The translations under genes were made by a program, and so were the position numbers. Positions 1 through 64,000 of a stretch of DNA of 64,000 nucleotides are shown one piece after another. The notes beneath the pieces were generated by a model. That model was not told the origin of the DNA. It searched no databases and saw only the letters and a program-made list of their open reading frames with translations. Source of the DNA: Chloroflexota bacterium (lineage in GTDB: Bacteria > Chloroflexota > Limnocylindria > Limnocylindrales > CSP1-4); NCBI GenBank assembly GCA_019637815.1, contig JAHBUZ010000006.1, positions 128,522-192,521 on the forward strand. Direction: 5' to 3'. Position 1 is the stretch's first letter; every line of letters starts with the position of its first letter.

Positions 1-171
1 GGAGGAGCGTCGATGCGTGGCCGGTCGCCATGCATCCATGATGGCAGCAGACGCGTCGCGCCATCCACCCCGCCACCGCGCCTCGCCATCCACCGCGACC
101 GCGTATCCCGGGTGATGATCGGGGCCTTGGCTGGGGCGGTACGATCGCGCGAACCACCGAGTGGAGGTGCG

Positions 172-711
172 ATGCAGGGGGCGCAGACATTCCGGGTCCG
201 ATCGGTCGCCCGACTCCTGGTCCCGGCGACCGCGGTGTGCGCCGTGGTCGTGGCCATCCTGTTCCTGGTCACCGAGGCGGAGGCTCGCTGGGCCGTCCTG
301 ATCGTGGGTGGCGTGCTGGTGGTCGGCCTGGGGATCGGGGCCTGGATCACCACCCGGGTGCGCCTCGTCATCACACCCGAGACGATCACCTATCACGGCA
401 TGGGCTACCGCGTGCGAGCCGGATGGGCCGACCTCGTGGGCCACGGCCGCCGCGTGATGGGCATCCAGGACGTGGAATCGCTCATCCGGCGCGGCTCGGG
501 CCTCGAGATGTCCGGCTGGATGGCGCTCACGTATCGCCTGATGCCGGCGATCAGCGTCGCCTCGGTCGCGAGCAACGGCCCAGTGCCAGGCGGCCAGCAG
601 GTCCCCGAGGACGCGATCCCGGTCGGCATGTTCGACCGTGGCTGGCGCACGGGTGAGATCGGGGCGCTCGTCCGCCGCTACGCCCCCGAGGCGTTCGACA
701 CGCCGGTCTGA
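172..711 (+). CDS. hypothetical membrane protein (two N-terminal TM helices plus a soluble C-terminal part)
   Basis: Track ORF 13..711. An internal ATG at 172 is preceded by GGAGG. Hydrophobic stretches LLVPATAVCAVVVAILFLV and AVLIVGGVLVVGLGIGAWI. Codons are GC3-rich. No family recognised. Confidence 0.5.
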   Translation: MQGAQTFRVRSVARLLVPATAVCAVVVAILFLVTEAEARWAVLIVGGVLVVGLGIGAWITTRVRLVITPETITYHGMGYRVRAGWADLVGHGRRVMGIQDVESLIRRGSGLEMSGWMALTYRLMPAISVASVASNGPVPGGQQVPEDAIPVGMFDRGWRTGEIGALVRRYAPEAFDTPV

Positions 712-764
712 ACCGGCTGCTCCGCGCTCACGGAGCGGACGACCGCGCCCACTCGACGCCCGCA

Positions 765-856
765 GATGTCAAGTCTGGACGCCCGTGGATGTCAAGTACA
801 GACGCCCGAGAATGTATAGTTTCACCGCCCGTGGATGTATAGTAGGCATCTGGTGG
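765..856. repeat. four tandem 23-bp direct repeats (iteron-like) upstream of the DUF4143 ATPase gene
   Basis: Units read from the sequence: GATGTCAAGTCTGGACGCCCGTG, GATGTCAAGTACAGACGCCCGAG, AATGTATAGTTTCACCGCCCGTG, GATGTATAGTAGGCATCTGGTGG. Units 3 and 4 contain the -10-like hexamer TATAGT. Coordinates +/-2 nt. Confidence 0.7.
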
Positions 857-904
857 CCGCATCCGCGGGCACCTCGATCGGCCTGACGCGTGGAGGGCAC
901 GCAC

Positions 905-2185
905 ATGCGGTATCAGCCGCGCATCATCGATGCCGACCTCGCGGAGCTTGTTGCGAGCGTGCCCGCCGTGGTCGTGGTGGGTGCGAAGGCCATCGGCAAG
1001 ACGGAGTCGGCACGCAGGTTCGCCCGAAGCGTCCTGGACCTCGCGGACCCTGACCAGCGAGCGATCATCCTCTCGGACCGGCAGTCCGCCCTCGCGAACG
1101 CCGACCCACCCGTGCTCATCGACGAGTGGCAGTACGACCCAGGTACCTGGGAGGCGATGCGGCGCGCCGTGGATGCCGACCCGACACCGGGTCGATTCAT
1201 CCTGACCGGGAGCGCCAACCCCCGGGGCGTTCGGGTCCACTCAGGTGCCGGCCGCGTGGTCCGTGTCCGGATGCGGCCCTTGAGCCTTGCCGAACGGGGG
1301 ATCGAGTCGGCCACGGTCAGCCTGCGCGCCATGTGGACGGCAGCCACGGCCGGATCCCTCGGCATCGCCGGGCGGACCGAGCTCTCGACCATCGACTATG
1401 CGCGCGAGATCGTGGACTCCGGGTTTCCCGGGATCCGCTTCGGACCGGAGCGGAGTCGGCGCCGGCTGGTGCGGTCGTACGTGGACAGCATCCTGGAGCA
1501 CGACGTGCCGGAGCTGGGCTTCGTGCCGCGTCGTCCCGCGTCACTGGCGCAGTGGCTCCGAGCCTACGCAGCGGCCAGTTCCACGACCGCCACCTCCACG
1601 TCCATCGCCGATGCGATCCCGGGCGACGCCCGACCCGCCCGTCAGACCATCGAGGTGTATCGGGATGTCCTGAGTCACCTGTGGCTGCTCGATCCCGTGC
1701 CGGCGTTCCCGCTGGGCCGGAGCCGACTGACCGAGATCGGACGTGCTCCCAAGCATCAGCTGACCGACCCAGCGTTGGCTGCGGCCGTCCTTGGCGTGGA
1801 TGCGACGACGCTGCTTGCAGCCGATGCGGGTCGGGAGTCGGCAACGCTCCGGGACGGTCCCCTCCTGGGGGCGCTGTTCGAATCGCTGGCCACCCAGTCG
1901 GTCCGGGTCTACGCCGAGGCGCTTGGCCTCGATGTCTCGCACATCCGGACCGCCCGAGGCGAGCACGAGGTGGATCTGATGGTGCATGCGCCGGATGGGC
2001 GCGCCCTGGCGATCGAGGTGAAGCTCGCCGCGACCCCCTCGGACCGGGACGTGCGTCACCTCCACTGGCTGGCCGATCGCCTTGGCGATGACCTCGTCGA
2101 CCGGGTGGTGCTCACGACCGGACGACAGGCATATCGCCGACCCGATGGCGTGGCTGTCGTGCCGCTTGCCCTCCTGGGGCCCTGA
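905..2185 (+). CDS. AAA-family ATPase with a DUF4143-type C-terminal PD-(D/E)xK-like domain
   Basis: Track ORF 890..2185. The ATG at 905 is preceded by GGAGGG. Walker A GAKAIGKT, Walker B VLIDEWQ. The C-terminal HEVDLMV...LAIEVKLA resembles the AAA_14/DUF4143 architecture. Confidence 0.75.
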   Translation: MRYQPRIIDADLAELVASVPAVVVVGAKAIGKTESARRFARSVLDLADPDQRAIILSDRQSALANADPPVLIDEWQYDPGTWEAMRRAVDADPTPGRFILTGSANPRGVRVHSGAGRVVRVRMRPLSLAERGIESATVSLRAMWTAATAGSLGIAGRTELSTIDYAREIVDSGFPGIRFGPERSRRRLVRSYVDSILEHDVPELGFVPRRPASLAQWLRAYAAASSTTATSTSIADAIPGDARPARQTIEVYRDVLSHLWLLDPVPAFPLGRSRLTEIGRAPKHQLTDPALAAAVLGVDATTLLAADAGRESATLRDGPLLGALFESLATQSVRVYAEALGLDVSHIRTARGEHEVDLMVHAPDGRALAIEVKLAATPSDRDVRHLHWLADRLGDDLVDRVVLTTGRQAYRRPDGVAVVPLALLGP

Positions 2186-2237
2186 GCGCGACGCAGGAGT
2201 GGCTCGTCCGCTCCTTCCAGACGGGATCGTTGGTGGG

Positions 2238-2972
2238 TCAGTCGGTCGTACGGGGGTGCGCCGACGCGACGTCACCGATGATCGCCGCGAGCTCAGCAGG
2301 CCGTGACCACATCGGCCAGTGGCTCGTCGGCAGGTCGATCCAGGTGGTGTGGCGCAGCTCCGGGATCCCGGCGAGGAATGCCCAGTCGGGATGCTCGCGG
2401 GCGTACGTCTGGTAGTCCGCGGCCGAGAAGCCGGTGCAGATGAAGGTGCTCGGGACGTCCCGCCGGGCATCGTTGGTCAGCTCGACCGATTCACGGAGCA
2501 TCGCGCCCGGCTCCGGGACCGCGCGCTCGCGGAACGTGGCCTTCTGGGCGTCGGAGAGCCCATCGAGGTTCTCCTCCGCCTCCACGGACGCCCAGTCGAG
2601 CGGCTTCTCCACGTCCGTGAAGTCCGGATCGAGGGCGCCCTTGCCGGGCGCCGTGTCCACGTACACCATCGCCGCGATCCGGTCCGGGTGACGGTCGCTC
2701 GCGGCGTAGCCCGGGAAGCCCGCCGCGGAGTGGACCGCGAGCACGGCCGGTGCTGGCGCCGCGCGCAGCGCATCGCTGATGGCGTCCACGTGGTCCGAGA
2801 GATGGACCGTGGAGCGGTCCGCATCCCTGGACTCGAGCCCGGGCAGCGTCAGCGCGGTCACATCGTGCCCGTCCGCGCGCAGGATGGCGGCCACCTCGTC
2901 CCACGCCCATGCCCCCAGCCAGAACCCCGGGACCAGGATGATCGGTGCGGGAGTGGAACGCTGCTCGGTCAT
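2238..2972 (-). CDS. alpha/beta-fold hydrolase
   Basis: Internal start MTEQRSTPAPIILVPGFWLGAWAWDEV within track ORF 2238..3272. The motif AVHSAAG fits the nucleophile elbow. The upstream 100 codons are low-complexity and overlap the divergent gene region. Confidence 0.7.
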   Translation of the reverse strand: MTEQRSTPAPIILVPGFWLGAWAWDEVAAILRADGHDVTALTLPGLESRDADRSTVHLSDHVDAISDALRAAPAPAVLAVHSAAGFPGYAASDRHPDRIAAMVYVDTAPGKGALDPDFTDVEKPLDWASVEAEENLDGLSDAQKATFRERAVPEPGAMLRESVELTNDARRDVPSTFICTGFSAADYQTYAREHPDWAFLAGIPELRHTTWIDLPTSHWPMWSRPAELAAIIGDVASAHPRTTD

Positions 2973-3078
2973 CGTGCGAGCCTCCTTCGATGGCGGATGG
3001 GCGGGTTCCCATCCTGACCCATGCCCATGACGATCCCTGTCAGGATCGCGGCCACGTACCCGCCGAGACCGTCGCCAT

Positions 3079-4662
3079 GTGGCGTACCCTGCGGCGGTGA
3101 CCATCGCGCGCTCGCATCCCGGCGAGGTGCTCCACGTCTGGGACCACTTCGTGCTGACCCTCCGTGCGGGCCAGGCGAGCACCACCCTGTCGCTGTACGC
3201 GATCACCTGGTCTCCCGAGGTCGGCACTGGGCACGTGGCCATCCTGAGCGGCACGGATCGTCCGACCACCATCTACCAGGACCAGCCAGGCATCGGCGAG
3301 CGCATGCGCCGGCGGTTGCTGGCCATCGGGTCGCCCGCCGCGGGCCTCGCGGAAGCCTCGACGGTGGACGCGATCATCGAGCGACATCCGGTCCAGGACG
3401 ACACCATGGGCTTCGCCATCAACAGCGCCGCGGGTGTCCTCGAGGCGACCTGGGCGTCCCTGCGGCCACCCGTCTGGACCCTTGGGCCGGCTCCCGCCTT
3501 CTGGGAGCGCGAGGACATCTGGGCGGTGATGATCGAGGCTGACGCCGCGCGCCTGACCCTCGACGGTGTCGCGGTCCCGGGCGCACCCTTCCCCGACGAC
3601 GCCTGGATCCCCAAGGTCGGCCGGCCGCTGTCCTCGGCCCACATCGCCCTCGCGGAGGTCCGTGTCAAACCCGTCGCTGCAGGACGATCCGGGGAGGATG
3701 GGGTGATGGCCGATCTGTCGGATCACTTCGATGGCGCCGTCCATGACGACACAGGGGTCCAGCTGGATGCCCACTTCTCGCTCGGAGCGTCGCCCGATGG
3801 ATATGAGCTGGTGCACGAAGCCCGATGGGGTGGTCGGGGCGCGTCCAGCATCGGGAATCGCGACTACGCAGCGGGTCTGGGACTCCTGCTCGGCCGCCTT
3901 GGCAGCATGGGTGCGCTTCTGCTCGATGCCACAGTCGATTCAGCGCCCATGCGCACACGACCGCACGATGACCGGGCGCTGGACCTGGGCGCCACGTTCC
4001 CGGTCCGGATCCACGAGCACGACCCGGAGACCCTCCGCCTGGCACTGAGCCGTGCCCAGTCCGCCATCGGGCGTGCGCCGGGGGCCCGTGGCTCGGGCAA
4101 CTCCACGCGGCGTATCCTCCTCCGTTTCGCGCTTCCGGATCCAGGTCCGAGCGCCATGGAGCTCGGGTATCGACTCGCCACTGGCAGGAGTGGTGAGGTG
4201 GCGGAGGTCGGCGCCGCGGTCGATCTGGTCGCTGGTCGCGCCAGCGGACAGGGATTCGCCAGGTCCGCGGAGGAGCGGGCGATCCTCGAACACTGGGGCA
4301 TGACCCGCGTGACCCTCGAGCTGCTCGATGAGGGGTGGCCCAAGGTCGATGACGTCTCGGCACGCGAGAGCTTCGATCTGCTGTGCCTGGGACCTGGTGC
4401 CGAGCTGCGCGTGGAGGTCAAGGCGACCCGCGGCACCGCGGCGCAGGTACTCGTCACACGTGCCGAGGTCCTGCACGCGAGGCTCCAGACGGTGCATCTC
4501 GCGATCGTGGCGGGCGTCCGGCTCGTGCGCGCGTCGCCGGGTCCCATCGTCGCATCGGGCGGAGAGGTCACCTGGCATCGGCCCTGGAGCCCTCGGGAGG
4601 ATGAGCTGACGCCGCTGGCCTATGCGTGGCGTGCGTCATCGCCGGAGCGCTTGCGACCGTAG
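3079..4662 (+). CDS. hypothetical 527-aa protein with a C-terminal DUF3883-like PD-(D/E)xK nuclease core
   Basis: GC3-rich codons throughout. The C-terminus ERAILEHWG...FDLLCLGPGAELRVEVKATRG...LVTRAEV matches the E...D...EVK restriction-endonuclease-fold pattern of DUF3883. The N-terminal ~400 aa were not recognised. An internal ATG at 3706 has a GGAGG upstream, so an alternative shorter product is possible. Confidence 0.55.
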   Translation: MAYPAAVTIARSHPGEVLHVWDHFVLTLRAGQASTTLSLYAITWSPEVGTGHVAILSGTDRPTTIYQDQPGIGERMRRRLLAIGSPAAGLAEASTVDAIIERHPVQDDTMGFAINSAAGVLEATWASLRPPVWTLGPAPAFWEREDIWAVMIEADAARLTLDGVAVPGAPFPDDAWIPKVGRPLSSAHIALAEVRVKPVAAGRSGEDGVMADLSDHFDGAVHDDTGVQLDAHFSLGASPDGYELVHEARWGGRGASSIGNRDYAAGLGLLLGRLGSMGALLLDATVDSAPMRTRPHDDRALDLGATFPVRIHEHDPETLRLALSRAQSAIGRAPGARGSGNSTRRILLRFALPDPGPSAMELGYRLATGRSGEVAEVGAAVDLVAGRASGQGFARSAEERAILEHWGMTRVTLELLDEGWPKVDDVSARESFDLLCLGPGAELRVEVKATRGTAAQVLVTRAEVLHARLQTVHLAIVAGVRLVRASPGPIVASGGEVTWHRPWSPREDELTPLAYAWRASSPERLRP

Positions 4663-4665
4663 GAC

Positions 4666-5064
4666 GTGACGACCCTTGACCGTGCCACAGGACCTGGCAC
4701 GACGGCCGAGTCTCATGGGCGTATGACTCCGATGCACCACTCCCACCCCGAACCAGGACTTCGGTATCGGTGCCGCGACTGCGGTGCGCTCGACACGATC
4801 GTGAGCGTCGATCTCGTGCCCCGGGTGATGGCGGTCCGTCCTGCGGACGATGGACCGGATCTCGCCCCCGAGATGCGCGATGACGTGTTCTGGGAGGCGG
4901 GCGCGACGATCGGCTTCGCATGCGAGACCGAGTCATGCCGGTTCTGGCACGGCCACTATGGGATCTTCCGAGCCACGACCACGAAGGGGAAGCACGTCTC
5001 GTGGGAGGTCGAGCGGGCGCACGCGATCGACGAGGTCGCGGAGATCCTCGGCGAGGGTCCCTGA
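4666..5064 (+). CDS. small hypothetical protein with a 4-Cys (CxxC...CxxxxC) zinc-ribbon-like motif
   Basis: GTG start 4 nt after the stop of the upstream gene, suggesting translational coupling. Motifs RCRDCG and CETESC. The start could instead be an internal Met near 4723. Confidence 0.45.
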   Translation: MTTLDRATGPGTTAESHGRMTPMHHSHPEPGLRYRCRDCGALDTIVSVDLVPRVMAVRPADDGPDLAPEMRDDVFWEAGATIGFACETESCRFWHGHYGIFRATTTKGKHVSWEVERAHAIDEVAEILGEGP

Positions 5065-5193
5065 GCCTACGGCTTCTAGCACGAGGAGCCGGGCCTCCAC
5101 GAAGTGGCCGACATCGAAGCGCGCATGCGTCCGGGTCGACGATGGGCCTGACTGGCCGAGCGTCCTGCCGCTGGTGTGCGATAGGCTCGCCGG

Positions 5194-5637
5194 ATGACGG
5201 CCAGGCTGGACAACATCGGCATCGTGGTCGAGGATCTCGCGGCGGCGGTCGAGTTCTTCCGCGCGCTCGGTCTCGAGCTGGAAGGACGAGGGACCGTCGA
5301 CCAGGAGTGGGCGGGGCGCGTCACGGGCCTTGGGGAGCAGCACGTCGAGATCGCCATGATGCGCACGCCCGATGGCCATGGCCGTCTGGAGCTCTCGCGA
5401 TTCATCACGCCGGCCGTGGTCGCCGATCACCGGAACGCCCCCGTGAATGCGCTCGGCTATCTGCGGGTCATGTTCGAGGTGGATGACATCGACGAGACGC
5501 TCGCCCGACTCGAGGCGCACGGCGCGCAGCTCGTCAGCAGCGAGGTGGTCCAGTACGAGGACACGTACCGGCTGTGCTACATCCGCGGGCCGGAAGGCAT
5601 CCTCATCGGACTCGCCCAGCAGCTCGGCAGGTCCTGA
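5194..5637 (+). CDS. VOC family protein (glyoxalase/bleomycin-resistance/dioxygenase fold)
   Basis: MTARLDNIGIVVEDLAAAVEFFRALGLELEG ... ELSRF ... YIRGPEGILIGLAQ is a typical VOC pattern. Confidence 0.75.
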   Translation: MTARLDNIGIVVEDLAAAVEFFRALGLELEGRGTVDQEWAGRVTGLGEQHVEIAMMRTPDGHGRLELSRFITPAVVADHRNAPVNALGYLRVMFEVDDIDETLARLEAHGAQLVSSEVVQYEDTYRLCYIRGPEGILIGLAQQLGRS

Positions 5638-5687
5638 GTCCCCCACCCGGGGGGACGGCCGCCGAAGCGTTCGAGGACGACCCTGAC

Positions 5688-8135
5688 CTACAGCTCCAGC
5701 GCCAGGAGCCCGGCCTCCACGATGTGGTCGACGTCGATGCCGGCGTAGGCGTACAGGTCCGGGATGGTCCCTGACTGGCCGAAGCGGTCCATGCCCAGTG
5801 GCACCACGGGCGCTCCGAACGCCGCGCCCAGGAAGTCGAGGGTGTGTGATGCGCCATCGAGCACGGTCACCATGGGCTGGCGCCGCGACACGGCCGGGAA
5901 CAGGGTCGCGAGATGGGGGAGTGCCGCGTCCGTCCGATCACGCACCGCGCCCAGGCGACGGCCGGCGAGCTCCGCGTGGAGCCGGTCCGCGGATGTGACC
6001 ACGACGAGGCTCGCCGCGACCTCCTCCCGCACGAGCGCGCGCACCGCCGCGATCGCTTCCGGCACGACGGCGCCCACCGCGATGACGGTGATCCCCGGTG
6101 CGCCGTCCGGCAGGGAAACGTCTTCCTCGGCCGCGACCTCGGCGGGCTCCAGCAGCCGATAGCCGCCCGCCAGCACCTGTCGTCGCCACTCGGCGTCGCC
6201 GAGCCGTGCCCGGACCGGCGCCGCGAGCCCCTGGTCGACGCCACGCGTCGTCAGCCGCAGGTACGTGGAGAAGCCGCTCGACCCGCGATCCGCCACCCCC
6301 CTGATCGCCTCCAGCAGGCACCACGCGACCTCCTGGCCGAAGGCCGGCTCGTACGCGTGCAGGCCAGGGAGCTCCACGCCCAGCGAGGGGGTGACGCTGG
6401 ACTGGTGCGCGCCACCCTCCGGTGACAGGGTCACGCCCGACGGCGTCGCGACGAGGATGAAGCGCGACCCGATGTACAGGGCATGGATGAGCGCGTCGAG
6501 CCCGCGCGCGATGAACGGGTCGTAGACCGTGCCCAGCGGCACCAGCGGCTGCTCGAACAGCTCTGCGGTGAGCCCGAACTGGGACAGCCACATGAACAGG
6601 TCCATCTCGCTGATGCCCAGCTCGATGTGCTGCCCCGATGGGCTCGGCTGCCAGCGCAGCAGTCGCGGCGCATCGTCGAGGACGGGCGCTTCGGTCGCCG
6701 AGAAGACGCCGACGCGGTTGATCCAGCCACCCAGGTTGGTGGACACGGACACGTCCGGTGAGGCGGTCACGATGCGTGGTCCGATGCTCTCCACGCGACC
6801 CAGCGCCGCGAGCGCATCACCGAGCACCTGCTGGGTGGACGTCTTCGGGGCGATCCGGATATCCACGTCATCCGGCGCGACGATCGGCGCCACGGGGGTC
6901 CGCGGGTGTGTCCGCGCCCGCAACGCCGCACCGCGTGCCGAGAGCAGTCGAGACTCATCCGAGCCGGTGGGGAACGCGGCCCACGGGTCGTCCGCATCCA
7001 CGCCGAGCGCGGGTGCCAGCGCCGCGACCTGGTCCGCGGTGAGCATCGCGGAGTGGTTGAGTGGATCACCCGCGAAGGGCAGCATCCAGCCCTTGATGGT
7101 GTATGCGAACACGACGCTCGGCCGATCGCGGTCGGCATCCGCCTGGTCGAGCACGCGCACGAGCGATTCGATGTCATGGCCGCCCAGGTCCGCCAGCAGC
7201 CGCGGCAGGTCACCGTCGTCCGTGTCGCCGAGCGCGGTCGCCAGGTCATCCCGGTCGGCAGCATCGGCGCCGTCCACGACCCGCGACCGGATCTCCGCGC
7301 CGGAGCGGCGGATGAGCCCCTGGTACTCCTCGTTGGGCATGTCGTCGATGCGCCGCCGGAGCGTGGCGCCACCGGGCCCCGCGAACGCCGCCTCCAGCAG
7401 CCGGCCGTACTTGGCGGAGAGCACCTGGAACCCGGCCGCGGCGAACATCTGCTCCAGCCGCCGGATGCGGATGCCCGGCACCACCCGGTCGAGACTCTGG
7501 CGATTGAGGTCCACGAGCAGGGTCACGTTGCCCAGACCCTGGAGCGGATCCTCCAGCACGGCTTCCCAGACGTTGCCCTCGTCCAGCTCCGCGTCCCCCA
7601 CGGTCGCCACGAACCGGCGGTCCGGCCACGCGGCGGCCTCGTCGCGGAGATGCGCCCGCAGGTACTGGTCGGCGAGCGCGGCGAACATGGGCGCCACGGC
7701 GCCCAGGCCCACGGAGCCGGTCGAGAAGTCGACCCGGTCGGGGTCCTTCGTGCGCGAGGGGTACGACTGGAGCCCACCGAACGCGCGCAGCTCGGTCAGC
7801 CATCGGCCATCGAGGTCGCCCATCAGGTAGCGCAACGCGTGGTAGACCGGGCTGGAGTGGGGCTTGATGGCGACCAGGTCATCGGGTCGCAGCCAGCGCA
7901 GATAGAGCGCGGACAGGATCGAGACCATCGATGCCGACGAGGCCTGGTGCCCACCCACCTTGAGCCCGTCCGGATTCGATCGGACGAGGTTCGCCTCGTG
8001 GATCATGCGCACGGCGAGCCAGAGCACGCGGCGCTCGATCGATTCGATGGTCTCCGTGGTCGGCTCGATGGCGGTGCCGGGCGCTCGGCGACCGGTGCGC
8101 AGGCGGCCGACCCGAGGCGGCTGGGCGATGGTCAC
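5688..8135 (-). CDS. pyruvate dehydrogenase E1 (AceE-like, homodimeric type) thiamine-diphosphate enzyme
   Basis: The C-terminal 815 codons of track ORF 5688..8855. LKVGGHQASSASMVSILSALYL, HSSPVYHALRYLMG and GGLQSYPS...STGSVGLG resemble AceE. Proposed GTG start at 8135; the longer ORF runs through the divergent IclR gene. Confidence 0.7.
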   Translation of the reverse strand: MTIAQPPRVGRLRTGRRAPGTAIEPTTETIESIERRVLWLAVRMIHEANLVRSNPDGLKVGGHQASSASMVSILSALYLRWLRPDDLVAIKPHSSPVYHALRYLMGDLDGRWLTELRAFGGLQSYPSRTKDPDRVDFSTGSVGLGAVAPMFAALADQYLRAHLRDEAAAWPDRRFVATVGDAELDEGNVWEAVLEDPLQGLGNVTLLVDLNRQSLDRVVPGIRIRRLEQMFAAAGFQVLSAKYGRLLEAAFAGPGGATLRRRIDDMPNEEYQGLIRRSGAEIRSRVVDGADAADRDDLATALGDTDDGDLPRLLADLGGHDIESLVRVLDQADADRDRPSVVFAYTIKGWMLPFAGDPLNHSAMLTADQVAALAPALGVDADDPWAAFPTGSDESRLLSARGAALRARTHPRTPVAPIVAPDDVDIRIAPKTSTQQVLGDALAALGRVESIGPRIVTASPDVSVSTNLGGWINRVGVFSATEAPVLDDAPRLLRWQPSPSGQHIELGISEMDLFMWLSQFGLTAELFEQPLVPLGTVYDPFIARGLDALIHALYIGSRFILVATPSGVTLSPEGGAHQSSVTPSLGVELPGLHAYEPAFGQEVAWCLLEAIRGVADRGSSGFSTYLRLTTRGVDQGLAAPVRARLGDAEWRRQVLAGGYRLLEPAEVAAEEDVSLPDGAPGITVIAVGAVVPEAIAAVRALVREEVAASLVVVTSADRLHAELAGRRLGAVRDRTDAALPHLATLFPAVSRRQPMVTVLDGASHTLDFLGAAFGAPVVPLGMDRFGQSGTIPDLYAYAGIDVDHIVEAGLLALEL

Positions 8136-8204
8136 GGACGCGATCCTCTGGGCGATGGATGGGCTGGCTTCGGGCCTGGCGGGCAGGCGTTGGTGTCGCA
8201 GTCT

Positions 8205-8234
8205 GTCCCGATTATCGGGACGCCTGTCCCGATA
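8205..8234. promoter_or_regulatory. perfect 8-1-8 palindrome GTCCCGATTATCGGGAC plus a repeated half-site TGTCCCGATA in the divergent IclR/E1 intergenic region (candidate IclR operator)
   Basis: Read directly from the sequence between the E1 start (about 8135) and the IclR start (8253). Coordinates +/-2 nt. Confidence 0.55.
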
Positions 8235-8252
8235 CCGTGATAGGGTACCCCG

Positions 8253-9041
8253 ATGGACCCCGCCACGGCAACTCGTGCCGCCGCCGACACCGCGCCCATG
8301 GCCCGCTGGGTGGCGGTCCTGGAGGCGTTCACCGACCGTGACGAGTGGGGCGTGCGGGACCTGGCGACCCATCTCGGCCTGCCGCGGTCGGCGGTCCATC
8401 GGATCCTCCATGAGGCGGTCCGCCAGGGACTGCTGGCAGCGGCGGTGACCACCGGTCGGTTCCGCGTGGGTCCGGCGCTCGCCCGTCTCGCGGTCGTGCT
8501 CGCTGACCGGCTGGACGTGCGGTCCGTGGCGCGTCCGGTCATGGAGCGGGCCGCCGCGGAGCTGGACGAGACGCTCGTGCTCGCGCTGTACTCCCCGGGG
8601 CGGCGACAGTTCGCGGCCATCGACGCGGTGGAGTCGAGCCACCCCATCCGCTACATCTGGGGCCCGCTGCGCCAGTGGAGCGACCTCCACACCGGTTCGA
8701 GCGGCAAGGGCATCCTCGCCTTCCTGCCGGACGAGGAGCAGGACGCCATCGTGGCTGCGCTCCCCGACCCGGTGCCGGGTCCCGTCCCGACGCCACGGGC
8801 GCGGCTCCGCGCCGAGCTGCGGGACGCACGGGCGCGCGGGCACGTGGTCAGCCACGGCGAGCGGTTCCCGGGCGCCGTCGGGGTCTCGGCGCCCATCCGC
8901 GATGCCACCGGGCGGGTCATCGGTGACCTGGTGTTCGGCTGGCCGGACAACCGGAACGACCCGGACAAGGAGGCGCGCGCGGGACGCATCGTCATGGACG
9001 CCGCCGCGCGGGTCTCGGCGGCGCTCGGCTATCGCCCCTGA
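8253..9041 (+). CDS. IclR family transcriptional regulator
   Basis: N-terminal wHTH VAVLEAFTDRDEWGVRDLATHLGLPRSAVHRILHEAV and an IclR-type C-terminal effector domain. Alternative start at 8298. Confidence 0.8.
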   Translation: MDPATATRAAADTAPMARWVAVLEAFTDRDEWGVRDLATHLGLPRSAVHRILHEAVRQGLLAAAVTTGRFRVGPALARLAVVLADRLDVRSVARPVMERAAAELDETLVLALYSPGRRQFAAIDAVESSHPIRYIWGPLRQWSDLHTGSSGKGILAFLPDEEQDAIVAALPDPVPGPVPTPRARLRAELRDARARGHVVSHGERFPGAVGVSAPIRDATGRVIGDLVFGWPDNRNDPDKEARAGRIVMDAAARVSAALGYRP

Positions 9042-9050
9042 GGCGCCGGA

Positions 9051-10415
9051 TCAGGGCCCGGCGAGCAGCTCCACCGCGGTCGCCAGCGCAGGGTCCGTGG
9101 CCTCGCTCGTCTGATGCCAGAGGGTCGGGACGTGCACGTCCGGGACGATGCCCGTCACATCCCAGACACCCAGGTCCGCACCGACCGGCTGGAACGCGCC
9201 CGTCGCAAGCATCACCATCCAGCCGTGCGGCAGATCCAGCGGCACGAGGATCTCCATGTTGGCGCGCGTGGATGCCCCGACGAGGGTCGCGCGATCCACG
9301 TGCCCCAGCACGCCCGCCAGGATCTCGCCGAACGAGTTCGTCTGCGGGCCGATGAGCGCCACGAGCGGCACCGTCTGGGAGCCACCGATGTCGACGGGCT
9401 CCAGGAGCAGTGGCTCGCGCCAGTCCCGGCCCAGCCAGGCGCCCGGCTCGCCCACCGCGAACAGGTCGAGGATCGGCAACAGGACCTCGGCCCAGCCACC
9501 GTCGTTCACGCGACCATCGAGGATGAGGCCCGTGAGCGGACCGTCGGCGGTCATCGCCTCCAGCGCCTCGCGGACCTGGTCGTCGACCGTGCCATCGCCG
9601 AGCGTGGGCAGGAACAGGTAGCCGATGCGCGTACCGGGCACCACGCAGGAGTCGATCGGGAACCCACCGGACACCTCGCGTCGCACGATCGTGATGTCGC
9701 GGGCCGCCTCGCCAGGACTGCGGATCGTCAGCGTCACGGGCGTCCCGACCGGGCCGCGGACCAGGCTCTGGCCGACCTCGTCCAGGACCGGTCCTCCGTC
9801 CACGGCGAGGATGGCATCCCGCGGACGTAGGCCCGCCCCTGCGGCAGGGCCGCCCGGGAGCACCGCGACCACCACCTCGTGGTCAGCCGACCCGAGTGGG
9901 ATGGACCAGAGGCCGATCCCGACGTAGTCCACCGCACCCGCGAGCAGGCCCATGGCCTCGGCGACGTCGTCGGGACCCAGGACATACGAGTGGTCATCGT
10001 CCAGCTGGTGGACGGCCCAGCCGAGAAGTGCCCGGAACGCTGCCTCGTCCAGACCGCTGGCGATGTGGGCGCGCGCCGCCGCGGTCACTGCGTCCCAGCT
10101 GGCTCCTGTCCGCTCCGGATGGAGGTAGTGGTCACGGACGGCCTGCGCGAGCGCGTCCAGGATCGCTCCCTGACGCTCGACCACCGCCGTGTCCGGCCCA
10201 CTCGATGACGGCGGCGGCAGGGTCGGTGCTGGGCGGCGAAGGGCCGCCTCCGCGACATCCGGTGGTGTCCAGGCGACCGCCGAGCGACCCGGGACGAAGT
10301 CGCAGGCCCGCACGGACGACGCACCACCATCGACCATGGGCGCAGGCGGGGGAGTCATGGTGACGGCCCCGACGACCACCAGGAGACCGCCCAGGAGCGC
10401 AGTGTGACCAGCCAT
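9051..10415 (-). CDS. S41 family peptidase (C-terminal processing peptidase) with a PDZ domain
   Basis: N-terminal signal/anchor LLGGLLVVVGAV. PDZ-like VLPGGPAAGAGLRPRDAILAVDG. S41 core LILDGRVNDGGW ... SFGEILAG. Confidence 0.7.
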   Translation of the reverse strand: MAGHTALLGGLLVVVGAVTMTPPPAPMVDGGASSVRACDFVPGRSAVAWTPPDVAEAALRRPAPTLPPPSSSGPDTAVVERQGAILDALAQAVRDHYLHPERTGASWDAVTAAARAHIASGLDEAAFRALLGWAVHQLDDDHSYVLGPDDVAEAMGLLAGAVDYVGIGLWSIPLGSADHEVVVAVLPGGPAAGAGLRPRDAILAVDGGPVLDEVGQSLVRGPVGTPVTLTIRSPGEAARDITIVRREVSGGFPIDSCVVPGTRIGYLFLPTLGDGTVDDQVREALEAMTADGPLTGLILDGRVNDGGWAEVLLPILDLFAVGEPGAWLGRDWREPLLLEPVDIGGSQTVPLVALIGPQTNSFGEILAGVLGHVDRATLVGASTRANMEILVPLDLPHGWMVMLATGAFQPVGADLGVWDVTGIVPDVHVPTLWHQTSEATDPALATAVELLAGP

Positions 10416-10476
10416 CGAGCACCCTCGATCCAGACCGTTCGGGCGAGTCTACGCGACCGGCGTCACCCATCGACCG

Positions 10477-12012
10477 GTGCCCGCGCACGTCGGGGACGTG
10501 GCGTCGGCCCACGCGGGTCGGGTACCGTTGGCAGCGATCACCGACCGTAACCGGGGACGCGCCGTGACCACCAGCATCGACCTGCTCCAGACCCTTCGCA
10601 CGGGGCTACCCGGACGCGCCGAGCCGCAACGGCACGTGGTCATCGTGGGTGCGGGCATCGCGGGGCTCGTGAGCGCGATGCTGCTCAAGGAGGCGGGGCA
10701 CCGCGTGACCATCCTCGAGGCACGCAACCGCCTCGGCGGTCGGATCCACACGTATCGCGGCTTCGCCAACGGGATGTACGGCGAGTTCGGGGCGATGCGC
10801 TTCCCCCGGCAGCATCACCTGGGCCAGCAGCTCATCCACGAGCGCTTCCGGCTGCCCACCACGCCCTTTCCGATGGTCGATGAGGACACCTGGGTCTACC
10901 TCGACGGCCGCGGGGTGCGTCGGAGCGCGTTCACGGCCGACACGTTCGACTTCGGCCTGCAGGACCACGAGCGTGGCTTCCCGCCGGCGGACCTCCTGCG
11001 CCGGGTCATGACGCCACTCATCGAGCTCGTGGGTCAGCCCGGTGGCTGGGCGGAGCTCATCGCCCGCTATGACCGCTACTCGCTCCTCGACTACCTCATC
11101 GAGCAGGGCGTGAGCGAGCCCTGTCGGGCGCTCATCGGGCCCGTGCTCAACCTGGAGGGTCGCTTCCACTTCTCGCTCGCGGAGTGGTTCACCCACTACC
11201 ACGAGGATGTGTTCGGGGACCTCGAGTACATCGATACCGGCGCCGATACGCTGGCCCACGCGTTCGGCCCGCTCCTGCTGCCCGACACCCGCCTGGGCGC
11301 AGAGGTGCGGGCCATCGAGCAGGACCCCGCGGGTGTCGTGGTCCACTATCGGACCGCCATCGGGGGCGATGTGGCCGTACCCGCCGACGAGTGCATCGTG
11401 ACCGTGCCGTTCGTGCTCCTGCGGCACATGGAGATCGGCGGCCTCGATGTCGCCAAGCAGTTCAACATGCGCAACGTCTATTACGGCCGTGCCCACAAGG
11501 TGTTCATGCAGTTCAGCCGCCGATGGTGGGCGGAGGACGAGGACATCACCCATGGCGTGAGCGTCACGGACCTCGCCATCCGGAACATCGTGTACACGCC
11601 GGCCGGCCAGGATCCCTCCGGACAGCGGGGCATCATCATCGCGTCCTACGCGTGGGAGCAGGACAGCATGGCCTGGAGCATGCTCACCGAGGAGCAGCGG
11701 ATCGTGCAGGCGATGGAGGACCTGTGCAAGATCCATCCCCAGGCCGCCGCCACGTTCGAGATGGGCATCTCCCACGACTGGGCGCTCGATCCCTACGCCG
11801 GTGGCATCGGACCCCTGTTCCGACCCCACGAGATGTGCAGCGAGGCGTACGACGACGTCATCCGGCCGGCGGGTCGGGTGTGGTTCGCGAACGATGCCTG
11901 CGACCTCAAGGGTCGGCGCTGGATCGAGGGCGCGATCGCGGCGGCCATCAAGAACGCGTTCGCCATCCACGCCGGGATGCGCGACGAGCTGCCGGTGGCC
12001 GGGGCGGTCTGA
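10477..12012 (+). CDS. flavin-dependent amine oxidase (L-amino-acid oxidase / monoamine oxidase family)
   Basis: Dinucleotide-binding motif VVIVGAGIAGLVSA...EARNRLGGRI. The C-terminal WFANDA...WIEGAI is typical of the family. The start may be the GTG near 10564. Confidence 0.75.
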   Translation: MPAHVGDVASAHAGRVPLAAITDRNRGRAVTTSIDLLQTLRTGLPGRAEPQRHVVIVGAGIAGLVSAMLLKEAGHRVTILEARNRLGGRIHTYRGFANGMYGEFGAMRFPRQHHLGQQLIHERFRLPTTPFPMVDEDTWVYLDGRGVRRSAFTADTFDFGLQDHERGFPPADLLRRVMTPLIELVGQPGGWAELIARYDRYSLLDYLIEQGVSEPCRALIGPVLNLEGRFHFSLAEWFTHYHEDVFGDLEYIDTGADTLAHAFGPLLLPDTRLGAEVRAIEQDPAGVVVHYRTAIGGDVAVPADECIVTVPFVLLRHMEIGGLDVAKQFNMRNVYYGRAHKVFMQFSRRWWAEDEDITHGVSVTDLAIRNIVYTPAGQDPSGQRGIIIASYAWEQDSMAWSMLTEEQRIVQAMEDLCKIHPQAAATFEMGISHDWALDPYAGGIGPLFRPHEMCSEAYDDVIRPAGRVWFANDACDLKGRRWIEGAIAAAIKNAFAIHAGMRDELPVAGAV

Positions 12013-12031
12013 TCTACGGGGGCGGTCCGAT

Positions 12032-12874
12032 CTACTTGCCCGTGCCGCGCGTGAAGCCGTTGTAGATGTAGCGCTGGAGCGCCAGGAACACGATGAGCGT
12101 CGGGATGATGGTGATGACCACACCCGCGGAGATGACCTGCCAGTCCGCGCTGTAGGGGCCCTGGAACCGGAACAGCGAGGTCGCCACCACACCCAGGTCC
12201 CGCGACGGCATGTACAGGAACGGGATGTAGAACTCGTTGTAGATCGCGACGCCCTTGATGATGACCACCGTCGCGATGGCCGGCTTCAGCAGCGGCAGCA
12301 CGATCGACCGATACACCCGGAACGACGATGCACCATCGAGGTAGGCCGCCTCATCCAGTGACCTGGGCACGCCGCGCAGGAACTGGAGGAAGATGTAGAT
12401 GCCGATGATGTCCGTGCTGGTGAACAGCGCGATGGCCGCCCAGCGGGTGTTGAACAGGCCCATGCCCACGACCAGCTGGAACGTGGCCACCTGCGCGGTG
12501 ACCGCTGGCACGAGCGTCGCGAACAGGAACAGGAACACCACGAGGCGGCGGCCCCGGAAGTCGAACCGGCTGATGGCGAAGGCTGCCATGGACCCGATGA
12601 GGATCGACCCGGTCACCGACACCACGAGGATGAACGTGGTGTTGAGCAGGCCCATGGCCATGCCACCGCGCGTGAACGCGGTGATGAAGTTGTCCAGGTG
12701 GAACCAGTCCACCGGCACGCCCAGCGGACCACCCTCGCGGAATTCCGCGCGGGTCTTGAAGCCCGCCATGAACACGACGATGAGTGGCAGCAGCGCCACC
12801 GTGGCGGCGAGCACCAGCGAGGCATAGACGACGACGTTGCCCGCCAGCGAGCGGGCCTGGCTGCCGAGGGTCAT
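12032..12874 (-). CDS. carbohydrate ABC transporter permease (CUT1, MalG-like)
   Basis: Six hydrophobic segments. EAA-loop-like DEAAYLDGASSFRVYRSIVLP. 4-nt overlap with the upstream permease gene. Confidence 0.85.
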   Translation of the reverse strand: MTLGSQARSLAGNVVVYASLVLAATVALLPLIVVFMAGFKTRAEFREGGPLGVPVDWFHLDNFITAFTRGGMAMGLLNTTFILVVSVTGSILIGSMAAFAISRFDFRGRRLVVFLFLFATLVPAVTAQVATFQLVVGMGLFNTRWAAIALFTSTDIIGIYIFLQFLRGVPRSLDEAAYLDGASSFRVYRSIVLPLLKPAIATVVIIKGVAIYNEFYIPFLYMPSRDLGVVATSLFRFQGPYSADWQVISAGVVITIIPTLIVFLALQRYIYNGFTRGTGK

Positions 12875-13812
12875 TGGCTGATGTCCACCGGGTCATCCCG
12901 GATGATGCGTCGCTGGATCCCGGTGACGACCAGGATGATGAGCAGCAGCGTCACGGCCATCGCGGACCCGAGCCCCACCTTGTGGAACTTGAACGCGATG
13001 TCCACGGTCTGGATGACGAACGTGGAGGAGCCGTTCGAACCGCCGGTCATGATGTACGGGATGTCGAACACGGCGAGCGAGCCCTGGATGGCCAGGATGA
13101 AGCTGAGGCCGATGACCGGCTTGATGCCCGGTGCGATGACGTGCCGGAGCTGCTGCCAGCGACTCGCTCCGTCGATGGATGCGGCCTCCAGGATCTCGTG
13201 GGGGATGGACTGGATGGCCCCCAGGAACAGCACGAAGTTGAGGCCCATGTAGCGCCAGACCGAGACGCTCGCGAGGGATGCGTTGTTGAGCCCGCGCTCG
13301 CCCAGCCAGTGCCGCTGGTGATCCTCGAGACCGAACCCCGCGAGCAGCGTGTCCAGCACGCCATCCGGCTGGAACACGTACAGGAAGATGAAGCCGATGG
13401 CGACGCCGTTGATGAGGTACGGGAAGAAGATGATGCCCTTGAACACGTTCCGGAAGCGGACGTTGTAGCTGAGGAGCACCGCGAGGTACAGCGCGAGCCC
13501 CAGCTGGATGAACGCCCCGGCGAGGTAGAACAGGCTGGTGGCGAAGACCCCGAACAGCTCCGGCCGACGGAACACCTCGGTGTAGTTGTCGAGGCCGATG
13601 AACGGCCGGTCCCTCGACAGCCCGTCCCATTCCAGCGTGCTGAAGGAGAACATCGCGCCGATCGGGACGTACGTGAAGACCAGGAGCAGCGTGACCGGGA
13701 TCGCGAGGTACGCCCAGGGCACGGCAGCGCGACGCAGGCGCATGGACAGCGGCATGCCCACCGCGTGTGCGGCGGGCACGGGCGTCACGCCCTGCACGGG
13801 TTCCGACCGCAC
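12871..13812 (-). CDS. sugar ABC transporter permease (CUT1, MalF-like)
   Basis: EAA loop EAASIDGASRWQQLRHVIAPG and multiple TM helices. The start may be an internal Met at 13755 or 13743. Confidence 0.85.
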   Translation of the reverse strand: MRSEPVQGVTPVPAAHAVGMPLSMRLRRAAVPWAYLAIPVTLLLVFTYVPIGAMFSFSTLEWDGLSRDRPFIGLDNYTEVFRRPELFGVFATSLFYLAGAFIQLGLALYLAVLLSYNVRFRNVFKGIIFFPYLINGVAIGFIFLYVFQPDGVLDTLLAGFGLEDHQRHWLGERGLNNASLASVSVWRYMGLNFVLFLGAIQSIPHEILEAASIDGASRWQQLRHVIAPGIKPVIGLSFILAIQGSLAVFDIPYIMTGGSNGSSTFVIQTVDIAFKFHKVGLGSAMAVTLLLIILVVTGIQRRIIRDDPVDISQ

Positions 13813-13975
13813 CGATCGCTCCCTCGCTCCATCGGGCCCGGATGGCCGCCGGGCATCGACCTGGACATGATGCGCCGGAGACCCTGACGGCCGGGCTGCC
13901 GGGGAGAGGGGGGTGATCTCCCGTCGCGCCCGGCCGTCGGTGCGGACCGGCGTGCCTGCCGTCAGCAGGCGGTGG

Positions 13976-15271
13976 TCACTGGCCGGTCACCTCCGCCCGG
14001 GCCGCCGCCCAGCGGGTGTTCAGGTCCGTGAAGATGGCCTCCAGCGTCTCGCCGGACGCACCGCGTGCTGCGTCCACGATCCGCTGGCGGTACTGGGGCT
14101 GCCAGAGACCGATCTCCGCCTGCGCATCGATCTGGTCCACCCACCCCTCTTCACCGGCCGGCGCGGGGTTCTGGAGCAGGAGCCTGACGCCCAGCTCCTG
14201 GAAGGGCGCGAGCGCAGCCGGGAACTCGCCATCGACGCGGGGCGGGATCTGCTGCTCGTCCGCGGCGAAGCCGGACTCGTCCGCGAACCAGGTCACCCAC
14301 GCGCGCGCGGCGTCCTTGTTCCCGGAGTGGATGTTGATGCCCATGTGGTAGTCGCCACCGGCGCCCGAGTAGTACGCCCCGTCCACCTGGTAGGGGAACG
14401 GGATGTAGCCGATGTCATCAGCGCTGGCACCCGCGTTCGCGGCCGCCGCCTGCATCTGGGTGATGGCCCAGCCACCGAGCGCCATCGCGCCCACCTGACC
14501 GGTGCCGATGAGATCCTTGGAGGGCTCCCATGCGGTGGTCGTGGGGTCCGCCTCGACCAGTCCGGCCGCGACGGCATCGAAGATCAGCCTGTCGATCACG
14601 TAGTGGTCGCGACCCTCGCCCCAGGGGTCGTCGATGTGGGCGAGGTCGTTGACCTCGTCAGGGCTGCCGCTGATGGAGCCACGATAGGCCTCCCACTGGG
14701 TCATCGGCCAGCCGTCCGCGTAGTTCGTGTACAGCGGGATCGCGTCCGTCTGGTCCTTGATGGCCTGGAGCGCCGCGAGGAACTCCTCGGGCGTCGTGGG
14801 CACCGAGGTCACGCCGGCAGCCTCCCAGACCTTCGTGTTGACCACGAAGCCGGATGCGTTGCCGGCCGTCGGGATGCCGTAGACGACCCCGTCGAACGCC
14901 TTCTCGGTGATGAAGTTGTAGACCGGGGCGAGCTCGTCGAGCGTGCCCAGGGGCTCGAAGAACGTGCTCAGCTGATCGGCGCGCACGGACGGCGGGATCA
15001 TGAGCACATCGCCGTACTCCGGGGTGTTCATCCGGATGGCGACCTCGTTCGCGTAGTCCGTGAGGCCCTCGAACTGGACCGTGATGTCCGGGTAGACCTC
15101 GTTGAACGCCGCGACGTAGCGGGCCAGCGTGCCGTCCTCGATACGGTCCGTGCGGTGGGTGAGCACCGTGATGGTGCCCGATGGCGCGTCCTGGGCGACC
15201 GCCAGCGCGGGCGCCAGGGTCAGGGCACTCGCCGCCAGGATGCCCGTGATCGCCGTGAGTCGTCTGCTCAT
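13976..15271 (-). CDS. ABC transporter extracellular solute-binding protein (sugar)
   Basis: Internal ATG (codon 28 of track ORF 13976..15352) gives MSRRLTAITGILAASALTLAPALAVAQ, a signal peptide. Family-1 SBP-like composition. Confidence 0.8.
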   Translation of the reverse strand: MSRRLTAITGILAASALTLAPALAVAQDAPSGTITVLTHRTDRIEDGTLARYVAAFNEVYPDITVQFEGLTDYANEVAIRMNTPEYGDVLMIPPSVRADQLSTFFEPLGTLDELAPVYNFITEKAFDGVVYGIPTAGNASGFVVNTKVWEAAGVTSVPTTPEEFLAALQAIKDQTDAIPLYTNYADGWPMTQWEAYRGSISGSPDEVNDLAHIDDPWGEGRDHYVIDRLIFDAVAAGLVEADPTTTAWEPSKDLIGTGQVGAMALGGWAITQMQAAAANAGASADDIGYIPFPYQVDGAYYSGAGGDYHMGINIHSGNKDAARAWVTWFADESGFAADEQQIPPRVDGEFPAALAPFQELGVRLLLQNPAPAGEEGWVDQIDAQAEIGLWQPQYRQRIVDAARGASGETLEAIFTDLNTRWAAARAEVTGQ

Positions 15272-15398
15272 CTCTCTCCTCGTCTGACGGCGACCCGCGA
15301 GAACGGTGAGGCCCACCCCGCCGAGTGCCGGACTCCTCCGAAGCGGATGCACGCTACCCCGCTGGACTTTCCCATGTCAAGTGGAATTCCAGCAGTTG

Positions 15399-15442
15399 GA
15401 TACTGAAGTATCAGTTGACAGGTTCAGGGAATAGGCTACGAT
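15399..15442 (+). promoter_or_regulatory. candidate operator palindrome GATACTGAAGTATC followed by a TTGACA-16nt-TACGAT promoter for the GH130 gene
   Basis: AT-richer island in the divergent SBP/GH130 intergenic region. 6-2-6 perfect inverted repeat immediately upstream of a consensus -35. Coordinates +/-2 nt. Confidence 0.5.
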
Positions 15443-15480
15443 CACGTCCCCAACGACCCCGATCACGACCCGGAGGCAGC

Positions 15481-16572
15481 GTGTCCGGAACCGCGTCCAC
15501 GAATGGCATCAGCGACCAGGCGGTCGACCCGGCGCGACCGGCGTCGGACGGGTCTCCGCGGGAGGCCGGCCTGCGGATCCGCCCGGTGCCCGGCCCTGCG
15601 GGCGCACCCGTGCCGCCCATCCCCTGGGAGGACCGACCCGGCGGCAGCACTGCCGTCATGTGGCGCTCGAGCCGCAACCCGATCATCCCGCGCGACCTGC
15701 TGCCCCGCTCCAACAGCATCTTCAACTCCGCGGCCGTGCCCTTCGGCGAGGGGTATGCCGGCGTCTTCCGGGTGGATGACCAGACCCGGACCATGGACCT
15801 GCACGTGGGCCGGTCCGCCGACGGCATCGACTGGGTGATCGAGCCCGAGCCCATCCGCTTCCAGCCGGCGGATGACCGGGTGCGCGAGCTCGCCGAGCGA
15901 CCCTTCGAGCATGCCTATGACCCGCGGGTGACCTGGCTCGAGGACCGCTGGTACGTCACGTGGTGCAACGGGTACCACGGGCCGACCATCGGCATCGCGT
16001 GGACGGACGACTTCCGCACGTTCCACCAGCTGGACAACGCGTACCTGCCCTTCAACCGGAACGGGGTGCTGTTCCCGCGCCGCATCGGCGGCCGCTACGC
16101 GATGCTCAATCGGCCGAGCGACAACGGCCACACCCCGTTCGGCGACATCTTCTGGTCGGAGAGCCCGGACCTGGTCCACTGGGGTCGTCATCGCCACGTG
16201 ATGGCACCCGAGACCTGGACGTGGGCCTCCACCAAGATCGGTGCCGGCCCCACGCCCATCGAGACCTCCGAGGGCTGGCTGCTCATCTACCACGGGGTGC
16301 TCACGTCCGCGAACGGCTTCGTGTACTCCATGGGGGCTGCGCTGCTGGACCTCGATGAGCCGTGGCGGGTCATCGCCCGCGGCAGGGACTACCTGCTGTC
16401 ACCCCAGGTGGGCTACGAGCAGGTCGGGGACGTGCCCAACGTGGTGTTCCCGTGCGCGGCGCTCGTGGACCCGGCGACCGACCGCATCACCATCTACTAC
16501 GGGGCGGCGGACACGGTCACCTGTCTGGCCCACGGGTACGTCTCGGAGGTCATCGCGTCCATCCGCGGCTGA
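15481..16572 (+). CDS. GH130 family glycoside hydrolase / beta-mannoside phosphorylase
   Basis: GTG at 15481 preceded by [53 protein letters not shown] and IYYGAADT are typical of GH130. Confidence 0.75.
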
Positions 16573-16587
16573 GCGGCCGGGTCCCGA

Positions 16588-17670
16588 CTAGGAGCGGGTG
16601 GCGGGTTCCCGCACCGAGCGACGCTCCACGAGACGTGGCCGCAGCGATGCCTGGACCACGTGGCCGTCCGGCAGCTCCATCCGATGGATCAGCAGGGCGA
16701 CCGCGAGTCGACCCATGCCCAGCTTGTCCACCGCCATCGTGGTCAGCGGTGGCGACACGTGGCGCGCCAGGTCGATGTCGTCATAGCCCATCACGGAGAG
16801 TCGGTCGGGGACGCCGATGCCCGCCCGACGCGCGGCGTCGATGAGCGCCACGGCGACCGCGTCATTGGCGCAGAAGACGGCCGTCACCTCGGGATGCTGC
16901 TCGAGATATCCCATGCCGGCAGCCGCTGCCGCCTCGGGCGGCACGTGCGGCGTGTCCACGAAGTGGGGCCGGAGCCCCGCCTCCGCGATGACCGTCTCGT
17001 ACGCGCGTCGTCGCTGGGCCATGCTCGGGAACGAATCGGGCCGGGTGCCCACGAGGCAGATCGACCGGTGGCCGCGTGCGATGAGATGCTCCACCGCGGT
17101 CCGGGCGCCGGCCGCGTTGTCGCTCACGACCGCGTCCAGCGCCGCGTCCTCCGCGTAGGCGTCCACCAGCACGGCGGGTGGACCGTCCTCCAGGAGGGCC
17201 GCCGTGCCCCGACTGAGGTGCGCGCCGATGACGATGAGCCCGTCGCAGGCGCGCTCGGTGACCAGCCGCGGGACATCCAGCGGGTGGTACGCGTCGTCCA
17301 CGGGCATGTGCGCGAACAGCAGATCCGCCTCTCGTTCGCGGCACATCGCCTCCACACCCGCCATGATCGGCGCGTAGAAGCTGTTGACCTCCGGGATGTC
17401 ACCGTGGGGCGCCTTGATGACCATGCCCAGCGTGACCGGCCGCACCCGGCGACCGTTGCCACGGCCCGCGGATCGATAGCCCAGCCGGCGAGCCACGTCG
17501 GTCACCCGCTCCCGGGTCTGGCGGCTCACCCCCGGCTCGCCCCGGAGCGCGAGCGATGCGGCGGCCGAGGAGACACCCGCCTCCTGCGCCACATCGGCGA
17601 GCGTGATCCGACGCCGGCCCGCGCCGTCGCCGCTGGTTGGACTCACGAGAGCTGACGGTATCAGTGCCAT
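16588..17670 (-). CDS. LacI family transcriptional regulator
   Basis: HTH ITLADVAQEAGVSSAAASLALRG...VSRQTRERVTDVARRLGY plus a periplasmic-binding-protein-like effector domain. Confidence 0.85.
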   Translation of the reverse strand: MALIPSALVSPTSGDGAGRRRITLADVAQEAGVSSAAASLALRGEPGVSRQTRERVTDVARRLGYRSAGRGNGRRVRPVTLGMVIKAPHGDIPEVNSFYAPIMAGVEAMCREREADLLFAHMPVDDAYHPLDVPRLVTERACDGLIVIGAHLSRGTAALLEDGPPAVLVDAYAEDAALDAVVSDNAAGARTAVEHLIARGHRSICLVGTRPDSFPSMAQRRRAYETVIAEAGLRPHFVDTPHVPPEAAAAAGMGYLEQHPEVTAVFCANDAVAVALIDAARRAGIGVPDRLSVMGYDDIDLARHVSPPLTTMAVDKLGMGRLAVALLIHRMELPDGHVVQASLRPRLVERRSVREPATRS

Positions 17671-18042
17671 CTTCAGTCGTCAAAGCGGGCGTGTGCGGGC
17701 GCCCAGCCGTGTGGCGTGCCATGGCGTGCCCCGCCTGTGCGCGGAGGGCCGCGGGGGCCAAGTGTCGCGGAAAGGCCGCGGCGGAGGGGGTGCCTTCATG
17801 CGGCGGAGAGGGTGCCGTCATGCGGCGCGGGCGCCACAGGGCCACCTGCCGAGCATCCTCGGCATCTTCCTGGACGATCGACCGGACTGGTCGGCCACGT
17901 GCCGGCCCATCGTGGCCGATTCCATGCCGATCGCTCGACTGGTGGGTCGATCGCCGGCTCGCCTGAGCGTGGAGACGTGCCATGACCCTCTGCGACTCGT
18001 GGCTCGTGGTCCACCAGTCAGACCATCTGGCAGGGTTTCCCA

Positions 18043-18120
18043 GGGCGAGGGCGAGGGCGAGGGCGAGGGCGAGGGCGAGGGCGAGGGCGAGGGCGAGGGC
18101 GAGGGCGAGGGCGAGGGCGA
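18043..18120. repeat. perfect hexanucleotide microsatellite (GGGCGA/GGCGAG) x13
   Basis: 78 bp of uninterrupted 6-bp periodicity read from the sequence, about 170 bp upstream of the dnaJ start. It produces the (GE)n, (RA)n, (AL)n, (PS)n and (RP)n runs in several track ORFs. Confidence 0.9.
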
Positions 18121-18292
18121 GGGCCTGGGCGGTGCGTCGCTCGGGCTGCACGCTGTGTGGCGCGCCAGCCGCCCGCGACCGCCACGATCATGGCCGACGG
18201 GAGGGCCACCGCGATGGCTGCCGACCCTGCCGCGACGGCGCGGCCTCGCGCCACGGCCGACACCGGCGCCTTCCCTATACTCGGACGACACC

Positions 18293-19447
18293 ATGACCTC
18301 CACCCGCGACTACTACGACATCCTCGGTGTGCCTCGTGGCGCGTCCGACGAGGATCTCAAGCGCGCCTTCCGGAAGCTCGCCCAGCAGTGGCACCCGGAC
18401 GTCAGCCGGGAGCCGGGCGCGGACGAGCGCTTCAAGGAGATCAACGAGGCCTACCAGGTCCTCTCGGACCCCCAGCGGCGTCAGGCGTATGACACCTTCG
18501 GGAGGGCCGGTGTCGGGGGTGCGGACGGCTTCGGGCCGTTCGGCGGATTCGCCGGCTTCGGGGACATCTTCGATGCGTTCTTCGGGGGTGCCGCAGCGGG
18601 CTCCCAGCGACGCACCCGTGCCGCGACCGGTGCCGACCTGCGCTATGACCTCCAGCTGACGTTCGACGAGGCGATCAAGGGCACCGCCAAGGACATCACC
18701 TTCACGGCGCTCGGCACCTGCGAGACGTGCAGTGGCAGCGGCGCCGAGCCGGGCTCGACACCCACGACCTGTCCCCAGTGCGACGGCTCGGGCGAGATCC
18801 GCCAGATCCGCTCCACGATGCTCGGCCAGATGGTCAACGTGAGCGTCTGTGGTCGGTGTCGGGGCGTGGGCCAGATCGTGGAGCGTGCCTGCCCAGTGTG
18901 CCGTGGCGAAGGCCGCACGGAGCTCAAGCGCACGCTCCGGGTCACGATCCCCGCGGGCATCGATGATGGCCACCAGATCCGCCTGTCGGGCGAGGGGGAG
19001 GCGGGGCCCCGTGGCGGGACCGCGGGCAACCTGTACGTGGTGACCCACGTGGAGCCGCATCCGGCCCTGCGCCGCCAGGACACCGAGCTGTACGTGGAGC
19101 TGCCGATCTCCATCAGTCAGGCCGCGCTGGGGGCGCGCATCGCGGTGCCCACGCCGGACGGGGACGAGGTCGTCGAGGTGAAGGCGGGGACCCAGCCGGG
19201 CGCGGAGATCCGGCTCCGGGGTCGGGGCGTGCCGCATCTCCGTCGACCGGGGGTGCGTGGGGACCTCCACGTGCTCGTGGACGTCCAGGTGCCGACCCGC
19301 CTGTCGCCGCGCCAGCGGTCGCTGCTGGAGGAGCTCGCGCTGGAGTCCGGGGAGCGAGCCGATGAGCCCGTCCGGACGACCGCCGGGCGCTCGAAGGGCA
19401 AGGGCAAGCGCGGCATCGCGGATCGGCTGAAGGACGCCATCAGCTGA
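18293..19447 (+). CDS. dnaJ: molecular chaperone DnaJ
   Basis: J domain DYYDILGV...WHPDV. G/F-rich region. Four CxxCxGxG zinc-finger motifs (CETCSGSG, CPQCDGSG, CGRCRGVG, CPVCRGEG). The start is an internal ATG of track ORF 17603..19447. Confidence 0.95.
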   Translation: MTSTRDYYDILGVPRGASDEDLKRAFRKLAQQWHPDVSREPGADERFKEINEAYQVLSDPQRRQAYDTFGRAGVGGADGFGPFGGFAGFGDIFDAFFGGAAAGSQRRTRAATGADLRYDLQLTFDEAIKGTAKDITFTALGTCETCSGSGAEPGSTPTTCPQCDGSGEIRQIRSTMLGQMVNVSVCGRCRGVGQIVERACPVCRGEGRTELKRTLRVTIPAGIDDGHQIRLSGEGEAGPRGGTAGNLYVVTHVEPHPALRRQDTELYVELPISISQAALGARIAVPTPDGDEVVEVKAGTQPGAEIRLRGRGVPHLRRPGVRGDLHVLVDVQVPTRLSPRQRSLLEELALESGERADEPVRTTAGRSKGKGKRGIADRLKDAIS

Positions 19448-19477
19448 TCGTGGACGGACGCCGTCGACCGCTCATGG

Positions 19478-20605
19478 GTGACCAGGCGCGCGATCGTGGA
19501 TGACCGGACGGGTGGCGGCACCGCGACCCAGGACCTCCCCACGACCGACATGGACCGGCCGGACCAGCTGGCCGCCGGCACGTGGCTGGAGCTCTCGGTG
19601 GAGGCCGACCAGGAGGCCGTGGAGGCGGTGAGCGCCATCCTCGACCGTGCCGCGCCGGGTGGCGTCTCGGTGGAGGTGCCCTTCGCGCTCATCGACGAGG
19701 GCCTGGGCGCGCAGCCCCGCACGGACGCGCCGGCCACGCTCCGGGCATACCTGCCGGGTATCGACGCGGCCGCGGCACGTGCCGCGATCGAGCGCGTGGA
19801 GCGGGACCTCGGCCATCTCCAGGCGTTCGGGCTGCGGCCCATCGGGGAGCTGACGGTGCAACCGGTCCACGAGGAGGACTGGGCGGCGGCCTGGAAGCAG
19901 CACTTCCCGGTGCTCCGCGTGGGCCGACGCCTCGTCATCCGGCCCACATGGCGCCGCCATCGGAGCGCACCGGATGACGTCGTGCTGGCGCTCGACCCGG
20001 GGATGGCGTTCGGCACGGGACTCCACCCGACGACCCGGCTGTGTCTGGCGGGCATCGAACGCTGGGCCGATGCGGGCCTGCTGGATGGGGCACGCGCGCT
20101 CGACGTGGGCTGTGGCTCCGGGATCCTCGCCATCGCGGCGGCACGGCTCGGCGCGCGCTCGGTGCATGGCGTGGATACCGATCCGATCGCGGTGGATGCC
20201 ACGATCGCGAACGCGCGTCGGAACCGGGTGCTGCGACGTGTGACCGCGGCGCAGGGCTCGGTCCCGCTGACGGCCGGGGGGCAGGGGACAGCCCTCCGTG
20301 GCGGTGCCGTGACCCGCCGAGGTACCAGCGTGCCTCCCTTCGACCTGGTCCTCGCGAACCTCATCGCCTCGCTGCTCGGGCACCTCGCGCCGGCGCTCGC
20401 GGCATCGCTCCGACCTGGTGGCCGGATGCTCGCATCGGGCATCTTCATCGACCGGGAGCCGGAGGTGATCAGGGCGTTCGAGACCGCCGGCCTGGAGGTC
20501 CTGCGCCGCGACCAGGAGACCGACTGGGTGCTGCTCGATGTCGTCCGACCGGTCCCGGGGTCGTCCGCGACGTCCGACGGGCCGTCCAGACCCGGTGCCA
20601 CGTGA
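19478..20605 (+). CDS. prmA: ribosomal protein L11 methyltransferase
   Basis: WLELSVEA...EDWAAAWKQHFP...LDPGMAFGTGLHPTT...LDVGCGSGILAIAA. The start could be the ATG at 19550. An insertion in the C-terminal part is noted. Confidence 0.85.
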   Translation: MTRRAIVDDRTGGGTATQDLPTTDMDRPDQLAAGTWLELSVEADQEAVEAVSAILDRAAPGGVSVEVPFALIDEGLGAQPRTDAPATLRAYLPGIDAAAARAAIERVERDLGHLQAFGLRPIGELTVQPVHEEDWAAAWKQHFPVLRVGRRLVIRPTWRRHRSAPDDVVLALDPGMAFGTGLHPTTRLCLAGIERWADAGLLDGARALDVGCGSGILAIAAARLGARSVHGVDTDPIAVDATIANARRNRVLRRVTAAQGSVPLTAGGQGTALRGGAVTRRGTSVPPFDLVLANLIASLLGHLAPALAASLRPGGRMLASGIFIDREPEVIRAFETAGLEVLRRDQETDWVLLDVVRPVPGSSATSDGPSRPGAT

Positions 20606-20618
20606 CGCAGGAGGAGCC

Positions 20619-20972
20619 ATGACCGCCGATCCGGAGTGCCTGTTCTGCCGCATCGCTGCGGGCGAGATCCCCGCGACGCTCGTCCACGAGGACGAGCAGG
20701 TGCTCGCGTTCCGTGACATCGCGCCACGCGCGCCCACCCACATCCTGCTCATCCCGCGGGATCACATCCGCTCCGCCGCGGAGTTGACCGATGCCCACGC
20801 GCCCCTGGTCGGCCATCTGTTCGCCGTGGCCGCCCAGGTCGCCCGTGACCAGGGGGTCGCCGAGGCAGGCTATCGACTGGTCACGAACATCGGCTCGGGT
20901 GGTGGGCAGACCGTGGACCATCTGCACGTCCACCTGCTGGGCGGTCGACCGATGACATGGCCACCCGGATGA
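20619..20972 (+). CDS. HIT family (histidine triad) protein
   Basis: ATG at 20619 preceded by GGAGGAG. CLFCRI...HILLIPR...HLHVHLLGG histidine triad. Confidence 0.9.
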   Translation: MTADPECLFCRIAAGEIPATLVHEDEQVLAFRDIAPRAPTHILLIPRDHIRSAAELTDAHAPLVGHLFAVAAQVARDQGVAEAGYRLVTNIGSGGGQTVDHLHVHLLGGRPMTWPPG

Positions 20973-21535
20973 CCGGCCGGGCGCGAGCCGGCCAGACGCG
21001 CTGGGCATCCCGGGCGCCCTGGCTGGTCGTCGTGGTCGCATCCCTGGCGCTGGCCGGCTGTGGCGGCGCGCAGCCCATCCGACAGGACCCCGATCCGCTG
21101 CCGACCCCCGTCGCATCGCTGGGTGTGGCGCTCCAGGGCACGGTCGGCCTGCTGAGCGACGCGCTCGCTGCCGCCGGCTACCAGCTGGCACCGCCCGTGG
21201 GCCAGTACCGACCGTCCGAGCCGGCGTCGCTGACGCACGCGCCGCGCACGGTGCTCCAGGTGCTCGGTCCGGAGGCGGACCAGGGCTTCGTCGTGGTGTA
21301 TGACCTGCGCACCAGCGATGTCGCGGCGCAGCGCGCCACCGAGCTCGCGCGGTACCTGGGCTCCGGGTTCGGTCAGACCAACTTCCCGGTCGATGCGCAG
21401 TTCAGCGTGGCCCAGGTCGGCAGCACCGTCATCCTGACGTGGTGGTCCCGCGAGCGCGCCGATGACCCCGATCGGATCCAGGGCGCGTTCGACGTCATCC
21501 GCTCGGTCGGCCAGTCCGTGCCGGTCGTGAAGTAG
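20957..21535 (+). CDS. hypothetical lipoprotein
   Basis: Signal peptide with lipobox LVVVVASLALAGCGG. No recognisable family. Confidence 0.55.
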   Translation: MATRMTGRARAGQTRWASRAPWLVVVVASLALAGCGGAQPIRQDPDPLPTPVASLGVALQGTVGLLSDALAAAGYQLAPPVGQYRPSEPASLTHAPRTVLQVLGPEADQGFVVVYDLRTSDVAAQRATELARYLGSGFGQTNFPVDAQFSVAQVGSTVILTWWSRERADDPDRIQGAFDVIRSVGQSVPVVK

Positions 21536-21606
21536 AGGCCGGGTCTCGGGGAGTGTCACGTCTGCCCTGCGTGCCCGGGGCCGGATCGCAGGGAAGCGGC
21601 CATGCC

Positions 21607-23325
21607 TCAGCCGGGCGTGTCGTGCACCTGGAGCGGGATGTCGACGGCGGCCCATGCGCGGACGTCATCGCGTCGGATCTTGAGCGTGTGGGTCCGCGGG
21701 AAGTCCGGATCGGGCCACAGCCGCCAGGCGTCGATACGCTGGTGCGTGCCGAGCACCTTGTTGACGTCCCTGACGATGCGCTCGATATCCGCCCGGACCC
21801 GCGCGTCCGTCTCGGGATCGCGCTCCTCCTGGCCGCCCCGACCCGGCGCCACGATGGGCATCGTGCCGGGCGGCAGCACGACCGCCTCGATGCGACCGGG
21901 TGCCGTCTCGAGCACCACGGCCTGCGAGATGCCGTGGTCCGCGAGGACCGCCTCGATGTCCTCGGGGTACACGTTCAGGCCGTTCGGCAGCACGATGATG
22001 TTCTTCGTGCGACCCGACAGCACCAGGCGGCCCTGCTCGTCGAAGCGGCCGATGTCCCCGGTGTGATACCAACCATCGGGGTCGATGGCGGCCGCGGTCG
22101 CCTCCGGATCGTCCCAGTAGCCCGGCGTCACCGTAGGCCCGGCGACCAGGATCTCCGATGTCTCCGGGTGGAGCTGGACGCGCACCGGCGACAGGGTCCG
22201 ACCGACGATGCCGGCCGGGTGATCCCGCTCGCTGTTCGCCGCCGCGGGGCCGCACTCGGTCGCGCCATAGCCCTGGAGGACGACGATGCCCAGGTCCTCC
22301 CAGGCCAGCTGGAGGTCCGGGGGCAGATAGGCCCCCGCCGAGACCATGAGCGTGAGCGACCCGCCCAGCTGTCGATGCACCGACCGGAAGACCAGGCGAC
22401 GGAGCGCCATCGGTAGTCGACGGGCGATGCCCCGGGCGCGCTCGAACGTGGCGGACTTGCCCTGTCGGTCGACCTCGCGTGTGATCGCGGTCCAGAAGAT
22501 CTCCAGCAGCTGGGGCGTCACCACCATGGTCGTGACCCGCAGCTCCCGCAGCGACTCGAAGATGATGCGTGGGTTGCGGGACCGGACATACAGGATCTCG
22601 GCGCCGACCATCGTGCCGTAGAGCAGCACCGGTGCCTGCTCGAACAGGTGCGACAGCGGCAGCAGCGACACGAGCCGATGGGTCCGCGGCGGCACCAGCT
22701 TGGCGCACACGGCGACCGTCTCGAGCATGTTGCCGTGGGTCAGCATCACGCCCTTCGGGTGGGACGTGGTGCCGGACGTGTAGATCACCTCGAACAGGCT
22801 GTCGCGCGTGGGTCGCGCCCAGGAGTCCAGCTGCGCCTCCCAACCAGTGGGGAAGGTCCGGTCGTCCTGGACCGGGTCTGCCGTGAGGTCATCGACCGTG
22901 GCGAGCGTCAGCTTCAGGTCCGTGAGGCCCGCCGCGACCGGGTCGGGTGCGTCCGCGCCCGTGCCGATGGCCAGGACCCGTGCGCCGGACCGTCCGGCGA
23001 TGCGCTGGAGCACGGTCGGCGACATGCGCAGGTCGAGCGGTACCAGGACGGCACCCGCGATCGCGGCGCCCCAGAACACGGCGGGCAGTGCGGGCGCGGC
23101 CGGGCTCCATGTCAGCAGCCGATCACCGGGGACGACGCCCAGGGCTCGGAGCCGCCATGCCGCAAGTCGTGCCCGGCGTCGCAGCTCGGCCGACGACCAG
23201 CGGTGGCTGGTGCCCTCGTCCGTGCGCAGGCTGAGCGTCGGCCGGTCGTGGGGGTAGCGGCGCGCCGCGTCATCCAGGAGGTCGACGAGGGACGTGAACG
23301 TGCTCGGGTCAGGGAAGTCCGCCAT
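21607..23325 (-). CDS. AMP-dependent synthetase/ligase (acyl-CoA synthetase family)
   Basis: AMP-binding motif YTSGTTSHPKGVMLTH, later GYGATECG, YHTGDIG and a C-terminal K-containing lid. Confidence 0.85.
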   Translation of the reverse strand: MADFPDPSTFTSLVDLLDDAARRYPHDRPTLSLRTDEGTSHRWSSAELRRRARLAAWRLRALGVVPGDRLLTWSPAAPALPAVFWGAAIAGAVLVPLDLRMSPTVLQRIAGRSGARVLAIGTGADAPDPVAAGLTDLKLTLATVDDLTADPVQDDRTFPTGWEAQLDSWARPTRDSLFEVIYTSGTTSHPKGVMLTHGNMLETVAVCAKLVPPRTHRLVSLLPLSHLFEQAPVLLYGTMVGAEILYVRSRNPRIIFESLRELRVTTMVVTPQLLEIFWTAITREVDRQGKSATFERARGIARRLPMALRRLVFRSVHRQLGGSLTLMVSAGAYLPPDLQLAWEDLGIVVLQGYGATECGPAAANSERDHPAGIVGRTLSPVRVQLHPETSEILVAGPTVTPGYWDDPEATAAAIDPDGWYHTGDIGRFDEQGRLVLSGRTKNIIVLPNGLNVYPEDIEAVLADHGISQAVVLETAPGRIEAVVLPPGTMPIVAPGRGGQEERDPETDARVRADIERIVRDVNKVLGTHQRIDAWRLWPDPDFPRTHTLKIRRDDVRAWAAVDIPLQVHDTPG

Positions 23326-23445
23326 GGCCGCGGAGTCTAGCGGTCAGAGGGGCACGGTCGGCAGGTCCGTCGCCGCGAAGTCGTCGCCCACGCACAGGAT
23401 CACTCGCCCGGCTGTGCCGTACGACGTCCTGGATACCGGAGCGCG

Positions 23446-25041
23446 TCAGCTGCCGCCGAGCGCGAACAGCTCGACGAGCGACTCCTCCGATCCGGCCGCG
23501 GTCTCCGCGACCGGGATGCCGTCCACGAGATCGATGACCTGCGCTCGTGGTTCGATCGTCCCCTGGTCGCCGCGACCACCCACGGGATGATCGGCGGTCG
23601 TCATGACGTAGGCGTACCTGCCATCCCACGAGATGTCCAGCGAGGCAGGGTAGAGCGGGACCGTCCCCGCGACAGGTGGGATCCGCGCCACCACCTCGAG
23701 GGTGGCAGGGTCGAGCAGTCGCACCTCGCCACTCGGCCCACGCGATGACACCTCGTCGCCCGGGTCCCAGCTCACGACGAGCAGTCGTTCGCCGGTCGGG
23801 CTCAGGGCAAGCTGGCCGATCGACGCGTCGACGTCACCCACCCGGCTGCCATCGCGGGTGTCGATCACCCGGAGGCCGATCGGTCCGTAGCGAACGATCT
23901 GGTCGGGATCCCCGGTGAGGATCGCTGTGAGTCCCGTCAGGTACAGCCGTGCGCCATCGAGGCTCAGGGCGCCCGACAGGAACGCCTCGGGTGGGATGTC
24001 GTCGGCGCTGGTCGCCCAGTCGACCGGGACCGCCGCCACCTCGAGTCCGGGCAGTCCCACGACCAGCAGCCGATCGTGGCTGGCCACGAACACGCGCCGA
24101 CGCGGCAGGTCCCACATGACGGCCGGGCTCCTTTGGGCCAGGCCGAGCTCCAGGTCGGACAGCTCGACATCATCGACGACGGCAGGCTGGTCGAGGTCGA
24201 CCGTCAGGATGTGGACGGCGCGGCCCTCCTGCCCGGCCTCGTCCAGGAGTCGCCCGATGACCACCAACGTCGATGCGGTCGGGTCGTCGCGGCCGTCCAT
24301 GATCCGAGCATGCAGGGGTCGGAGGGCCGGGTCGGGCAGCGTCACCAGACGCTCGGCCGATGGGGCGCCGATGGACCAGCGCATGACCTCGAACGCATGA
24401 CCGATCGGCAGCGTGATCGACGTCTCGGTGGGGGCGAGCCAGACGAGGGAACGCGAGTCCGGCGTCCAGGTGACGCCCCGGAAGTCGACCAACCCCGTCA
24501 CCGGGGTGTCCGCGATGGTCCACGATGCCAGGTCGATGAGCCGCAGCGTGCCGGTGCCAGGCGCATCGGACAGCCAGGTCATGATGGCGAGCGTTCGACC
24601 GTCGGGGCTGAGGTGCGGCTCGAATGGCTGGGTGACGATGATGGGGTCGAAGCCGTCGAGCGGGCGCGCGGTCGCAGGGTCTGCTGGCCGCAGCCACACA
24701 TCACTGCCCGTCGGGGTGTCGCGATAGGTCGCGGACACGAGCTCCCGAACCGGGGCGACCCGCCCGCCGGCGCCTGGCACGGTGGGGACGGGATGGGGCC
24801 CCGTCGGTCCATCGACCACGAGGCCCAGCCCGAGGAACACGGCCATGGCCGTCACCAGGCCGAGGACACGGGCCAGCCGTCGTGGACCGTGCCGCCGGCG
24901 GAGCGCCCGTTCTCGTGCCCCGGCCACGAGACCCATCGTCGGCGACCCGACGCCCCGGGCCCGCAGATACGCCGAGATGACGTCGTCGCTGAGCGTCGGG
25001 CGCGTCGGAGACGTGTCGGGATGCGACCCGGATCGCCTCAT
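23446..25041 (-). CDS. putative anti-sigma factor: short cytoplasmic N-terminus, one TM helix, large extracytoplasmic beta-propeller-like domain
   Basis: Internal ATG (codon 125 of track ORF 23446..25413) overlaps the sigma-factor stop as ATGA. TM helix LARVLGLVTAMAVFLGLGLVV. The repetitive beta-rich C-terminal region has WD40/TolB-like character. Confidence 0.55.
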   Translation of the reverse strand: MRRSGSHPDTSPTRPTLSDDVISAYLRARGVGSPTMGLVAGARERALRRRHGPRRLARVLGLVTAMAVFLGLGLVVDGPTGPHPVPTVPGAGGRVAPVRELVSATYRDTPTGSDVWLRPADPATARPLDGFDPIIVTQPFEPHLSPDGRTLAIMTWLSDAPGTGTLRLIDLASWTIADTPVTGLVDFRGVTWTPDSRSLVWLAPTETSITLPIGHAFEVMRWSIGAPSAERLVTLPDPALRPLHARIMDGRDDPTASTLVVIGRLLDEAGQEGRAVHILTVDLDQPAVVDDVELSDLELGLAQRSPAVMWDLPRRRVFVASHDRLLVVGLPGLEVAAVPVDWATSADDIPPEAFLSGALSLDGARLYLTGLTAILTGDPDQIVRYGPIGLRVIDTRDGSRVGDVDASIGQLALSPTGERLLVVSWDPGDEVSSRGPSGEVRLLDPATLEVVARIPPVAGTVPLYPASLDISWDGRYAYVMTTADHPVGGRGDQGTIEPRAQVIDLVDGIPVAETAAGSEESLVELFALGGS

Positions 25042-25589
25042 CGATCGCCCTCCTCGTACGCGGCCCGCAGGCGCGCGACCGCCGCGTGCAGCCGGGACTT
25101 GACCGTCCCTTCGGGGATCCGCAGGGTCGCGGCGATGTCCGCGGTGGGCAGGTCGAGCGTGTAGCGGAGGGCGAGGATCGCTCGGTGGTCCACCGAGAGT
25201 CGTTCGAACGCCCGGTCGAGCTGGTCGCGCAGCACGATCGCCTCTGCCGGGTCGGGCCGTCGGTCGGCGATCCGCTGGTCGGTGGGCTCGAGCGCCGTCG
25301 CCCTGATCCGGCGCGAGCGTCTTCGGAGGGTGTTCCGACAGCGGTTGATGACGATGGAGCGCAGCCACGGGAGGAGTCGCTCGGGATCGCGCAGCGACCG
25401 GACATGGCGCCACGCCTCGACGAGCGCGTCCTGGACCACGTCCGCCGCGTCGTCGGGGCCCACGATGGCGGCCGCCAGCCGATGCAGCTCAGGGACCAGG
25501 GCGACGACCCTGGCCTCGAACGCATCCCACGCCGATCCCTCGAGCACGCGCGATCCGATGCCTCCTCCGATGGCCACCTGTGTTCGCAT
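25038..25589 (-). CDS. ECF (sigma-70 family, group 4) RNA polymerase sigma factor
   Basis: Region 2 DVVQDALVEAWRH...WLRSIVINRCRN and region 4 ADIAATLRIPEGTVKSRLHAAVARLR. Confidence 0.85.
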   Translation of the reverse strand: MRTQVAIGGGIGSRVLEGSAWDAFEARVVALVPELHRLAAAIVGPDDAADVVQDALVEAWRHVRSLRDPERLLPWLRSIVINRCRNTLRRRSRRIRATALEPTDQRIADRRPDPAEAIVLRDQLDRAFERLSVDHRAILALRYTLDLPTADIAATLRIPEGTVKSRLHAAVARLRAAYEEGDR

Positions 25590-25764
25590 GACCCATGAGA
25601 CACCACCAGCCGCGATCCGGTTCGCATGGTGCTCCGCCGATCCGCGCGGAGGAACGCGCGGACTCCACGTGGGCCGGCGGGCGGCGTCATCGCCATGTCA
25701 TACGACGCCGATCGCCATCCTGCGCGATGGCGATCGGATACCAGAGATGTGGTACGTTGATGGT

Positions 25765-26001
25765 ATGCGCACGACCATCGACAAGGCTGGCCGCATCGTC
25801 ATCCCCCGCATGTTCCGGGAGCAGGTGGGTCTGTACGGGCCGGCCGAGGTCGACATCGAGCTGGATGGCGCGGCCATCCGCATCGAGCCGGTGACGCAGG
25901 GCTCGGTCATCGATGAGGACGGACGGCTGGTGATCCCCGCGACGGGCCAGGTCGTCACGGTCGAGACCGTGCAGCGACTCCGTGATGCCGACCGGCGCTG
26001 A
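25765..26001 (+). CDS. AbrB/MazE/SpoVT-family antitoxin (VapB-like)
   Basis: MRTTIDKAGRIVIPRMFREQVGL swapped-hairpin motif. 78 aa. Overlaps the downstream PIN gene. Confidence 0.75.
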   Translation: MRTTIDKAGRIVIPRMFREQVGLYGPAEVDIELDGAAIRIEPVTQGSVIDEDGRLVIPATGQVVTVETVQRLRDADRR

Positions 26002-26449
26002 CGCCCGGACCCGGCGGCCCACGGCCACTCGGCCACCTCGGCTCGACCTGCTCCTCGACACCAGTGCCGCGGTCCCGTTGCTGGTGGCCGACCATGAGAT
26101 GCACGGAGCGGCCATGGCGGCGACACGTCGACTTCGACTGGGACTCGCCGGGCACGCGTGGTTCGAGACGTACTCGGTCCTGACGCGTCTGCCACCGGGC
26201 ATCCGACGCAGCCCGGCCGATGTCCGGGCGCTGCTGGCGCACGACTTCCCGGGCTCGTGGTCCCTCGACGCACCGGCGACCGAGTCACTCATGGAGGAGC
26301 TCGCGATGCGCCGGATCGCGGGTGGCGCGGTGTACGACGCCCTGGTCGGAGCCGCGGCACGACACCACGATGTGCCTCTGCTGACCGCCGACCGGCGCGC
26401 GATCCGGACCTACGACGCGCTCGGGGTCCGGATCCGACTCCTCGCCTGA
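25982..26449 (+). CDS. PIN-domain ribonuclease toxin (VapC-like)
   Basis: LLLDTSAAVPLL (first acidic residue), AVYDALVGAAA and LLTADRRA are typical PIN motifs. The start overlaps the antitoxin 3' end. Confidence 0.75.
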   Translation: MMPTGADARTRRPTATRPPRLDLLLDTSAAVPLLVADHEMHGAAMAATRRLRLGLAGHAWFETYSVLTRLPPGIRRSPADVRALLAHDFPGSWSLDAPATESLMEELAMRRIAGGAVYDALVGAAARHHDVPLLTADRRAIRTYDALGVRIRLLA

Positions 26450-26612
26450 CCCCCACTGCGACACCGCCGGTGCGACACCGCCGGCTGCGATCCCGTTCGG
26501 GGCGGATGATAGGAGCGCCCGCGCGCCACCCGTCGATCGGCGTGGTGGCAGGATCCACCCATGTCGACCCGGACCGGTGTCGGCCAGAGCACTCGGAGGG
26601 GGACCCCGTATC

Positions 26613-27173
26613 GTGACCCGCACCATCGGCTACATCGTCGGCTCGATCTCGAGCACGTCCATCAATCGCACGCTCTCTAGGGTGCTCGTCCGGCTCGCGC
26701 CGCAGGATGTCGAGATGGTGGAGATCCCCATCGCGCAGCTGCCCTTCTACTCGCCGGACTACGAGGCGGACTACCCGCCGGTCGGCCTGGACCTCAAGGC
26801 GGCCATCGCGGCGGTCGATGGCGTGATCATCGTGACCCCGGAGTACAGCCGTTCGATCCCGGGCGTGCTCAAGAACGCGCTCGACTGGGCGGCGCGACCC
26901 GCCGGCCAGGGTGCGTTCCGGCGGGTGCCGGTCGCGACCATCGGGACGTCCCGTGGCGGTATCGGCACCGCGGCGGGTCAGCAGCATCTGAAGGCGGTGA
27001 TGCTCACCATGGGAGCCATCGTCATGGCGCAGCCGGAGGGCTACATCCAGACGCTGCCGGGCCTGTTCACGGACGAGGGCGAGGTCACGAACGAAGGGAC
27101 CGCCACGTTCCTCGAGGGCTGGCTGCGTGCGTTCGTCGAGCACGTGGACATGGTGCGACCCGCCCACGACTGA
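26613..27173 (+). CDS. NADPH-dependent FMN reductase family protein
   Basis: GTG at 26613 preceded by GGAGGGGGA. IGYIVGSISSTSINR ... VIIVTPEYSRSIPGVLKNALDW. Confidence 0.8.
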   Translation: MTRTIGYIVGSISSTSINRTLSRVLVRLAPQDVEMVEIPIAQLPFYSPDYEADYPPVGLDLKAAIAAVDGVIIVTPEYSRSIPGVLKNALDWAARPAGQGAFRRVPVATIGTSRGGIGTAAGQQHLKAVMLTMGAIVMAQPEGYIQTLPGLFTDEGEVTNEGTATFLEGWLRAFVEHVDMVRPAHD

Positions 27174-27458
27174 ACCCAGGCTGTCGTCCGAGGGGTCCGG
27201 CCCCGGCCAGCAAGACGGCCACGTGGTGCCATGCGGACGACATGCCCGAGCCCACGTGCGCGATGGATCCGTCCCTCGACCCATCCCTCGGTGCTGGTGT
27301 ACACTCCGCCGGCCCTCCGCGCGAAGGTCGGGCGTGCCTCGGGACCATCCCGAGGGCCCACACGCATCTGCCACTCGAGCGCGCATCCTGCCCGGCCCAC
27401 CGGCCTCCGGGTGGTCATGTCCGGGCCGCAGCGTCCGCCGGTGGGAGGTGATCAGAGG

Positions 27459-27638
27459 TTGGCAGAGGTCCGTGTCGGTGAGAACGAGACCTTCGAGAGC
27501 GCCCTCCGACGCTTCAACAAGAAGATCCAGCAGAGCGGCATCCTCGCGGAGGCTCGCAGGCGCGAGCACTACGAGAAGCCGAGTGTGAAGCGCAAGCGCA
27601 AGGAAGCGAAGCGCAAGAAGGCCACCCGCCAGGACTAG
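27459..27638 (+). CDS. rpsU: 30S ribosomal protein S21
   Basis: TTG start preceded by GGGAGGTGA. (L/M)[47 protein letters not shown]. It is embedded in the longer track ORF 27231..27638. Confidence 0.9.
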
Positions 27639-27728
27639 GCAGGTCGGCCCTTCGGTGATCCCTCCGGGGCGAACCAAAGGGGCCCACCGCTGACGTCGCC
27701 GGGGCGGGGAGCCGCCCGGGAGCATCAG

Positions 27729-28217
27729 GTGACCCTCGCACAACGACTCCAGGCAGACATGACGGCCGCCATGCGGTCGGGTGACGTGCTCACGCGCGAC
27801 ACCCTGCGCATGGTCATCGCTGCTGCCCACAACGCCGAGGTCGCAGCTCGTCGTCCCCTGACGGATGACGAGCTCGTCGGCGTGCTCACGAAGGAAGCCA
27901 AGACCCGGCGGGAGTCCGTGGAGGCGTATGAGGCCATCGGCCGGACCGACCTCGCGGACAAGGAGCGCGCCGAGGTCCAGGTCATCGCGACGTATCTGCC
28001 CGCGCAGCTGACCGAGGATGAGATCGCGACGCTCGTCGCGGACGCCATCGCCGCCACGGGAGCCAGCTCCGCGCGGGACATGGGCAAGGTGATGGGTCGT
28101 CTGTCGCCGTCCATCAAGGGCCGCGCGGACGGCAAGGTCGTCTCCGGCATGGTGGCCCAGGCGCTCGCCCGCATCGACCTCGCCGGTCATGACCACGGGG
28201 GTGCCGGGGGCGCCTAG
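27729..28217 (+). CDS. GatB/YqeY domain-containing protein
   Basis: LQADMTAAMRSGD...TLRMV...EAKTRRESVEAY...YLP..L...E....V and MGKVMG are typical of YqeY. Confidence 0.85.
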   Translation: MTLAQRLQADMTAAMRSGDVLTRDTLRMVIAAAHNAEVAARRPLTDDELVGVLTKEAKTRRESVEAYEAIGRTDLADKERAEVQVIATYLPAQLTEDEIATLVADAIAATGASSARDMGKVMGRLSPSIKGRADGKVVSGMVAQALARIDLAGHDHGGAGGA

Positions 28218-29724
28218 CGCCCCTGCGTCGCCGATGCTCGCCCGTCGCTCCACCCGACTGCTCGCCTTCACCCGGCGAGACGCGGTCCGGCTGGTCGTCG
28301 CTGCCGCACTGCTGGTGGCGGCCATCACGGCCGTGCTCGCGTTCGAGGTGTTCCCCATCGGCGTGGGGACCGGCTTCGACCTGGCCCGGATGCTCGGCTG
28401 GCTGGTCCTCTCCACGCTCCTGGTCGCCACGCTGCTCGGCTGGGTGTGGCGCTTCCGACCGCTGCTGTGGCATCGCAACAGCGCGCTGCTGTTGCTCGGG
28501 CTCGTCCTGCTCCTGGGCGCGTTCGCGTTCCGCGTGACGGCAGACCGCTCGGTGCTGCCCTTCATCGCACCCTTCGCGGCCGCGGCGCTGCTGCTCGCCG
28601 TGCTCCTGGACGCCGGGGTGGCCCTGGTGGTGGTGGCGATCCTGAGCGTCCTCGCGGGGGCCGTGACGGGTCAGGTGCAGCTCGCGTCCTACATCATGCT
28701 CGGCGGCATGGCGGGTCTCATCGTCGTGCGCCGGGGCGAGCGGCTGACCACCTATGTCCAGTCGGCGGTGGCCATCGGCGTCGTCAACCTCGCGGTCGTG
28801 ACCGCGTTCGCGATCCTCGGTGACCGGGACCTCGCGGGGTGGCTCCAGCTCGCCGGGGCGTCCATCGCGGCGGCTATCGGGAGCGCGGTCCTTGCGGCGG
28901 GGTCGTTCGCGGTGCTGGGCAGCCTGTTCGGGATCACCACCTCGTACCAGCTGATGGAGCTCGCCAACCCGTCGCAGCCGCTCCTCCGACGATTGCTGCT
29001 GGAGGCGCCCGGCACCTACCACCACTCGCTGATGGTGGGCAACCTCGCCGAGCGAGCAGCTGAGGCCGTGGGGGTCGATCCGCTGGTCGTGCGCGTGGCG
29101 GCGTACTACCACGATATCGGCAAGCTGGCGGACCCGACCGCCTTCATCGAGAACCAGACCACGGGGCAGGCGAACCCGCATGACCAGCTCTCGCCCGAGG
29201 AATCGGCGCGCATCCTGGCGGCGCATGTCGGCAATGGCATCGACATCGCGTACCGGTACAAGCTGCCCAAGCCGGTGATCTCGTTCATCCCACAGCATCA
29301 CGGCACGGGGCGTATGAGCTACTTCTACGAGAAGGCCCGTGAGGAGGCCGTGGCGGAGTCCGGGGCGGCGCCGGGATCGGCGGCTGCCGAGGCTGCGGCA
29401 GCGACCGTGGATGAGCGGCGCTTCCGCCATCGAGGACCCAAGCCGCAGAGCCGCGAGGCCGCGATCCTGATGCTCGCCGACAGCGTGGAGGCGGCCGTGC
29501 GGTCGCTGTCCAGCCAGGACGAGGCGTCCATCCGCACGATGGTCGGGCGCATCATCAGCGAGCGGCTGGAGGACGGCCAGTTCGACGAGTGCGACCTGAC
29601 CCTGCGCGACCTCGACCGCATCCGGGAGGCGTTCGTGGCGCAGCTCTTGGGGATGTATCACCGCCGGATCGAGTACCCGCAAAACAAGATCGTGGAGATC
29701 GAATCCAGGCGTGCCGCGTCCTAG
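28189..29724 (+). CDS. 7TM-receptor HD-domain phosphohydrolase (PgpH/YqfF-like)
   Basis: Seven hydrophobic helices followed by the HD domain HHSLMVGNL...AAYYHDIGK...HHG. The start could be the ATG at 28234. Confidence 0.8.
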   Translation: MTTGVPGAPSAPASPMLARRSTRLLAFTRRDAVRLVVAAALLVAAITAVLAFEVFPIGVGTGFDLARMLGWLVLSTLLVATLLGWVWRFRPLLWHRNSALLLLGLVLLLGAFAFRVTADRSVLPFIAPFAAAALLLAVLLDAGVALVVVAILSVLAGAVTGQVQLASYIMLGGMAGLIVVRRGERLTTYVQSAVAIGVVNLAVVTAFAILGDRDLAGWLQLAGASIAAAIGSAVLAAGSFAVLGSLFGITTSYQLMELANPSQPLLRRLLLEAPGTYHHSLMVGNLAERAAEAVGVDPLVVRVAAYYHDIGKLADPTAFIENQTTGQANPHDQLSPEESARILAAHVGNGIDIAYRYKLPKPVISFIPQHHGTGRMSYFYEKAREEAVAESGAAPGSAAAEAAAATVDERRFRHRGPKPQSREAAILMLADSVEAAVRSLSSQDEASIRTMVGRIISERLEDGQFDECDLTLRDLDRIREAFVAQLLGMYHRRIEYPQNKIVEIESRRAAS

Positions 29725-29786
29725 GAACGACGGCACTCCCTGAGTGGACGAGATCGTGGAGATCGAATCCAGGCGTGCCGCGTCCT
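29687..29786. repeat. 36-bp perfect direct repeat (AGATCGTGGAGATCGAATCCAGGCGTGCCGCGTCCT) duplicating the last 12 codons of the pgpH-like gene, period 64 bp
   Basis: Copy 1 is 29687..29722 and is followed by stop TAG. Copy 2 is 29751..29786 and is followed by TGA. Read from the sequence, +/-2 nt. Confidence 0.8.
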
Positions 29787-30140
29787 GATGCCGATGTGCC
29801 CCACCGCCCGCCTTCCCGTCCGAGCCTGCGGCTACCTCGCCAGTTGACTCGACTGGTGGACCACGAGCCGCTCAATGACGAGGGCCGGGGCGCCGCCCAC
29901 GCTCAGCTCGATCGCCGATCGACCCACCAGTCGGGGCATATGGCATGGAAGTTGCCCCGGCGGGCCCGCTCATGGCCCACCAGTCGGAGCGATCGGCACA
30001 GAAGTCGAGAGCGTGCGTCCTGCGGTGCTCACCTGCACGGATGTGGACGGCCTCTCGGTCCGCATCGCGGAGGTCGCCACGCCAGCGGCTCGATGAGCAC
30101 GCAGGACGCGGTCATCCGTCACCCTGGATGGCAGCGACGA

Positions 30141-30350
30141 TCACGTCACGCCCGAGCGCATCGAAGTCGTCGGGATGTGTGCCTGTCCAGCCAGGAAGCC
30201 GAGACGCGGCGATGCCGACGGCATACCCGTGGACATCAGGCTGGCGACGGCCGTTCCATCCTTCGCGATCAGGACCACCTCGCCGCCGTGGACGGCCTCC
30301 ACCAGCTCCAGCAAGTCCATCGCCGCATCGTCGACATCGATGGTCCGCAT
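30141..30350 (-). pseudogene. orphan Phd/YefM-type antitoxin, apparently frameshifted at its 3' end, with no intact toxin downstream
   Basis: MRTIDVDDAAMDLLELVEAVHGGEVVLIAKDGTAVASLM is preceded by GGAGGG. After ...PRLGFLAGQAHI the family-typical PDDFDALGRDV continues in another frame. No minus-strand ORF of 60 aa or more in 29876..30140. Confidence 0.5.
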
Positions 30351-30434
30351 CTCGCCCTCCCGCACCCGGTCCCTCTGGGCGTAGTGTGACGGCCCGGGAC
30401 GTGGTGGATCACCTTCCGACCGTATGCTGCGCCA

Positions 30435-30998
30435 GTGACCGACCTGGCTGACCGCACCGCCGTCCGATACCTCGATGGCGTCCGCGTCTCGGTCACCACC
30501 CGTCCCGGCGTGCGATCGCCGTTGTCCATCGCGGCGCTCGTGCGCACGATCGTCCGAGCGCTGCACGCCGGCCATGCTCCACACCCGGCGTCGCTGGACC
30601 TCATCCTGACCGATGACGCGGAGATCGAGACCCTCAACGAAGCCCACATGGGCCACGAAGGCCCGACCGATGTGCTCTCGTTCCCGATGCTGCCGCCTGG
30701 CGCCTATCCGGCCCACGCCGGCCAGGACCCGGACGTGCGCGCGCCCGGTGGCCCGTCCTTCGCGACCCCGCCGGGCACCCGGACCCACATCGGCGACATC
30801 GTGGTGTCGGTCGAGCGCGCCATCGAACAGGCGGAGCAGGGGAGGGGCGGCCAGACGAACGATCGGCGCTGGTCACCCGCCGACGAGCTGCGCCTCCTGG
30901 TGACCCATGGCACGCTCCACCTGTGCGGCTGGGACCACGCCCTCCCGGACGAGGAAGCCGCGATGCGCGCGCTCGAGCGGGAGCTGCTCACGGGCTGA
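30435..30998 (+). CDS. ybeY: rRNA maturation endoribonuclease YbeY
   Basis: LILTDDAEIETLNEAHMGHEGPTDVLSFP ... HGTLHLCGWDH zinc-binding motif. Confidence 0.9.
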   Translation: MTDLADRTAVRYLDGVRVSVTTRPGVRSPLSIAALVRTIVRALHAGHAPHPASLDLILTDDAEIETLNEAHMGHEGPTDVLSFPMLPPGAYPAHAGQDPDVRAPGGPSFATPPGTRTHIGDIVVSVERAIEQAEQGRGGQTNDRRWSPADELRLLVTHGTLHLCGWDHALPDEEAAMRALERELLTG

Positions 30999-31038
30999 CA
31001 GGCCCTGGTCGGGGATCCCGCCCTGCTACCGTGGCGGC

Positions 31039-31566
31039 ATGATCGACCTCACCCGCGATGCCGCTGCCATCCTGCGCACCGATCTCGACCGGTGGCGTTC
31101 CATCGCCACGCTCCCGCGCCACCTGCTGGACCGCCAGCCGGCACCAGGGGAGTGGTCGGCCCTCGAGTGCCTCATCCACGCCGCGGACACGGAGGTCCTG
31201 TTCGGCCAGCGGATGCAGGCGATCCTGGACGGCGCGGAGACCTTCCCAGCGTTCGATCCGGATCGGGAGTCGACCCCCGCGGACAGCGTGACCGACACCG
31301 CGGATGTCGTGGCGCGGCTCGCCCGTCAGCGCACGATCAACGAGGGCATCCTGGAGATCATCACGGAGGCAGACCTGGACAAGGGGTCACGGCACGGCCA
31401 GCTGGGGCCGGTGACCCTCGGGCAGCTGGTCAACGAGTACCCAGCGCATGACCTGATGCATATCGTCCAGGCGGAGCGGGCGATCATGCAGACGCATATC
31501 CCGCAGACCGGTCCGTGGCGCTTCTACTTCGCGGACCACGACGTGGACGCAGCGATCGGCACCTGA
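31039..31566 (+). CDS. DinB family protein
   Basis: An internal ATG of track ORF 30907..31566. GEWSALECLIHAAD ... HDLMH is a four-helix-bundle His triad pattern. Confidence 0.7.
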   Translation: MIDLTRDAAAILRTDLDRWRSIATLPRHLLDRQPAPGEWSALECLIHAADTEVLFGQRMQAILDGAETFPAFDPDRESTPADSVTDTADVVARLARQRTINEGILEIITEADLDKGSRHGQLGPVTLGQLVNEYPAHDLMHIVQAERAIMQTHIPQTGPWRFYFADHDVDAAIGT

Positions 31567-31599
31567 CCCGGCGGTGTGACCGTGCGCTGAGGTTCCGTC

Positions 31600-32697
31600 C
31601 TACTTCGTGTAGGCGAGCGTGAACGCGCCGTCAGTGGGCTTGCCGGCCACGGTGAAGCAGCGGACCACCACCTGCTGCGGCTTCTTGTTGCCGATACGGA
31701 TCGAGCCGACCTGGCATTCCTGCTTGCCGCTCCCGTACGGGGTCACGAGCGCCGCGCCCCCCGTGGGCATGCCCGGCAGCGTGACCCGGTACACACCCTT
31801 GGACAGCCGCTTGATGGTCGCTCGCTTCCCGTTGGTCGCCCAGGCGGTCGCCTTGGCGGGCTTGTAGCTCCTGGCGGTCGGCCGATCGGCGAGGAGGTAC
31901 GCGGACGGGCCACCGCCGAAGCCCTCGGGTCCCACGTTGCGCATGAACAGCACGTGGTGGAAGTCTCGTATCGGGGTACCGGTCGCGGTCCGGCACTGGA
32001 CCCGGACGACCAGGTCGGGGGCACCTGACCAGGACACGACCCGGCAGGTCGCGCCCAGGTGCGAGGTGACCTGGACGGTGCCCGCGCCCTTCGGGGTGCC
32101 CACGCCCGGGATGACGCCGTGGTCCCGCGTGTTGGCCAGCTCCCGCACCGTGATCGTGCCACCCGCCGATGAGTACTGGAACTCGGGGTTGGGGCCGTCA
32201 GGGTCCGCGACGTAGTAGTAGGCAAGCCGCCGGGGTCCGGCATGCTCACCTGAGCCGCCCGTGAACGTGACCACGAATCGCGAGTCCGCCTTCTTGTCCG
32301 CGAATGTGTAGCACCGGACGAGCACCCGGGCCGGGACCGCCTCCCAGTCCCGCCAGCCAAGCGTGCAGCGTCGTGGCTGACTGCCCATCGGCGTGATCTG
32401 GACGATGCTGGTCGCTGAGAGGCCCGGCAGCGCGACCCAGTAGACGCCCTTGGACGACCGATCGACCCAGTTCAGGCCACCGGTGGAGTTGCCTCGGTCG
32501 CGCGGGAAGGGCGTGTGATCCTGCTCGGGGTACCGCACGACGACCCAGCCGGACGTCGAGCCTGCGCCTCCGGCCGGTCGAGCCGGTGGATCGGTTGGCT
32601 CCGCTGCGTGCGCCTGCGTCGCACCCACGGTGGAGGCCACGAGCGCGAGGATCACGGCGACCAAGGGCAGGCGACGCCGCCGGGCAGGTGTTCTCAT
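31600..32697 (-). CDS. secreted hypothetical protein, paralog 1 of 3 (three ~100-aa two-Cys modules)
   Basis: Signal peptide MRTPARRRRLPLVAVILALVASTVGATQAHA|AEP. Three internal modules share NS.GG...R...G.Y.V.LPG...VQVT..G...C.V..W...V.V.C...D..F. C-terminus LAYTK. Confidence 0.8.
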   Translation of the reverse strand: MRTPARRRRLPLVAVILALVASTVGATQAHAAEPTDPPARPAGGAGSTSGWVVVRYPEQDHTPFPRDRGNSTGGLNWVDRSSKGVYWVALPGLSATSIVQITPMGSQPRRCTLGWRDWEAVPARVLVRCYTFADKKADSRFVVTFTGGSGEHAGPRRLAYYYVADPDGPNPEFQYSSAGGTITVRELANTRDHGVIPGVGTPKGAGTVQVTSHLGATCRVVSWSGAPDLVVRVQCRTATGTPIRDFHHVLFMRNVGPEGFGGGPSAYLLADRPTARSYKPAKATAWATNGKRATIKRLSKGVYRVTLPGMPTGGAALVTPYGSGKQECQVGSIRIGNKKPQQVVVRCFTVAGKPTDGAFTLAYTK

Positions 32698-32742
32698 CGG
32701 CGGAGCCTAGCAGCCGGCCGCAAGCGTCGAGCCGGCTGGCGA

Positions 32743-33837
32743 CTACTTCGTGTAGGCGAGCAGGAACTTCGCGTCGGCCGGCTTGCCGGTCTTGGAGAAG
32801 CAGCGGACCTCGATCCGCTGGGGTGTCGTCTTCGTGCGGATCGACCCGATCTGGCAGTCCTCGGTACCCGTGCCATACGGGGTCACGAGCGCTGCGCCAC
32901 CCTTCGGCATCCCTGGCAACGTCACCCGATACACGCCCTTGGACGCCCGCTTGATCGTCGCCTGCTTGCCGTTCGATGACCAGGCCGTCGCCTTGGCGGG
33001 GTGGTAGCTCGTCGTCCTCGTGGGCTTGCTCGCGAAGAGATAGGCCGACGGTCCGCTGCCGTACCCAGCGATGCCCAGCTTGCGCACGAACAGGAGGTTG
33101 TGTTCGGTGTCCAGCCGCGCGCCGGTGTCGTCCCGGCACAGGACGTCCACCGTCTGGGACCCGGCCCCCTTCGACCACCCGGCGATCCGGCAGGAGCCCG
33201 CATCGTAGCCGTACCAGGTCATCTGGAAGGTGCCCACCACGTCCGGATGCCCCTGGTTCGGGATCGTCGCCCGATACCGGCCTGTGCTCCGGTGCTCGAG
33301 CGTGATCTTGCCCGGCTTCGACGAGAACTGGTAGTCGAGCCACGGGGTCGAATCCGCGTCAGTCACGTCGGCCCAGTAGTAGGCGAGCCGGCCGGGGAGC
33401 CCGCCCGTCTCCGGGGGTCGCCCGGTCATGACGACGATGAACGGCGTGTCCCGCAGGTCGCCGTCATGGTCGTAGCACCGGACCTCGAGCTCCGCCCCGG
33501 GGCCCCAGCTGGTGGAGACGCACCGCCGGAGCTTGGAGCCCATGGCCGAGACCTGGACGGTGGCGGTGTACGGGATCCCCGGCAGCTGCACGTCCCAGAT
33601 GCCCCTGTCCACTCGCTGCACCGTGTTGATGCCGCCCGTGGAGTTGCCGCGGTCCCGCGACGCCGGCACGTATTCGTCCGTCCGGCTGGGCTCACGGACC
33701 ACCACCCACGCGGACCGTGAGTGGAGCACGGGGTCGGACGCGCTCGCGGCCGCCGGCAGCATGGCGGAGACCGCGAACGCGGCCAGCGACACCACGGCGA
33801 TGAGGGACCTGGATCGGGAGCGGACAGGGCCGGTCAT
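32743..33837 (-). CDS. secreted hypothetical protein, paralog 2 of 3
   Basis: Signal peptide ...LPAAASA|SDP. Same three-module layout. The C-terminal module is nearly identical to that of paralog 3. Confidence 0.8.
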   Translation of the reverse strand: MTGPVRSRSRSLIAVVSLAAFAVSAMLPAAASASDPVLHSRSAWVVVREPSRTDEYVPASRDRGNSTGGINTVQRVDRGIWDVQLPGIPYTATVQVSAMGSKLRRCVSTSWGPGAELEVRCYDHDGDLRDTPFIVVMTGRPPETGGLPGRLAYYWADVTDADSTPWLDYQFSSKPGKITLEHRSTGRYRATIPNQGHPDVVGTFQMTWYGYDAGSCRIAGWSKGAGSQTVDVLCRDDTGARLDTEHNLLFVRKLGIAGYGSGPSAYLFASKPTRTTSYHPAKATAWSSNGKQATIKRASKGVYRVTLPGMPKGGAALVTPYGTGTEDCQIGSIRTKTTPQRIEVRCFSKTGKPADAKFLLAYTK

Positions 33838-33923
33838 CCGGAGAGCCTACCGACCCGATGCAAGCGTGAGCGGGCGGGACGGCCGCGCCGGCTCGAGACG
33901 CGAGCCGGATCCCAGCGCCCGCC

Positions 33924-35015
33924 CTACTTCGTATACGCGAGCAGGAACTTCGCGTTCGCCGGCTTGCCGGTCTTGGAGAAGCAGCGCACGACCACCTGCT
34001 GGGGCGTCTTGTCCGTCCGGATCGACCCGATCTGGCAGTCCTCCGTACCGGTGCCATACGGGGTCACGAGCGCTGCGCCACCCTTCGGCATCCCGGGGAG
34101 CGTCACCCGATACACGCCCTTGGACGACCGCTTGATCGTCGCCTGCTTGCCGTTCGACGCCCAGGCCGTCGCCTTGGCGGGCTTGTAGCTCGTGGTCCTC
34201 GTGGGCTTGCTCGCGAAGAGATAGGCGGACGGTCCACCGCCGTACCCCTCGATGCCCAGGTTGCGCAGGAACAGCAGGTCGTGCTGGGTGTCGGCGAGCG
34301 CACCGGCCGGCCTGCGGCAGTGGATGTCCACGGTCTGGGCACCGGACCCTTTCGACCACCCCGCGATGCGGCAGTAGCCAGCCCTGTCGTACGGGCTCAC
34401 CTGGAACGTGCCCACCACCGTCGCGTGCCCCTGCTTCGGGATCGTGGCCCGGTACTTGCCGGTCCCCCGGTGGTCGAGCGTGATCTCGCCGGGCTTCGAC
34501 GAGTACTGGTAGGTGTCGAGTGGGGTCGAGTCCGCAGACTCGACGTCGGCCCAGTAGTAGGCGAGTCGACCGGGGAGGCTGCCGCTGGACGCGGGAGCCT
34601 CCGTCAAGGTGACCACGAACGGCGCGTCCTTCAACTGGCCCGCATAGTCGAAGCACTGCACGTACGTTTCATCGATTCCCCAGCTCGAGGGCACGCACCG
34701 ACGCGGCTTGGAGCCCATGGCCGACGCCTGGACCTGATCAAGATCGCCCACGCCCGGCATCATGATGCGCCACGTGCCCTTCCAGGTGCGCTCGACCTTG
34801 TTCCTGCCGCCCGTGGAGTTGCCACGGTCACGCGCGGCCGGTGCGTACTCCCCCGTTCGACCCGGGTCCCGGACCACGACCCACGCCGACACCGAGTGCG
34901 TGGGTGCCTGCCCGCCAGCCATCGCGGACGCCGGGAGGATGGCCGTTGCTGCGAGCACGGCCAGTGACACCACGGCGGCAAGGGACCTGGGTCGGGAGCG
35001 GGCAGGTCTGGTCAT
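33924..35015 (-). CDS. secreted hypothetical protein, paralog 3 of 3
   Basis: Signal peptide ...ILPASAMA|GGQ. Same three-module layout. C-terminus KFLLAYTK. Confidence 0.8.
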   Translation of the reverse strand: MTRPARSRPRSLAAVVSLAVLAATAILPASAMAGGQAPTHSVSAWVVVRDPGRTGEYAPAARDRGNSTGGRNKVERTWKGTWRIMMPGVGDLDQVQASAMGSKPRRCVPSSWGIDETYVQCFDYAGQLKDAPFVVTLTEAPASSGSLPGRLAYYWADVESADSTPLDTYQYSSKPGEITLDHRGTGKYRATIPKQGHATVVGTFQVSPYDRAGYCRIAGWSKGSGAQTVDIHCRRPAGALADTQHDLLFLRNLGIEGYGGGPSAYLFASKPTRTTSYKPAKATAWASNGKQATIKRSSKGVYRVTLPGMPKGGAALVTPYGTGTEDCQIGSIRTDKTPQQVVVRCFSKTGKPANAKFLLAYTK

Positions 35016-35143
35016 CGGTCGAGCCTAGCGACCCGATGCAAGCGGTCGCAGGCCGGACAGGTCGCAGGCCGGACGCAAGCCCGGGCGCCGGACGACGGAC
35101 GAGCGATACGTGCCCGCGGGCGGGCCAGCCGCCGAGGCGGAGG

Positions 35144-35575
35144 TCAGTCGAGCGGGGACTCGTGGAGGATGTGGCCTCGGCGCGGCTCCGGCAGGTCGAC
35201 CAGCCGAAGCCCGGGCACCCGCTCGAACTCAGCCCGGTTCAGGGTCGCGACGGCGTACCCATGCGCAAGCGCGGTCGATGCGATCCACAGGTCGTGGGGC
35301 CCGATGAGGCTCCCGCGCGACTCGAGGTGTGACCAGATCCTGGCGTGTACCCGCGCGACCGCGGTGGTGATGGGGACCGGCTTCATCCCGGCGAGGATCC
35401 CCTCGACGATGGCCTCGCGTCTCGCCCGGTGCTCGGTGGTCGCTCGATGGACGCCGTGGAGCAGCTCACTGACGGTGATCACGCTGATCGCGACACCCGG
35501 ACGCTCGATGAGCCCGGTGATCCGGCCGCGTTGCTCTCGACCGATGAGCAGGCTGGTGTCGATCAGGACTCCCAC
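35144..35575 (-). CDS. vapC: PIN-domain toxin VapC
   Basis: MGVLIDTSLLI..., VITVSELLHG and ...ATLNRAEFERV. Overlaps the upstream antitoxin gene by 13 nt. Confidence 0.8.
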   Translation of the reverse strand: MGVLIDTSLLIGREQRGRITGLIERPGVAISVITVSELLHGVHRATTEHRARREAIVEGILAGMKPVPITTAVARVHARIWSHLESRGSLIGPHDLWIASTALAHGYAVATLNRAEFERVPGLRLVDLPEPRRGHILHESPLD

Positions 35576-35820
35576 GGATCATCCAGGGGCAGGAGCTCGC
35601 CCCGCAAGGCATCGATGTCGGCGGCGAAGTCCTCATCGGCCTCTGGCAGCGACTCGAGGAGCTCGCGGAACGCCTCCGCGCTGGTGAGGTACGGATCAGG
35701 TCGCGTGATGACCGCGACGGCCGTGCCGTGCCGGACGACCTCGATCCGCTCACCCCTGCTGACACGGTCGAGGACGGCGGAGAGGTTGCGCGCGAGCTCG
35801 GTCGCGGTCAGTCGAGCCAT
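35563..35820 (-). CDS. Phd/YefM-type antitoxin (VapB)
   Basis: The last 85 codons of track ORF 35563..37911: MARLTATELARNLSAVLDRVSRGERIEVVRHGTAVAVI. The rest of that ORF is antisense to the Kelch and pth genes. Confidence 0.75.
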   Translation of the reverse strand: MARLTATELARNLSAVLDRVSRGERIEVVRHGTAVAVITRPDPYLTSAEAFRELLESLPEADEDFAADIDALRGELLPLDDPWES

Positions 35821-35979
35821 GTCGGCCACGATATCAGATGTATCTGATCCATCTGATCCCAGGGCCGTGGCCGCCGCTGGGTGCGTCGAGGTTCCCGGGC
35901 GCACTACCATCCTCGTGGTCGATGGCTGTGGCGCGCGTGGTCGGCGCCGCACCCGGCCACGAGGCTCGAGGAGGCGATC

Positions 35980-37098
35980 GTGAGGACATCCAGGCAGCGG
36001 GTGGCGTCGGCACTGGTGATGGTCCTGGCCGGGACGGCGCTGTCCATCGCGCCGGTGGCTGCCGAGGGCCGCATCTCGGCGACGGGGTCGATGTCGGTCG
36101 GTCGCTACGGTCACACCGCCACCCTCCTGCCGGACGGCCGGGTGCTGGTCATCGGCGGGTTCTCGGTCGATGAGCAGTCGGCCTCCGTCCACGATACCGC
36201 CGAGATCTGGGATCCGGTGACCGGCGTCTTCGCTGCGACGGGTCCGCTGGCGACCGGTCGCTACCGTCATACCGCCACCCTCCTGCCCGACGGCAGCGTG
36301 CTCGTGGTCGGGGGCGGCGATGGCGCTGGCCGGCCCGTCGCCGCCGAGCGTTGGGACCCGGTGACGGGTGCCTTCACGACGACCGGCTCGCTGCTCGTCG
36401 GCCGCGCCGACCATCGAGCGATCCTCCTGCCGGACGGCCGGGTGCTGGTCATCGGCGGAGGTGATGGCGAGGGCCCCATCGCCTCCGCCGAGCTCTGGGA
36501 TCCCGCGTCCGCTGCGTTCGAGCCGACAGGCTCGATGGGCCACGCCCGCTACGACTTCACCGCGACCCTCCTGGCCGATGGCAGCGTGCTGGTCGTCGGG
36601 GGCCGCGACAGCTCGGACACCCTGGTGCCCACCGCCACTGCTGAGCGCTGGGACGCCACCAGCGGCACCTTTGCCGAGACGGGTCCGATCACGACCGCCC
36701 GCTTCGGTCACACCGCGACCCTCCTGCCTGACGGCAGCGTGCTGGTCGTCGGGGGCCGCTACGACGAGGTCTTCGCGACCGCCGAACGCTGGGACCCCAC
36801 CACCGGGATCTTCGCCGAGGCGGGCTCCATGGCCGATGCTCGCTTCTATCACGCGGCGACCTCCCTCCTCGACGGACGCGTGCTGGTGGTCGGCGGGTGG
36901 AGCGCCGGCGCCTCGGCCGCCTCGGCCGAGCTGTGGGACCCGGTCACTGGCACCTTCGCCGCGGCCGGGTCGATGGCGGGCGGCCGCAACGGTCTCACCG
37001 CGACCCTCCTGCCGGATGGTCGTGTGCTCCTGGTCGGGGGCCGCCAGTCCAACCCCACGCTCGCCGTGGCGGAGATCTGGGAGCCCGCAGCCGACTGA
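35980..37098 (+). CDS. secreted Kelch-repeat protein (seven-bladed beta-propeller)
   Basis: GTG at 35980 preceded by GAGGAGG. Signal peptide VASALVMVLAGTALSIAPVAAEG. Seven repeats of G(S/P)(M/L)...R..HTATLLPDG.VLV.GG...AE.WDP..G.F. Confidence 0.8.
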   Translation: MRTSRQRVASALVMVLAGTALSIAPVAAEGRISATGSMSVGRYGHTATLLPDGRVLVIGGFSVDEQSASVHDTAEIWDPVTGVFAATGPLATGRYRHTATLLPDGSVLVVGGGDGAGRPVAAERWDPVTGAFTTTGSLLVGRADHRAILLPDGRVLVIGGGDGEGPIASAELWDPASAAFEPTGSMGHARYDFTATLLADGSVLVVGGRDSSDTLVPTATAERWDATSGTFAETGPITTARFGHTATLLPDGSVLVVGGRYDEVFATAERWDPTTGIFAEAGSMADARFYHAATSLLDGRVLVVGGWSAGASAASAELWDPVTGTFAAAGSMAGGRNGLTATLLPDGRVLLVGGRQSNPTLAVAEIWEPAAD

Positions 37099-37242
37099 CC
37101 TCGGCGGCACACGTCCTGGTCGCGAGCGAAGGGTTCCCCGGGCCGGCGGCGCACGCCCTGACCTCGGCGCCACACGCCCTGGCCTCGGTGGGCGCACTCC
37201 CGGATACACTGACGACTCCGCCGCGGCCCGGGATCGACCCGG

Positions 37243-38019
37243 GTGCGGCTCGTCCGCATGCCCGCGAGGATCCACGTGAAGGTCGTCCTGGGGCTGGGCA
37301 ATCCCGGCTCGCAGTACCAGCACACTCGTCATAACGTCGGCTGGATGGTCCTGGACCGTCTCGCCGAGCGTGCCGGCCTGACCGGTCGCCAGAAGGCCAA
37401 GGATGCTGCCGTGAGCGTGCGCGGTCGCTACCGTGGTCTCGACCTGCAGCTCGTCAAGCCGACGACCTACATGAACCTGTCGGGCGTCGCGGTGCGCAAG
37501 GTCCTCGCCCGGGATCACGTGCCGATGGAGGACCTGCTCATCGTGGTCGATGACTTCGACCTGCCGTTCGGACGGCTCCGGATGCGCGCCGAGGGAAGTG
37601 CGGGGACTCACAACGGCCTGCGCTCGATCGTGGCGGAGATGGGCACCCAGAAGTTCGCGCGGCTGCGCGTGGGCATCGGTGGCCACGGTGGCTCCGCGAT
37701 CGACCACGTGCTCAAGGACTTCACGGCCGAGGAGCGGGGGCAGCTGGACACGCTCCTGGACGCGGCCGCGGATGCGGTCGAGACGTGGGCGCTCGATGGG
37801 CCGACCCGGGCAGCCGACCGATTCAATGCCTGGCGACTGCCGGTGCCCGAGGCTGCCCCGGGCGCGTCGACCGACGGCCCGACGGCAGCGCCTGCCTCGA
37901 CCGACGGCCACGCGACGAGCGAGTCACCCTCACCGTCATCGACGCCTGATGCCGATGGCATCGTGCGCCGCAGGACCGGGTGGCGACGACTCCTGTCGCA
38001 GGGCGACCAGGATCGATGA
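37243..38019 (+). CDS. pth: peptidyl-tRNA hydrolase with a ~60-aa low-complexity C-terminal extension
   Basis: VVLGLGNPGSQYQHTRHNVGW...GTHNGLRS. Alternative start at 37258. The tail is rich in P/S/T/A/D. Confidence 0.9.
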   Translation: MRLVRMPARIHVKVVLGLGNPGSQYQHTRHNVGWMVLDRLAERAGLTGRQKAKDAAVSVRGRYRGLDLQLVKPTTYMNLSGVAVRKVLARDHVPMEDLLIVVDDFDLPFGRLRMRAEGSAGTHNGLRSIVAEMGTQKFARLRVGIGGHGGSAIDHVLKDFTAEERGQLDTLLDAAADAVETWALDGPTRAADRFNAWRLPVPEAAPGASTDGPTAAPASTDGHATSESPSPSSTPDADGIVRRRTGWRRLLSQGDQDR

Positions 38020-38032
38020 GCAGGGCCCACCG

Positions 38033-41000
38033 ATGAGCCAGCCCACGGGTCTGCGGGGTCGTCGTGGCCGTGACCGACGCATCGATGCGCAGGTCGCGGA
38101 GCGCATCGCCGCGCGCGGCACGGGCGCCGGGGCGGAGCGACCGGCTGGTGGTCGACATCGTTTGCCGGACCTCTCGCCGCTCACCCGGCTGCTCGCTGAC
38201 ACCCAGCAGCTGACCGAGCTCACAGCGCGCCTCGCCGGGACGGATGGTCTGGCACGCGCCACGGCCCGCCGACACGTCACGTACGGCGCGATGCCCCACG
38301 GCGCCAAGAGCCATCTCGCGGCCGCGCTCGCCATCGCCGGGGGGCTGCGTCTCGTGTGGGTCGCGCGCGACTCGGAGATCGCCGATCGCGTGGCGGAGGA
38401 GCTCGCCGCATGGCTGGGCGACCCGACGGCCGTGGTCACCCTGGAGCCACGCACCGCGCTCGCCTGGGAGCGCTCGGAGCTGGTCCGCGACGAGAGCGCG
38501 AGTCGTGTCGCGTCCCTCGCCGCGTGGCGCTCGGGCAGGCCGCGTGTCCTGGTCGCGTCCGTGCAGGCGCTGTTCCAGCGCACGCTCGCACCCGACCAGC
38601 TGCCCACAGAGCCGATGACCGTGCGCCCGGGTATCCGGCTCTCGCAGGACCGGCTGCTGCGGACGCTCCATGACCTGGGCTACGAGATGACCGCAGAGGT
38701 CGGTGGTCGGGGCGAGATGGCGCGGCGCGGCGGTCTCGTGGATGTGTTCCCGGCCGGCCACCCGCTGCCGGTGCGCATCGAGTGGTTCGGTGACGAGGTC
38801 GAGTCGATCCGGGCGTTCGACCCGGCGGACCAGCGGGGCGTCGGTCCGGTGGATTCGGTCGTGGTCCTGCCCGCCAGCGAGCTGCTGCTGGACGAGGGGG
38901 TCGGGGAGCGGCTCCGGGCACGCCTGGGACGACTCGCGGCACGACTCCCGGATCGCCTCGCGGCGGATCTCGCGCTGCTGGAGACGGGCAGTCTCGGGGA
39001 TGCTGCGGAGACCTGGGCGGGGTACCTGGCGCCGGCCACGGCCCTCGACCACCTCGGGGACGCGGCGTGGGTCATCGATGAGCCGGCGGACGTGGACGCG
39101 GCGGCCCAGGCGCTGTGGGCACAGGCGGACGAGCGACGTGCGGACCTGGAACGTGCCGGGGACCTGCCGGCCGGCTGGCCCGCGGCGTATCCGGAGCCGC
39201 GTGCCTGGAAGCGCGCACTGACCGAGACGCGCAGCCTGTCGCTCACCTGGGAGCCGGAGGCGGAGGGCGCACCGCCGGGTGGCAATCCCTTCGGCTGGCG
39301 AGAGCCCGTGCTGCCACCCGCACCCATCGGCACCATCGCGGACACCGTGCGGCGCTGGCGGACGGAGGGCGCACGGGTGGTCCTCGCGTCCGACCAGTCC
39401 GCACGCATCGCGGAGCTGCTGAGCGACGCGGACATCCTGGCGGCGCCACGGGCGGATCTCAGCGAGACGCCAGGGCCCGGCGGTCTCGCGCTCATCGAGC
39501 GGAGCCTCAACGGCGGCTTCGAGGGTGGCCCGGACAACGTCATCGTGGTCACCGACCGGGAGCTGTTCGGGACCGTCCGGGTGCGTCGGCCGCGAGCCCT
39601 TCGACGGGTCGTGCCCAAGGACGTCCTGGAGCGGCTGACCCCGGGTGACATGGTGGTCCACGTCGATCACGGCGTGGCGCGGTACGCCGGGCTCGTGCGC
39701 CGGTCCGCGGGTGGGGAGGGGAGCGAGGAACGCGATTTCCTCGAGCTCCACTTCGCGGGCACGGACCGCATCTGGGTGCCCGTGGAGCAGATCGCGCGGG
39801 TCACGCGCTACGCGGGTGGCGAATCACCGGCCCTGTCCAAGCTCGGCGGTGGCGAGTGGCAGCGCGCCCGGACCCGGGTCCGCAAGGCGGTCAAGGACCT
39901 CGCGAAGGACCTCCTGGCGCTGTACGCGGCGCGCGCATCCGCCCAGGGCCACCCGTTCGGTGAGGACACGCCGTGGCAGTCCGAGATGGAGGCCGCGTTC
40001 CCGTACCAGGAGACGCCCGACCAGCTGCGTGCCGTGCTGGAGGTCAAGGCGGACCTGGAGCGCTCGAGCCCGATGGATCGCATCGTCGTGGGCGACGTGG
40101 GCTACGGCAAGACGGAGGTCGCCATCCGGGCGGCGTTCAAGGCCATCCAGGAGGGCATGCAGGCCGCGGTCCTGGTGCCCACGACCGTGCTCGCGGCACA
40201 GCATCTGTCCACGTTCCAGCAGCGGTTCGCGGCGTACCCCATCACGGTCCGGATGCTCAGCCGGTTCGTGCCGGCCGCAGAGCAGAAGGCGACCATCGCC
40301 GGGCTCGCCAACGGCTCGGTGGACCTCGTCGTGGGGACCCACAAGCTCCTCGGCAAGGAGATCCGGTTCCGTGACCTGGGTCTGCTCATCGTGGACGAGG
40401 AGCAGCGCTTCGGCGTCGCCCACAAGGAGCGGCTGAAGCAGCTCCGGACCGAGGTCCACGTGCTGACCCTGTCCGCCACACCCATCCCGCGGACACTCAA
40501 CATGGCGCTCGTCGGGGTGCGCGACATGAGCGTCATCGAGACGCCGCCGGAGGACCGGCTGCCCATCCAGACCCGGGTCGCGGAGGCCTCGGCGGGGCTC
40601 GTGAAGGACGCCCTGCTGCGCGAGCTCGACCGGGGTGGCCAGGCGTTCTATGTCCACAATCGCGTCGAGACCATCGAGGCGCAGGCGGAGCAGCTCCGCC
40701 GACTGCTGCCCCAGGCGCGCATCGTCGTCGGCCATGGCCAGATGCCCGAGGGCCAGCTGGAGCGGGTCATGATCGCGTTCGCGCGCGGGGACCATGACAT
40801 CCTCGTGTGCACCACGATCATCGAATCGGGGCTGGACATCCCGAACGCCAACACGATCATCATCGACCGGGCCGATGCGCTCGGGCTCGCCCAGCTGTAC
40901 CAGCTCCGGGGCCGGGTGGGCCGGTCCAGTCGCCGGGCGTATGCGTATCTGCTGTATCGGCGTCGGGAGCGGTTGAGCGATGTCGCGCGGAAGCGGCTCC

Positions 41001-41707
41001 AGGCGGTGTTCAACGCATCCGAGCTGGGGGCCGGCTTCCAGATCGCGCTCGCGGACCTGGAGATCCGGGGCGCCGGTGAGATCCTCGGTGGTGAGCAGAG
41101 CGGTCACATGTCCGCGGTCGGCTTCGACCTGTACACCCGGATGCTGGCGGAGGCGGTCGAGGAGGAGAAGGCCGAGTACGAGCATCGACCCGCCCGACAC
41201 CAGCGCATCCAGACCGTCATCGACCTGCCCATCGACGCCCATCTGCCGGACGACTACGTGGCCGACGAGCCGGCGAAGCTGGAGCTCTACCGACGCCTGG
41301 GCGGGGTATCCACCGATGCCGAGCTCGCCGCCGTGCGCGCCGAGCTGATCGACCGATTCGGGCCGCTGCCGCCGCCCGTGGAGCGGCTGCTGGAGGTGGC
41401 CCGACTGCGCGCGACCGCCGAGGCGGCGGGGATCGCGTCACTCTCTCGCGAGGATGGCCAGCTGGTGGTGCGCTTCCCGGATGGCTGGTCGCGTTCGCTC
41501 GTGTTGCGGGCGCTGGCGCCATCCGGACCGGGTGACCGCATCCCGGGCGTGCCCATCGGTGGCGTGACCGCCGCGACCAACCAGGTGCGCGTGAAGCTGC
41601 CCCGCGGCACCAGCGAGGCGTGGGTCACCACGCGGGCGGTCGTGGAGCGCATCGCCACGCGGGCCGTGCCGACCGAGGTGGGGCAGGAGAGCGCCAGCGC
41701 CGGGTGA
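38033..41707 (+). CDS. mfd: transcription-repair coupling factor
   Basis: An internal ATG (codon 162 of track ORF 37550..41707). Superfamily-2 helicase motifs GDVGYGKTEVA, DEEQRFG and TATPIPRTL, a CarD-like domain VVHVDHGVARY and a C-terminal TRCF domain. Confidence 0.95.
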   Translation: MSQPTGLRGRRGRDRRIDAQVAERIAARGTGAGAERPAGGRHRLPDLSPLTRLLADTQQLTELTARLAGTDGLARATARRHVTYGAMPHGAKSHLAAALAIAGGLRLVWVARDSEIADRVAEELAAWLGDPTAVVTLEPRTALAWERSELVRDESASRVASLAAWRSGRPRVLVASVQALFQRTLAPDQLPTEPMTVRPGIRLSQDRLLRTLHDLGYEMTAEVGGRGEMARRGGLVDVFPAGHPLPVRIEWFGDEVESIRAFDPADQRGVGPVDSVVVLPASELLLDEGVGERLRARLGRLAARLPDRLAADLALLETGSLGDAAETWAGYLAPATALDHLGDAAWVIDEPADVDAAAQALWAQADERRADLERAGDLPAGWPAAYPEPRAWKRALTETRSLSLTWEPEAEGAPPGGNPFGWREPVLPPAPIGTIADTVRRWRTEGARVVLASDQSARIAELLSDADILAAPRADLSETPGPGGLALIERSLNGGFEGGPDNVIVVTDRELFGTVRVRRPRALRRVVPKDVLERLTPGDMVVHVDHGVARYAGLVRRSAGGEGSEERDFLELHFAGTDRIWVPVEQIARVTRYAGGESPALSKLGGGEWQRARTRVRKAVKDLAKDLLALYAARASAQGHPFGEDTPWQSEMEAAFPYQETPDQLRAVLEVKADLERSSPMDRIVVGDVGYGKTEVAIRAAFKAIQEGMQAAVLVPTTVLAAQHLSTFQQRFAAYPITVRMLSRFVPAAEQKATIAGLANGSVDLVVGTHKLLGKEIRFRDLGLLIVDEEQRFGVAHKERLKQLRTEVHVLTLSATPIPRTLNMALVGVRDMSVIETPPEDRLPIQTRVAEASAGLVKDALLRELDRGGQAFYVHNRVETIEAQAEQLRRLLPQARIVVGHGQMPEGQLERVMIAFARGDHDILVCTTIIESGLDIPNANTIIIDRADALGLAQLYQLRGRVGRSSRRAYAYLLYRRRERLSDVARKRLQAVFNASELGAGFQIALADLEIRGAGEILGGEQSGHMSAVGFDLYTRMLAEAVEEEKAEYEHRPARHQRIQTVIDLPIDAHLPDDYVADEPAKLELYRRLGGVSTDAELAAVRAELIDRFGPLPPPVERLLEVARLRATAEAAGIASLSREDGQLVVRFPDGWSRSLVLRALAPSGPGDRIPGVPIGGVTAATNQVRVKLPRGTSEAWVTTRAVVERIATRAVPTEVGQESASAG

Positions 41708-42053
41708 GGTTCGCCGGCCTGTCGTGCCATTCCGCCGCACTGGTCGTCGCACATCCGCCTGACGAGATCGATGCGCACGGCTCTCCATCCGACTGGCTGT
41801 GGGACTGGCAGCTCGCGGCCGTCACCTGAGCGTGAGTCCCCTCCCGCGAGCGCCCATGGCCCCAACGCCATCCGGATAGCCGACCACCAGTGTGGTGAAC
41901 TGACAGATCGGGTCGGCCCGGCCGACCCGCTGATCACCCTGGGCGAGTACCCAGGTCGCGAAGGAGCCGTAGCCGAGACCGTCCGCGAACCAGGTCAGGT
42001 GCGCCGGTCGATCGGATGCTCGTTCGTGCCGATCCAGCGGCCGCGGTGGCTGG

Positions 42054-42470
42054 TCAGATCGTGCCGGCGAGTGCGTCTGGTCGCACGATCGGGATGCCTG
42101 CGACACGCTCGAGCATCAAGAGGTCCGCGTCGCCGGTCACCAGTGCGTCCGCGGCACCCGTGACCGCGAGCGCAAGGAAGACGCGGACGTGGGGGTCGCG
42201 AACGGCCCGGACATCGGGCCAGGGGTCGGGCAGTCGGACGATCTCGGCGAACGGCAGGTAGTCGGCCAGGAGCTCGTCACGCTCCGCCTGCTCGAGGCGT
42301 AGCTTGGGGTAGGCGAGCACCCGGACCAGCTCGGTCACCGTCTCCGAGCATGCGATCGGCGTGAGGAGACCGTGCTGCCACGCGTGGCGCATCCAGGCGA
42401 GCCGTCCTGATGTGAAGACCAGGGCCGAGACGAGCACGTTCGTGTCGAGGACGACCCGCTGTGCCGTCAT
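42054..42470 (-). CDS. PIN-family toxin (TIGR00305-like putative toxin component)
   Basis: VVLDTNVLVSALVF...TGDADLL. Confidence 0.75.
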   Translation of the reverse strand: MTAQRVVLDTNVLVSALVFTSGRLAWMRHAWQHGLLTPIACSETVTELVRVLAYPKLRLEQAERDELLADYLPFAEIVRLPDPWPDVRAVRDPHVRVFLALAVTGAADALVTGDADLLMLERVAGIPIVRPDALAGTI

Positions 42471-42500
42471 CAGTGCGTGGGCGTCACCGACGCACCGAGG

Positions 42501-42719
42501 TCATCGGCGAGCCCAGGCCACCGCGTCATCGATGTCCGCCTCGGTGATCCCCAGGGCCTCGAGCTTGTCGCGGACCGCGCTCGTGTCACGGACACGCACC
42601 GGCGTGAGGACGATCCGCCCGCGGTCGATGGTCACGTCGAAGTACTCGGTGGCGTCCACGCTCTCGACGGCCGCCTTGGGCAGGGTCACCTGGTTCTTGG
42701 ACGTGAGCTTGGCGAGCAT
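42501..42719 (-). CDS. AbrB/MazE/SpoVT-family antitoxin
   Basis: MLAKLTSKNQVTLPKAAVESV... 72 aa, 30 nt upstream of the PIN gene. Confidence 0.7.
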   Translation of the reverse strand: MLAKLTSKNQVTLPKAAVESVDATEYFDVTIDRGRIVLTPVRVRDTSAVRDKLEALGITEADIDDAVAWARR

Positions 42720-42803
42720 CGGATCGGCTCCCTCGGGGATGTCATGGATATCTTACTTCCTTACTTCGCTCGATGCGGCACCGCCCAGCCTATTCCCGAG
42801 GCC

Positions 42804-44474
42804 TCACCACGGTGCGGCGGATGTCCGGGTCGCCTGGCTGTGGTCCTGCCGTCCGAGGCGTTCCGCCAGCCACACCCAGCGGCGAGCCACGTCGCCGCTG
42901 GTCGCCACGGCATGGGACAGCGCCTCGGACCGGAAGCGTGCCAGGTCGGCCCGCTCGATCGTCGCGTTCGCGTCGAGTGCCTCGGTGATGGCGAGGAACC
43001 GCCCGGCTGCCTCGGCGCCACCCAGTCGCGGCTCGATCTCCTCGGCCGTGAACCGCTCCCAGGTGAGCGATGGATCCCACGTGAAGCGAGCGAAGGCGAG
43101 GTAGCTGAGCTCGCTGGTGACCTCGTAGTCGGACGGCTCGCCCCACACGGTCAGCCCGCGGAAGCCGACCTCGGCGGCCTTCTGCGCCTGGTTCGCGAAG
43201 TCCCGACCATTGAATCGATACCGCTCGGTCCGGTGGTCGCCGTTCCACTGGCAGTCGAACTGGGCCCGGAAGACGTTGTTGGTGGTCGGCAGCGTGCGCG
43301 CGTAGTCCGGGGTCATCTCGGCCCGGACGCGCTCCCAGTAGCTCCGATTGAGGGTGTGCTGATAGATGCCGCCCTCGGGCAGCGAGCGCAGCGGGGCCTG
43401 GGCCTCCGCATCGAGCAGGTTGTCCCACTGGATCTCGGAGTAGATCCAGGCGTCCGGCCGGTGCGCGCGGGCAGCCTCGAACAGGCGCGGATAGAAGTCC
43501 GCCATGTCGGCATGCGACCAGCTCTCGGCGTACCCTTCCCGGCGCTGCGCATCCTCCCGGGCGGCGCGACGTGCCTGGCAGTCACGACAGCCGCAGACCC
43601 CATAGTCGCCGGCCTCGATGTTGATACCACCCACCTCGAACGTCTCCGCCAGCCACGCGATGCCCTCGGCCATCCACTGCTGGTTCTCCGGCCGCGACGG
43701 ACAGCCACGCACGCTGTAGTCGCCGCGCGGGAAGAACAACGGGAAGCCCAGGTCCGGGATCTGGAACCCGGCCGGGCGCTCCATCTCCGCCGCGAGATGG
43801 GGATGCTTCCGGAGCCAGGTCGCGAGGTTGTACTCGTGGTCCATCTCCCAGACCACGCCGCCGTAGGCGTTGATGGCGACCCCGGGCAGGATGCGCACGC
43901 CCCGCTCGGTGGCATAGCGGCACAGCTCCTGCGCCATCTCGATGCCACCGTGTGATTCCCGCAGGAAGCCGTACATCGCGAGCGCTGCGATCCGGTTCCG
44001 GCTCATGAAGTCGATCAGCCGCGTGAAGTCGGCGAGGAAGCCCTCCGGCGGCTTGTGATACGGGTTCATCACCCCGATCTCCTGGGCACCGATCTGGGTC
44101 GGCTCCCAGTTGGTCGTGTGGTCCCAGTTCCAGAAGGTCCGATACGCCAGCGCGGGTGCGTCCTCGATGCGCCCGATGGGCAGCGACCCGTCGGCACCCA
44201 CGCGTCGCCCGACGAGCTCCTCCACGCCATAGATGACCCCGGAGAAGGGACCACCCGCGATCGAGACGTCCGCGGCCGTGGTCTCGATGCGGAACCCACC
44301 TTCAGGCAGGGACGCATCCGTCTCCAGCCGGATGACCGATGTACCGTGCGGGACGGCAGGTCCAGCGGCGATCACGGTACCGGGGAGCGTCTGCTGCAAC
44401 CGGCGGAACGCGTGCGGATGGGCATCGGCACCCTCCACGACCACCGTCCCGTCCAGGTGGATCACATCAGCCAT
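42804..44474 (-). CDS. hypothetical protein, possibly a glycoside hydrolase (N-terminal GH20b/alpha-glucuronidase-N-like domain plus a TIM-barrel-like core)
   Basis: The N-terminal EGGFRIETTAADVSIAGGPFSGVIYGVEEL resembles the small N-domain of GH20/GH67-type enzymes. The remainder was not confidently recognised. Confidence 0.35.
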   Translation of the reverse strand: MADVIHLDGTVVVEGADAHPHAFRRLQQTLPGTVIAAGPAVPHGTSVIRLETDASLPEGGFRIETTAADVSIAGGPFSGVIYGVEELVGRRVGADGSLPIGRIEDAPALAYRTFWNWDHTTNWEPTQIGAQEIGVMNPYHKPPEGFLADFTRLIDFMSRNRIAALAMYGFLRESHGGIEMAQELCRYATERGVRILPGVAINAYGGVVWEMDHEYNLATWLRKHPHLAAEMERPAGFQIPDLGFPLFFPRGDYSVRGCPSRPENQQWMAEGIAWLAETFEVGGINIEAGDYGVCGCRDCQARRAAREDAQRREGYAESWSHADMADFYPRLFEAARAHRPDAWIYSEIQWDNLLDAEAQAPLRSLPEGGIYQHTLNRSYWERVRAEMTPDYARTLPTTNNVFRAQFDCQWNGDHRTERYRFNGRDFANQAQKAAEVGFRGLTVWGEPSDYEVTSELSYLAFARFTWDPSLTWERFTAEEIEPRLGGAEAAGRFLAITEALDANATIERADLARFRSEALSHAVATSGDVARRWVWLAERLGRQDHSQATRTSAAPW

Positions 44475-44669
44475 CGTCCTCCTCCTCGCGCACGACGACC
44501 CCCGGTCCTGCCGGACGAGAGCCGGGGCCGGACGCGGTCGCCACCGCGGTCATCGTACGTCCCGCTCGGTGGTCGTCGGCTCGTGGGGCGGGCACCGATG
44601 GATCCGTGGGCGAACCCCGGTCTATCCTGAAGGACGGGCATCGAGGTCTCGTCAGCAGAGGGAGATTCC

Positions 44670-45734
44670 ATGGCTCGGACGGTCATCCTCGTCGGCACCC
44701 GGAAGGGGGCGTTCCTGGTGGACCCGGACGGTGGCTCGACGGCCATCCAGGGGCCGTTCTGCGAGACGATGCCCATCCAGCATCTGACCCACGACCCGGC
44801 CACGGACACCCTGTACGCGGCATCCGGCAGCCCGTGGTATGGGCCCACGGTGTGGCGCAGCAGCGACCGCGGGGCGACCTGGGCCCAGTCGAGCCTGGGC
44901 ATGGGCTATGGCCCGGACGAACCGCCGGTGACGCGGGTCTGGAACATCACACCGGCCCACGGCGCCCTCTATGCGGGCGTCGAGCCCGCCGGCCTGTTCC
45001 GGAGCGACGATGGTGGCCTCTCATGGACCCATGTCGCGGGGCTCCGGGAGCATCCCTCGCGTCCGGAGTGGCAGCCGGGTGCGGGCGGCCTGATGCTCCA
45101 CACGATCGTGCCCCACGCCACGGATCCGGAGCGGATGTGGGTCGCCATCTCCGCGGTCGGCACGTTCCACACCCGCGATGGCGGGCGGACATGGGTCGCC
45201 CAGAATCGGGGCATCCGGTCCATCGACGGACCGCCCGATGCGCTCCCGGAGACCGGTTACTGCGTCCACAAGCTGGCCTATCACCCCGACCGCCCCGAAG
45301 TGCTGTTCCAGCAGAACCACGTGGGTGTCTACCGCTCGGATGACGGCGGCGATTCCTGGGTCGAGATCGGTGGTCCGCTGCCGTCGACCTTCGGGTTCCC
45401 GATGGTGGTCCACCCGCACGAGCCGTCGACCGCGTACGCGATCCCGCTCAATGGGGATCAGCTGGGACGCTACATGCCGGACGCGCGGATGGCGGTGTGG
45501 CGGACCACCGATGCCGGCAGCAGCTGGCAGCAGCTGACGAGCGGGCTCCCCGAGCACGCGTGGGTGGGGGTGCTGCGCGAGGCCATGGCCGCCGACCGCG
45601 CCGATCCGGCGGGGATCTGGTTCGGCACCAGCACCGGACAGCTCTATGGCAGCCGCGACTCGGGGGACACCTGGTCGCTCGTCGCGGATCTGCTGCCGGG
45701 CATCGAGTCGGTCGAGACGGCCGTCCTCGCCTGA
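44670..45734 (+). CDS. BNR/Asp-box repeat protein (sialidase-fold / Ycf48-like beta-propeller)
   Basis: Six Asp-box motifs S.D.G.(T/S)W: SSDRGATW, SDDGGLSW, TRDGGRTW, SDDGGDSW, TTDAGSSW, SRDSGDTW. No signal peptide. Confidence 0.75.
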   Translation: MARTVILVGTRKGAFLVDPDGGSTAIQGPFCETMPIQHLTHDPATDTLYAASGSPWYGPTVWRSSDRGATWAQSSLGMGYGPDEPPVTRVWNITPAHGALYAGVEPAGLFRSDDGGLSWTHVAGLREHPSRPEWQPGAGGLMLHTIVPHATDPERMWVAISAVGTFHTRDGGRTWVAQNRGIRSIDGPPDALPETGYCVHKLAYHPDRPEVLFQQNHVGVYRSDDGGDSWVEIGGPLPSTFGFPMVVHPHEPSTAYAIPLNGDQLGRYMPDARMAVWRTTDAGSSWQQLTSGLPEHAWVGVLREAMAADRADPAGIWFGTSTGQLYGSRDSGDTWSLVADLLPGIESVETAVLA

Positions 45735-45754
45735 GCGACGCAGATCGTCACGCG

Positions 45755-46018
45755 ATGGCCACGGTGCACGTGCCGCGCTCGCTCGCGGCGCTCATCCCGG
45801 GGATGCCCCGGACCATCGAGGTCGCGGCGGGTGATGTCCGGTCCCTGGTCCTGGCGCTCGACCGGGCCCACCCGGGACTGCTCGACCGGCTCTGCGAGCC
45901 GGGTCCCCGGATCCGGCCCTTCATCAACCTGTTCGTCGATGGCACGCGCGCCGACCTCGACACCCCGGTCGAGCCGTCGTCGGTCATCCACGTGGTGCCT
46001 GCCGTCGCGGGTGGCTGA
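45755..46018 (+). CDS. MoaD/ThiS-family ubiquitin-like beta-grasp protein ending in Gly-Gly
   Basis: 87 aa, an internal ATG of track ORF 45497..46018. ...FINLFVDGTRADLDTPVEPSSVIHVVPAVAGG-stop. Confidence 0.7.
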   Translation: MATVHVPRSLAALIPGMPRTIEVAAGDVRSLVLALDRAHPGLLDRLCEPGPRIRPFINLFVDGTRADLDTPVEPSSVIHVVPAVAGG

Positions 46019-46059
46019 GGCCCGCGCGGGTCGCTGATCCGCGGGGTCCCGGTGGTACG

Positions 46060-47211
46060 ATGCGCGCCCGCCTCCGGGACGCACTGCGCCGTGGCATCAG
46101 AGGGTCGCCGCGTCCGTGGATCGACGCCGAGGCGAGACCATCGCATGCGCTCCTCGGAGGGTCCGTGTCCGCGCCCGCCGCTCCGGCGACCCCATCGTCC
46201 ATCGACGACCTGCCGCCCGCCATCGAGGTGCGGGGTGTCCGGCGCGTCTACAAGGCGAAGCCGAACCCGGTCACGGCGCTCGACGGGGTGGACCTGGATG
46301 TCGCCCCGGGCGAGCTGTTCGGGCTGCTGGGTCCCAACGGCGCGGGCAAGACGACGCTCATCAAGATCCTCACGACCCTGCTCCTGCCCACCGACGGGAC
46401 GGCCCGCGTCTTCGGCTTCGATGTCGCGCGCCAGACCACCGAGATCCGCCGGATCATGAACATCGTGTCCGGCGGGGAGCAGTCGGGCTACGGTCTGCTC
46501 CAGGTCCGTGAGCAGCTCTGGATGTTCAGCCAGTTCTATGGCATCCCGGTGCGCGAGGGCTGGCGTCGGGTCGATGAGCTCATCGACGCGGTCGGCCTCC
46601 AGGAGCAGCGGCACCAGAAGATCAGCTCCCTGTCCACGGGTCAGCGCCAGAAGCTCAACCTCGCCCGCGGACTCATGAACGACCCGTGGATCCTGTTCCT
46701 CGATGAGCCCACCCTGGGCCTGGACGTGTCAGCGGCGCGGGTCGTGCGGGACCTGGTGCGTGGTTGGCAGGCGGCCGTGCCGGGTCGGACGATCCTGCTC
46801 ACCTCGCACTACATGGCGGAGGTGGACGAGCTGTGCGACCGGCTCGCCATCGTGGATCATGGGCGGATCCTGGCGCTCGGCACGCCGACGGAGCTCAAGC
46901 AGCGCGTGAGCGCGGGGTCCATCTTCCGGCTGGTCCTCGACGCGCTCGAGGGCGGCGTGGAGCCGATCGCGGCGCTGCCGGGGGTGGAGCGGGCGGTGCT
47001 GGCCGCGGACGATGCGACGGCCCCCGACGGCCAGACGGTGGCGGTGAACCTCCAGCTGACCGACGATGCGGTGCTCGGCAGCGTCATCACCGCGCTCGCC
47101 GCCCAGGATGCCCACATCGTGGCGCTCCAGAAGTCCGAGCCGACGCTGGAGGACGTGTTCGTGGAGCTCGTCGGTCGGGGATTCGGGGACGCTCCCGAGG
47201 GTGACCGATGA
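46060..47211 (+). CDS. ABC transporter ATP-binding protein (ABC-2/DrrA-like) with a C-terminal accessory domain
   Basis: Walker A GPNGAGKTT, signature LSTGQRQKL, Walker B ILFLDEPT, H-loop TSHYM. The true start is probably downstream of 46060. Confidence 0.85.
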   Translation: MRARLRDALRRGIRGSPRPWIDAEARPSHALLGGSVSAPAAPATPSSIDDLPPAIEVRGVRRVYKAKPNPVTALDGVDLDVAPGELFGLLGPNGAGKTTLIKILTTLLLPTDGTARVFGFDVARQTTEIRRIMNIVSGGEQSGYGLLQVREQLWMFSQFYGIPVREGWRRVDELIDAVGLQEQRHQKISSLSTGQRQKLNLARGLMNDPWILFLDEPTLGLDVSAARVVRDLVRGWQAAVPGRTILLTSHYMAEVDELCDRLAIVDHGRILALGTPTELKQRVSAGSIFRLVLDALEGGVEPIAALPGVERAVLAADDATAPDGQTVAVNLQLTDDAVLGSVITALAAQDAHIVALQKSEPTLEDVFVELVGRGFGDAPEGDR

Positions 47212-47266
47212 GCGGGCACCGGTCGATGGGCCCGGCACTCCCGCTGGCTCGATCGGCACCCCGACG

Positions 47267-48160
47267 ATGACCGCCACCCTGCGCATCCCCGAGCCGTTCC
47301 ATCCGACCAGCAGCCCGATGGAGGCCGCCAGGTGGACCCGTCGTCGGAAGCTGGCCACGGACCTGCGCGCGGTCACCGGCCGCGCCTACCCCCGGGTCAT
47401 CGGTCTCATCCGCGAGCCATCGTGGCTCCTGTTCGAGATCCTGCTCCCGTTCCTGACTACGTCCGCGTTCGTGTTCGTGTATCGCGCGCTCCAGGCACCC
47501 CCGGAGTACGTGGGCTTCGCGGTGCTCGGCGGCGCCATGACCGCGTTCTGGCTGAACGTCATCTGGATGATGGCCGCGCAGCTCTACTGGGAGAAGGACC
47601 AGGGCAACCTGGATATCTACTTCACGGCCCCCGTGAGCCTCATGAGCGTGCTGTTCGGGATGGCCATCGGCGGACTCTTCTCCAGCTGTCTCCGGGCGGC
47701 GGTGGTCCTGGGGGTCGGCACGGTCCTGTATGACGTCGTGTTCACGGTGGAGCAGTGGGGCCTGCTCATCGGCGTGTTCCTGCTCACCCTCGGCGCGCTG
47801 TACGGCCTGGGCATGGTCCTCGCCAGCCTGTTCCTGCTGTTCGGTCGTGAGGCGTGGCACCTCACCCAGGCGATGCAGGAGCCGGTCTACTTCGTGTCCG
47901 GCCTCAATTTCCCGGTCGGTCGGCTGGGGATGCTGGGCTTCCTCGCCATCGCGCTCATCCCGCTCGCGGTCGGCCTGGACGCCATCCGCCAGCTCGCCTT
48001 CGCGGGGAGCGCGGCGCACGTGGGCACGCCGTCCCCGGAGGTGGAGGCGCTCATCCTGGTCGCGATGGTGGTCGTCTCGCTGGCGCTGGCACGCGCGATG
48101 ATCCACCGCCTCGAATGGCTCGCCCGGAGCGAGGGCCGTCTCACGGTGCGCGGCGGATGA
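47267..48160 (+). CDS. ABC-2 type transporter permease (first of two)
   Basis: Six hydrophobic helices within track ORF 47066..48160. Start either the ATG at 47267 or the GTG near 47201, which overlaps the ATPase stop. Confidence 0.75.
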   Translation: MTATLRIPEPFHPTSSPMEAARWTRRRKLATDLRAVTGRAYPRVIGLIREPSWLLFEILLPFLTTSAFVFVYRALQAPPEYVGFAVLGGAMTAFWLNVIWMMAAQLYWEKDQGNLDIYFTAPVSLMSVLFGMAIGGLFSSCLRAAVVLGVGTVLYDVVFTVEQWGLLIGVFLLTLGALYGLGMVLASLFLLFGREAWHLTQAMQEPVYFVSGLNFPVGRLGMLGFLAIALIPLAVGLDAIRQLAFAGSAAHVGTPSPEVEALILVAMVVVSLALARAMIHRLEWLARSEGRLTVRGG

Positions 48161-49089
48161 CCCAGCTGGCCGGCAGCCAGGCTCGCCCGCAGCGTGACGC
48201 CCGCGGCACGTGGCAGGAGCGTCTGCTCACGTGGCGCACCGCCGTGCGTCTGGGCTGGGCGGTCGAATCGAACTGGGCGGACCCGGTCCTGTTCCTCATC
48301 TACTCCATCGCCAAGCCCATCGCGTCGGTGCTCATGCTGGTGGTCATGCTCCAGGTCATCAGCAACGGCGCGGCGAGCACCGCGGACCTGGGCTTCGTGA
48401 TCGTGGGCAGCGCGCTGTGGGCGTTCGTGATGGGCGGCATCGCGGGACTCGCCTGGTCGATCCTCGACGATCGGGAGCGCTACCGGATGCTGCGCTATCT
48501 CGCCATCCTGCCGGGCTCCCTGTCGGTGATCCTGCTGGGCCGCGGGACGGCCCGTCTGCTCATCGCGGGCATGGGCAGTGTCATCACGCTCGTCGTCGCG
48601 TGCCTGATCACGGGAGTGCCCATCGACATCGGGCGCATCGACTGGATCATGCTCCTCGTCTGCATGGCCATCGGTCTCGTGGCGGTCATCGCGCTGGGCA
48701 CCCTGATGGCCGCGGTGTGCATGCAGACGCGCCAGGACTCGTGGAGCTATCCGGAGGCGGTCGCGGGTGCCCTGTTCCTGCTCGTGGGCGCGGTGTTCCC
48801 CATCGTGGTGCTGCCCCAGGTCGTCCAGTGGGTCGGCCTGCTGATGCCGCTCACCTGGTGGATCGAGGGCATCCGCCGGGCGGTGCTGCCGGATGCGGCG
48901 AGCGGCATCGGTGGTGTCGGCTCGGTGTGGACCGATGTCACCGGTACCTTGGCGCCCGACCAGGGGGTGATCCTGGTCGTGTCGATGGCCACCACCGCCA
49001 TGGCTACACTCGTCGCCTTCGGCGGCTATCGCTGGAGCGAGCGCCGAGCGCGGGAGCGCGGCCTGCTCGATCGGACCACTGGCTCCTGA
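48157..49089 (+). CDS. ABC-2 type transporter permease (second of two)
   Basis: ATG at 48157 overlaps the upstream stop as ATGA. MTQLAGSQ... followed by six TM helices. Confidence 0.75.
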   Translation: MTQLAGSQARPQRDARGTWQERLLTWRTAVRLGWAVESNWADPVLFLIYSIAKPIASVLMLVVMLQVISNGAASTADLGFVIVGSALWAFVMGGIAGLAWSILDDRERYRMLRYLAILPGSLSVILLGRGTARLLIAGMGSVITLVVACLITGVPIDIGRIDWIMLLVCMAIGLVAVIALGTLMAAVCMQTRQDSWSYPEAVAGALFLLVGAVFPIVVLPQVVQWVGLLMPLTWWIEGIRRAVLPDAASGIGGVGSVWTDVTGTLAPDQGVILVVSMATTAMATLVAFGGYRWSERRARERGLLDRTTGS

Positions 49090-49098
49090 CGGGGTGTC

Positions 49099-49605
49099 AT
49101 GAGGATCTCGGACGGTCGACCGCGCCCGGACTATGAAGAGGTCCTGCGGTCGCTGGGTGGCTTCATCGACCAGCGGGACATGCACGCGATCCTGCTGCTG
49201 GAGGCGTCGGATGGGTTCGTCGTCCAGGGCCTCGCGCCGAGCGCACCGGACGGCGCATCACCGCACGGGGCACCCGCCCCACCGGGTGGGGAGACGTACA
49301 CCCTCCTCGACGACGACATCGCGCGGTTCATGGAGGAGTCACGGGCGCGCCGCGGGACCCACGTGGACGGGGCGCCCATGACGGCGGGCCCCTACGAGCG
49401 TGCGCTCCGGGTGCTCGGCCGCTATATCGACCAGCAGCAGCCGCGGAACGTGCTCCTGTTCGAGCAGGATCGGGCATGGCTGATCCGGCTGCTCATGGCC
49501 ACCCGCGCCGGGCTGCATCACATGCTCGTGGAGTTCACGCCCGACGAGGTCGACACGATGGTCGCCCAGGCACCGTCCTGGCGGACGTCCGGCCCGGACG
49601 GCTGA
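49099..49605 (+). CDS. hypothetical protein with an internal duplication
   Basis: Two related halves: YEEVLRSLGGFIDQRDMHAILLLEASDGFVVQGL and YERALRVLGRYIDQQQPRNVLLFEQDRAWLIRLL. It starts 10 nt after the permease stop. Confidence 0.5.
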   Translation: MRISDGRPRPDYEEVLRSLGGFIDQRDMHAILLLEASDGFVVQGLAPSAPDGASPHGAPAPPGGETYTLLDDDIARFMEESRARRGTHVDGAPMTAGPYERALRVLGRYIDQQQPRNVLLFEQDRAWLIRLLMATRAGLHHMLVEFTPDEVDTMVAQAPSWRTSGPDG

Positions 49606-49680
49606 ACGGCCCGCCGGATGGCCGGTGCGCGCTCGAAGGCCTACACTGCACGCACGAACAGAGTCTGGAGGTCGCTGACC

Positions 49681-49845
49681 ATGCGCATCGTGAAGTTCCT
49701 AGGGGCCGTCATCGGACTGCTCGTGGCGGCCGCCGTGATCGTGCCGCTCGCGGTGCTGGCCGGCCTGTTCATCTGGCTGAAGCTCACCGAGGATGCGGAC
49801 GAGGAGCTGCTGGAGCTGGAGCAGGAGCAGCCCGAGCCCGCCTGA
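49681..49845 (+). CDS. small membrane protein (one TM helix plus an acidic tail)
   Basis: ATG at 49681 preceded by GGAGG. MRIVKFLGAVIGLLVAAAVIVPLAVLAGLFIWL followed by TEDADEELLELEQEQPEPA. Confidence 0.45.
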   Translation: MRIVKFLGAVIGLLVAAAVIVPLAVLAGLFIWLKLTEDADEELLELEQEQPEPA

Positions 49846-49913
49846 CCCGTCCCGAGCCTGCCGCCCCGTCCGCGGCGGCGGTCCGTCCGGGTCCCGTCAT
49901 CGGGTCCCGCGTA

Positions 49914-51191
49914 TCAGCCAGCCGGCGCCGTGGACCCTGGCAGGACGATGCTCTCGCGCTGCGCCTTCTGGAAGAAGTGGGCGAACAGGTCGCGGATGAT
50001 GGCCGCCACCGGCAGCGCCACGATGGCCCCGATGATGCCGCCCAGCGCGAAGCCGATGGTGATGAGCACCAGCACCGTCGCACCACTGAAGGAGATCATC
50101 CGGCCCTCGAACGTGGGCACCAGGACGGAGCCCTCGATGTTGAAGGCGATGAAGTAGAACACGCTCACGAGCGCCACCGCGAGTGGTGAGATGGTGAGCG
50201 CGATGAGCAGCGCCGGCACGTAGCTGATGATCGGTCCGATCTGCGGCAGCAGCTCCATCACGAACGCGATGAGACCCAGGAGCAGCGCGAAGCTGCCGAG
50301 CGGCCCGCCCACGACCATCCCGATGAGGGTCATCCCGATGGCGACCGAGACGCCCATGATGGAGCCCACCAGCAGCTCCGCCTTGAAGTACTGCGCGAAG
50401 TCCGCGGTGAACGTGTTGGCCATGAACGACACGTCCGGCTTCCAGGGCTCGGGCACCTGCCGATAGAAGTTGCGGTGCATCCGCGGCTGGTCCTTGAGCA
50501 GGTAGAACGTGAAGAACGGCAGGAGCATGAACGCGAACAGCGTGCCGATGATGCCCAGGAACCCCTGCACCACCCCCAGGCCGACCACGACCCAGTTGGC
50601 CGAGGCGAGGACGTCGTGGACCGTCGCCACCAGCTGGTCGACCGGGTCCGTCACGTAGGTCGGCAGGTCCATCGCCTCGTAGTCGGCGCGGAGGGTGGCG
50701 ATGTACGAGGGCACCGCACGCAGGAAGGCCACGCCCTGCTCGAGCAGGATGAGCGTGCCGCCGATGAGCACCACGAGCGTGACGACCACACAGATGGCCA
50801 CCACGAGGATCGCCGCCGCGATGCGGGGGACGCCGTGCGCCTCCAGCCGGTCCACGACCGGGACCAGGAAGAACGACAGCGCGACGCCGATGGCGAACAC
50901 GAACAGCGCCTGACCCGCGACGATCACGACCCCGACGGCGAGCGCCACACCCAGGGCGGCCACCAGGAACGCCTTGCTGGGCATGCGCATCGGGCCGAAG
51001 CTCGCGCCGGGTGGCAGCGGGACGGGTGGCGCGTCCGGATCGCCGTCGGCCCCCGGCTCATCCAGGGATCCGGTGGACGTCGGACCGTCATCGCCCGTGG
51101 GCACGCTGGCGTCGGCTGCGCGGGTGGTGCGCTCCGAGCCGTCCAGGTCCTGCGCCGCCGGGTCGGTCACGGATCGCCTCCCTCCAGGCAT
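49914..51191 (-). CDS. AI-2E family transporter (PerM/YhhT-like permease)
   Basis: Eight hydrophobic segments with family-like FFLVPVVDRLE and LLPQIGPIISYVPA. Disordered acidic N-terminus, so the start is uncertain. Confidence 0.8.
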   Translation of the reverse strand: MPGGRRSVTDPAAQDLDGSERTTRAADASVPTGDDGPTSTGSLDEPGADGDPDAPPVPLPPGASFGPMRMPSKAFLVAALGVALAVGVVIVAGQALFVFAIGVALSFFLVPVVDRLEAHGVPRIAAAILVVAICVVVTLVVLIGGTLILLEQGVAFLRAVPSYIATLRADYEAMDLPTYVTDPVDQLVATVHDVLASANWVVVGLGVVQGFLGIIGTLFAFMLLPFFTFYLLKDQPRMHRNFYRQVPEPWKPDVSFMANTFTADFAQYFKAELLVGSIMGVSVAIGMTLIGMVVGGPLGSFALLLGLIAFVMELLPQIGPIISYVPALLIALTISPLAVALVSVFYFIAFNIEGSVLVPTFEGRMISFSGATVLVLITIGFALGGIIGAIVALPVAAIIRDLFAHFFQKAQRESIVLPGSTAPAG

Positions 51192-51278
51192 CTACCGCGG
51201 ATCTCGTCAGTGGCCGGCCCCGGAACCGGTCCGCGGCTGCCAGCGGATGATACCCATCCCACCATCGGCGCATGGTAG

Positions 51279-54661
<3,383 letters not shown>

Positions 54662-54753
54662 GTGGAGCGGGGCGCCATGACCCGCGGACGGTACACTCGA
54701 CGGGTACCGACACGCGCATCACGTCGTGCCCATCCCGAGGGAGCGTCCCCGTC

Positions 54754-55419
54754 ATGAAGCTGTTCCTGGACACCGCCGATATCGAGGAGATCCGGACCGT
54801 CGCCCGCTGGGGCGTGCTGGACGGGGTCACCACCAACCCCACCCTGTATGCCAAGGTCGGCGGCTCGTACGAATCGATCCTCACGGAGATCTGCCACATC
54901 ACGTCCGGCCCGGTGAGCGCCGAGGTCGTCGCGGAGGACGTGGAGGGCATGCTCAAGGAAGGCCGCGCGTTCGCCAAGCTCGCGCCCAACATCGTGGTCA
55001 AGGTGCCCATGAGCGAGACCGGCCTGGAGGCGATCTCACGGTTCGCGGACGAGGGCATCAAGACCAACTGCACCCTCATCTTCAGCGCGAACCAGGGCCT
55101 GCTCGCGGCCAAGGCGGGCGCCTCGCTGCTGTCGCCCTTCGTGGGTCGGCTCGATGACATCAACCAGGACGGCATGGACGTCATCCGGGAGCTGGTCTCG
55201 ATCGTGGAGCTCCACGGCATCGAGACCGAGGTGCTGGCCGCGTCCATCCGTGGGCCGCGGGACGTGACGGACGCGGCGCTCGCCGGGGCGCACGTCGCGA
55301 CGCTGCCCTTCAAGGTCATCCAGCAGATGGTCCGCCACCCGCTCACGGACAAGGGCATCGTGCAGTTCCAGAAGGACTGGGCAGCGGCGCGTGCCGCAGC
55401 CTCCGGCGCCAGCGCCTGA
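54754..55419 (+). CDS. tal: transaldolase, short type (fructose-6-phosphate aldolase-like)
   Basis: MKLFLDTADIEEIR...GVTTNP...VKVP...TNCTLIFS...SPFVGRLDD. 221 aa. Confidence 0.92.
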   Translation: MKLFLDTADIEEIRTVARWGVLDGVTTNPTLYAKVGGSYESILTEICHITSGPVSAEVVAEDVEGMLKEGRAFAKLAPNIVVKVPMSETGLEAISRFADEGIKTNCTLIFSANQGLLAAKAGASLLSPFVGRLDDINQDGMDVIRELVSIVELHGIETEVLAASIRGPRDVTDAALAGAHVATLPFKVIQQMVRHPLTDKGIVQFQKDWAAARAAASGASA

Positions 55420-55435
55420 TCCGGACGTGACCGGC

Positions 55436-56323
55436 ATGCAGGTGGGGGTGATGGCCCCCCAGGGCTGGAAGCACGAGTACGACGACTGGTCCGCCGCGGA
55501 TGCGTGGACCCGGACCGTGGATCTCGCGGTCCAGGCGGAGATGCTCGGCTTCGAGTCCGTCTGGGTGTTCGACCACTTCACGACCACCCCGGACCCGACC
55601 GATGACATCACCTTCGAGTCGTTCTCGACGCTGGCGGCGCTCGCCGCGCTCACGCGTCGCGTCCGACTCGGCCACATGGTGGTCTGCACCGCGTTCCGGA
55701 ACCCCGGCCTCACCGCCAAGCTCAGCTCCACGATCGACGTCATCTCCGGTGGCCGGTTCGAGCTGGGCATCGGCGCCGGCTGGAAGGAGGACGAGTGGCT
55801 GTCCTATGGCTATGGGTTCCCGCCCGTCGGTGAGCGTATCGACACGCTGGGTGACCACCTGGAGGTCATCACCCGGATGCTCGCACCCGGGCGTGCCACG
55901 TACCAGGGCCGCCACGCGAGCGTCGATGGCGCGATCAACGTGCCCAAGGGCATCCAGCCCCACATCCCGCTGATCGTGGGTGGCAATGGGCGTGACCGCA
56001 TCGCGGGCTACGCCATGCGCTATGCGGATGAGCTCAACTTCGTCTTCCTGACACCAGCCGAGGTCGCGGAGCGGATGCGCGAGGTGCGAGCGCGCTGCGA
56101 GCGCGAGCATCGCGACCCATCCACGTTGCGCTTCTCCATCTATGCCCGCGACGAGGACGTGCGGGAGGCCGGACAGGCGCGTGTCGACACCCTCGGTGCG
56201 TTCGCGGAGGTCGGTCTCTCGCGGCTGGTCGCGTTCCCCACCCGCTGGGAACCCACCCTGGAGGCCCAGGCGCGCTTCGCGGAGGACTGCCGCATCGCCG
56301 GTCTGACGCTCGCCACCAGCTAG
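55436..56323 (+). CDS. LLM-class (luciferase-like) F420-dependent oxidoreductase
   Basis: GFESVWVFDHF...RVRLGHMVVCTAFRNPGLTAK...GGRFELGIGAGW. Confidence 0.8.
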   Translation: MQVGVMAPQGWKHEYDDWSAADAWTRTVDLAVQAEMLGFESVWVFDHFTTTPDPTDDITFESFSTLAALAALTRRVRLGHMVVCTAFRNPGLTAKLSSTIDVISGGRFELGIGAGWKEDEWLSYGYGFPPVGERIDTLGDHLEVITRMLAPGRATYQGRHASVDGAINVPKGIQPHIPLIVGGNGRDRIAGYAMRYADELNFVFLTPAEVAERMREVRARCEREHRDPSTLRFSIYARDEDVREAGQARVDTLGAFAEVGLSRLVAFPTRWEPTLEAQARFAEDCRIAGLTLATS

Positions 56324-56371
56324 ACGCGCGGGACCCGCGCTGGTCGGGCGAGTCGGGACCGCGGGCGTCGG

Positions 56372-57466
56372 TCAGGCGGACTGCCAGGCGTCGAGACGTC
56401 CGATCTCGTCGTCGACATCGGCTCGGTCGGTGGCTGAGAGCGCTTCGTAGAGGGTCGGCTCCACGTGGCCGTCCCGGATGGACCACTCGCCGACCACCCG
56501 TCCATCGACCAGGACCACCCCCGCCGAGAACGGCCGCTTGCTCGTGAAGATGATCGTGCGATACGGCTCCGGCAGCAGCCCGGACCGACGCGCGTGGACG
56601 AGCAGGTTCGCGTCCCAATGGGGGAGCAGTCGCACCGGGGCCGGTGTGTCTTCCTCGGGGAGTGGCGCATCGGGCAGGTCCAGCAGCTCGCGGCCATCCG
56701 CGTCCTGGAAGCGTCGCAGCGTGGGATCGGCGGCGATGTCACGGAGCCAGGTGACGGGGACGCCCGCCCAGCTCGCCACATCCCGGGGAGCGGCGGGACC
56801 GAAGCCCCGCAGATACGCATGGAGCAGCGTCCGCAGGCCGGTCGGCTCGTCCGCCGTGTCCGGCCCGACCCACGTCTCCGCGAGGCCCAGCAGGTCCGCG
56901 CGTCGTCGCTCCCAGGTGCCGGACGGGGGGACCCGGACGAGGTCCACCCAGAGCCCCACGTGACCCACGAACCCCGATGCCATCGCGCCCAGGTCCGCGG
57001 TGGTCCGAGGACCGTCCGCGAGCGCCGCCCGCAGCGCCTGGGCATGCTGCTCCCCGCCACGGTCGACCTGCGAGCCCGCCTGGCGCAGAGCCCACTCCCG
57101 GAGCGCTCGCCGGGTGCCCGCGGCGAACGGCCAGTAGTCCTGCGCCGCGACCAGGTGGATCGTGGCGCGCATCAGGGTCGCCTGGATCGCGTGCCGCTCC
57201 TCGAGGGCGCGCGTGACGTCGTCGCGCCGGAGTCCGGCCACGCGGCTCCACAGGCCGATGTATCCCGATGGCGCGTACTGCGTCTGGAGACCACCCACCT
57301 GGTGGAGCGCGTCGGGGATGGAGCACGCGGCACGCTCGAGGAGGAGCTGTCGGGCGAGGAGCGCCCGGTTCAGGCGGCGCTGGGTGAGGACCGGGGCATC
57401 GCTGCGGGACCGTGGCACGCGGGGATGGTCGCGCATCCGGTCAGGAGACGCCATCGATGGGGTCAC
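56372..57466 (-). CDS. winged-helix DNA-binding protein of the YcaQ/AlkZ (DNA interstrand-crosslink glycosylase) family
   Basis: LTQRRLNRALLARQLLLERA...GGLQTQY... is a typical N-terminal signature. About 360 aa. Confidence 0.65.
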   Translation of the reverse strand: MTPSMASPDRMRDHPRVPRSRSDAPVLTQRRLNRALLARQLLLERAACSIPDALHQVGGLQTQYAPSGYIGLWSRVAGLRRDDVTRALEERHAIQATLMRATIHLVAAQDYWPFAAGTRRALREWALRQAGSQVDRGGEQHAQALRAALADGPRTTADLGAMASGFVGHVGLWVDLVRVPPSGTWERRRADLLGLAETWVGPDTADEPTGLRTLLHAYLRGFGPAAPRDVASWAGVPVTWLRDIAADPTLRRFQDADGRELLDLPDAPLPEEDTPAPVRLLPHWDANLLVHARRSGLLPEPYRTIIFTSKRPFSAGVVLVDGRVVGEWSIRDGHVEPTLYEALSATDRADVDDEIGRLDAWQSA

Positions 57467-57540
57467 GGGATGGGGTGGGGCGATGTGTCGCGCCGCCGCG
57501 TCGTCCGCCGGACGTCGTCGCGGACGCGCGCTATCGTTCG

Positions 57541-58794
57541 ATGGTGACCACCGCCGAGATGCCCATCCCCGAACAGACCTCCTTCCCGCGCAGCCGGATC
57601 CGGGTGCTGCTCATGGAGAACGTCCATGCCAGCGCCCAGGACGTGTTCCGCGCCGAGGGCTACCAGGTGGAGACGCTACGCGAGGCGCTCGACGAGGACG
57701 CCCTGCGCGAGCGCATCCGGGACGTCCACATCCTGGGCATCCGGAGTCGGACGCAGGTGACGCCGGGCGCCCTGTCGGAGGCGCGCCGCCTGCTCACGCT
57801 GGGGGCGTTCTGCATCGGCACCAACCAGATCGACCTCGGCAGCGCGGCGCTCCACGGTGTGCCGGTGTTCAACGCCCCGTTCAGCAACACCCGGAGCGTC
57901 GCCGAGCTGGTGGTCGCGGAGGTCATCGCGCTCGCGCGACGGGTCGCCGATCGCTCCCGGGACCTGCACGAGGGTCGCTGGCGCAAGGCGGCCACGTCGA
58001 GCTTCGAGGTCCGTGGCAAGACCCTCGGCATCGTGGGCTACGGCCACATCGGGACGCAGGTCGGCGTGCTCGCCGAGGCGCTGGGTATGCAGGTCCTCTA
58101 CCACGACATCGCCTCGCGGCTGGCCATGGGCAACAACCGGTCCGCCACCTCGCTCCGGGACCTGCTCGGCCGGTCGGACTTCGTGACGCTCCACGTGCCC
58201 GAGACGCCGCTCACCCGGGGCATGATCGGTGAGCGGGAGCTGGCCTGGATGCGACCCGGGGCGTACCTCCTCAACCTGAGCCGAGGGAGCGTCGTGGACG
58301 TCCCCGCGCTCGCGGGTGCGCTGCGTGCCGGGCAGCTGCGGGGCGCCGCGGTGGACGTGTTCCCCGCCGAGCCGGATGGTGACAGCGACACGTTCACCAG
58401 CGAGCTCCAGGGCATCCCCAACGTCATCCTGACGCCGCATGTGGCGGGCTCCACCGAGGAGGCCCAGGAGAACATCGGCCGGGAGGTGGCCGAGGCGCTC
58501 GTGAAGTTCGTCAACACCGGCGCGACCGCCGGGTCCGTCAACTTCCCGGAGGTGGAGCCGCCCGTCCTGCGCGACCATCACCGGCTGCTCAACGTCCATC
58601 ACAACGTGCCCGGTGTGCTCAGCAGCATCAACCGCATCGTGGCCGAGTCGAACGCGAACATCGAGGGACAGATCCTCGCCACGGACCCGTCCATCGGGTA
58701 CCTGGTCATGGATCTCGACCGCGAGGTGTCCCGCGAGGTGCAGCAGCAGATGGCGCTCCTCGAGACGAGCATCCGCACCCGCGCCATCTACTGA
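57541..58794 (+). CDS. serA: D-3-phosphoglycerate dehydrogenase with a C-terminal ACT domain
   Basis: IRVLLMENVH... NAD site GIVGYGHIGTQVG. Catalytic LTPHVAGST. ACT-like HRLLNVHHNVPGVLSSIN. Confidence 0.9.
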   Translation: MVTTAEMPIPEQTSFPRSRIRVLLMENVHASAQDVFRAEGYQVETLREALDEDALRERIRDVHILGIRSRTQVTPGALSEARRLLTLGAFCIGTNQIDLGSAALHGVPVFNAPFSNTRSVAELVVAEVIALARRVADRSRDLHEGRWRKAATSSFEVRGKTLGIVGYGHIGTQVGVLAEALGMQVLYHDIASRLAMGNNRSATSLRDLLGRSDFVTLHVPETPLTRGMIGERELAWMRPGAYLLNLSRGSVVDVPALAGALRAGQLRGAAVDVFPAEPDGDSDTFTSELQGIPNVILTPHVAGSTEEAQENIGREVAEALVKFVNTGATAGSVNFPEVEPPVLRDHHRLLNVHHNVPGVLSSINRIVAESNANIEGQILATDPSIGYLVMDLDREVSREVQQQMALLETSIRTRAIY

Positions 58795-58795
58795 G

Positions 58796-58837
58796 ACCGG
58801 CTCCTGGGGCGATACCGGCTCCTGGGGCGATACCGGC
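58796..58837. repeat. 18-bp tandem duplication (ACCGGCTCCTGGGGCGAT x2.3) immediately after the serA stop
   Basis: Read directly from the sequence, +/-2 nt. Confidence 0.7.
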
Positions 58838-58958
58838 CCACCGAAGCGCCGCGGTCGCCGGCCGCCATCCCCACTGGCGGCGTCACCGCTCACCGGTGTC
58901 GCGTGCATGCAACGAGCCGTCCGGGCATCGGGTGCGTGGCTGCGATGGCCGCCGATCG

Positions 58959-59624
58959 ATGCTCCCGCCCATGCTTCGTGTGTGGCGTGCCAATGGGCTG
59001 AGCATCACCGTGCTCGCGCTCTTCGCGGTGTTCCTGCTCATCCAGGTCCTCGCGGGACACCGTGTGTATCTCGACCAGCTGGCGACTGACGGCATGGCGC
59101 CCGTGGATCTCGCCGGATACCTCACGAGCGGCCACTTCGTCGAGGCGACGTTCGAGAACTGGGAGAGCGAGTTCCTCCAGATGGGCGCGCTCGTGCTCCT
59201 GACCGTGTTCCTGTACCAACGGGGGTCGCCCGAGTCCAAGGACCCCGACGCCGACGAGTCGGTCGACCGCGAGCCGGACCCGGCCCGTCCCGGCGCACCC
59301 TGGCCGGTCCGAGCCGGTGGCGTGGTCCGCGCCGTGTACGAGCGGTCCCTCGCGATCGCCCTGTTCGGGCTGTTCCTCGTGTCGCTCTGGCTCCACGTCG
59401 TGGGCGGGGCCGGCGAGTACAGCCGCGAACGCCTGGCGGCAGGGGAGCCAGCAGTGACCGCGTTCGAGTTCCTGGCCACGCCCGGGTTCTGGTTCCAGTC
59501 GATGCAGAACTGGCAGAGCGAGTTCCTGTCGGTCGGTGTGCTGGTGCTGCTCACGGTGGTCCTGCGGCAGCGCGGATCGCCCGAATCGAAGCCCGTCGAC
59601 GAGCCGCTCGAGAGCACTGGCTGA
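58959..59624 (+). CDS. membrane protein with two internal repeats (DUF6766-like)
   Basis: The repeat FENWESEFLQMGALVLLTVFLYQRGSPESK recurs as MQNWQSEFLSVGVLVLLTVVLRQRGSPESK. There are four TM segments. The start is uncertain (58896, 58959 or 58971). Confidence 0.6.
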   Translation: MLPPMLRVWRANGLSITVLALFAVFLLIQVLAGHRVYLDQLATDGMAPVDLAGYLTSGHFVEATFENWESEFLQMGALVLLTVFLYQRGSPESKDPDADESVDREPDPARPGAPWPVRAGGVVRAVYERSLAIALFGLFLVSLWLHVVGGAGEYSRERLAAGEPAVTAFEFLATPGFWFQSMQNWQSEFLSVGVLVLLTVVLRQRGSPESKPVDEPLESTG

Positions 59625-59845
59625 ACCGGATGCGTGATGCCGAAGCGGTCCTTGCTCGGTCCGGATGCGCCCGTCCTGGACGTGGCCGCGACCGCGATGC
59701 TGCCCGTCCCGCGGACCGCCCGAGCCCCTGGGGTTGCCACGGCCCCTATCATCGAGTGGGCTGCGGGACGCGCGGCCAGACCGTGCAGGCTCGGACGCCA
59801 GGCCCTCAAGGGTCGGCCGGGGCGTGAGACAAGGGGGATCGACCG

Positions 59846-61660
59846 ATGCGCCGCCTGCTCCTGTCGCTCATCCTCGCCGTCACGCTCGCACCGCTCATCG
59901 CCGTGGACGCGAGCGCCGCCAGCGGTGACTACATCGTCCGCTTCAAGGACGGTGCGGTGATGCGCGACGCACCCCGCACGAGGACCAGCCGCGGGACGTC
60001 ACGACCGCGCGTCGTGGACCGCACGCGGCTCCAGCGCCACGTCCGGTCGGCGCGTTCCCAGGGCATCCGACCCACGCGGGTCTTCCGGAATGCGCTCGGG
60101 GGGTTCTCGGCACGCCTGACCGCCGCGGAGGTGCGTCGGTTGCGGAACGACCCGGCGGTCGCTGCCGTCCAGCCGGACACGACCATCCGCATCGCGGACA
60201 ACGAGGTGGAGGCATCGGTCAGGATCGTCCAGACGATCCCCTCGCAGCGCATCCCGGCGGGGATCAGGCGCATCGGTGCCACCAGCCAGCCGCTCGCCCA
60301 CATCGGCAGCCGCAAGGACACCAACGTGGACATCGCGGTCATCGACACGGGCATCGCGAACCATCCGGACCTGCGGGTCAAGGGCGGTGTCAACTGCACC
60401 AGCTCGGGTGGCTCGAGCTACATCGACAAGCACGGCCATGGGACCCACGTCGCGGGCATCATCGCCGCGCGGGACAACGGGGTCGGTGTCGTGGGCGTGG
60501 TCCCCGGCGCCCGGCTGTGGGCGGTCAAGAGCCTCGGTGACAACGGGTTCGGCCTGACCTCCGAGCTGCTGTGCGGGCTCGATTGGCTGATCGGCCAGCA
60601 CCTGTCGCCGGACGGCCCGACCTTCACCGCGGTGAACATGAGCATCTCGGGGCCGCTCGAGTACCCCAACCGTGCCTGCAAGGACGGCACGGATGACATG
60701 ACCCATCTCCTGATGTGCGCGGGCATGGATGCGGGGATGACGTTCGCGGTCGCAGCCGCCAACGACAGCCGCATCGTCAACCACCAGCCGTCCATCTACG
60801 AGGAGCCCATCACCGTCGGCGCCATCGTCGACTACGACGGCAAGCCGGGCGGCCTCGGGCGCCAGGCGGATGTCTGTCCCTGGTTCTCGTCCGATGCGGA
60901 CGACACCTGGGCGAACTTCTCCAACTACGGCAAGGCGGTGGACATCGTGGCGCCGGGCAAGTGCGTCCTGTCCACGTACACCGGCAAGCGCTATGCGTGG
61001 ATGAGCGGGACGTCCATGGCCACGCCCCATGTCGCGGGTGCCATCGCGCTGTTCCGCATGAAGTTCCCGGATGCGCGACCGCAACAGGTCAAGCGGGGCC
61101 TCGTGTCGGGTGGGACGCTCGACTGGAAGACATCGACCTCGCCGGATGGGCGGAAGTACCGGCTGCTCCAGGTGCGGACCCTCGCGCTGCCCCTGGTCAA
61201 GGTGCCGCTCCCGTACGTCCGCGGCATGACCGCGGCCCAGGCGAAGCAGGCGCTCACGGCGGCGGGCTTCAAGGTCAAGGGCGCCACGCTGTCGGTCAAC
61301 CACGCGACGGTCCAGCAGGGGAAGGTGCTGAACACCACGCCCAGCTACCAGCTGGACGGCAAGCCACGCAAGGTCCTGGAAGGGACCACGATCCAGCTCA
61401 AGGTGTCAGCCGGCCCGCCACAGGCGGCCACCGCCACGAAGGTGAAGGTGCCCAAGGTCCGCGGCCTGACCCCGGCGAAGGCGAGGGAGGTCCTCCGGGC
61501 CGCCGGGCTCAGGATCCAGGGGCCGGCGCTCAAGCTGCGCCATGCCAAGGTCGCCGCTGGGCGGGTCATCAACACCACGCCGAGCCATCTGCGGGATGGC
61601 AAGAAGCGCACGCTGGCGCCCGGTTCCTACGTCCGCCTGAAGGTGTCCACCGGCCGCTGA
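59846..61660 (+). CDS. secreted S8 (subtilisin-family) serine peptidase with an I9-like propeptide and two C-terminal PASTA domains
   Basis: Signal peptide MRRLLLSLILAVTLAPLIAVDASA. Catalytic triad contexts AVIDTGI, HGTHVAG and GTSMATPHVAG. Two ~70-aa repeats V.G(M/L)T.A.A...L.AAG......L....A.V..G.V.NTTPS......G..V.LKVS.G match PASTA. Confidence 0.8.
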   Translation: MRRLLLSLILAVTLAPLIAVDASAASGDYIVRFKDGAVMRDAPRTRTSRGTSRPRVVDRTRLQRHVRSARSQGIRPTRVFRNALGGFSARLTAAEVRRLRNDPAVAAVQPDTTIRIADNEVEASVRIVQTIPSQRIPAGIRRIGATSQPLAHIGSRKDTNVDIAVIDTGIANHPDLRVKGGVNCTSSGGSSYIDKHGHGTHVAGIIAARDNGVGVVGVVPGARLWAVKSLGDNGFGLTSELLCGLDWLIGQHLSPDGPTFTAVNMSISGPLEYPNRACKDGTDDMTHLLMCAGMDAGMTFAVAAANDSRIVNHQPSIYEEPITVGAIVDYDGKPGGLGRQADVCPWFSSDADDTWANFSNYGKAVDIVAPGKCVLSTYTGKRYAWMSGTSMATPHVAGAIALFRMKFPDARPQQVKRGLVSGGTLDWKTSTSPDGRKYRLLQVRTLALPLVKVPLPYVRGMTAAQAKQALTAAGFKVKGATLSVNHATVQQGKVLNTTPSYQLDGKPRKVLEGTTIQLKVSAGPPQAATATKVKVPKVRGLTPAKAREVLRAAGLRIQGPALKLRHAKVAAGRVINTTPSHLRDGKKRTLAPGSYVRLKVSTGR

Positions 61661-61745
61661 CCGCCACCGATCCGGGCGTCGCCTCTCAGTACCCCGCACC
61701 GCTGCGCCGTCCACCGGCTTCGTGTCGATCCGATCCCGACATGCA

Positions 61746-61774
61746 TTGACATCGATATATAGCGATGTTCTAAT
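61746..61774 (+). promoter_or_regulatory. TTGACA-17nt-TCTAAT promoter with an embedded near-perfect 20-bp palindrome ACATCGATATATAGCGATGT (candidate ArsR/SmtB operator)
   Basis: AT-rich island directly upstream of the arsR-family gene. The -10 ends about 7 nt before the ATG at 61781, which suggests a leaderless transcript. Coordinates +/-2 nt. Confidence 0.55.
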
Positions 61775-61780
61775 GGATGG

Positions 61781-62089
61781 ATGGGACAGCCAGCCAGCCA
61801 GCCCGAGATCCAGGCCACCTGCGAGGTGCTCAAGGCCGTGGCCAGCCCGGTGCGCCTCGCGGTGATCCTGGAGCTGACGAACGGCCCGAGGTGCGTCCAC
61901 GACCTGGTGGCGACGGTCCATGCCTCGCAGCCCGTCGTGTCCCAGCACCTCCGGGTGCTGCGCGCGATGCGCTTGGTGCGCGGTGACCGGCAGGGTCGGG
62001 AGGTCGTCTATCACCTCACGGACGACCATGTCGCGCACATCGCGAAGGACGCCCTCCGACACGTCCAGGAGGGGACGGCCGCCACGTGA
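61781..62089 (+). CDS. ArsR/SmtB family metal-responsive transcriptional repressor
   Basis: LKAVASPVRLAVILELTNGPRCVHDLV...SQPVVSQHLRVLR...REVVYHL. Confidence 0.85.
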   Translation: MGQPASQPEIQATCEVLKAVASPVRLAVILELTNGPRCVHDLVATVHASQPVVSQHLRVLRAMRLVRGDRQGREVVYHLTDDHVAHIAKDALRHVQEGTAAT

Positions 62090-62177
62090 TGCCGATGGGC
62101 ACTCCCACGGTCGAGGTCGCTCGGACCCTCGGCATCCTCATGACGGAGCGTGCCTCCCTCGCGACGGCGTCCGCACC

Positions 62178-63095
62178 GTGACGGTGCGCGACGACCACGG
62201 CCATGGCCACAGTGCCGCGGGTCAGGACCGCCGATCGCTGGTCATCGTGCTGGGCATCAGCATCGCGACCCTGGTCATCCAGGTGGTGGGCGGCGTGGCC
62301 ACGAACAGCCTCGCGCTGCTCGCGGACGCCGGTCACGTGTTCACCGACGTCGTCGGCATCACCCTCGCGCTGGGTGCCATCTGGATGGCGGCGCGGCCGG
62401 CGACGGATGCACGGACCTTCGGCTGGTATCGGGCGGAGATCCTGGCTGCGGCGCTGAACGCGGTGCTCCTGCTCGGCGTGGCGGTCTACGTCCTGTGGGA
62501 GGCGTGGCAGCGCTGGAACGAGCCTCCCGAGGTCGCCAGCGGGCTGATGCTCCTGGTCGCCCTGGTCGGTGGCGGCGCCAACCTCGTGGCGCTCCGGGTG
62601 CTGCATGGCCCCCAGCGCCGGAGCCTCAACATGCGGGGCGCCTATCTCGAGGTGCTGGGGGACCTCCTGGGCTCGGTCGCCGTGATCGTGGCGGCCGTGG
62701 TCATCGCGCTGACCGGCCTCAGCCAGGCGGACGCGATCGCATCGGCGCTCATCGGCCTGATGATCCTGCCCCGCACGTGGGCGCTCCTGCGGGACGCGAC
62801 CGATGTGCTGCTGGAGGCCACGCCCCGAGGGGTGCGGCTCGACGAGGTCCGCGACCACATCCTCCAGGCGCCCGGCGTGGTCGCGGTGCATGACCTCCAT
62901 GTCTGGACCATCACGAGCGGCATGAACGTGGTCTCCGCGCACGTCGTCATGGGACCGGACGGTGACCCGGCGGTGCTGCTCGACCACCTCGGCGACTGCC
63001 TGTCCGACGACTTCGACATCGACCACTCGACGTTCCAGCTGGAGACGCCCGAGCACATGCTCTGGGAGGGTCGCGCCGACCGCGTGCGTCTGTAG
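62178..63095 (+). CDS. cation diffusion facilitator (CzcD/ZitB-like) metal efflux transporter
   Basis: An internal GTG of track ORF 61920..63095. His-rich N-terminus DDHGHGH. TM2 motif SLALLADAGHVFTD. C-terminal HDLHVWTI. Confidence 0.85.
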   Translation: MTVRDDHGHGHSAAGQDRRSLVIVLGISIATLVIQVVGGVATNSLALLADAGHVFTDVVGITLALGAIWMAARPATDARTFGWYRAEILAAALNAVLLLGVAVYVLWEAWQRWNEPPEVASGLMLLVALVGGGANLVALRVLHGPQRRSLNMRGAYLEVLGDLLGSVAVIVAAVVIALTGLSQADAIASALIGLMILPRTWALLRDATDVLLEATPRGVRLDEVRDHILQAPGVVAVHDLHVWTITSGMNVVSAHVVMGPDGDPAVLLDHLGDCLSDDFDIDHSTFQLETPEHMLWEGRADRVRL

Positions 63096-63204
63096 CGTTC
63101 GCCCGGGATCCGGTCGCGATCGTGCCGGTCAGGCCGCCGTCGTCGCCGGATGCGTCCCCATCCCCGTTCCCGTCCCGGGACCCGCTGGTGTCTTCCGCGT
63201 CCGT

Positions 63205-63642
63205 TCAGGCGATCCGGCGATCGAGCAGGTGCGCCACGATCGTCAGCTCCTCGTCCGTCGTCGCGGAGCAGTCCAGGGATCGCAGCGCCTCCGCGATGCG
63301 CGTGCGCCGATGGGCCATCACGCGCTCACGGAAGGCATGGCCCCCTTCGGTCAGACGGGCTCGGACCGCGCGATGGTCGCGCTCATCGACGGCGAGCTCC
63401 ACGAGACCACGATCAGCGAGTCGGCGCAGCTGACGGCTGGTGGCGGGGACCGTCACTCGGACCCGCCGGGCGACCTCGCTCACGGTCGCGCCATCCGGGC
63501 CTTCGCCCAGGACGACCATGACCCGCCACATGGGCAGGGTCAGGTCCGTGACCGATGCCGCATCGTCGAGCGCCTCGACGGTCACGGCCACGCCGAAGAT
63601 GATGATCGACTCGAGTGCACGGACGAGGGCGACGCTGGCCAC
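63205..63642 (-). CDS. MarR family transcriptional regulator
   Basis: wHTH ATVSEVARRVRVTVPATSRQLRRLADRGLVE. Confidence 0.8.
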   Translation of the reverse strand: MASVALVRALESIIIFGVAVTVEALDDAASVTDLTLPMWRVMVVLGEGPDGATVSEVARRVRVTVPATSRQLRRLADRGLVELAVDERDHRAVRARLTEGGHAFRERVMAHRRTRIAEALRSLDCSATTDEELTIVAHLLDRRIA

Positions 63643-63853
63643 GAAGGTCCTCTGGGCAGTGTAGGGATGGATGACGTCCGAGCGTCCCGGCGTGGACGAT
63701 CGATTGCCGGGAGGCTATCATCTACAGGATCGGGACGTCGACCGACGAGCGAATGGCTCCACCCACCCGCCTCCCCAGGGTCGGTCCCATGGCCGCGTGA
63801 GGCCGCTTCGGGTCTGTGTGCGGGTCGGCAGACCCCACACAGAAGGGGGTCCG

Positions 63854-64000
63854 ATGACGACCCAGCCACGCGCGGGCGCTCGCCTGCATGCGCCGCGCCC
63901 GTCCCGGCGCATCCTGCTCATCTCCCTCCACGGCTATGTCGCCGCCGAGCCCGAGCTCGGCAGGCCCGACACGGGTGGCCAGGTGGTCTACGTCCTGAAG
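63854..64000 (+). CDS. glycosyltransferase family 4, N-terminal fragment (sucrose-phosphate-synthase-like); runs off the window
   Basis: ATG preceded by AAGGGGG. RRILLISLHGYVAAEPELGRPDTGGQVVYVLK matches the N-terminal signature of SPS/sucrose-synthase-type GT4 enzymes. Only 49 codons are visible. Confidence 0.55.
   Translation, partial: MTTQPRAGARLHAPRPSRRILLISLHGYVAAEPELGRPDTGGQVVYVLK

Follow-up and report, generated by a model that had tools for sequence, protein, structure and literature searches.

The three tandem genes at positions 31600 to 35015 of the window, the 64,000-nucleotide stretch of a Chloroflexota contig analyzed here, encode predicted secreted proteins, each built from three related modules of about 100 amino acids. 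This triplet, not the single module, is the structural and evolutionary unit of a widespread family, and the module is distantly related to a module of phage fibers. The family proteins most likely bind something outside the cell, and we lean toward the view that the triplet works there as a single-chain pseudo-trimer with lectin-like binding, which tandem duplication has diversified at this locus.

Gene A (31600 to 32697; 365 aa), gene B (32743 to 33837; 364 aa; identical to NCBI KF809_06645) and gene C (33924 to 35015; 363 aa) all lie on the minus strand and are separated by 45 and 86 bp. The ORFs thus bear out, to the nucleotide, an earlier sequence-only reading that had described three co-oriented tandem paralogs. 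Proteins B and C are 70% identical, and A is 48% identical to each of them (E of 1e-100 or better). GC3 of the three genes is 0.88 to 0.93, like that of the remainder of the window. Directly upstream of the array and co-oriented with it is a type II toxin-antitoxin pair (35144 to 35820, minus strand), consisting of a PIN (VapC) toxin (35144 to 35575; PIN, E = 6e-16) and a Phd/YefM antitoxin (35563 to 35820; Pfam PhdYeFM_antitox, E = 7.6e-8). Beyond this pair lies a Kelch protein that carries a hydrophobic stretch at its N terminus; the earlier reading had named both a VapBC pair and a Kelch propeller as flanks. DinB_2 and YbeY occupy the opposite flank, and the immediate neighbors also include Pth and Mfd. 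The pair is found in the same arrangement upstream of homologs in two other loci (L005 and L006); the Kelch neighbor did not recur in any other family-gene context examined.

Each of the three genes is preceded by a copy of a conserved leader (direct-repeat family D5), which for gene C reads CGCTTGCATCGGGTCGCTAGGCTCGACCG-ATG (35016 to 35044, minus strand); the equivalent copies are at 33838 to 33866 (gene B) and 32698 to 32726 (gene A). The leader carries the hexamer TAGGCT 6 nt ahead of the ATG and no Shine-Dalgarno sequence. Judged by its sequence and position, the hexamer could serve as the −10 box of a leaderless transcript, and since it stands before every gene, each paralog may own a promoter. 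Just ahead of the leader of gene C, a perfect 16-bp direct repeat, GGTCGCAGGCCGGACA, is present in two copies (35044 to 35074, no strand assigned; Tandem Repeats Finder, 100% match) and is a candidate regulator-binding site.

The N termini of all three proteins are Arg rich and continue into a hydrophobic segment of about 15 to 20 aa, followed by an AxA site (AHA↓AEP, ASA↓SDP, and AMA↓GGQ). The predicted signal peptides cover residues 1 to 31 of A (32605 to 32697; followed by a Pro-rich linker), 1 to 33 of B (33739 to 33837), and 1 to 33 of C (34917 to 35015). This pattern, shared by all three paralogs, is what the proposal of secretion via an AxA-site signal peptide predicts; residues 1 to 34 are unstructured in the AlphaFold model, and 110 of 122 family members passed a crude signal-peptide test. 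As had also been proposed, proteins A, B, and C contain no lipobox, LPXTG motif, or C-terminal anchor. Downstream of the signal peptide, a module HMM matched three modules, M1 to M3, in each protein. On the minus strand, these are at 32257 to 32556, 31939 to 32229, and 31603 to 31908 in gene A; at 33421 to 33717, 33076 to 33390, and 32746 to 33051 in gene B; and at 34599 to 34892, 34257 to 34568, and 33927 to 34232 in gene C (E values for gene C, 2e-24, 1e-26, and 1e-34). The internal repeat is significant in profile-profile comparison (E values: M1 versus M3, 2e-14; M2 versus M3, 7e-7; M1 versus M2, 1.8e-5). Each protein has exactly six Cys residues, two per module (107/121, 215/233, and 327/345 in C), and all six are invariant in 82 diverse homologs. 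The repeat statistics and the Cys counts agree with the earlier division of the array into nine homologous two-Cys modules. Each pair is predicted to form a disulfide. All invariant columns of the family are of a structural kind, being Cys, Gly, or aromatic residues, and no known sugar-binding motif, binding site, or conserved polar pocket was recognized in the family.

In an exhaustive phmmer search with protein A as the query, the family comprised 1,380 clusters at 50% identity with E ≤ 1e-3, and 810 with E ≤ 1e-10, spanning Chloroflexota, Acidobacteriota, Myxococcota, Gammaproteobacteria, and Cyanobacteria; the family is therefore not a local oddity. Pfam and NCBIfam gave no match at E ≤ 10 other than a subthreshold hit to bacHORMA_2 (12.4 bits; cutoff, 27.3). 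Precomputed Pfam annotation was likewise blank for stand-alone homologs and was present only on the multidomain protein P0178. There was no match in PHROGs below E = 0.0097, none for the family proteins in PADLOC, and no significant match in sequence searches of the PDB. The claim that the module cannot be assigned to a known family thus holds for the curated families and fails for relatives as such, given its kinship to the phage fiber module.

The number of modules per protein was 3 (131 proteins), 6 (22 proteins), or 9 (1 protein), and proteins with 2 or 5 modules were mostly short and appeared truncated. Every family gene in 12 fetched bacterial loci (L001 to L012) encodes exactly three. 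HMMs specific for module position correctly classified M1, M2, and M3 in 53, 57, and 52 of 58 held-out proteins, respectively. In the six-module proteins, module i best matched module i+3 in 13 to 18 of 22 cases (mean score, 187 to 218 versus 97 to 150), and the linker lengths repeat (7, 10, 7, 6, 10); in the more divergent of these proteins, the subtype HMMs resolved no M1-M2-M3 order. Because modules in complete proteins are counted only in threes, occur in a fixed M1-M2-M3 order, and match at a spacing of three, the unit is the triplet, and the single module of about 100 aa, as earlier taken, is not.

AlphaFold confidently predicts a compact all-beta chain for the gene B product (pLDDT, 88.8; pTM, 0.86) with eight strands per module, and M3 of gene B modeled by itself also has eight strands (pLDDT, 96.1). 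Compared with solved structures by Foldseek, the single module matched the PhiAB6 tailspike (5JSD/5JS4; probability, 1.00; TM, 0.60; 23% identity), the receptor-binding domain of the cyanophage Pam1 tailspike (7EEA; probability, 0.92), and the R2 pyocin fiber (6CT8; probability, 0.69; TM, 0.39). The E values were weak (best, 0.06, for PhiAB6) despite the good probability and TM score. The whole chain matched models of viral proteins, namely, the Syn5 tail fiber (E = 9.8e-9; probability, 1.0) and ACG-2014f fibers (E = 2e-6 and 3e-5). The model and these matches support the suggestion of one beta-sandwich per module: each module is predicted to be an eight-stranded sandwich, and the single-module model agrees with the antiparallel 7- to 8-stranded sandwich of about 100 to 110 aa that characterizes tailspike and fiber distal domains. 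The three modules may pack with pseudo-threefold symmetry, which is supported indirectly by the 3/6/9 count, duplication in whole triplets, the fixed order of subtypes, and the full-chain pTM.

Kinship to a phage fiber is also detectable in sequence. Against Syn5 gp46 (UniProt A4ZRC7), in which it finds at least 8 tandem related modules, the module HMM reached 33.1 bits as the sum of 8 weak hits (E = 2.9e-12); control scores were at most 11.4 in 1,000 shuffles, −10 for the sequence in reverse, and no more than 3.3 for other Syn5 proteins. A tblastn search of 50,697 phage genomes with protein A found nothing.

The three modules do not evolve alike. M3 is conserved, with dN/dS of 0.23 to 0.29 and the lowest family-wide entropy, and M1 and M2 are fast evolving (dN/dS of 0.48 to 0.78 and 0.52 to 1.08, respectively). 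The values near 1 for M2 may stem from relaxed constraint and need not indicate diversifying selection.

Among 179 sampled family members, 116 are stand-alone secreted proteins without an anchor. Elsewhere, the triplet is a noncatalytic unit appended to secreted enzymes (an M4 peptidase in P0127, a beta-lactamase fold in P0150, Spherulin4 in P0161, and an alpha/beta-hydrolase in P0047), occurs with Big_2, He_PIG, TIG, and BACON domains or Ig-like arrays, and in some proteins is accompanied by T9SS or PEP-CTERM surface-sorting signals. Accessory beta-sandwich domains on enzymes can also serve as structural spacers, not binders. Most family-gene contexts are accessory islands with toxin-antitoxin pairs, TIR_2, AbiEii, HEPN_Swt1/DUF499, Fic, Prim-Pol/D5_N, ParB-methylase, or integrase genes; two are plain metabolic neighborhoods, and one relative adjoins an integrase on an IMG/VR contig.

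The fusions to enzymes and surface proteins and the nearest relatives, which are distal domains of phage tailspikes and tail fibers, lend indirect support to a role in binding, adhesion, or surface recognition, as the sequence-only reading had suggested. In the model that we favor, proteins A, B, and C would be soluble and exported by Sec, each as a single-chain pseudo-trimer. M1, M2, and M3, all eight-stranded sandwiches of about 100 aa, would pack as one compact unit, with one disulfide per module stapling the neighboring strands 6 and 7. With a single chain, the unit would imitate the trimeric knob or dome built from three chains by the related distal domains of tailspikes and tail fibers. 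M3 would serve as the conserved core, with M1 and M2 as the fast-evolving bearers of specificity, and the ligand would most likely be a glycan or some other polymer of the cell surface or matrix. Tandem duplication at this locus would have produced three variants, probably differing in specificity.

The triplet could instead be inert and have no specific ligand, acting outside the cell as a very stable scaffold or spacer stapled by disulfides or as part of a surface coat or matrix. Long proteins do pair it with spacer-type Ig-like, TIG, He_PIG, and BACON domains, and the purely structural nature of its invariant positions, with no conserved polar pocket recognized, would fit such a role. We regard this explanation as unlikely, since a spacer or scaffold would have no use in the stand-alone, unanchored majority, phage fibers use the closest relatives of the module for receptor binding, and fast M1 and M2 beside a conserved M3 fit changing specificity better. 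An enzymatic function, such as a new glycoside hydrolase or lyase with its active site between modules, is brought to mind by the tailspikes that bear the related C-terminal domain, which are depolymerases, and by intersubunit grooves, which can be catalytic. The described carbohydrate-binding grooves of tailspikes, however, sit between the subunits of the beta-helix body and not in the C-terminal sandwich; the invariant columns hold no constellation of acidic, His, or Ser residues; and where the triplet is appended to an enzyme, a catalytic domain is present already. This makes an enzyme very improbable.

The kinship in fold and sequence to phage fiber and tailspike modules and to the pyocin fiber, the accessory islands, and a tandem diversification that fits an arms race would all suit a weapon or shield derived from phage receptor-binding domains, either a secreted bacteriocin-like or targeting protein that recognizes competing cells by their surface or a secreted or self-binding decoy masking the producer's own phage receptor. 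We consider this quite unlikely, because the proteins have no domain for toxicity or catalysis and no partner gene of immunity type, the fusion partners are hydrolases and surface-sorting signals instead of toxin domains, PADLOC was silent, two contexts are metabolic, and toxin-antitoxin genes may simply abound in these genomes. A bolder version, to which we assign low probability, is that the receptor-binding module of phage tail fibers, domesticated as a self-contained single-chain pseudo-trimer, is secreted in tandemly diversified forms from toxin-antitoxin or defense-type islands for anti-phage or interbacterial recognition, as receptor-masking decoys or competitor-targeting proteins. Hardly credible is the idea that the array is a functionless remnant of a prophage or tailocin fiber locus, for which the similarity to phage fiber modules and the relative beside an integrase could be cited. 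All three genes are intact, with signal peptides and host-like GC3; M3 is under purifying selection; the immediate neighbors (YbeY, DinB_2, Pth, and Mfd) include no phage structural gene; the phage genome search was empty; and the Syn5 fiber has neither the invariant Cys pairs nor the rule of three, both of which are features of the cellular family.

Returning to the single-chain binding unit, the rule of three together with kinship to homotrimer-forming phage fiber domains suggests that a homotrimeric knob was converted into a single-chain pseudo-trimer. If true, this conversion frees three faces to diverge. The family also connects what uncultured bacteria secrete with the toolkit that phages use for receptor binding. 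Since this unnamed, widespread domain is absent from Pfam and NCBIfam, thousands of secreted proteins are annotated as hypothetical. Confirmed binding would offer glycobiology a new lectin or CBM class, improve annotation of accessory domains on many environmental hydrolases, and supply protein engineers with a stable scaffold stapled by disulfides.

Among known systems, engineered single-chain C1q and adiponectin trimers gave the top whole-chain TM values among PDB entries, and their three sandwiches around a threefold axis are at most an architectural analogy. Membership in the C1q/TNF superfamily, whose fold is a ten-strand jellyroll, was rejected on whole-chain values (TM, 0.32 to 0.34; probability, ≤0.15; root mean square deviation, about 12 Å), and no C1q/TNF entry is among the best 50 single-module Foldseek matches listed. 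The foot of R-type pyocins, a discoidin-like, eight-stranded jellyroll that forms a trimer and was proposed by its authors to bind lipopolysaccharide sugars via variable distal loops (6CT8; PMC6363177), shares with the family the eight-stranded sandwich and the logic of a conserved core with variable surfaces. It differs in that the TM is 0.39, no sequence similarity is found, and the pyocin foot is part of a contractile tailocin and is not freely secreted. The Syn5 fiber is similar in sequence, with tandem modules of about 105 to 119 aa and a core motif, vtR.gtG.Y.V.f..pMP, that resembles Y.VTLPGMP of M3, but its repeat organization and residue signature are different: the modules lack the conserved Cys pair (4 Cys in 1,351 aa), and the array shows no period-3 pattern, so the triplet was not inherited from the Syn5 architecture. 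The Syn5 modules are preceded by a T7-type fiber adaptor and followed by an intramolecular-chaperone domain of the sort that homotrimeric fibers typically have, whereas the bacterial proteins start with a signal peptide instead of the adaptor. The genes for A, B, and C also have no phage structural gene among their immediate neighbors, which sets the proteins apart from virion and tailocin components.

The PhiAB6 tailspike carries a C-terminal antiparallel beta-sandwich of about 100 to 110 aa, three of which form a trimeric dome (PMC5314372), a parallel to the 3/6/9 module count. In the phage, the virion protein is a homotrimer in which each chain has a single copy of the domain, placed after a beta-helix depolymerase; the family has three diverged copies in one secreted chain, with a Cys pair in each, and neither a beta-helix nor a virion adaptor, and the PDB entry has no detectable sequence similarity to it. 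The triplet matches no Pfam CBM or lectin family and differs from CBMs and tandem-repeat lectins in being an obligate triplet, but it resembles them in deployment, as an accessory unit on secreted enzymes and, like many lectins, in stand-alone secreted forms.

The three paralogues of the array lie on the minus strand as open reading frames of 365 aa (gene A, 31600-32697), 364 aa (gene B, KF809_06645, 32743-33837) and 363 aa (gene C, KF809_06650, 33924-35015), separated by 45 and 86 bp. B and C are 70% identical, and A is 48% identical to each of them. The NCBI records retrieved are those of B and C only. For A, a database copy (P0003, carried by a Logan contig of 1150 bp) is not identical to the window translation: at least one residue near position 38 is changed, with PQA in place of PPA. 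Each protein contains six cysteines, two in each third. All three N-termini run from an Arg-rich part through a hydrophobic part to AxA, and residues 1 to 34 of B are unstructured in its AlphaFold model; signal-peptide cleavage is predicted for all three. A, B and C lack a lipobox, an LPXTG motif, a Tat motif and a C-terminal anchor, and their assignment as lipoproteins, sortase substrates or Tat substrates was dropped because these motifs are absent. In GC and GC3 the three genes resemble the remainder of the window, and recent horizontal transfer, judged by this composition, was dropped as well. The sequence-only reading had described tandem paralogues with two cysteines per module and a signal peptide without an anchor, and its description was borne out wherever it could be tested.

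That reading had also divided each protein into three homologous modules, to be checked by aligning the nine segments. B was split into residues 41-139, 150-254 and 263-364, and three-sequence profiles of the successive modules (M1, M2 and M3, N- to C-terminal) were compared. M1 matched M3 with an E value of 2e-14, M2 matched M3 with 7e-7, and M1 matched M2 with 1.8e-5. The proteins are thus true threefold internal repeats, with M2 as the most diverged copy. A module HMM, seeded with the nine window modules and refined in one round, was applied to 163 proteins. Three modules were found in 131 of them, six in 22 and nine in 1, while counts of two or five came chiefly from short, truncated-looking proteins. 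Every family gene in 12 fetched bacterial loci (L001 to L012) encodes exactly three modules, and the six cysteines are invariant across an 82-sequence family alignment.

Half of the three-module proteins served to train position-specific subtype HMMs, and the other half served as the test set. M1 was called correctly in 53/58 held-out proteins, M2 in 57/58 and M3 in 52/58, which argues that the triplication is old and that the modules keep a fixed order, M1-M2-M3. Among the 22 proteins with six modules, direct pairwise comparison placed each module closest to the one three positions further on in 13 to 18 of the 22 (mean scores of 187 to 218 versus 97 to 150), and the median linkers repeat as 7, 10, 7, 6 and 10 residues. 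Together, these results indicate that the longer proteins arose by duplication of whole triplets. The subtype HMMs fail to recover an M1-M2-M3-M1-M2-M3 order in these proteins. The unit of the family is the triplet.

Scans of A, B and C against Pfam, NCBIfam, PHROGs and PADLOC gave nothing significant; with the cutoff relaxed to E values of ≤10, Pfam and NCBIfam yielded no family apart from a subthreshold HORMA match. Weak matches to HORMA and beta-trefoil lectin domains (E of 0.15 to 0.2) were treated as noise, and the lone PHROGs match, to a tail fiber, was marginal (E of 0.0097). The PDB, searched by sequence with one protein, the module profile and the full-length profile, returned no match, nor did tblastn of A against 50,697 phage genomes, and the sources searched hold no functional name for the module. 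Run exhaustively against 1.84 billion cluster representatives, phmmer nevertheless recovered 1380 clusters at E values of ≤1e-3, 810 at ≤1e-10 and 106 at ≤1e-30. By comparison, a word-indexed protein search, with 18 and later 24 matches, was a strong undercount. A genome-collection scan found 2 loci from one peptide pattern, and since it hung on that single pattern it carries little information on phyletic distribution. Named members come from Chloroflexota metagenome-assembled genomes (MAGs), including "Ca. Limnocylindrales", and from Bryobacteraceae, Bradymonadia, Kangiellaceae and the cyanobacterium Alkalinema. The modules belong to a genuine, widespread and uncurated extracellular domain family.

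DinB_2/YbeY genes flank one side of the array. On the other side are a co-oriented Phd/YefM-PIN pair (35144-35820), a Kelch protein, Pth and Mfd, so the VapBC and Kelch neighbors noted earlier are both present, on the same side. The Kelch beta-propeller (35881-37098, plus strand) has six or more Kelch repeats and an N-terminal hydrophobic segment and is transcribed divergently from VapBC; in the other loci examined, no Kelch gene was seen beside a family member, and no neighbor is kept across all contexts. A second Chloroflexota MAG carries two tandem pairs within 11 kb, indicating that tandem amplification recurs. In 3 of about 10 contexts (a raw count), the family gene is immediately preceded by a co-oriented type II toxin-antitoxin pair: the window pair, a 77-aa protein with PIN in L005 (7080-7735) and a 78-aa protein with PemK in L006 (5879-6453). 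Several other contexts have defense or mobile-element genes (TIR_2, AbiEii, HEPN_Swt1/DUF499, Fic, Prim-Pol/D5_N and an integrase), and a ParB-methylase also occurs. These contexts are suggestive of accessory islands. Two family loci have plain metabolic neighborhoods.

On three permafrost Chloroflexi contigs, a co-oriented 330-aa collagen-repeat protein precedes the family gene (L010 and L011, 6730-7722; L012, 1297-2289). A hydrophobic segment lies at its N-terminus, and a globular domain of some 85 aa forms its C-terminus. It gave no module HMM match, and the idea that this protein, upstream of the family member P0009, is a single-module homotrimeric counterpart was dropped for that reason. 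In a Bradymonadia MAG (L002, 7083-9020), the triplet comes after an N-terminal extension some 300 aa long, which shows a faint, subthreshold eCIS_core match (PF13699; E of 0.0076).

Upstream of A (32698-32726), B (33838-33866) and C (35016-35044), on the minus strand, lies a conserved element some 29 nt long. It reads CGCTTGC...G[CG]TAGGCTC-N5-ATG, with a TANNNT hexamer ending 6 nt short of the ATG, and contains no Shine-Dalgarno sequence. Such a layout would fit the −10 box of an mRNA without a leader. Two L003 homologues (starts at 1178 and 2348) share a TANNNT-N6/7-ATG arrangement, and GGAG-type ribosome-binding sites precede most other homologues. Between the VapC stop and the C leader (35044-35074), a perfect 16-bp direct repeat (GGTCGCAGGCCGGACA) occurs twice and is a candidate site at which a regulator of the array's first gene binds. 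A consensus sigma-70 scan of the array region gave 0 promoter-like sites. A terminator scan gave 2 sites (shuffle mean of 0.7), neither after a gene end. Rfam and tRNA scans of the window found nothing. Elsewhere in the window, a perfect AGGGCG repeat of 13.8 copies (18042-18124) lies in a high-GC3 open reading frame (17603-19447, plus strand) and would encode a dipeptide repeat.

B was modeled with AlphaFold2 from an 18-sequence alignment (mean pLDDT of 88.8, pTM of 0.86). The model is all beta with eight strands per module, in agreement with the beta-sandwich anticipated from sequence. For three domains joined by linkers of 8 to 10 residues, a pTM of 0.86 means that a compact arrangement, rather than beads on a string, is confidently predicted; M1, M2 and M3 may pack with pseudo-threefold symmetry. 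When M3 was modeled alone (pLDDT of 96.1), its two cysteines fell in consecutive strands 6 and 7, positions that would fit a cross-strand disulfide.

The triplet is fused to enzymes, namely, an M4 thermolysin-type peptidase (P0127), a beta-lactamase/AmpH-like domain (P0150), Spherulin4 (P0161), an alpha/beta-hydrolase (P0047) and an ALO oxidase domain. It is also fused to Ig-like and similar partners (Big_2, He_PIG, TIG, BACON, FlgD_ig and Bact_surface_Ig-like) and to T9SS, PEP-CTERM and Solibacter C-terminal sorting signals. All of these contexts are extracellular or surface, a pattern typical of accessory substrate-binding units. Together with phage receptor-binding relatives, they make lectin-like binding outside the cell the best-supported candidate function. 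The earlier suggestion of binding, adhesion or recognition is supported indirectly, by the fusions and the phage relatives. The observation is confirmed and its interpretation partly supported.

Among A, B and C, dN/dS was 0.23 to 0.29 for M3, 0.48 to 0.78 for M1 and 0.52 to 1.08 for M2, and family-wide column entropy was lowest in M3 (1.94 versus 2.29 and 2.47). These rates also favor a binding role. M3 would then be a conserved core, with M1 and M2 as variable parts bearing specificity; relaxed constraint is a possible alternative explanation for the M1 and M2 rates. Between B and C, dS was 0.73 for M1, 0.46 for M2 and 0.21 for M3 (32746-33051 versus 33927-34232). The low M3 value suggests gene conversion or recent homogenization at the 3′ ends of the adjacent paralogues.

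Whole-chain Foldseek against the PDB gave nothing significant; the top TM scores, to single-chain C1q and adiponectin trimers, were 0.32 to 0.34 (probability of ≤0.15). This search was uninformative because three domains upset the superposition, and a single-module query was required. A single module matched the PhiAB6 tailspike (probability of 1.00, TM score of 0.60, 23% identity), the receptor-binding domain of the Pam1 cyanophage tailspike (probability of 0.92), the R2 pyocin fiber (probability of 0.69) and a Klebsiella phage depolymerase, all with weak E values of at least 0.06. Against viral models, the whole chain matched the tail fiber of cyanophage Syn5 (E of 9.8e-9) and two fibers of Synechococcus phage ACG-2014f (2e-6 and 3e-5), all with a probability of 1.0.

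The Syn5 fiber, gp46, scored 33.1 bits under the module HMM (E of 2.9e-12) as the sum of eight weak matches about 100 to 120 aa apart. Controls gave ≤11.4 bits in 1000 global or local shuffles, −10 for the reversed sequence and ≤3.3 for other Syn5 proteins. The module that the sequence-only reading could not assign remains without a significant Pfam or NCBIfam match but resembles phage fiber modules by both Foldseek and HMM score. The gp46 core, vtR.gtG.Y.V.f..pMP, is common to the family and is nearest to the M3 motif Y.VTLPGMP. Unlike family modules, gp46 modules lack the cysteine pair, and triplet periodicity in the fiber was dropped because no period-3 pattern was found. gp46 begins with an adaptor of the T7 type and carries a MYRF-like intramolecular-chaperone domain toward its C-terminus, both of them hallmarks of homotrimeric fibers. 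Because gp46 combines these hallmarks with the absence of both the cysteine pair and a period of three, the likely history is that in phages the module trimerizes between separate chains and that the cellular family gained within-chain triplication and a disulfide staple.

In PhiAB6, the C-terminal domain folds as a separate beta-sandwich, and a trimeric dome is built from three of these (PMC5314372). The pyocin foot is a trimer of an eight-stranded jellyroll with a discoidin-like lectin fold, for which lipopolysaccharide sugar binding via variable distal loops has been proposed, and podophage tailspike C-terminal domains resemble it (PMC6363177). The family modules are best classed with phage-type jellyroll binding domains or with CBM/lectin-like accessory modules, and what is novel in the family is an obligate single-chain triplet of a phage-fiber-like beta-sandwich with a predicted disulfide staple.

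Follow-up and report, generated by a model that had tools for sequence, protein, structure and literature searches.

Concerted evolution restricted to one segment of a gene has been described for babA/babB and homA/homB of H. pylori (Pride and Blaser 2002, as cited and extended in PMC2795765). In these paralogs, intragenomic gene conversion keeps the 3′ (C-terminal) segment alike while the 5′ and middle segments diverge, the part kept alike being regarded as the one under structural constraint. A related case is the tandem lpl lipoprotein cluster of S. aureus, in which a conserved stretch within the ORF serves as a site of homologous recombination and mosaic genes result (Tsuru and Kobayashi 2008, PMC2568036).

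A comparable situation is found in a 64,000-nt window from the genome of an uncultured, probably Limnocylindrales-like Chloroflexota bacterium (the window being the whole stretch of DNA that was analysed), which carries three co-oriented minus-strand ORFs, here called P1, P2 and P3, that can be aligned end to end. Each encodes a Sec-type signal peptide followed by three homologous, two-cysteine beta-sandwich modules of ~105 aa with one conserved cysteine pair per module; the three modules within each protein are 25–30% identical to one another. The genes and their parts, as obtained from the ORF list, alignments, sliding windows and per-module dS, are the following:

33924..35015, minus strand: P3, 363 aa, signal peptide and three modules (ORF list, alignment); 71% aa identity with P2
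34239..34895, minus strand: modules 1 and 2 of P3, the diverged part (windows, per-module dS)
33927..34238, minus strand: module 3 of P3, homogenised with module 3 of P2 (90% nt identity, dS 0.20 and same-codon fraction 0.88 against P2)
32743..33837, minus strand: P2, 364 aa, signal peptide and three modules (ORF list, AlphaFold2 model)
33058..33720, minus strand: modules 1 and 2 of P2, the diverged part (windows, per-module dS)
32746..33057, minus strand: module 3 of P2, homogenised with module 3 of P3 (nucleotide comparison; also modelled alone)
31600..32697, minus strand: P1, 365 aa, the most diverged copy (ORFs, alignment); ~50% aa identity to P2 and P3
31915..32559, minus strand: modules 1 and 2 of P1, the diverged part (windows, per-module dS)
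31603..31914, minus strand: module 3 of P1, conserved as protein (70–75% aa identity) with saturated silent sites

The neighbours of the array are ybeY, a DinB_2 gene, a PIN toxin, a Kelch protein, pth and mfd, i.e. a housekeeping context without a prophage. The likeness to bab and hom lies in the position of the conserved segment. The differences are that the H. pylori evidence consists of within-strain clustering set against many strains, whereas ours comes from the silent sites of one pair; that the H. pylori genes are scattered and code for outer-membrane adhesins anchored by a beta-barrel, whereas P1–P3 sit in tandem, belong to a monoderm-type phylum and look like soluble secreted proteins; and that the P2/P3 event is old, with 10% divergence since, and not recurrent. 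With lpl, the locus shares the organisation as a tandem paralog cluster of exported proteins (PMC2568036). It differs in that the conserved block is the 3′ module, that the intergenic spacers are unequal in length (86 vs 45 nt) and that no similarity is seen just past the stop codons. A recombining unit of the lpl type, spanning two adjacent ORFs, was rejected for this array, in which downstream identity is ~50% and the 5′ ends of P1 and P2 are 54% identical.

Conservation rises towards module 3 in all three pairs, in line with the gradient proposed in the original prediction. Using the module-3 coordinates of that prediction, P2 and P3 agree at 296/328 nucleotides (90.2%, with a longest exact run of 44 bp), compared with 72.2% outside module 3; the corresponding values are 74.0% vs 59.4% for P1–P2 and 77.8% vs 59.8% for P1–P3. 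Module 3 had been called nearly identical between P2 and P3 at the DNA level, which overstates an identity of 90%; the module-3 peptide stretches quoted alongside are indeed present. Sliding windows of 30 codons give a profile that is far from uniform, since P2–P3 nucleotide identity climbs from 0.58–0.81 in modules 1–2 to 0.85–0.96 in module 3, and third-position identity from 0.42–0.73 to 0.72–0.93. At the protein level, P2–P3 identity is 129/206 in modules 1 and 2 vs 101/113 in module 3 (Fisher p=1e-7), and the same comparison yields p=3.5e-5 for P1–P2 and p=1e-9 for P1–P3. Exact-match runs in modules 1–2 are 23 bp or less. Between P2 and P3, however, the rise is not purely polar, since the initial 30 codons (80% nt identity) and the promoter-like 35 nt upstream (77%) are also closer than module 1. 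At the other end, similarity ceases at the stop codon, beyond which identity is at chance level for the local G+C.

The upstream similarity includes a motif shared by all three genes:

35016..35044, minus strand: upstream motif of P3, CGCTTGC..TAGGCT followed by 6 nt and the ATG (from sequence; a possible -10 element of a leaderless transcript)
33838..33866, minus strand: the same motif upstream of P2; 77% identity in a 35-nt comparison with P3
32698..32726, minus strand: the same motif upstream of P1; 69% identity in 35-nt comparisons with P2 and P3

Its TAGGCT, judged by sequence and position ahead of the ATGs, is a possible candidate for the -10 element of a leaderless transcript, and the P3 motif was not detected by a sigma-70 consensus scan. 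A consensus scan for terminators likewise found none between the genes, and intergenic hairpins, whose stability does not exceed that of shuffled sequence (z -0.45 to -0.77), were rejected as terminators.

Silent sites tell the two components of the gradient apart. Between P2 and P3, dS by NG86 falls from 0.74 [0.51–1.16] in module 1 and 0.49 [0.33–0.75] in module 2 to 0.20 [0.11–0.31] in module 3 (column permutation p=0.001). LWL85 gives 0.78, 0.51 and 0.22 and maximum likelihood 2.9, 2.3 and 0.44, absolute dS being strongly method-dependent at a GC3 of ~0.9 and ML estimates from ~110 codons being unstable (e.g. for P1–P2 module 3). The fraction of identical residues encoded by the same codon rises accordingly, from 0.64 and 0.73 to 0.88 (chance 0.53; Fisher p=0.0011), and a max-chi-square test on silent codons places a breakpoint after alignment column 250, near the border of modules 2 and 3 (p=0.0095). 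A Sawyer/GENECONV-style longest-run test, applied to three sequences only, was marginal (p=0.043 for all sites, 0.057 for silent sites), and divergence is graded from module 1 over module 2 to module 3 without a single sharp block. Because the modules show no significant difference in omega (0.51 vs 0.34, p=0.12; ~0.1 in all three by ML), the P2–P3 gradient is one of age, not of constraint. GC3 is equal across modules, and a signature of GC-biased conversion was rejected on these grounds. Together, the silent-site data support a gene-conversion-like event that homogenised module 3 of P2 and P3 at the DNA level.

The comparisons of P1 with P2 and P3 look different. Here, dS is saturated and the same in all modules, and only dN falls in module 3, taking omega from 0.78–0.84 in modules 1 and 2 to 0.24–0.30 (p=0.002). 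Same-codon identity is 0.62 throughout with no increase in module 3, which is why stronger codon bias or an overlapping antisense ORF is ruled out as a silent-site constraint on this module. Across the family, too, it is module 3 that evolves most slowly (mean Kimura distances: module 1, 1.56; module 2, 1.78; module 3, 1.07), and per-column conservation likewise identifies it as the most conserved module. The P1 gradient therefore fits purifying selection alone; an old conversion would be invisible at saturated sites. The original prediction had offered concerted evolution or purifying selection for the array as a whole, and the answer depends on the pair: P2–P3 add a conversion-like event (dS 0.20 vs 0.49–0.74), whereas the P1 pairs fit selection alone. 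In the same way, the lower synonymous divergence of module 3 relative to the N-terminal modules holds for P2–P3, whereas the P1 comparisons are flat.

The nearest sister genome, L045, allows the event to be placed in time. Flanking orthologues differ from it by a dS of 0.44, with a same-codon fraction of 0.72; against this yardstick, the P2/P3 divergence in module 3 is significantly younger than the L045 split (same-codon 87/99 vs 901/1248, p=0.0004), whereas that in modules 1 and 2 is not (p=0.46). The third modules of P2 and P3 share an ancestor more recent than the divergence from the nearest sequenced sister, which is not true of their N-terminal modules. At the same time, homogenisation of module 3 is old: P2 and P3 have accumulated ~10% divergence since, and it is therefore neither recent nor an ongoing process. 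The syntenic site in L045 holds only a frameshifted module-3 remnant, 74–78% identical to each copy. No intact orthologous array was found in the genome itself, 40 relatives, 48 genomes of the genus and 5.8 billion proteins, nor in JGI metagenome contigs (searched with peptide patterns and a conserved module-3 DNA pattern) and genome contigs; the closest relative across those searches is at most 40% identical, bar one near-identical P1 contig. The 13 matches of the module-3 DNA pattern in metagenome contigs were all unrelated.

In phylogenies of the separate modules, module 3 of P1–P3 is monophyletic against all other family members (support 98), and P2 and P3 are mutual nearest relatives in all three trees (support 93 for module 1 and 99 for module 2), without topological incongruence. 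P1 does not group with P2/P3 in the module-2 tree, yet a mosaic origin of P1 was rejected, as monophyly passes the AU test without being rejected (p=0.63) and a tree constrained to it fits even better. Tandem family pairs in GCA_046328165.1 and G022 have flat profiles. Polar homogenisation was thus rejected as a habit of the family, i.e. it is not built into its arrays.

Taken together, we consider it fairly probable that P1–P3 arose long ago by tandem duplication of a single member of a large family of secreted proteins that lacks annotation, and that two layers are superimposed in them: a family-wide constraint on module 3 and an exchange of module-3 DNA between P2 and P3. A simpler scheme without any exchange of DNA, in which module 3 is more constrained in each of the three copies, would account for the slow evolution of this module throughout the family, the pure dN effect at flat dS in the P1 comparisons, the exact end of similarity at the stop codon and the marginal run-length test. 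It is nonetheless improbable, since selection on the protein alone leaves the silent sites of P2–P3 to be explained: three estimators, as well as plain codon identity, put their divergence 2.5–6.6 times lower in module 3, this drop comes with no significant shift in omega, with equal GC3 and with no extra codon identity in the P1 comparisons, and module 3 remains 2–4 times ‘younger’ once each module's family-wide rate is normalised out.

The same dS gradient would also be expected if the polarity were reversed, i.e. if a recent whole-gene duplication had produced P2 and P3 (dS ~0.2) and their N-terminal modules had later been replaced or scrambled, either through recombination, with other strains' diverged alleles or lost paralogs as donors, or through a targeted mutator. 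P2 and P3 are still sisters in module 1 (93) and module 2 (99), however, no closer donor turned up among 5.8 billion proteins or the JGI metagenome contigs, and the graded divergence lacks the single sharp block. A DGR is unlikely to be the mutator, as RVT_1 (reverse transcriptase) has no match anywhere in the 87%-complete genome, and the status of a DGR target was rejected also in view of the variable part itself, which at ~650 bp and in N-terminal position is unlike DGR variable regions. Even though related genomes have a variable slot between conserved genes at the array locus and the family is distributed patchily, and in several copies, over the genus (18/48 genomes), we regard this scheme, its two causes included, as unlikely, to the same degree as selection without exchange. 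Far less credible still is a chimeric or collapsed metagenome-bin assembly that would make the module-3 segments alike: the copies differ at 32/328 positions, so that nothing has collapsed, all three reading frames are intact, and P1 is reproduced at 1097/1098 nt (99.9%) in an independent Logan contig from another run (L029). P1 at 99.9% identity is present in run SRR12908357. The Logan contig does end at the junction of P2 and P1, a kind of break for which repeats are often responsible, and the genome is a 61-contig bin of 87% completeness.

Under the two-layer explanation, purifying selection would act more strongly on module 3 than on modules 1 and 2 across the whole family; this greater constraint would explain why P1 retains 70–75% module-3 identity to P2/P3 despite fully randomised silent sites. 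On top of this, module-3 DNA would have been copied between P2 and P3, likely by homologous recombination between direct repeats, be it as gene conversion or as an unequal exchange involving sister chromosomes. On its inner side the tract would end near the module 2/3 boundary and on its outer side at the stop codon, where homology stops. The two layers may even feed into each other: selection would keep module 3, with its runs of up to 44 bp, competent for recombination, whereas modules 1–2 (23 bp or less) would not be.

What the family does can be approached through its predicted structure. It comprises ~3,100 cluster representatives, is unannotated and has no Pfam or NCBIfam model; the paralogs gave no Pfam, NCBIfam or PDB sequence match, and a PHROG tail-fibre match was weak (E=0.0097). 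The AlphaFold2 model of P2 (pLDDT 89, pTM 0.86) is all-beta with eight strands per module, its whole-chain pTM suggesting a fixed module arrangement. Modelled alone, module 3 of P2 reaches a pLDDT of 94 and comes nearest to the phiAB6 tailspike (5jsd_A; TMq 0.61, probability 1.0, 24% identity, E=0.05), while for the whole protein the matches are models of cyanophage tail fibres, with E values from 1e-8 to 3e-5 (E=1.2e-8 for the Syn5 tail fibre). Judged by these models, the family fold resembles phage tail-fibre receptor-binding domains, the likeness to the C-terminal domains of tail fibres and tailspikes (5jsd; the fibres of Synechococcus phage Syn5 and of ACG-2014f; the R2 pyocin fibre 6ct8) residing in the predicted beta-sandwich fold of the single module. 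P1–P3 differ from these proteins in that they are without significant sequence-family membership, shaft or virion-attachment domain, carry three modules in one chain behind a signal peptide and sit in the chromosome without phage or tailocin genes around them. P1–P3 are proposed to bind an extracellular ligand, probably a glycan or a cell-surface structure. The original prediction's idea that a constant module serves a shared interaction while variable ones set specificity may hold, with the family-wide conservation of module 3 as its one point in favour.

A bolder and rather doubtful proposal is that the family is a cellular, secreted, single-chain version of the trimeric receptor-binding tip of tail fibres—a pseudo-trimer of three fused modules—and that its arrays are devices for slow diversification of ligand specificity. 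The constant, recombination-competent module 3 would then anchor exchange while modules 1–2 explore new binding surfaces. As for a C1q/TNF-like arrangement, with three jelly-roll domains around a pseudo-threefold axis, single-chain trimers of C1q and adiponectin gave weak matches (TMq 0.31–0.34, E 0.15–0.9).

Segment-limited conversion atop uneven purifying selection is well described for exported tandem paralogs in bacteria. The array adds one more example, from a poorly studied phylum and in a family that is itself unannotated, and it provides a worked case in which two causes can be separated: a difference in age, brought about by conversion, in one pair and a difference in constraint, brought about by selection, in the other. 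The large family of three-module secreted proteins to which it belongs, with its predicted tail-fibre-like fold, may merit a domain model and a structure.

The array under study consists of three tandem paralogs, P1, P2 and P3, whose proteins align over their full length. Its features and immediate neighbours in the window are:

31600–32697, minus strand: P1, 365 aa
32743–33837, minus strand: P2, 364 aa
33924–35015, minus strand: P3, 363 aa
32698–32726 (P1), 33838–33866 (P2) and 35016–35044 (P3), minus strand: 29-nt upstream motif (CGCTTGC, ~10 nt, TAGGCT, 6 nt, ATG), from sequence comparison
35144–35575, minus strand: PIN-domain toxin gene, directly flanking P3
35881–37098, plus strand: Kelch-repeat protein gene, directly flanking P3

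The array DNA is ~70% G+C (GC3 0.88–0.93), a composition that commonly gives rise to overlapping ORFs in further frames, of which there are many here. Judged by eye, each protein starts with a Sec-type signal peptide (basic n-region, hydrophobic core, AxA site), followed by three homologous modules of ~105 residues that are 25–30% identical to one another and each contain an invariant cysteine pair. A Shine-Dalgarno sequence is absent upstream of all three genes, and from the sequence of the upstream motif we infer that TAGGCT may serve as the −10 element of a leaderless transcript; a sigma-70 consensus scan did not detect this motif. P1 was recovered at 1097/1098 nt in an independent assembly from another sequencing run, and no further family copies were found elsewhere in the genome (4.07 Mb, 61 contigs, 87% complete). 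The neighbours are housekeeping genes, the PIN toxin and the secreted Kelch propeller; a prophage setting was not seen in the genomic context.

The original prediction held that the C-terminal module 3 is homogenised between paralogs while the N-terminal modules have diverged. With module 3 delimited as in that prediction and compared with the remainder of the gene, nucleotide identity is 90.2% (296/328) versus 72.2% for P2–P3, 74.0% versus 59.4% for P1–P2, and 77.8% versus 59.8% for P1–P3. Each of the three pairs likewise differs in amino acid identity between module 3 and the combined modules 1+2, with high significance (Fisher p 1e-9 to 3.5e-5). The gradient is thus real, although ‘nearly identical’ DNA overstates the 90% measured for P2 and P3. 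Nor is it strictly polar: module 3 is the most alike, but the 5′ end of P2–P3 is also closer than module 1, the promoter-like motif being 77% and the first 30 codons 80% identical. Similarity between the paralogs stops at the stop codon.

For P2 and P3, silent divergence follows the same course, as expected if conversion had taken place. NG86 dS falls from 0.74 [0.51–1.16] in module 1 through 0.49 [0.33–0.75] in module 2 to 0.20 [0.11–0.31] in module 3 (p=0.001, codon columns shuffled), a trend shared by LWL85 and by a codon-frequency ML model (2.9, 2.3 and 0.44). Codon identity, counted as the share of conserved degenerate residues that use the same codon in both genes, rises accordingly from 0.64 through 0.73 to 0.88 (chance 0.53; Fisher p=0.0011), and a breakpoint search on this series places a shift after alignment column 250, near the module 2/3 border (p=0.0095). 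A Sawyer-type longest-run test on the three sequences was only marginal (p=0.04–0.06). dN (0.35, 0.27 and 0.07) falls together with dS, and no significant difference in omega was seen between modules (0.51 vs 0.34, p=0.12; ~0.1 in each module by ML). In this pair, the gradient thus mainly reflects age, as homogenisation of the DNA would predict.

The pairs involving P1 behave differently. Here, dS is flat across modules (0.64–0.84) and codon identity stays near chance at 0.62 throughout, indicating saturated silent sites, while dN drops from 0.5–0.7 to 0.15–0.21 and omega from ~0.8 to 0.24–0.30 in module 3 (p=0.002). This is the pattern that stronger purifying selection on module 3 leaves; any ancient conversion would be invisible by now. 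The two causes that had been offered as alternatives—concerted evolution or selection—therefore find support in different pairs, a conversion-like event in P2–P3 and selection in those with P1. That codon identity of the P1 pairs is not raised in module 3 also serves as a control, since heightened codon bias in this module, or a functional element overlapping it, would raise the value in these pairs as well. GC3 is equal in all modules.

Judged by its YbeY sequence, the organism belongs to Chloroflexota and has relatives labelled Limnocylindrales. A yardstick for these ages is provided by the sister genome GCA_964650135.1, nearest among the assemblies that have a long syntenic contig (L045), which shares the gene order yqeY, HD-7TM gene, ybeY, DinB_2 ... 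Kelch, pth, mfd and whose flanking genes are 80–85% identical in DNA to those of the window. Five flanking orthologues have a codon identity of 0.72 and an NG86 dS of 0.44. Against this, module 3 of P2/P3 is significantly younger (87/99 vs 901/1248 identical codons, p=0.0004); modules 1+2 are not (p=0.46) and by ML are older (2.9 vs 0.92), so that, on these sequence estimates, no one date of duplication accounts for all three modules. The Kelch gene is kept in the sister genome at 77% aa identity, but the PIN pair is not conserved, and the corresponding slot, flanked by DinB_2 and Kelch genes, has no array. In its place, adjoining the Kelch gene and on the array's strand, lies a module-3 remnant of roughly 250 bp (L045:9713–9997, minus) with frameshifts, a lost stop codon and 74–78% identity to module 3 of P1–P3, so the common ancestor already had a family member at this site. 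An intact orthologous array was found in none of the collections searched. The same slot of the sister genome holds an unrelated 526-aa ORF without a Pfam match, and the content between ybeY/DinB_2 and pth-mfd is different in each related contig examined.

Mechanistically, homogenisation would be explained by RecA-type recombination between direct repeats, be it gene conversion or unequal sister exchange. Such exchange may start in module 3, in which selection would preserve extended stretches of identity: exact matches reach 44 bp in module 3 of P2–P3, at most 23 bp elsewhere in this pair, and 11–12 bp in modules 1–2 of the P1 pairs. A tract would be bounded by the stop codon, beyond which there is no homology, and the ~10% divergence gathered since suggests that exchange is rare. 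Conversely, P2 and P3 could stem from a young duplication whose N-terminal modules were replaced afterwards. This is less likely, given that no donor is visible, no reverse transcriptase was found in the genome (87% complete) and divergence is graded rather than confined to one block. Moreover, P2 and P3 remain sisters in the trees of every module. This lack of incongruence also limits the case for conversion, and monophyly of all three paralogs is not rejected for module 2.

Homogenisation of P2–P3 can also be set against the wider family, for which a profile search returned 3,111 cluster representatives at E≤0.001, 1,494 of them at E≤1e-30. Members come in 3-, 6- and 9-module forms; larger ones (~720 and 1,000–1,300 aa) give two to five matches to the three-module profile, corresponding to six, nine or more modules. 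Module 3 is the slowest family-wide, with mean Kimura distances of 1.56, 1.78 and 1.07 for modules 1, 2 and 3 among 32 other members. Relative to outgroup distances, P2–P3 distances are 0.44, 0.23 and 0.11, and those from P1 to the other two 0.68, 0.77 and 0.36; the window's module 3 thus stays 2–4 times closer than modules 1–2 after rate normalisation, in a test weakened by saturated outgroup distances. These values fit homogenisation, with lineage-specific constraint being equally possible for P1. Tandem family pairs of two other genomes have flat profiles, marking module-3 homogenisation as an event of this array rather than a family property. In the Chloroflexota MAG GCA_046328165.1, family genes form two or more separate tandem pairs within 10 kb (L028:1–1448 and 8001–10372); one member, P0005 (405 aa), lacks the last module-3 strands and ends in an aberrant basic tail instead, probably through a frameshift. 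One match lies outside Chloroflexota, in a Bradymonadia MAG. The family is absent from all 16 searched genomes of the same order but another family (1.0–1.4 Mb, ~90% complete); genomes of the window's genus measure 2–4.4 Mb.

The proteins have no sequence match in Pfam, NCBIfam or PDB, and the family lacks a Pfam or NCBIfam model. AlphaFold2 confidently predicts an all-beta protein with eight strands per module (pLDDT 89, pTM 0.86; module 3 alone, pLDDT 94). The nearest folds of a single module are the phiAB6 tailspike (TMq 0.61, probability 1.0) and the R2 pyocin fibre; the whole-protein model matches cyanophage tail-fibre models (E 1e-8 to 3e-5), and a PHROG tail-fibre family matches weakly (E=0.0097). 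This likeness concerns the fold and does not make the proteins members of these families. Single-chain C1q and adiponectin trimers match without significance (TMq 0.31–0.34), hinting at pseudo-trimeric packing. Together, the predicted fold, signal peptide and cysteine pairs suggest extracellular, lectin- or adhesin-like binding proteins. A putative division of labour, with module 3 mediating a common interaction and modules 1–2 varying specificity, is compatible with the data; in module 1 of P2–P3, differences are somewhat enriched outside strands (identity 0.48, against 0.63 within), a weak hint in this direction.

Concerted evolution confined to the 3′ segment of surface or exported-protein paralogs is an established process. 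The array resembles babA/babB and homA/homB of Helicobacter pylori, where it is limited to the 3′ part of the genes (PMC2795765), and the lpl cluster of Staphylococcus aureus, in which tandem exported-protein genes recombine at conserved blocks (PMC2568036). What is gained here is that a real gradient has been separated into two causes, yet the process itself is known, and the more interesting by-product is the protein family without annotation.
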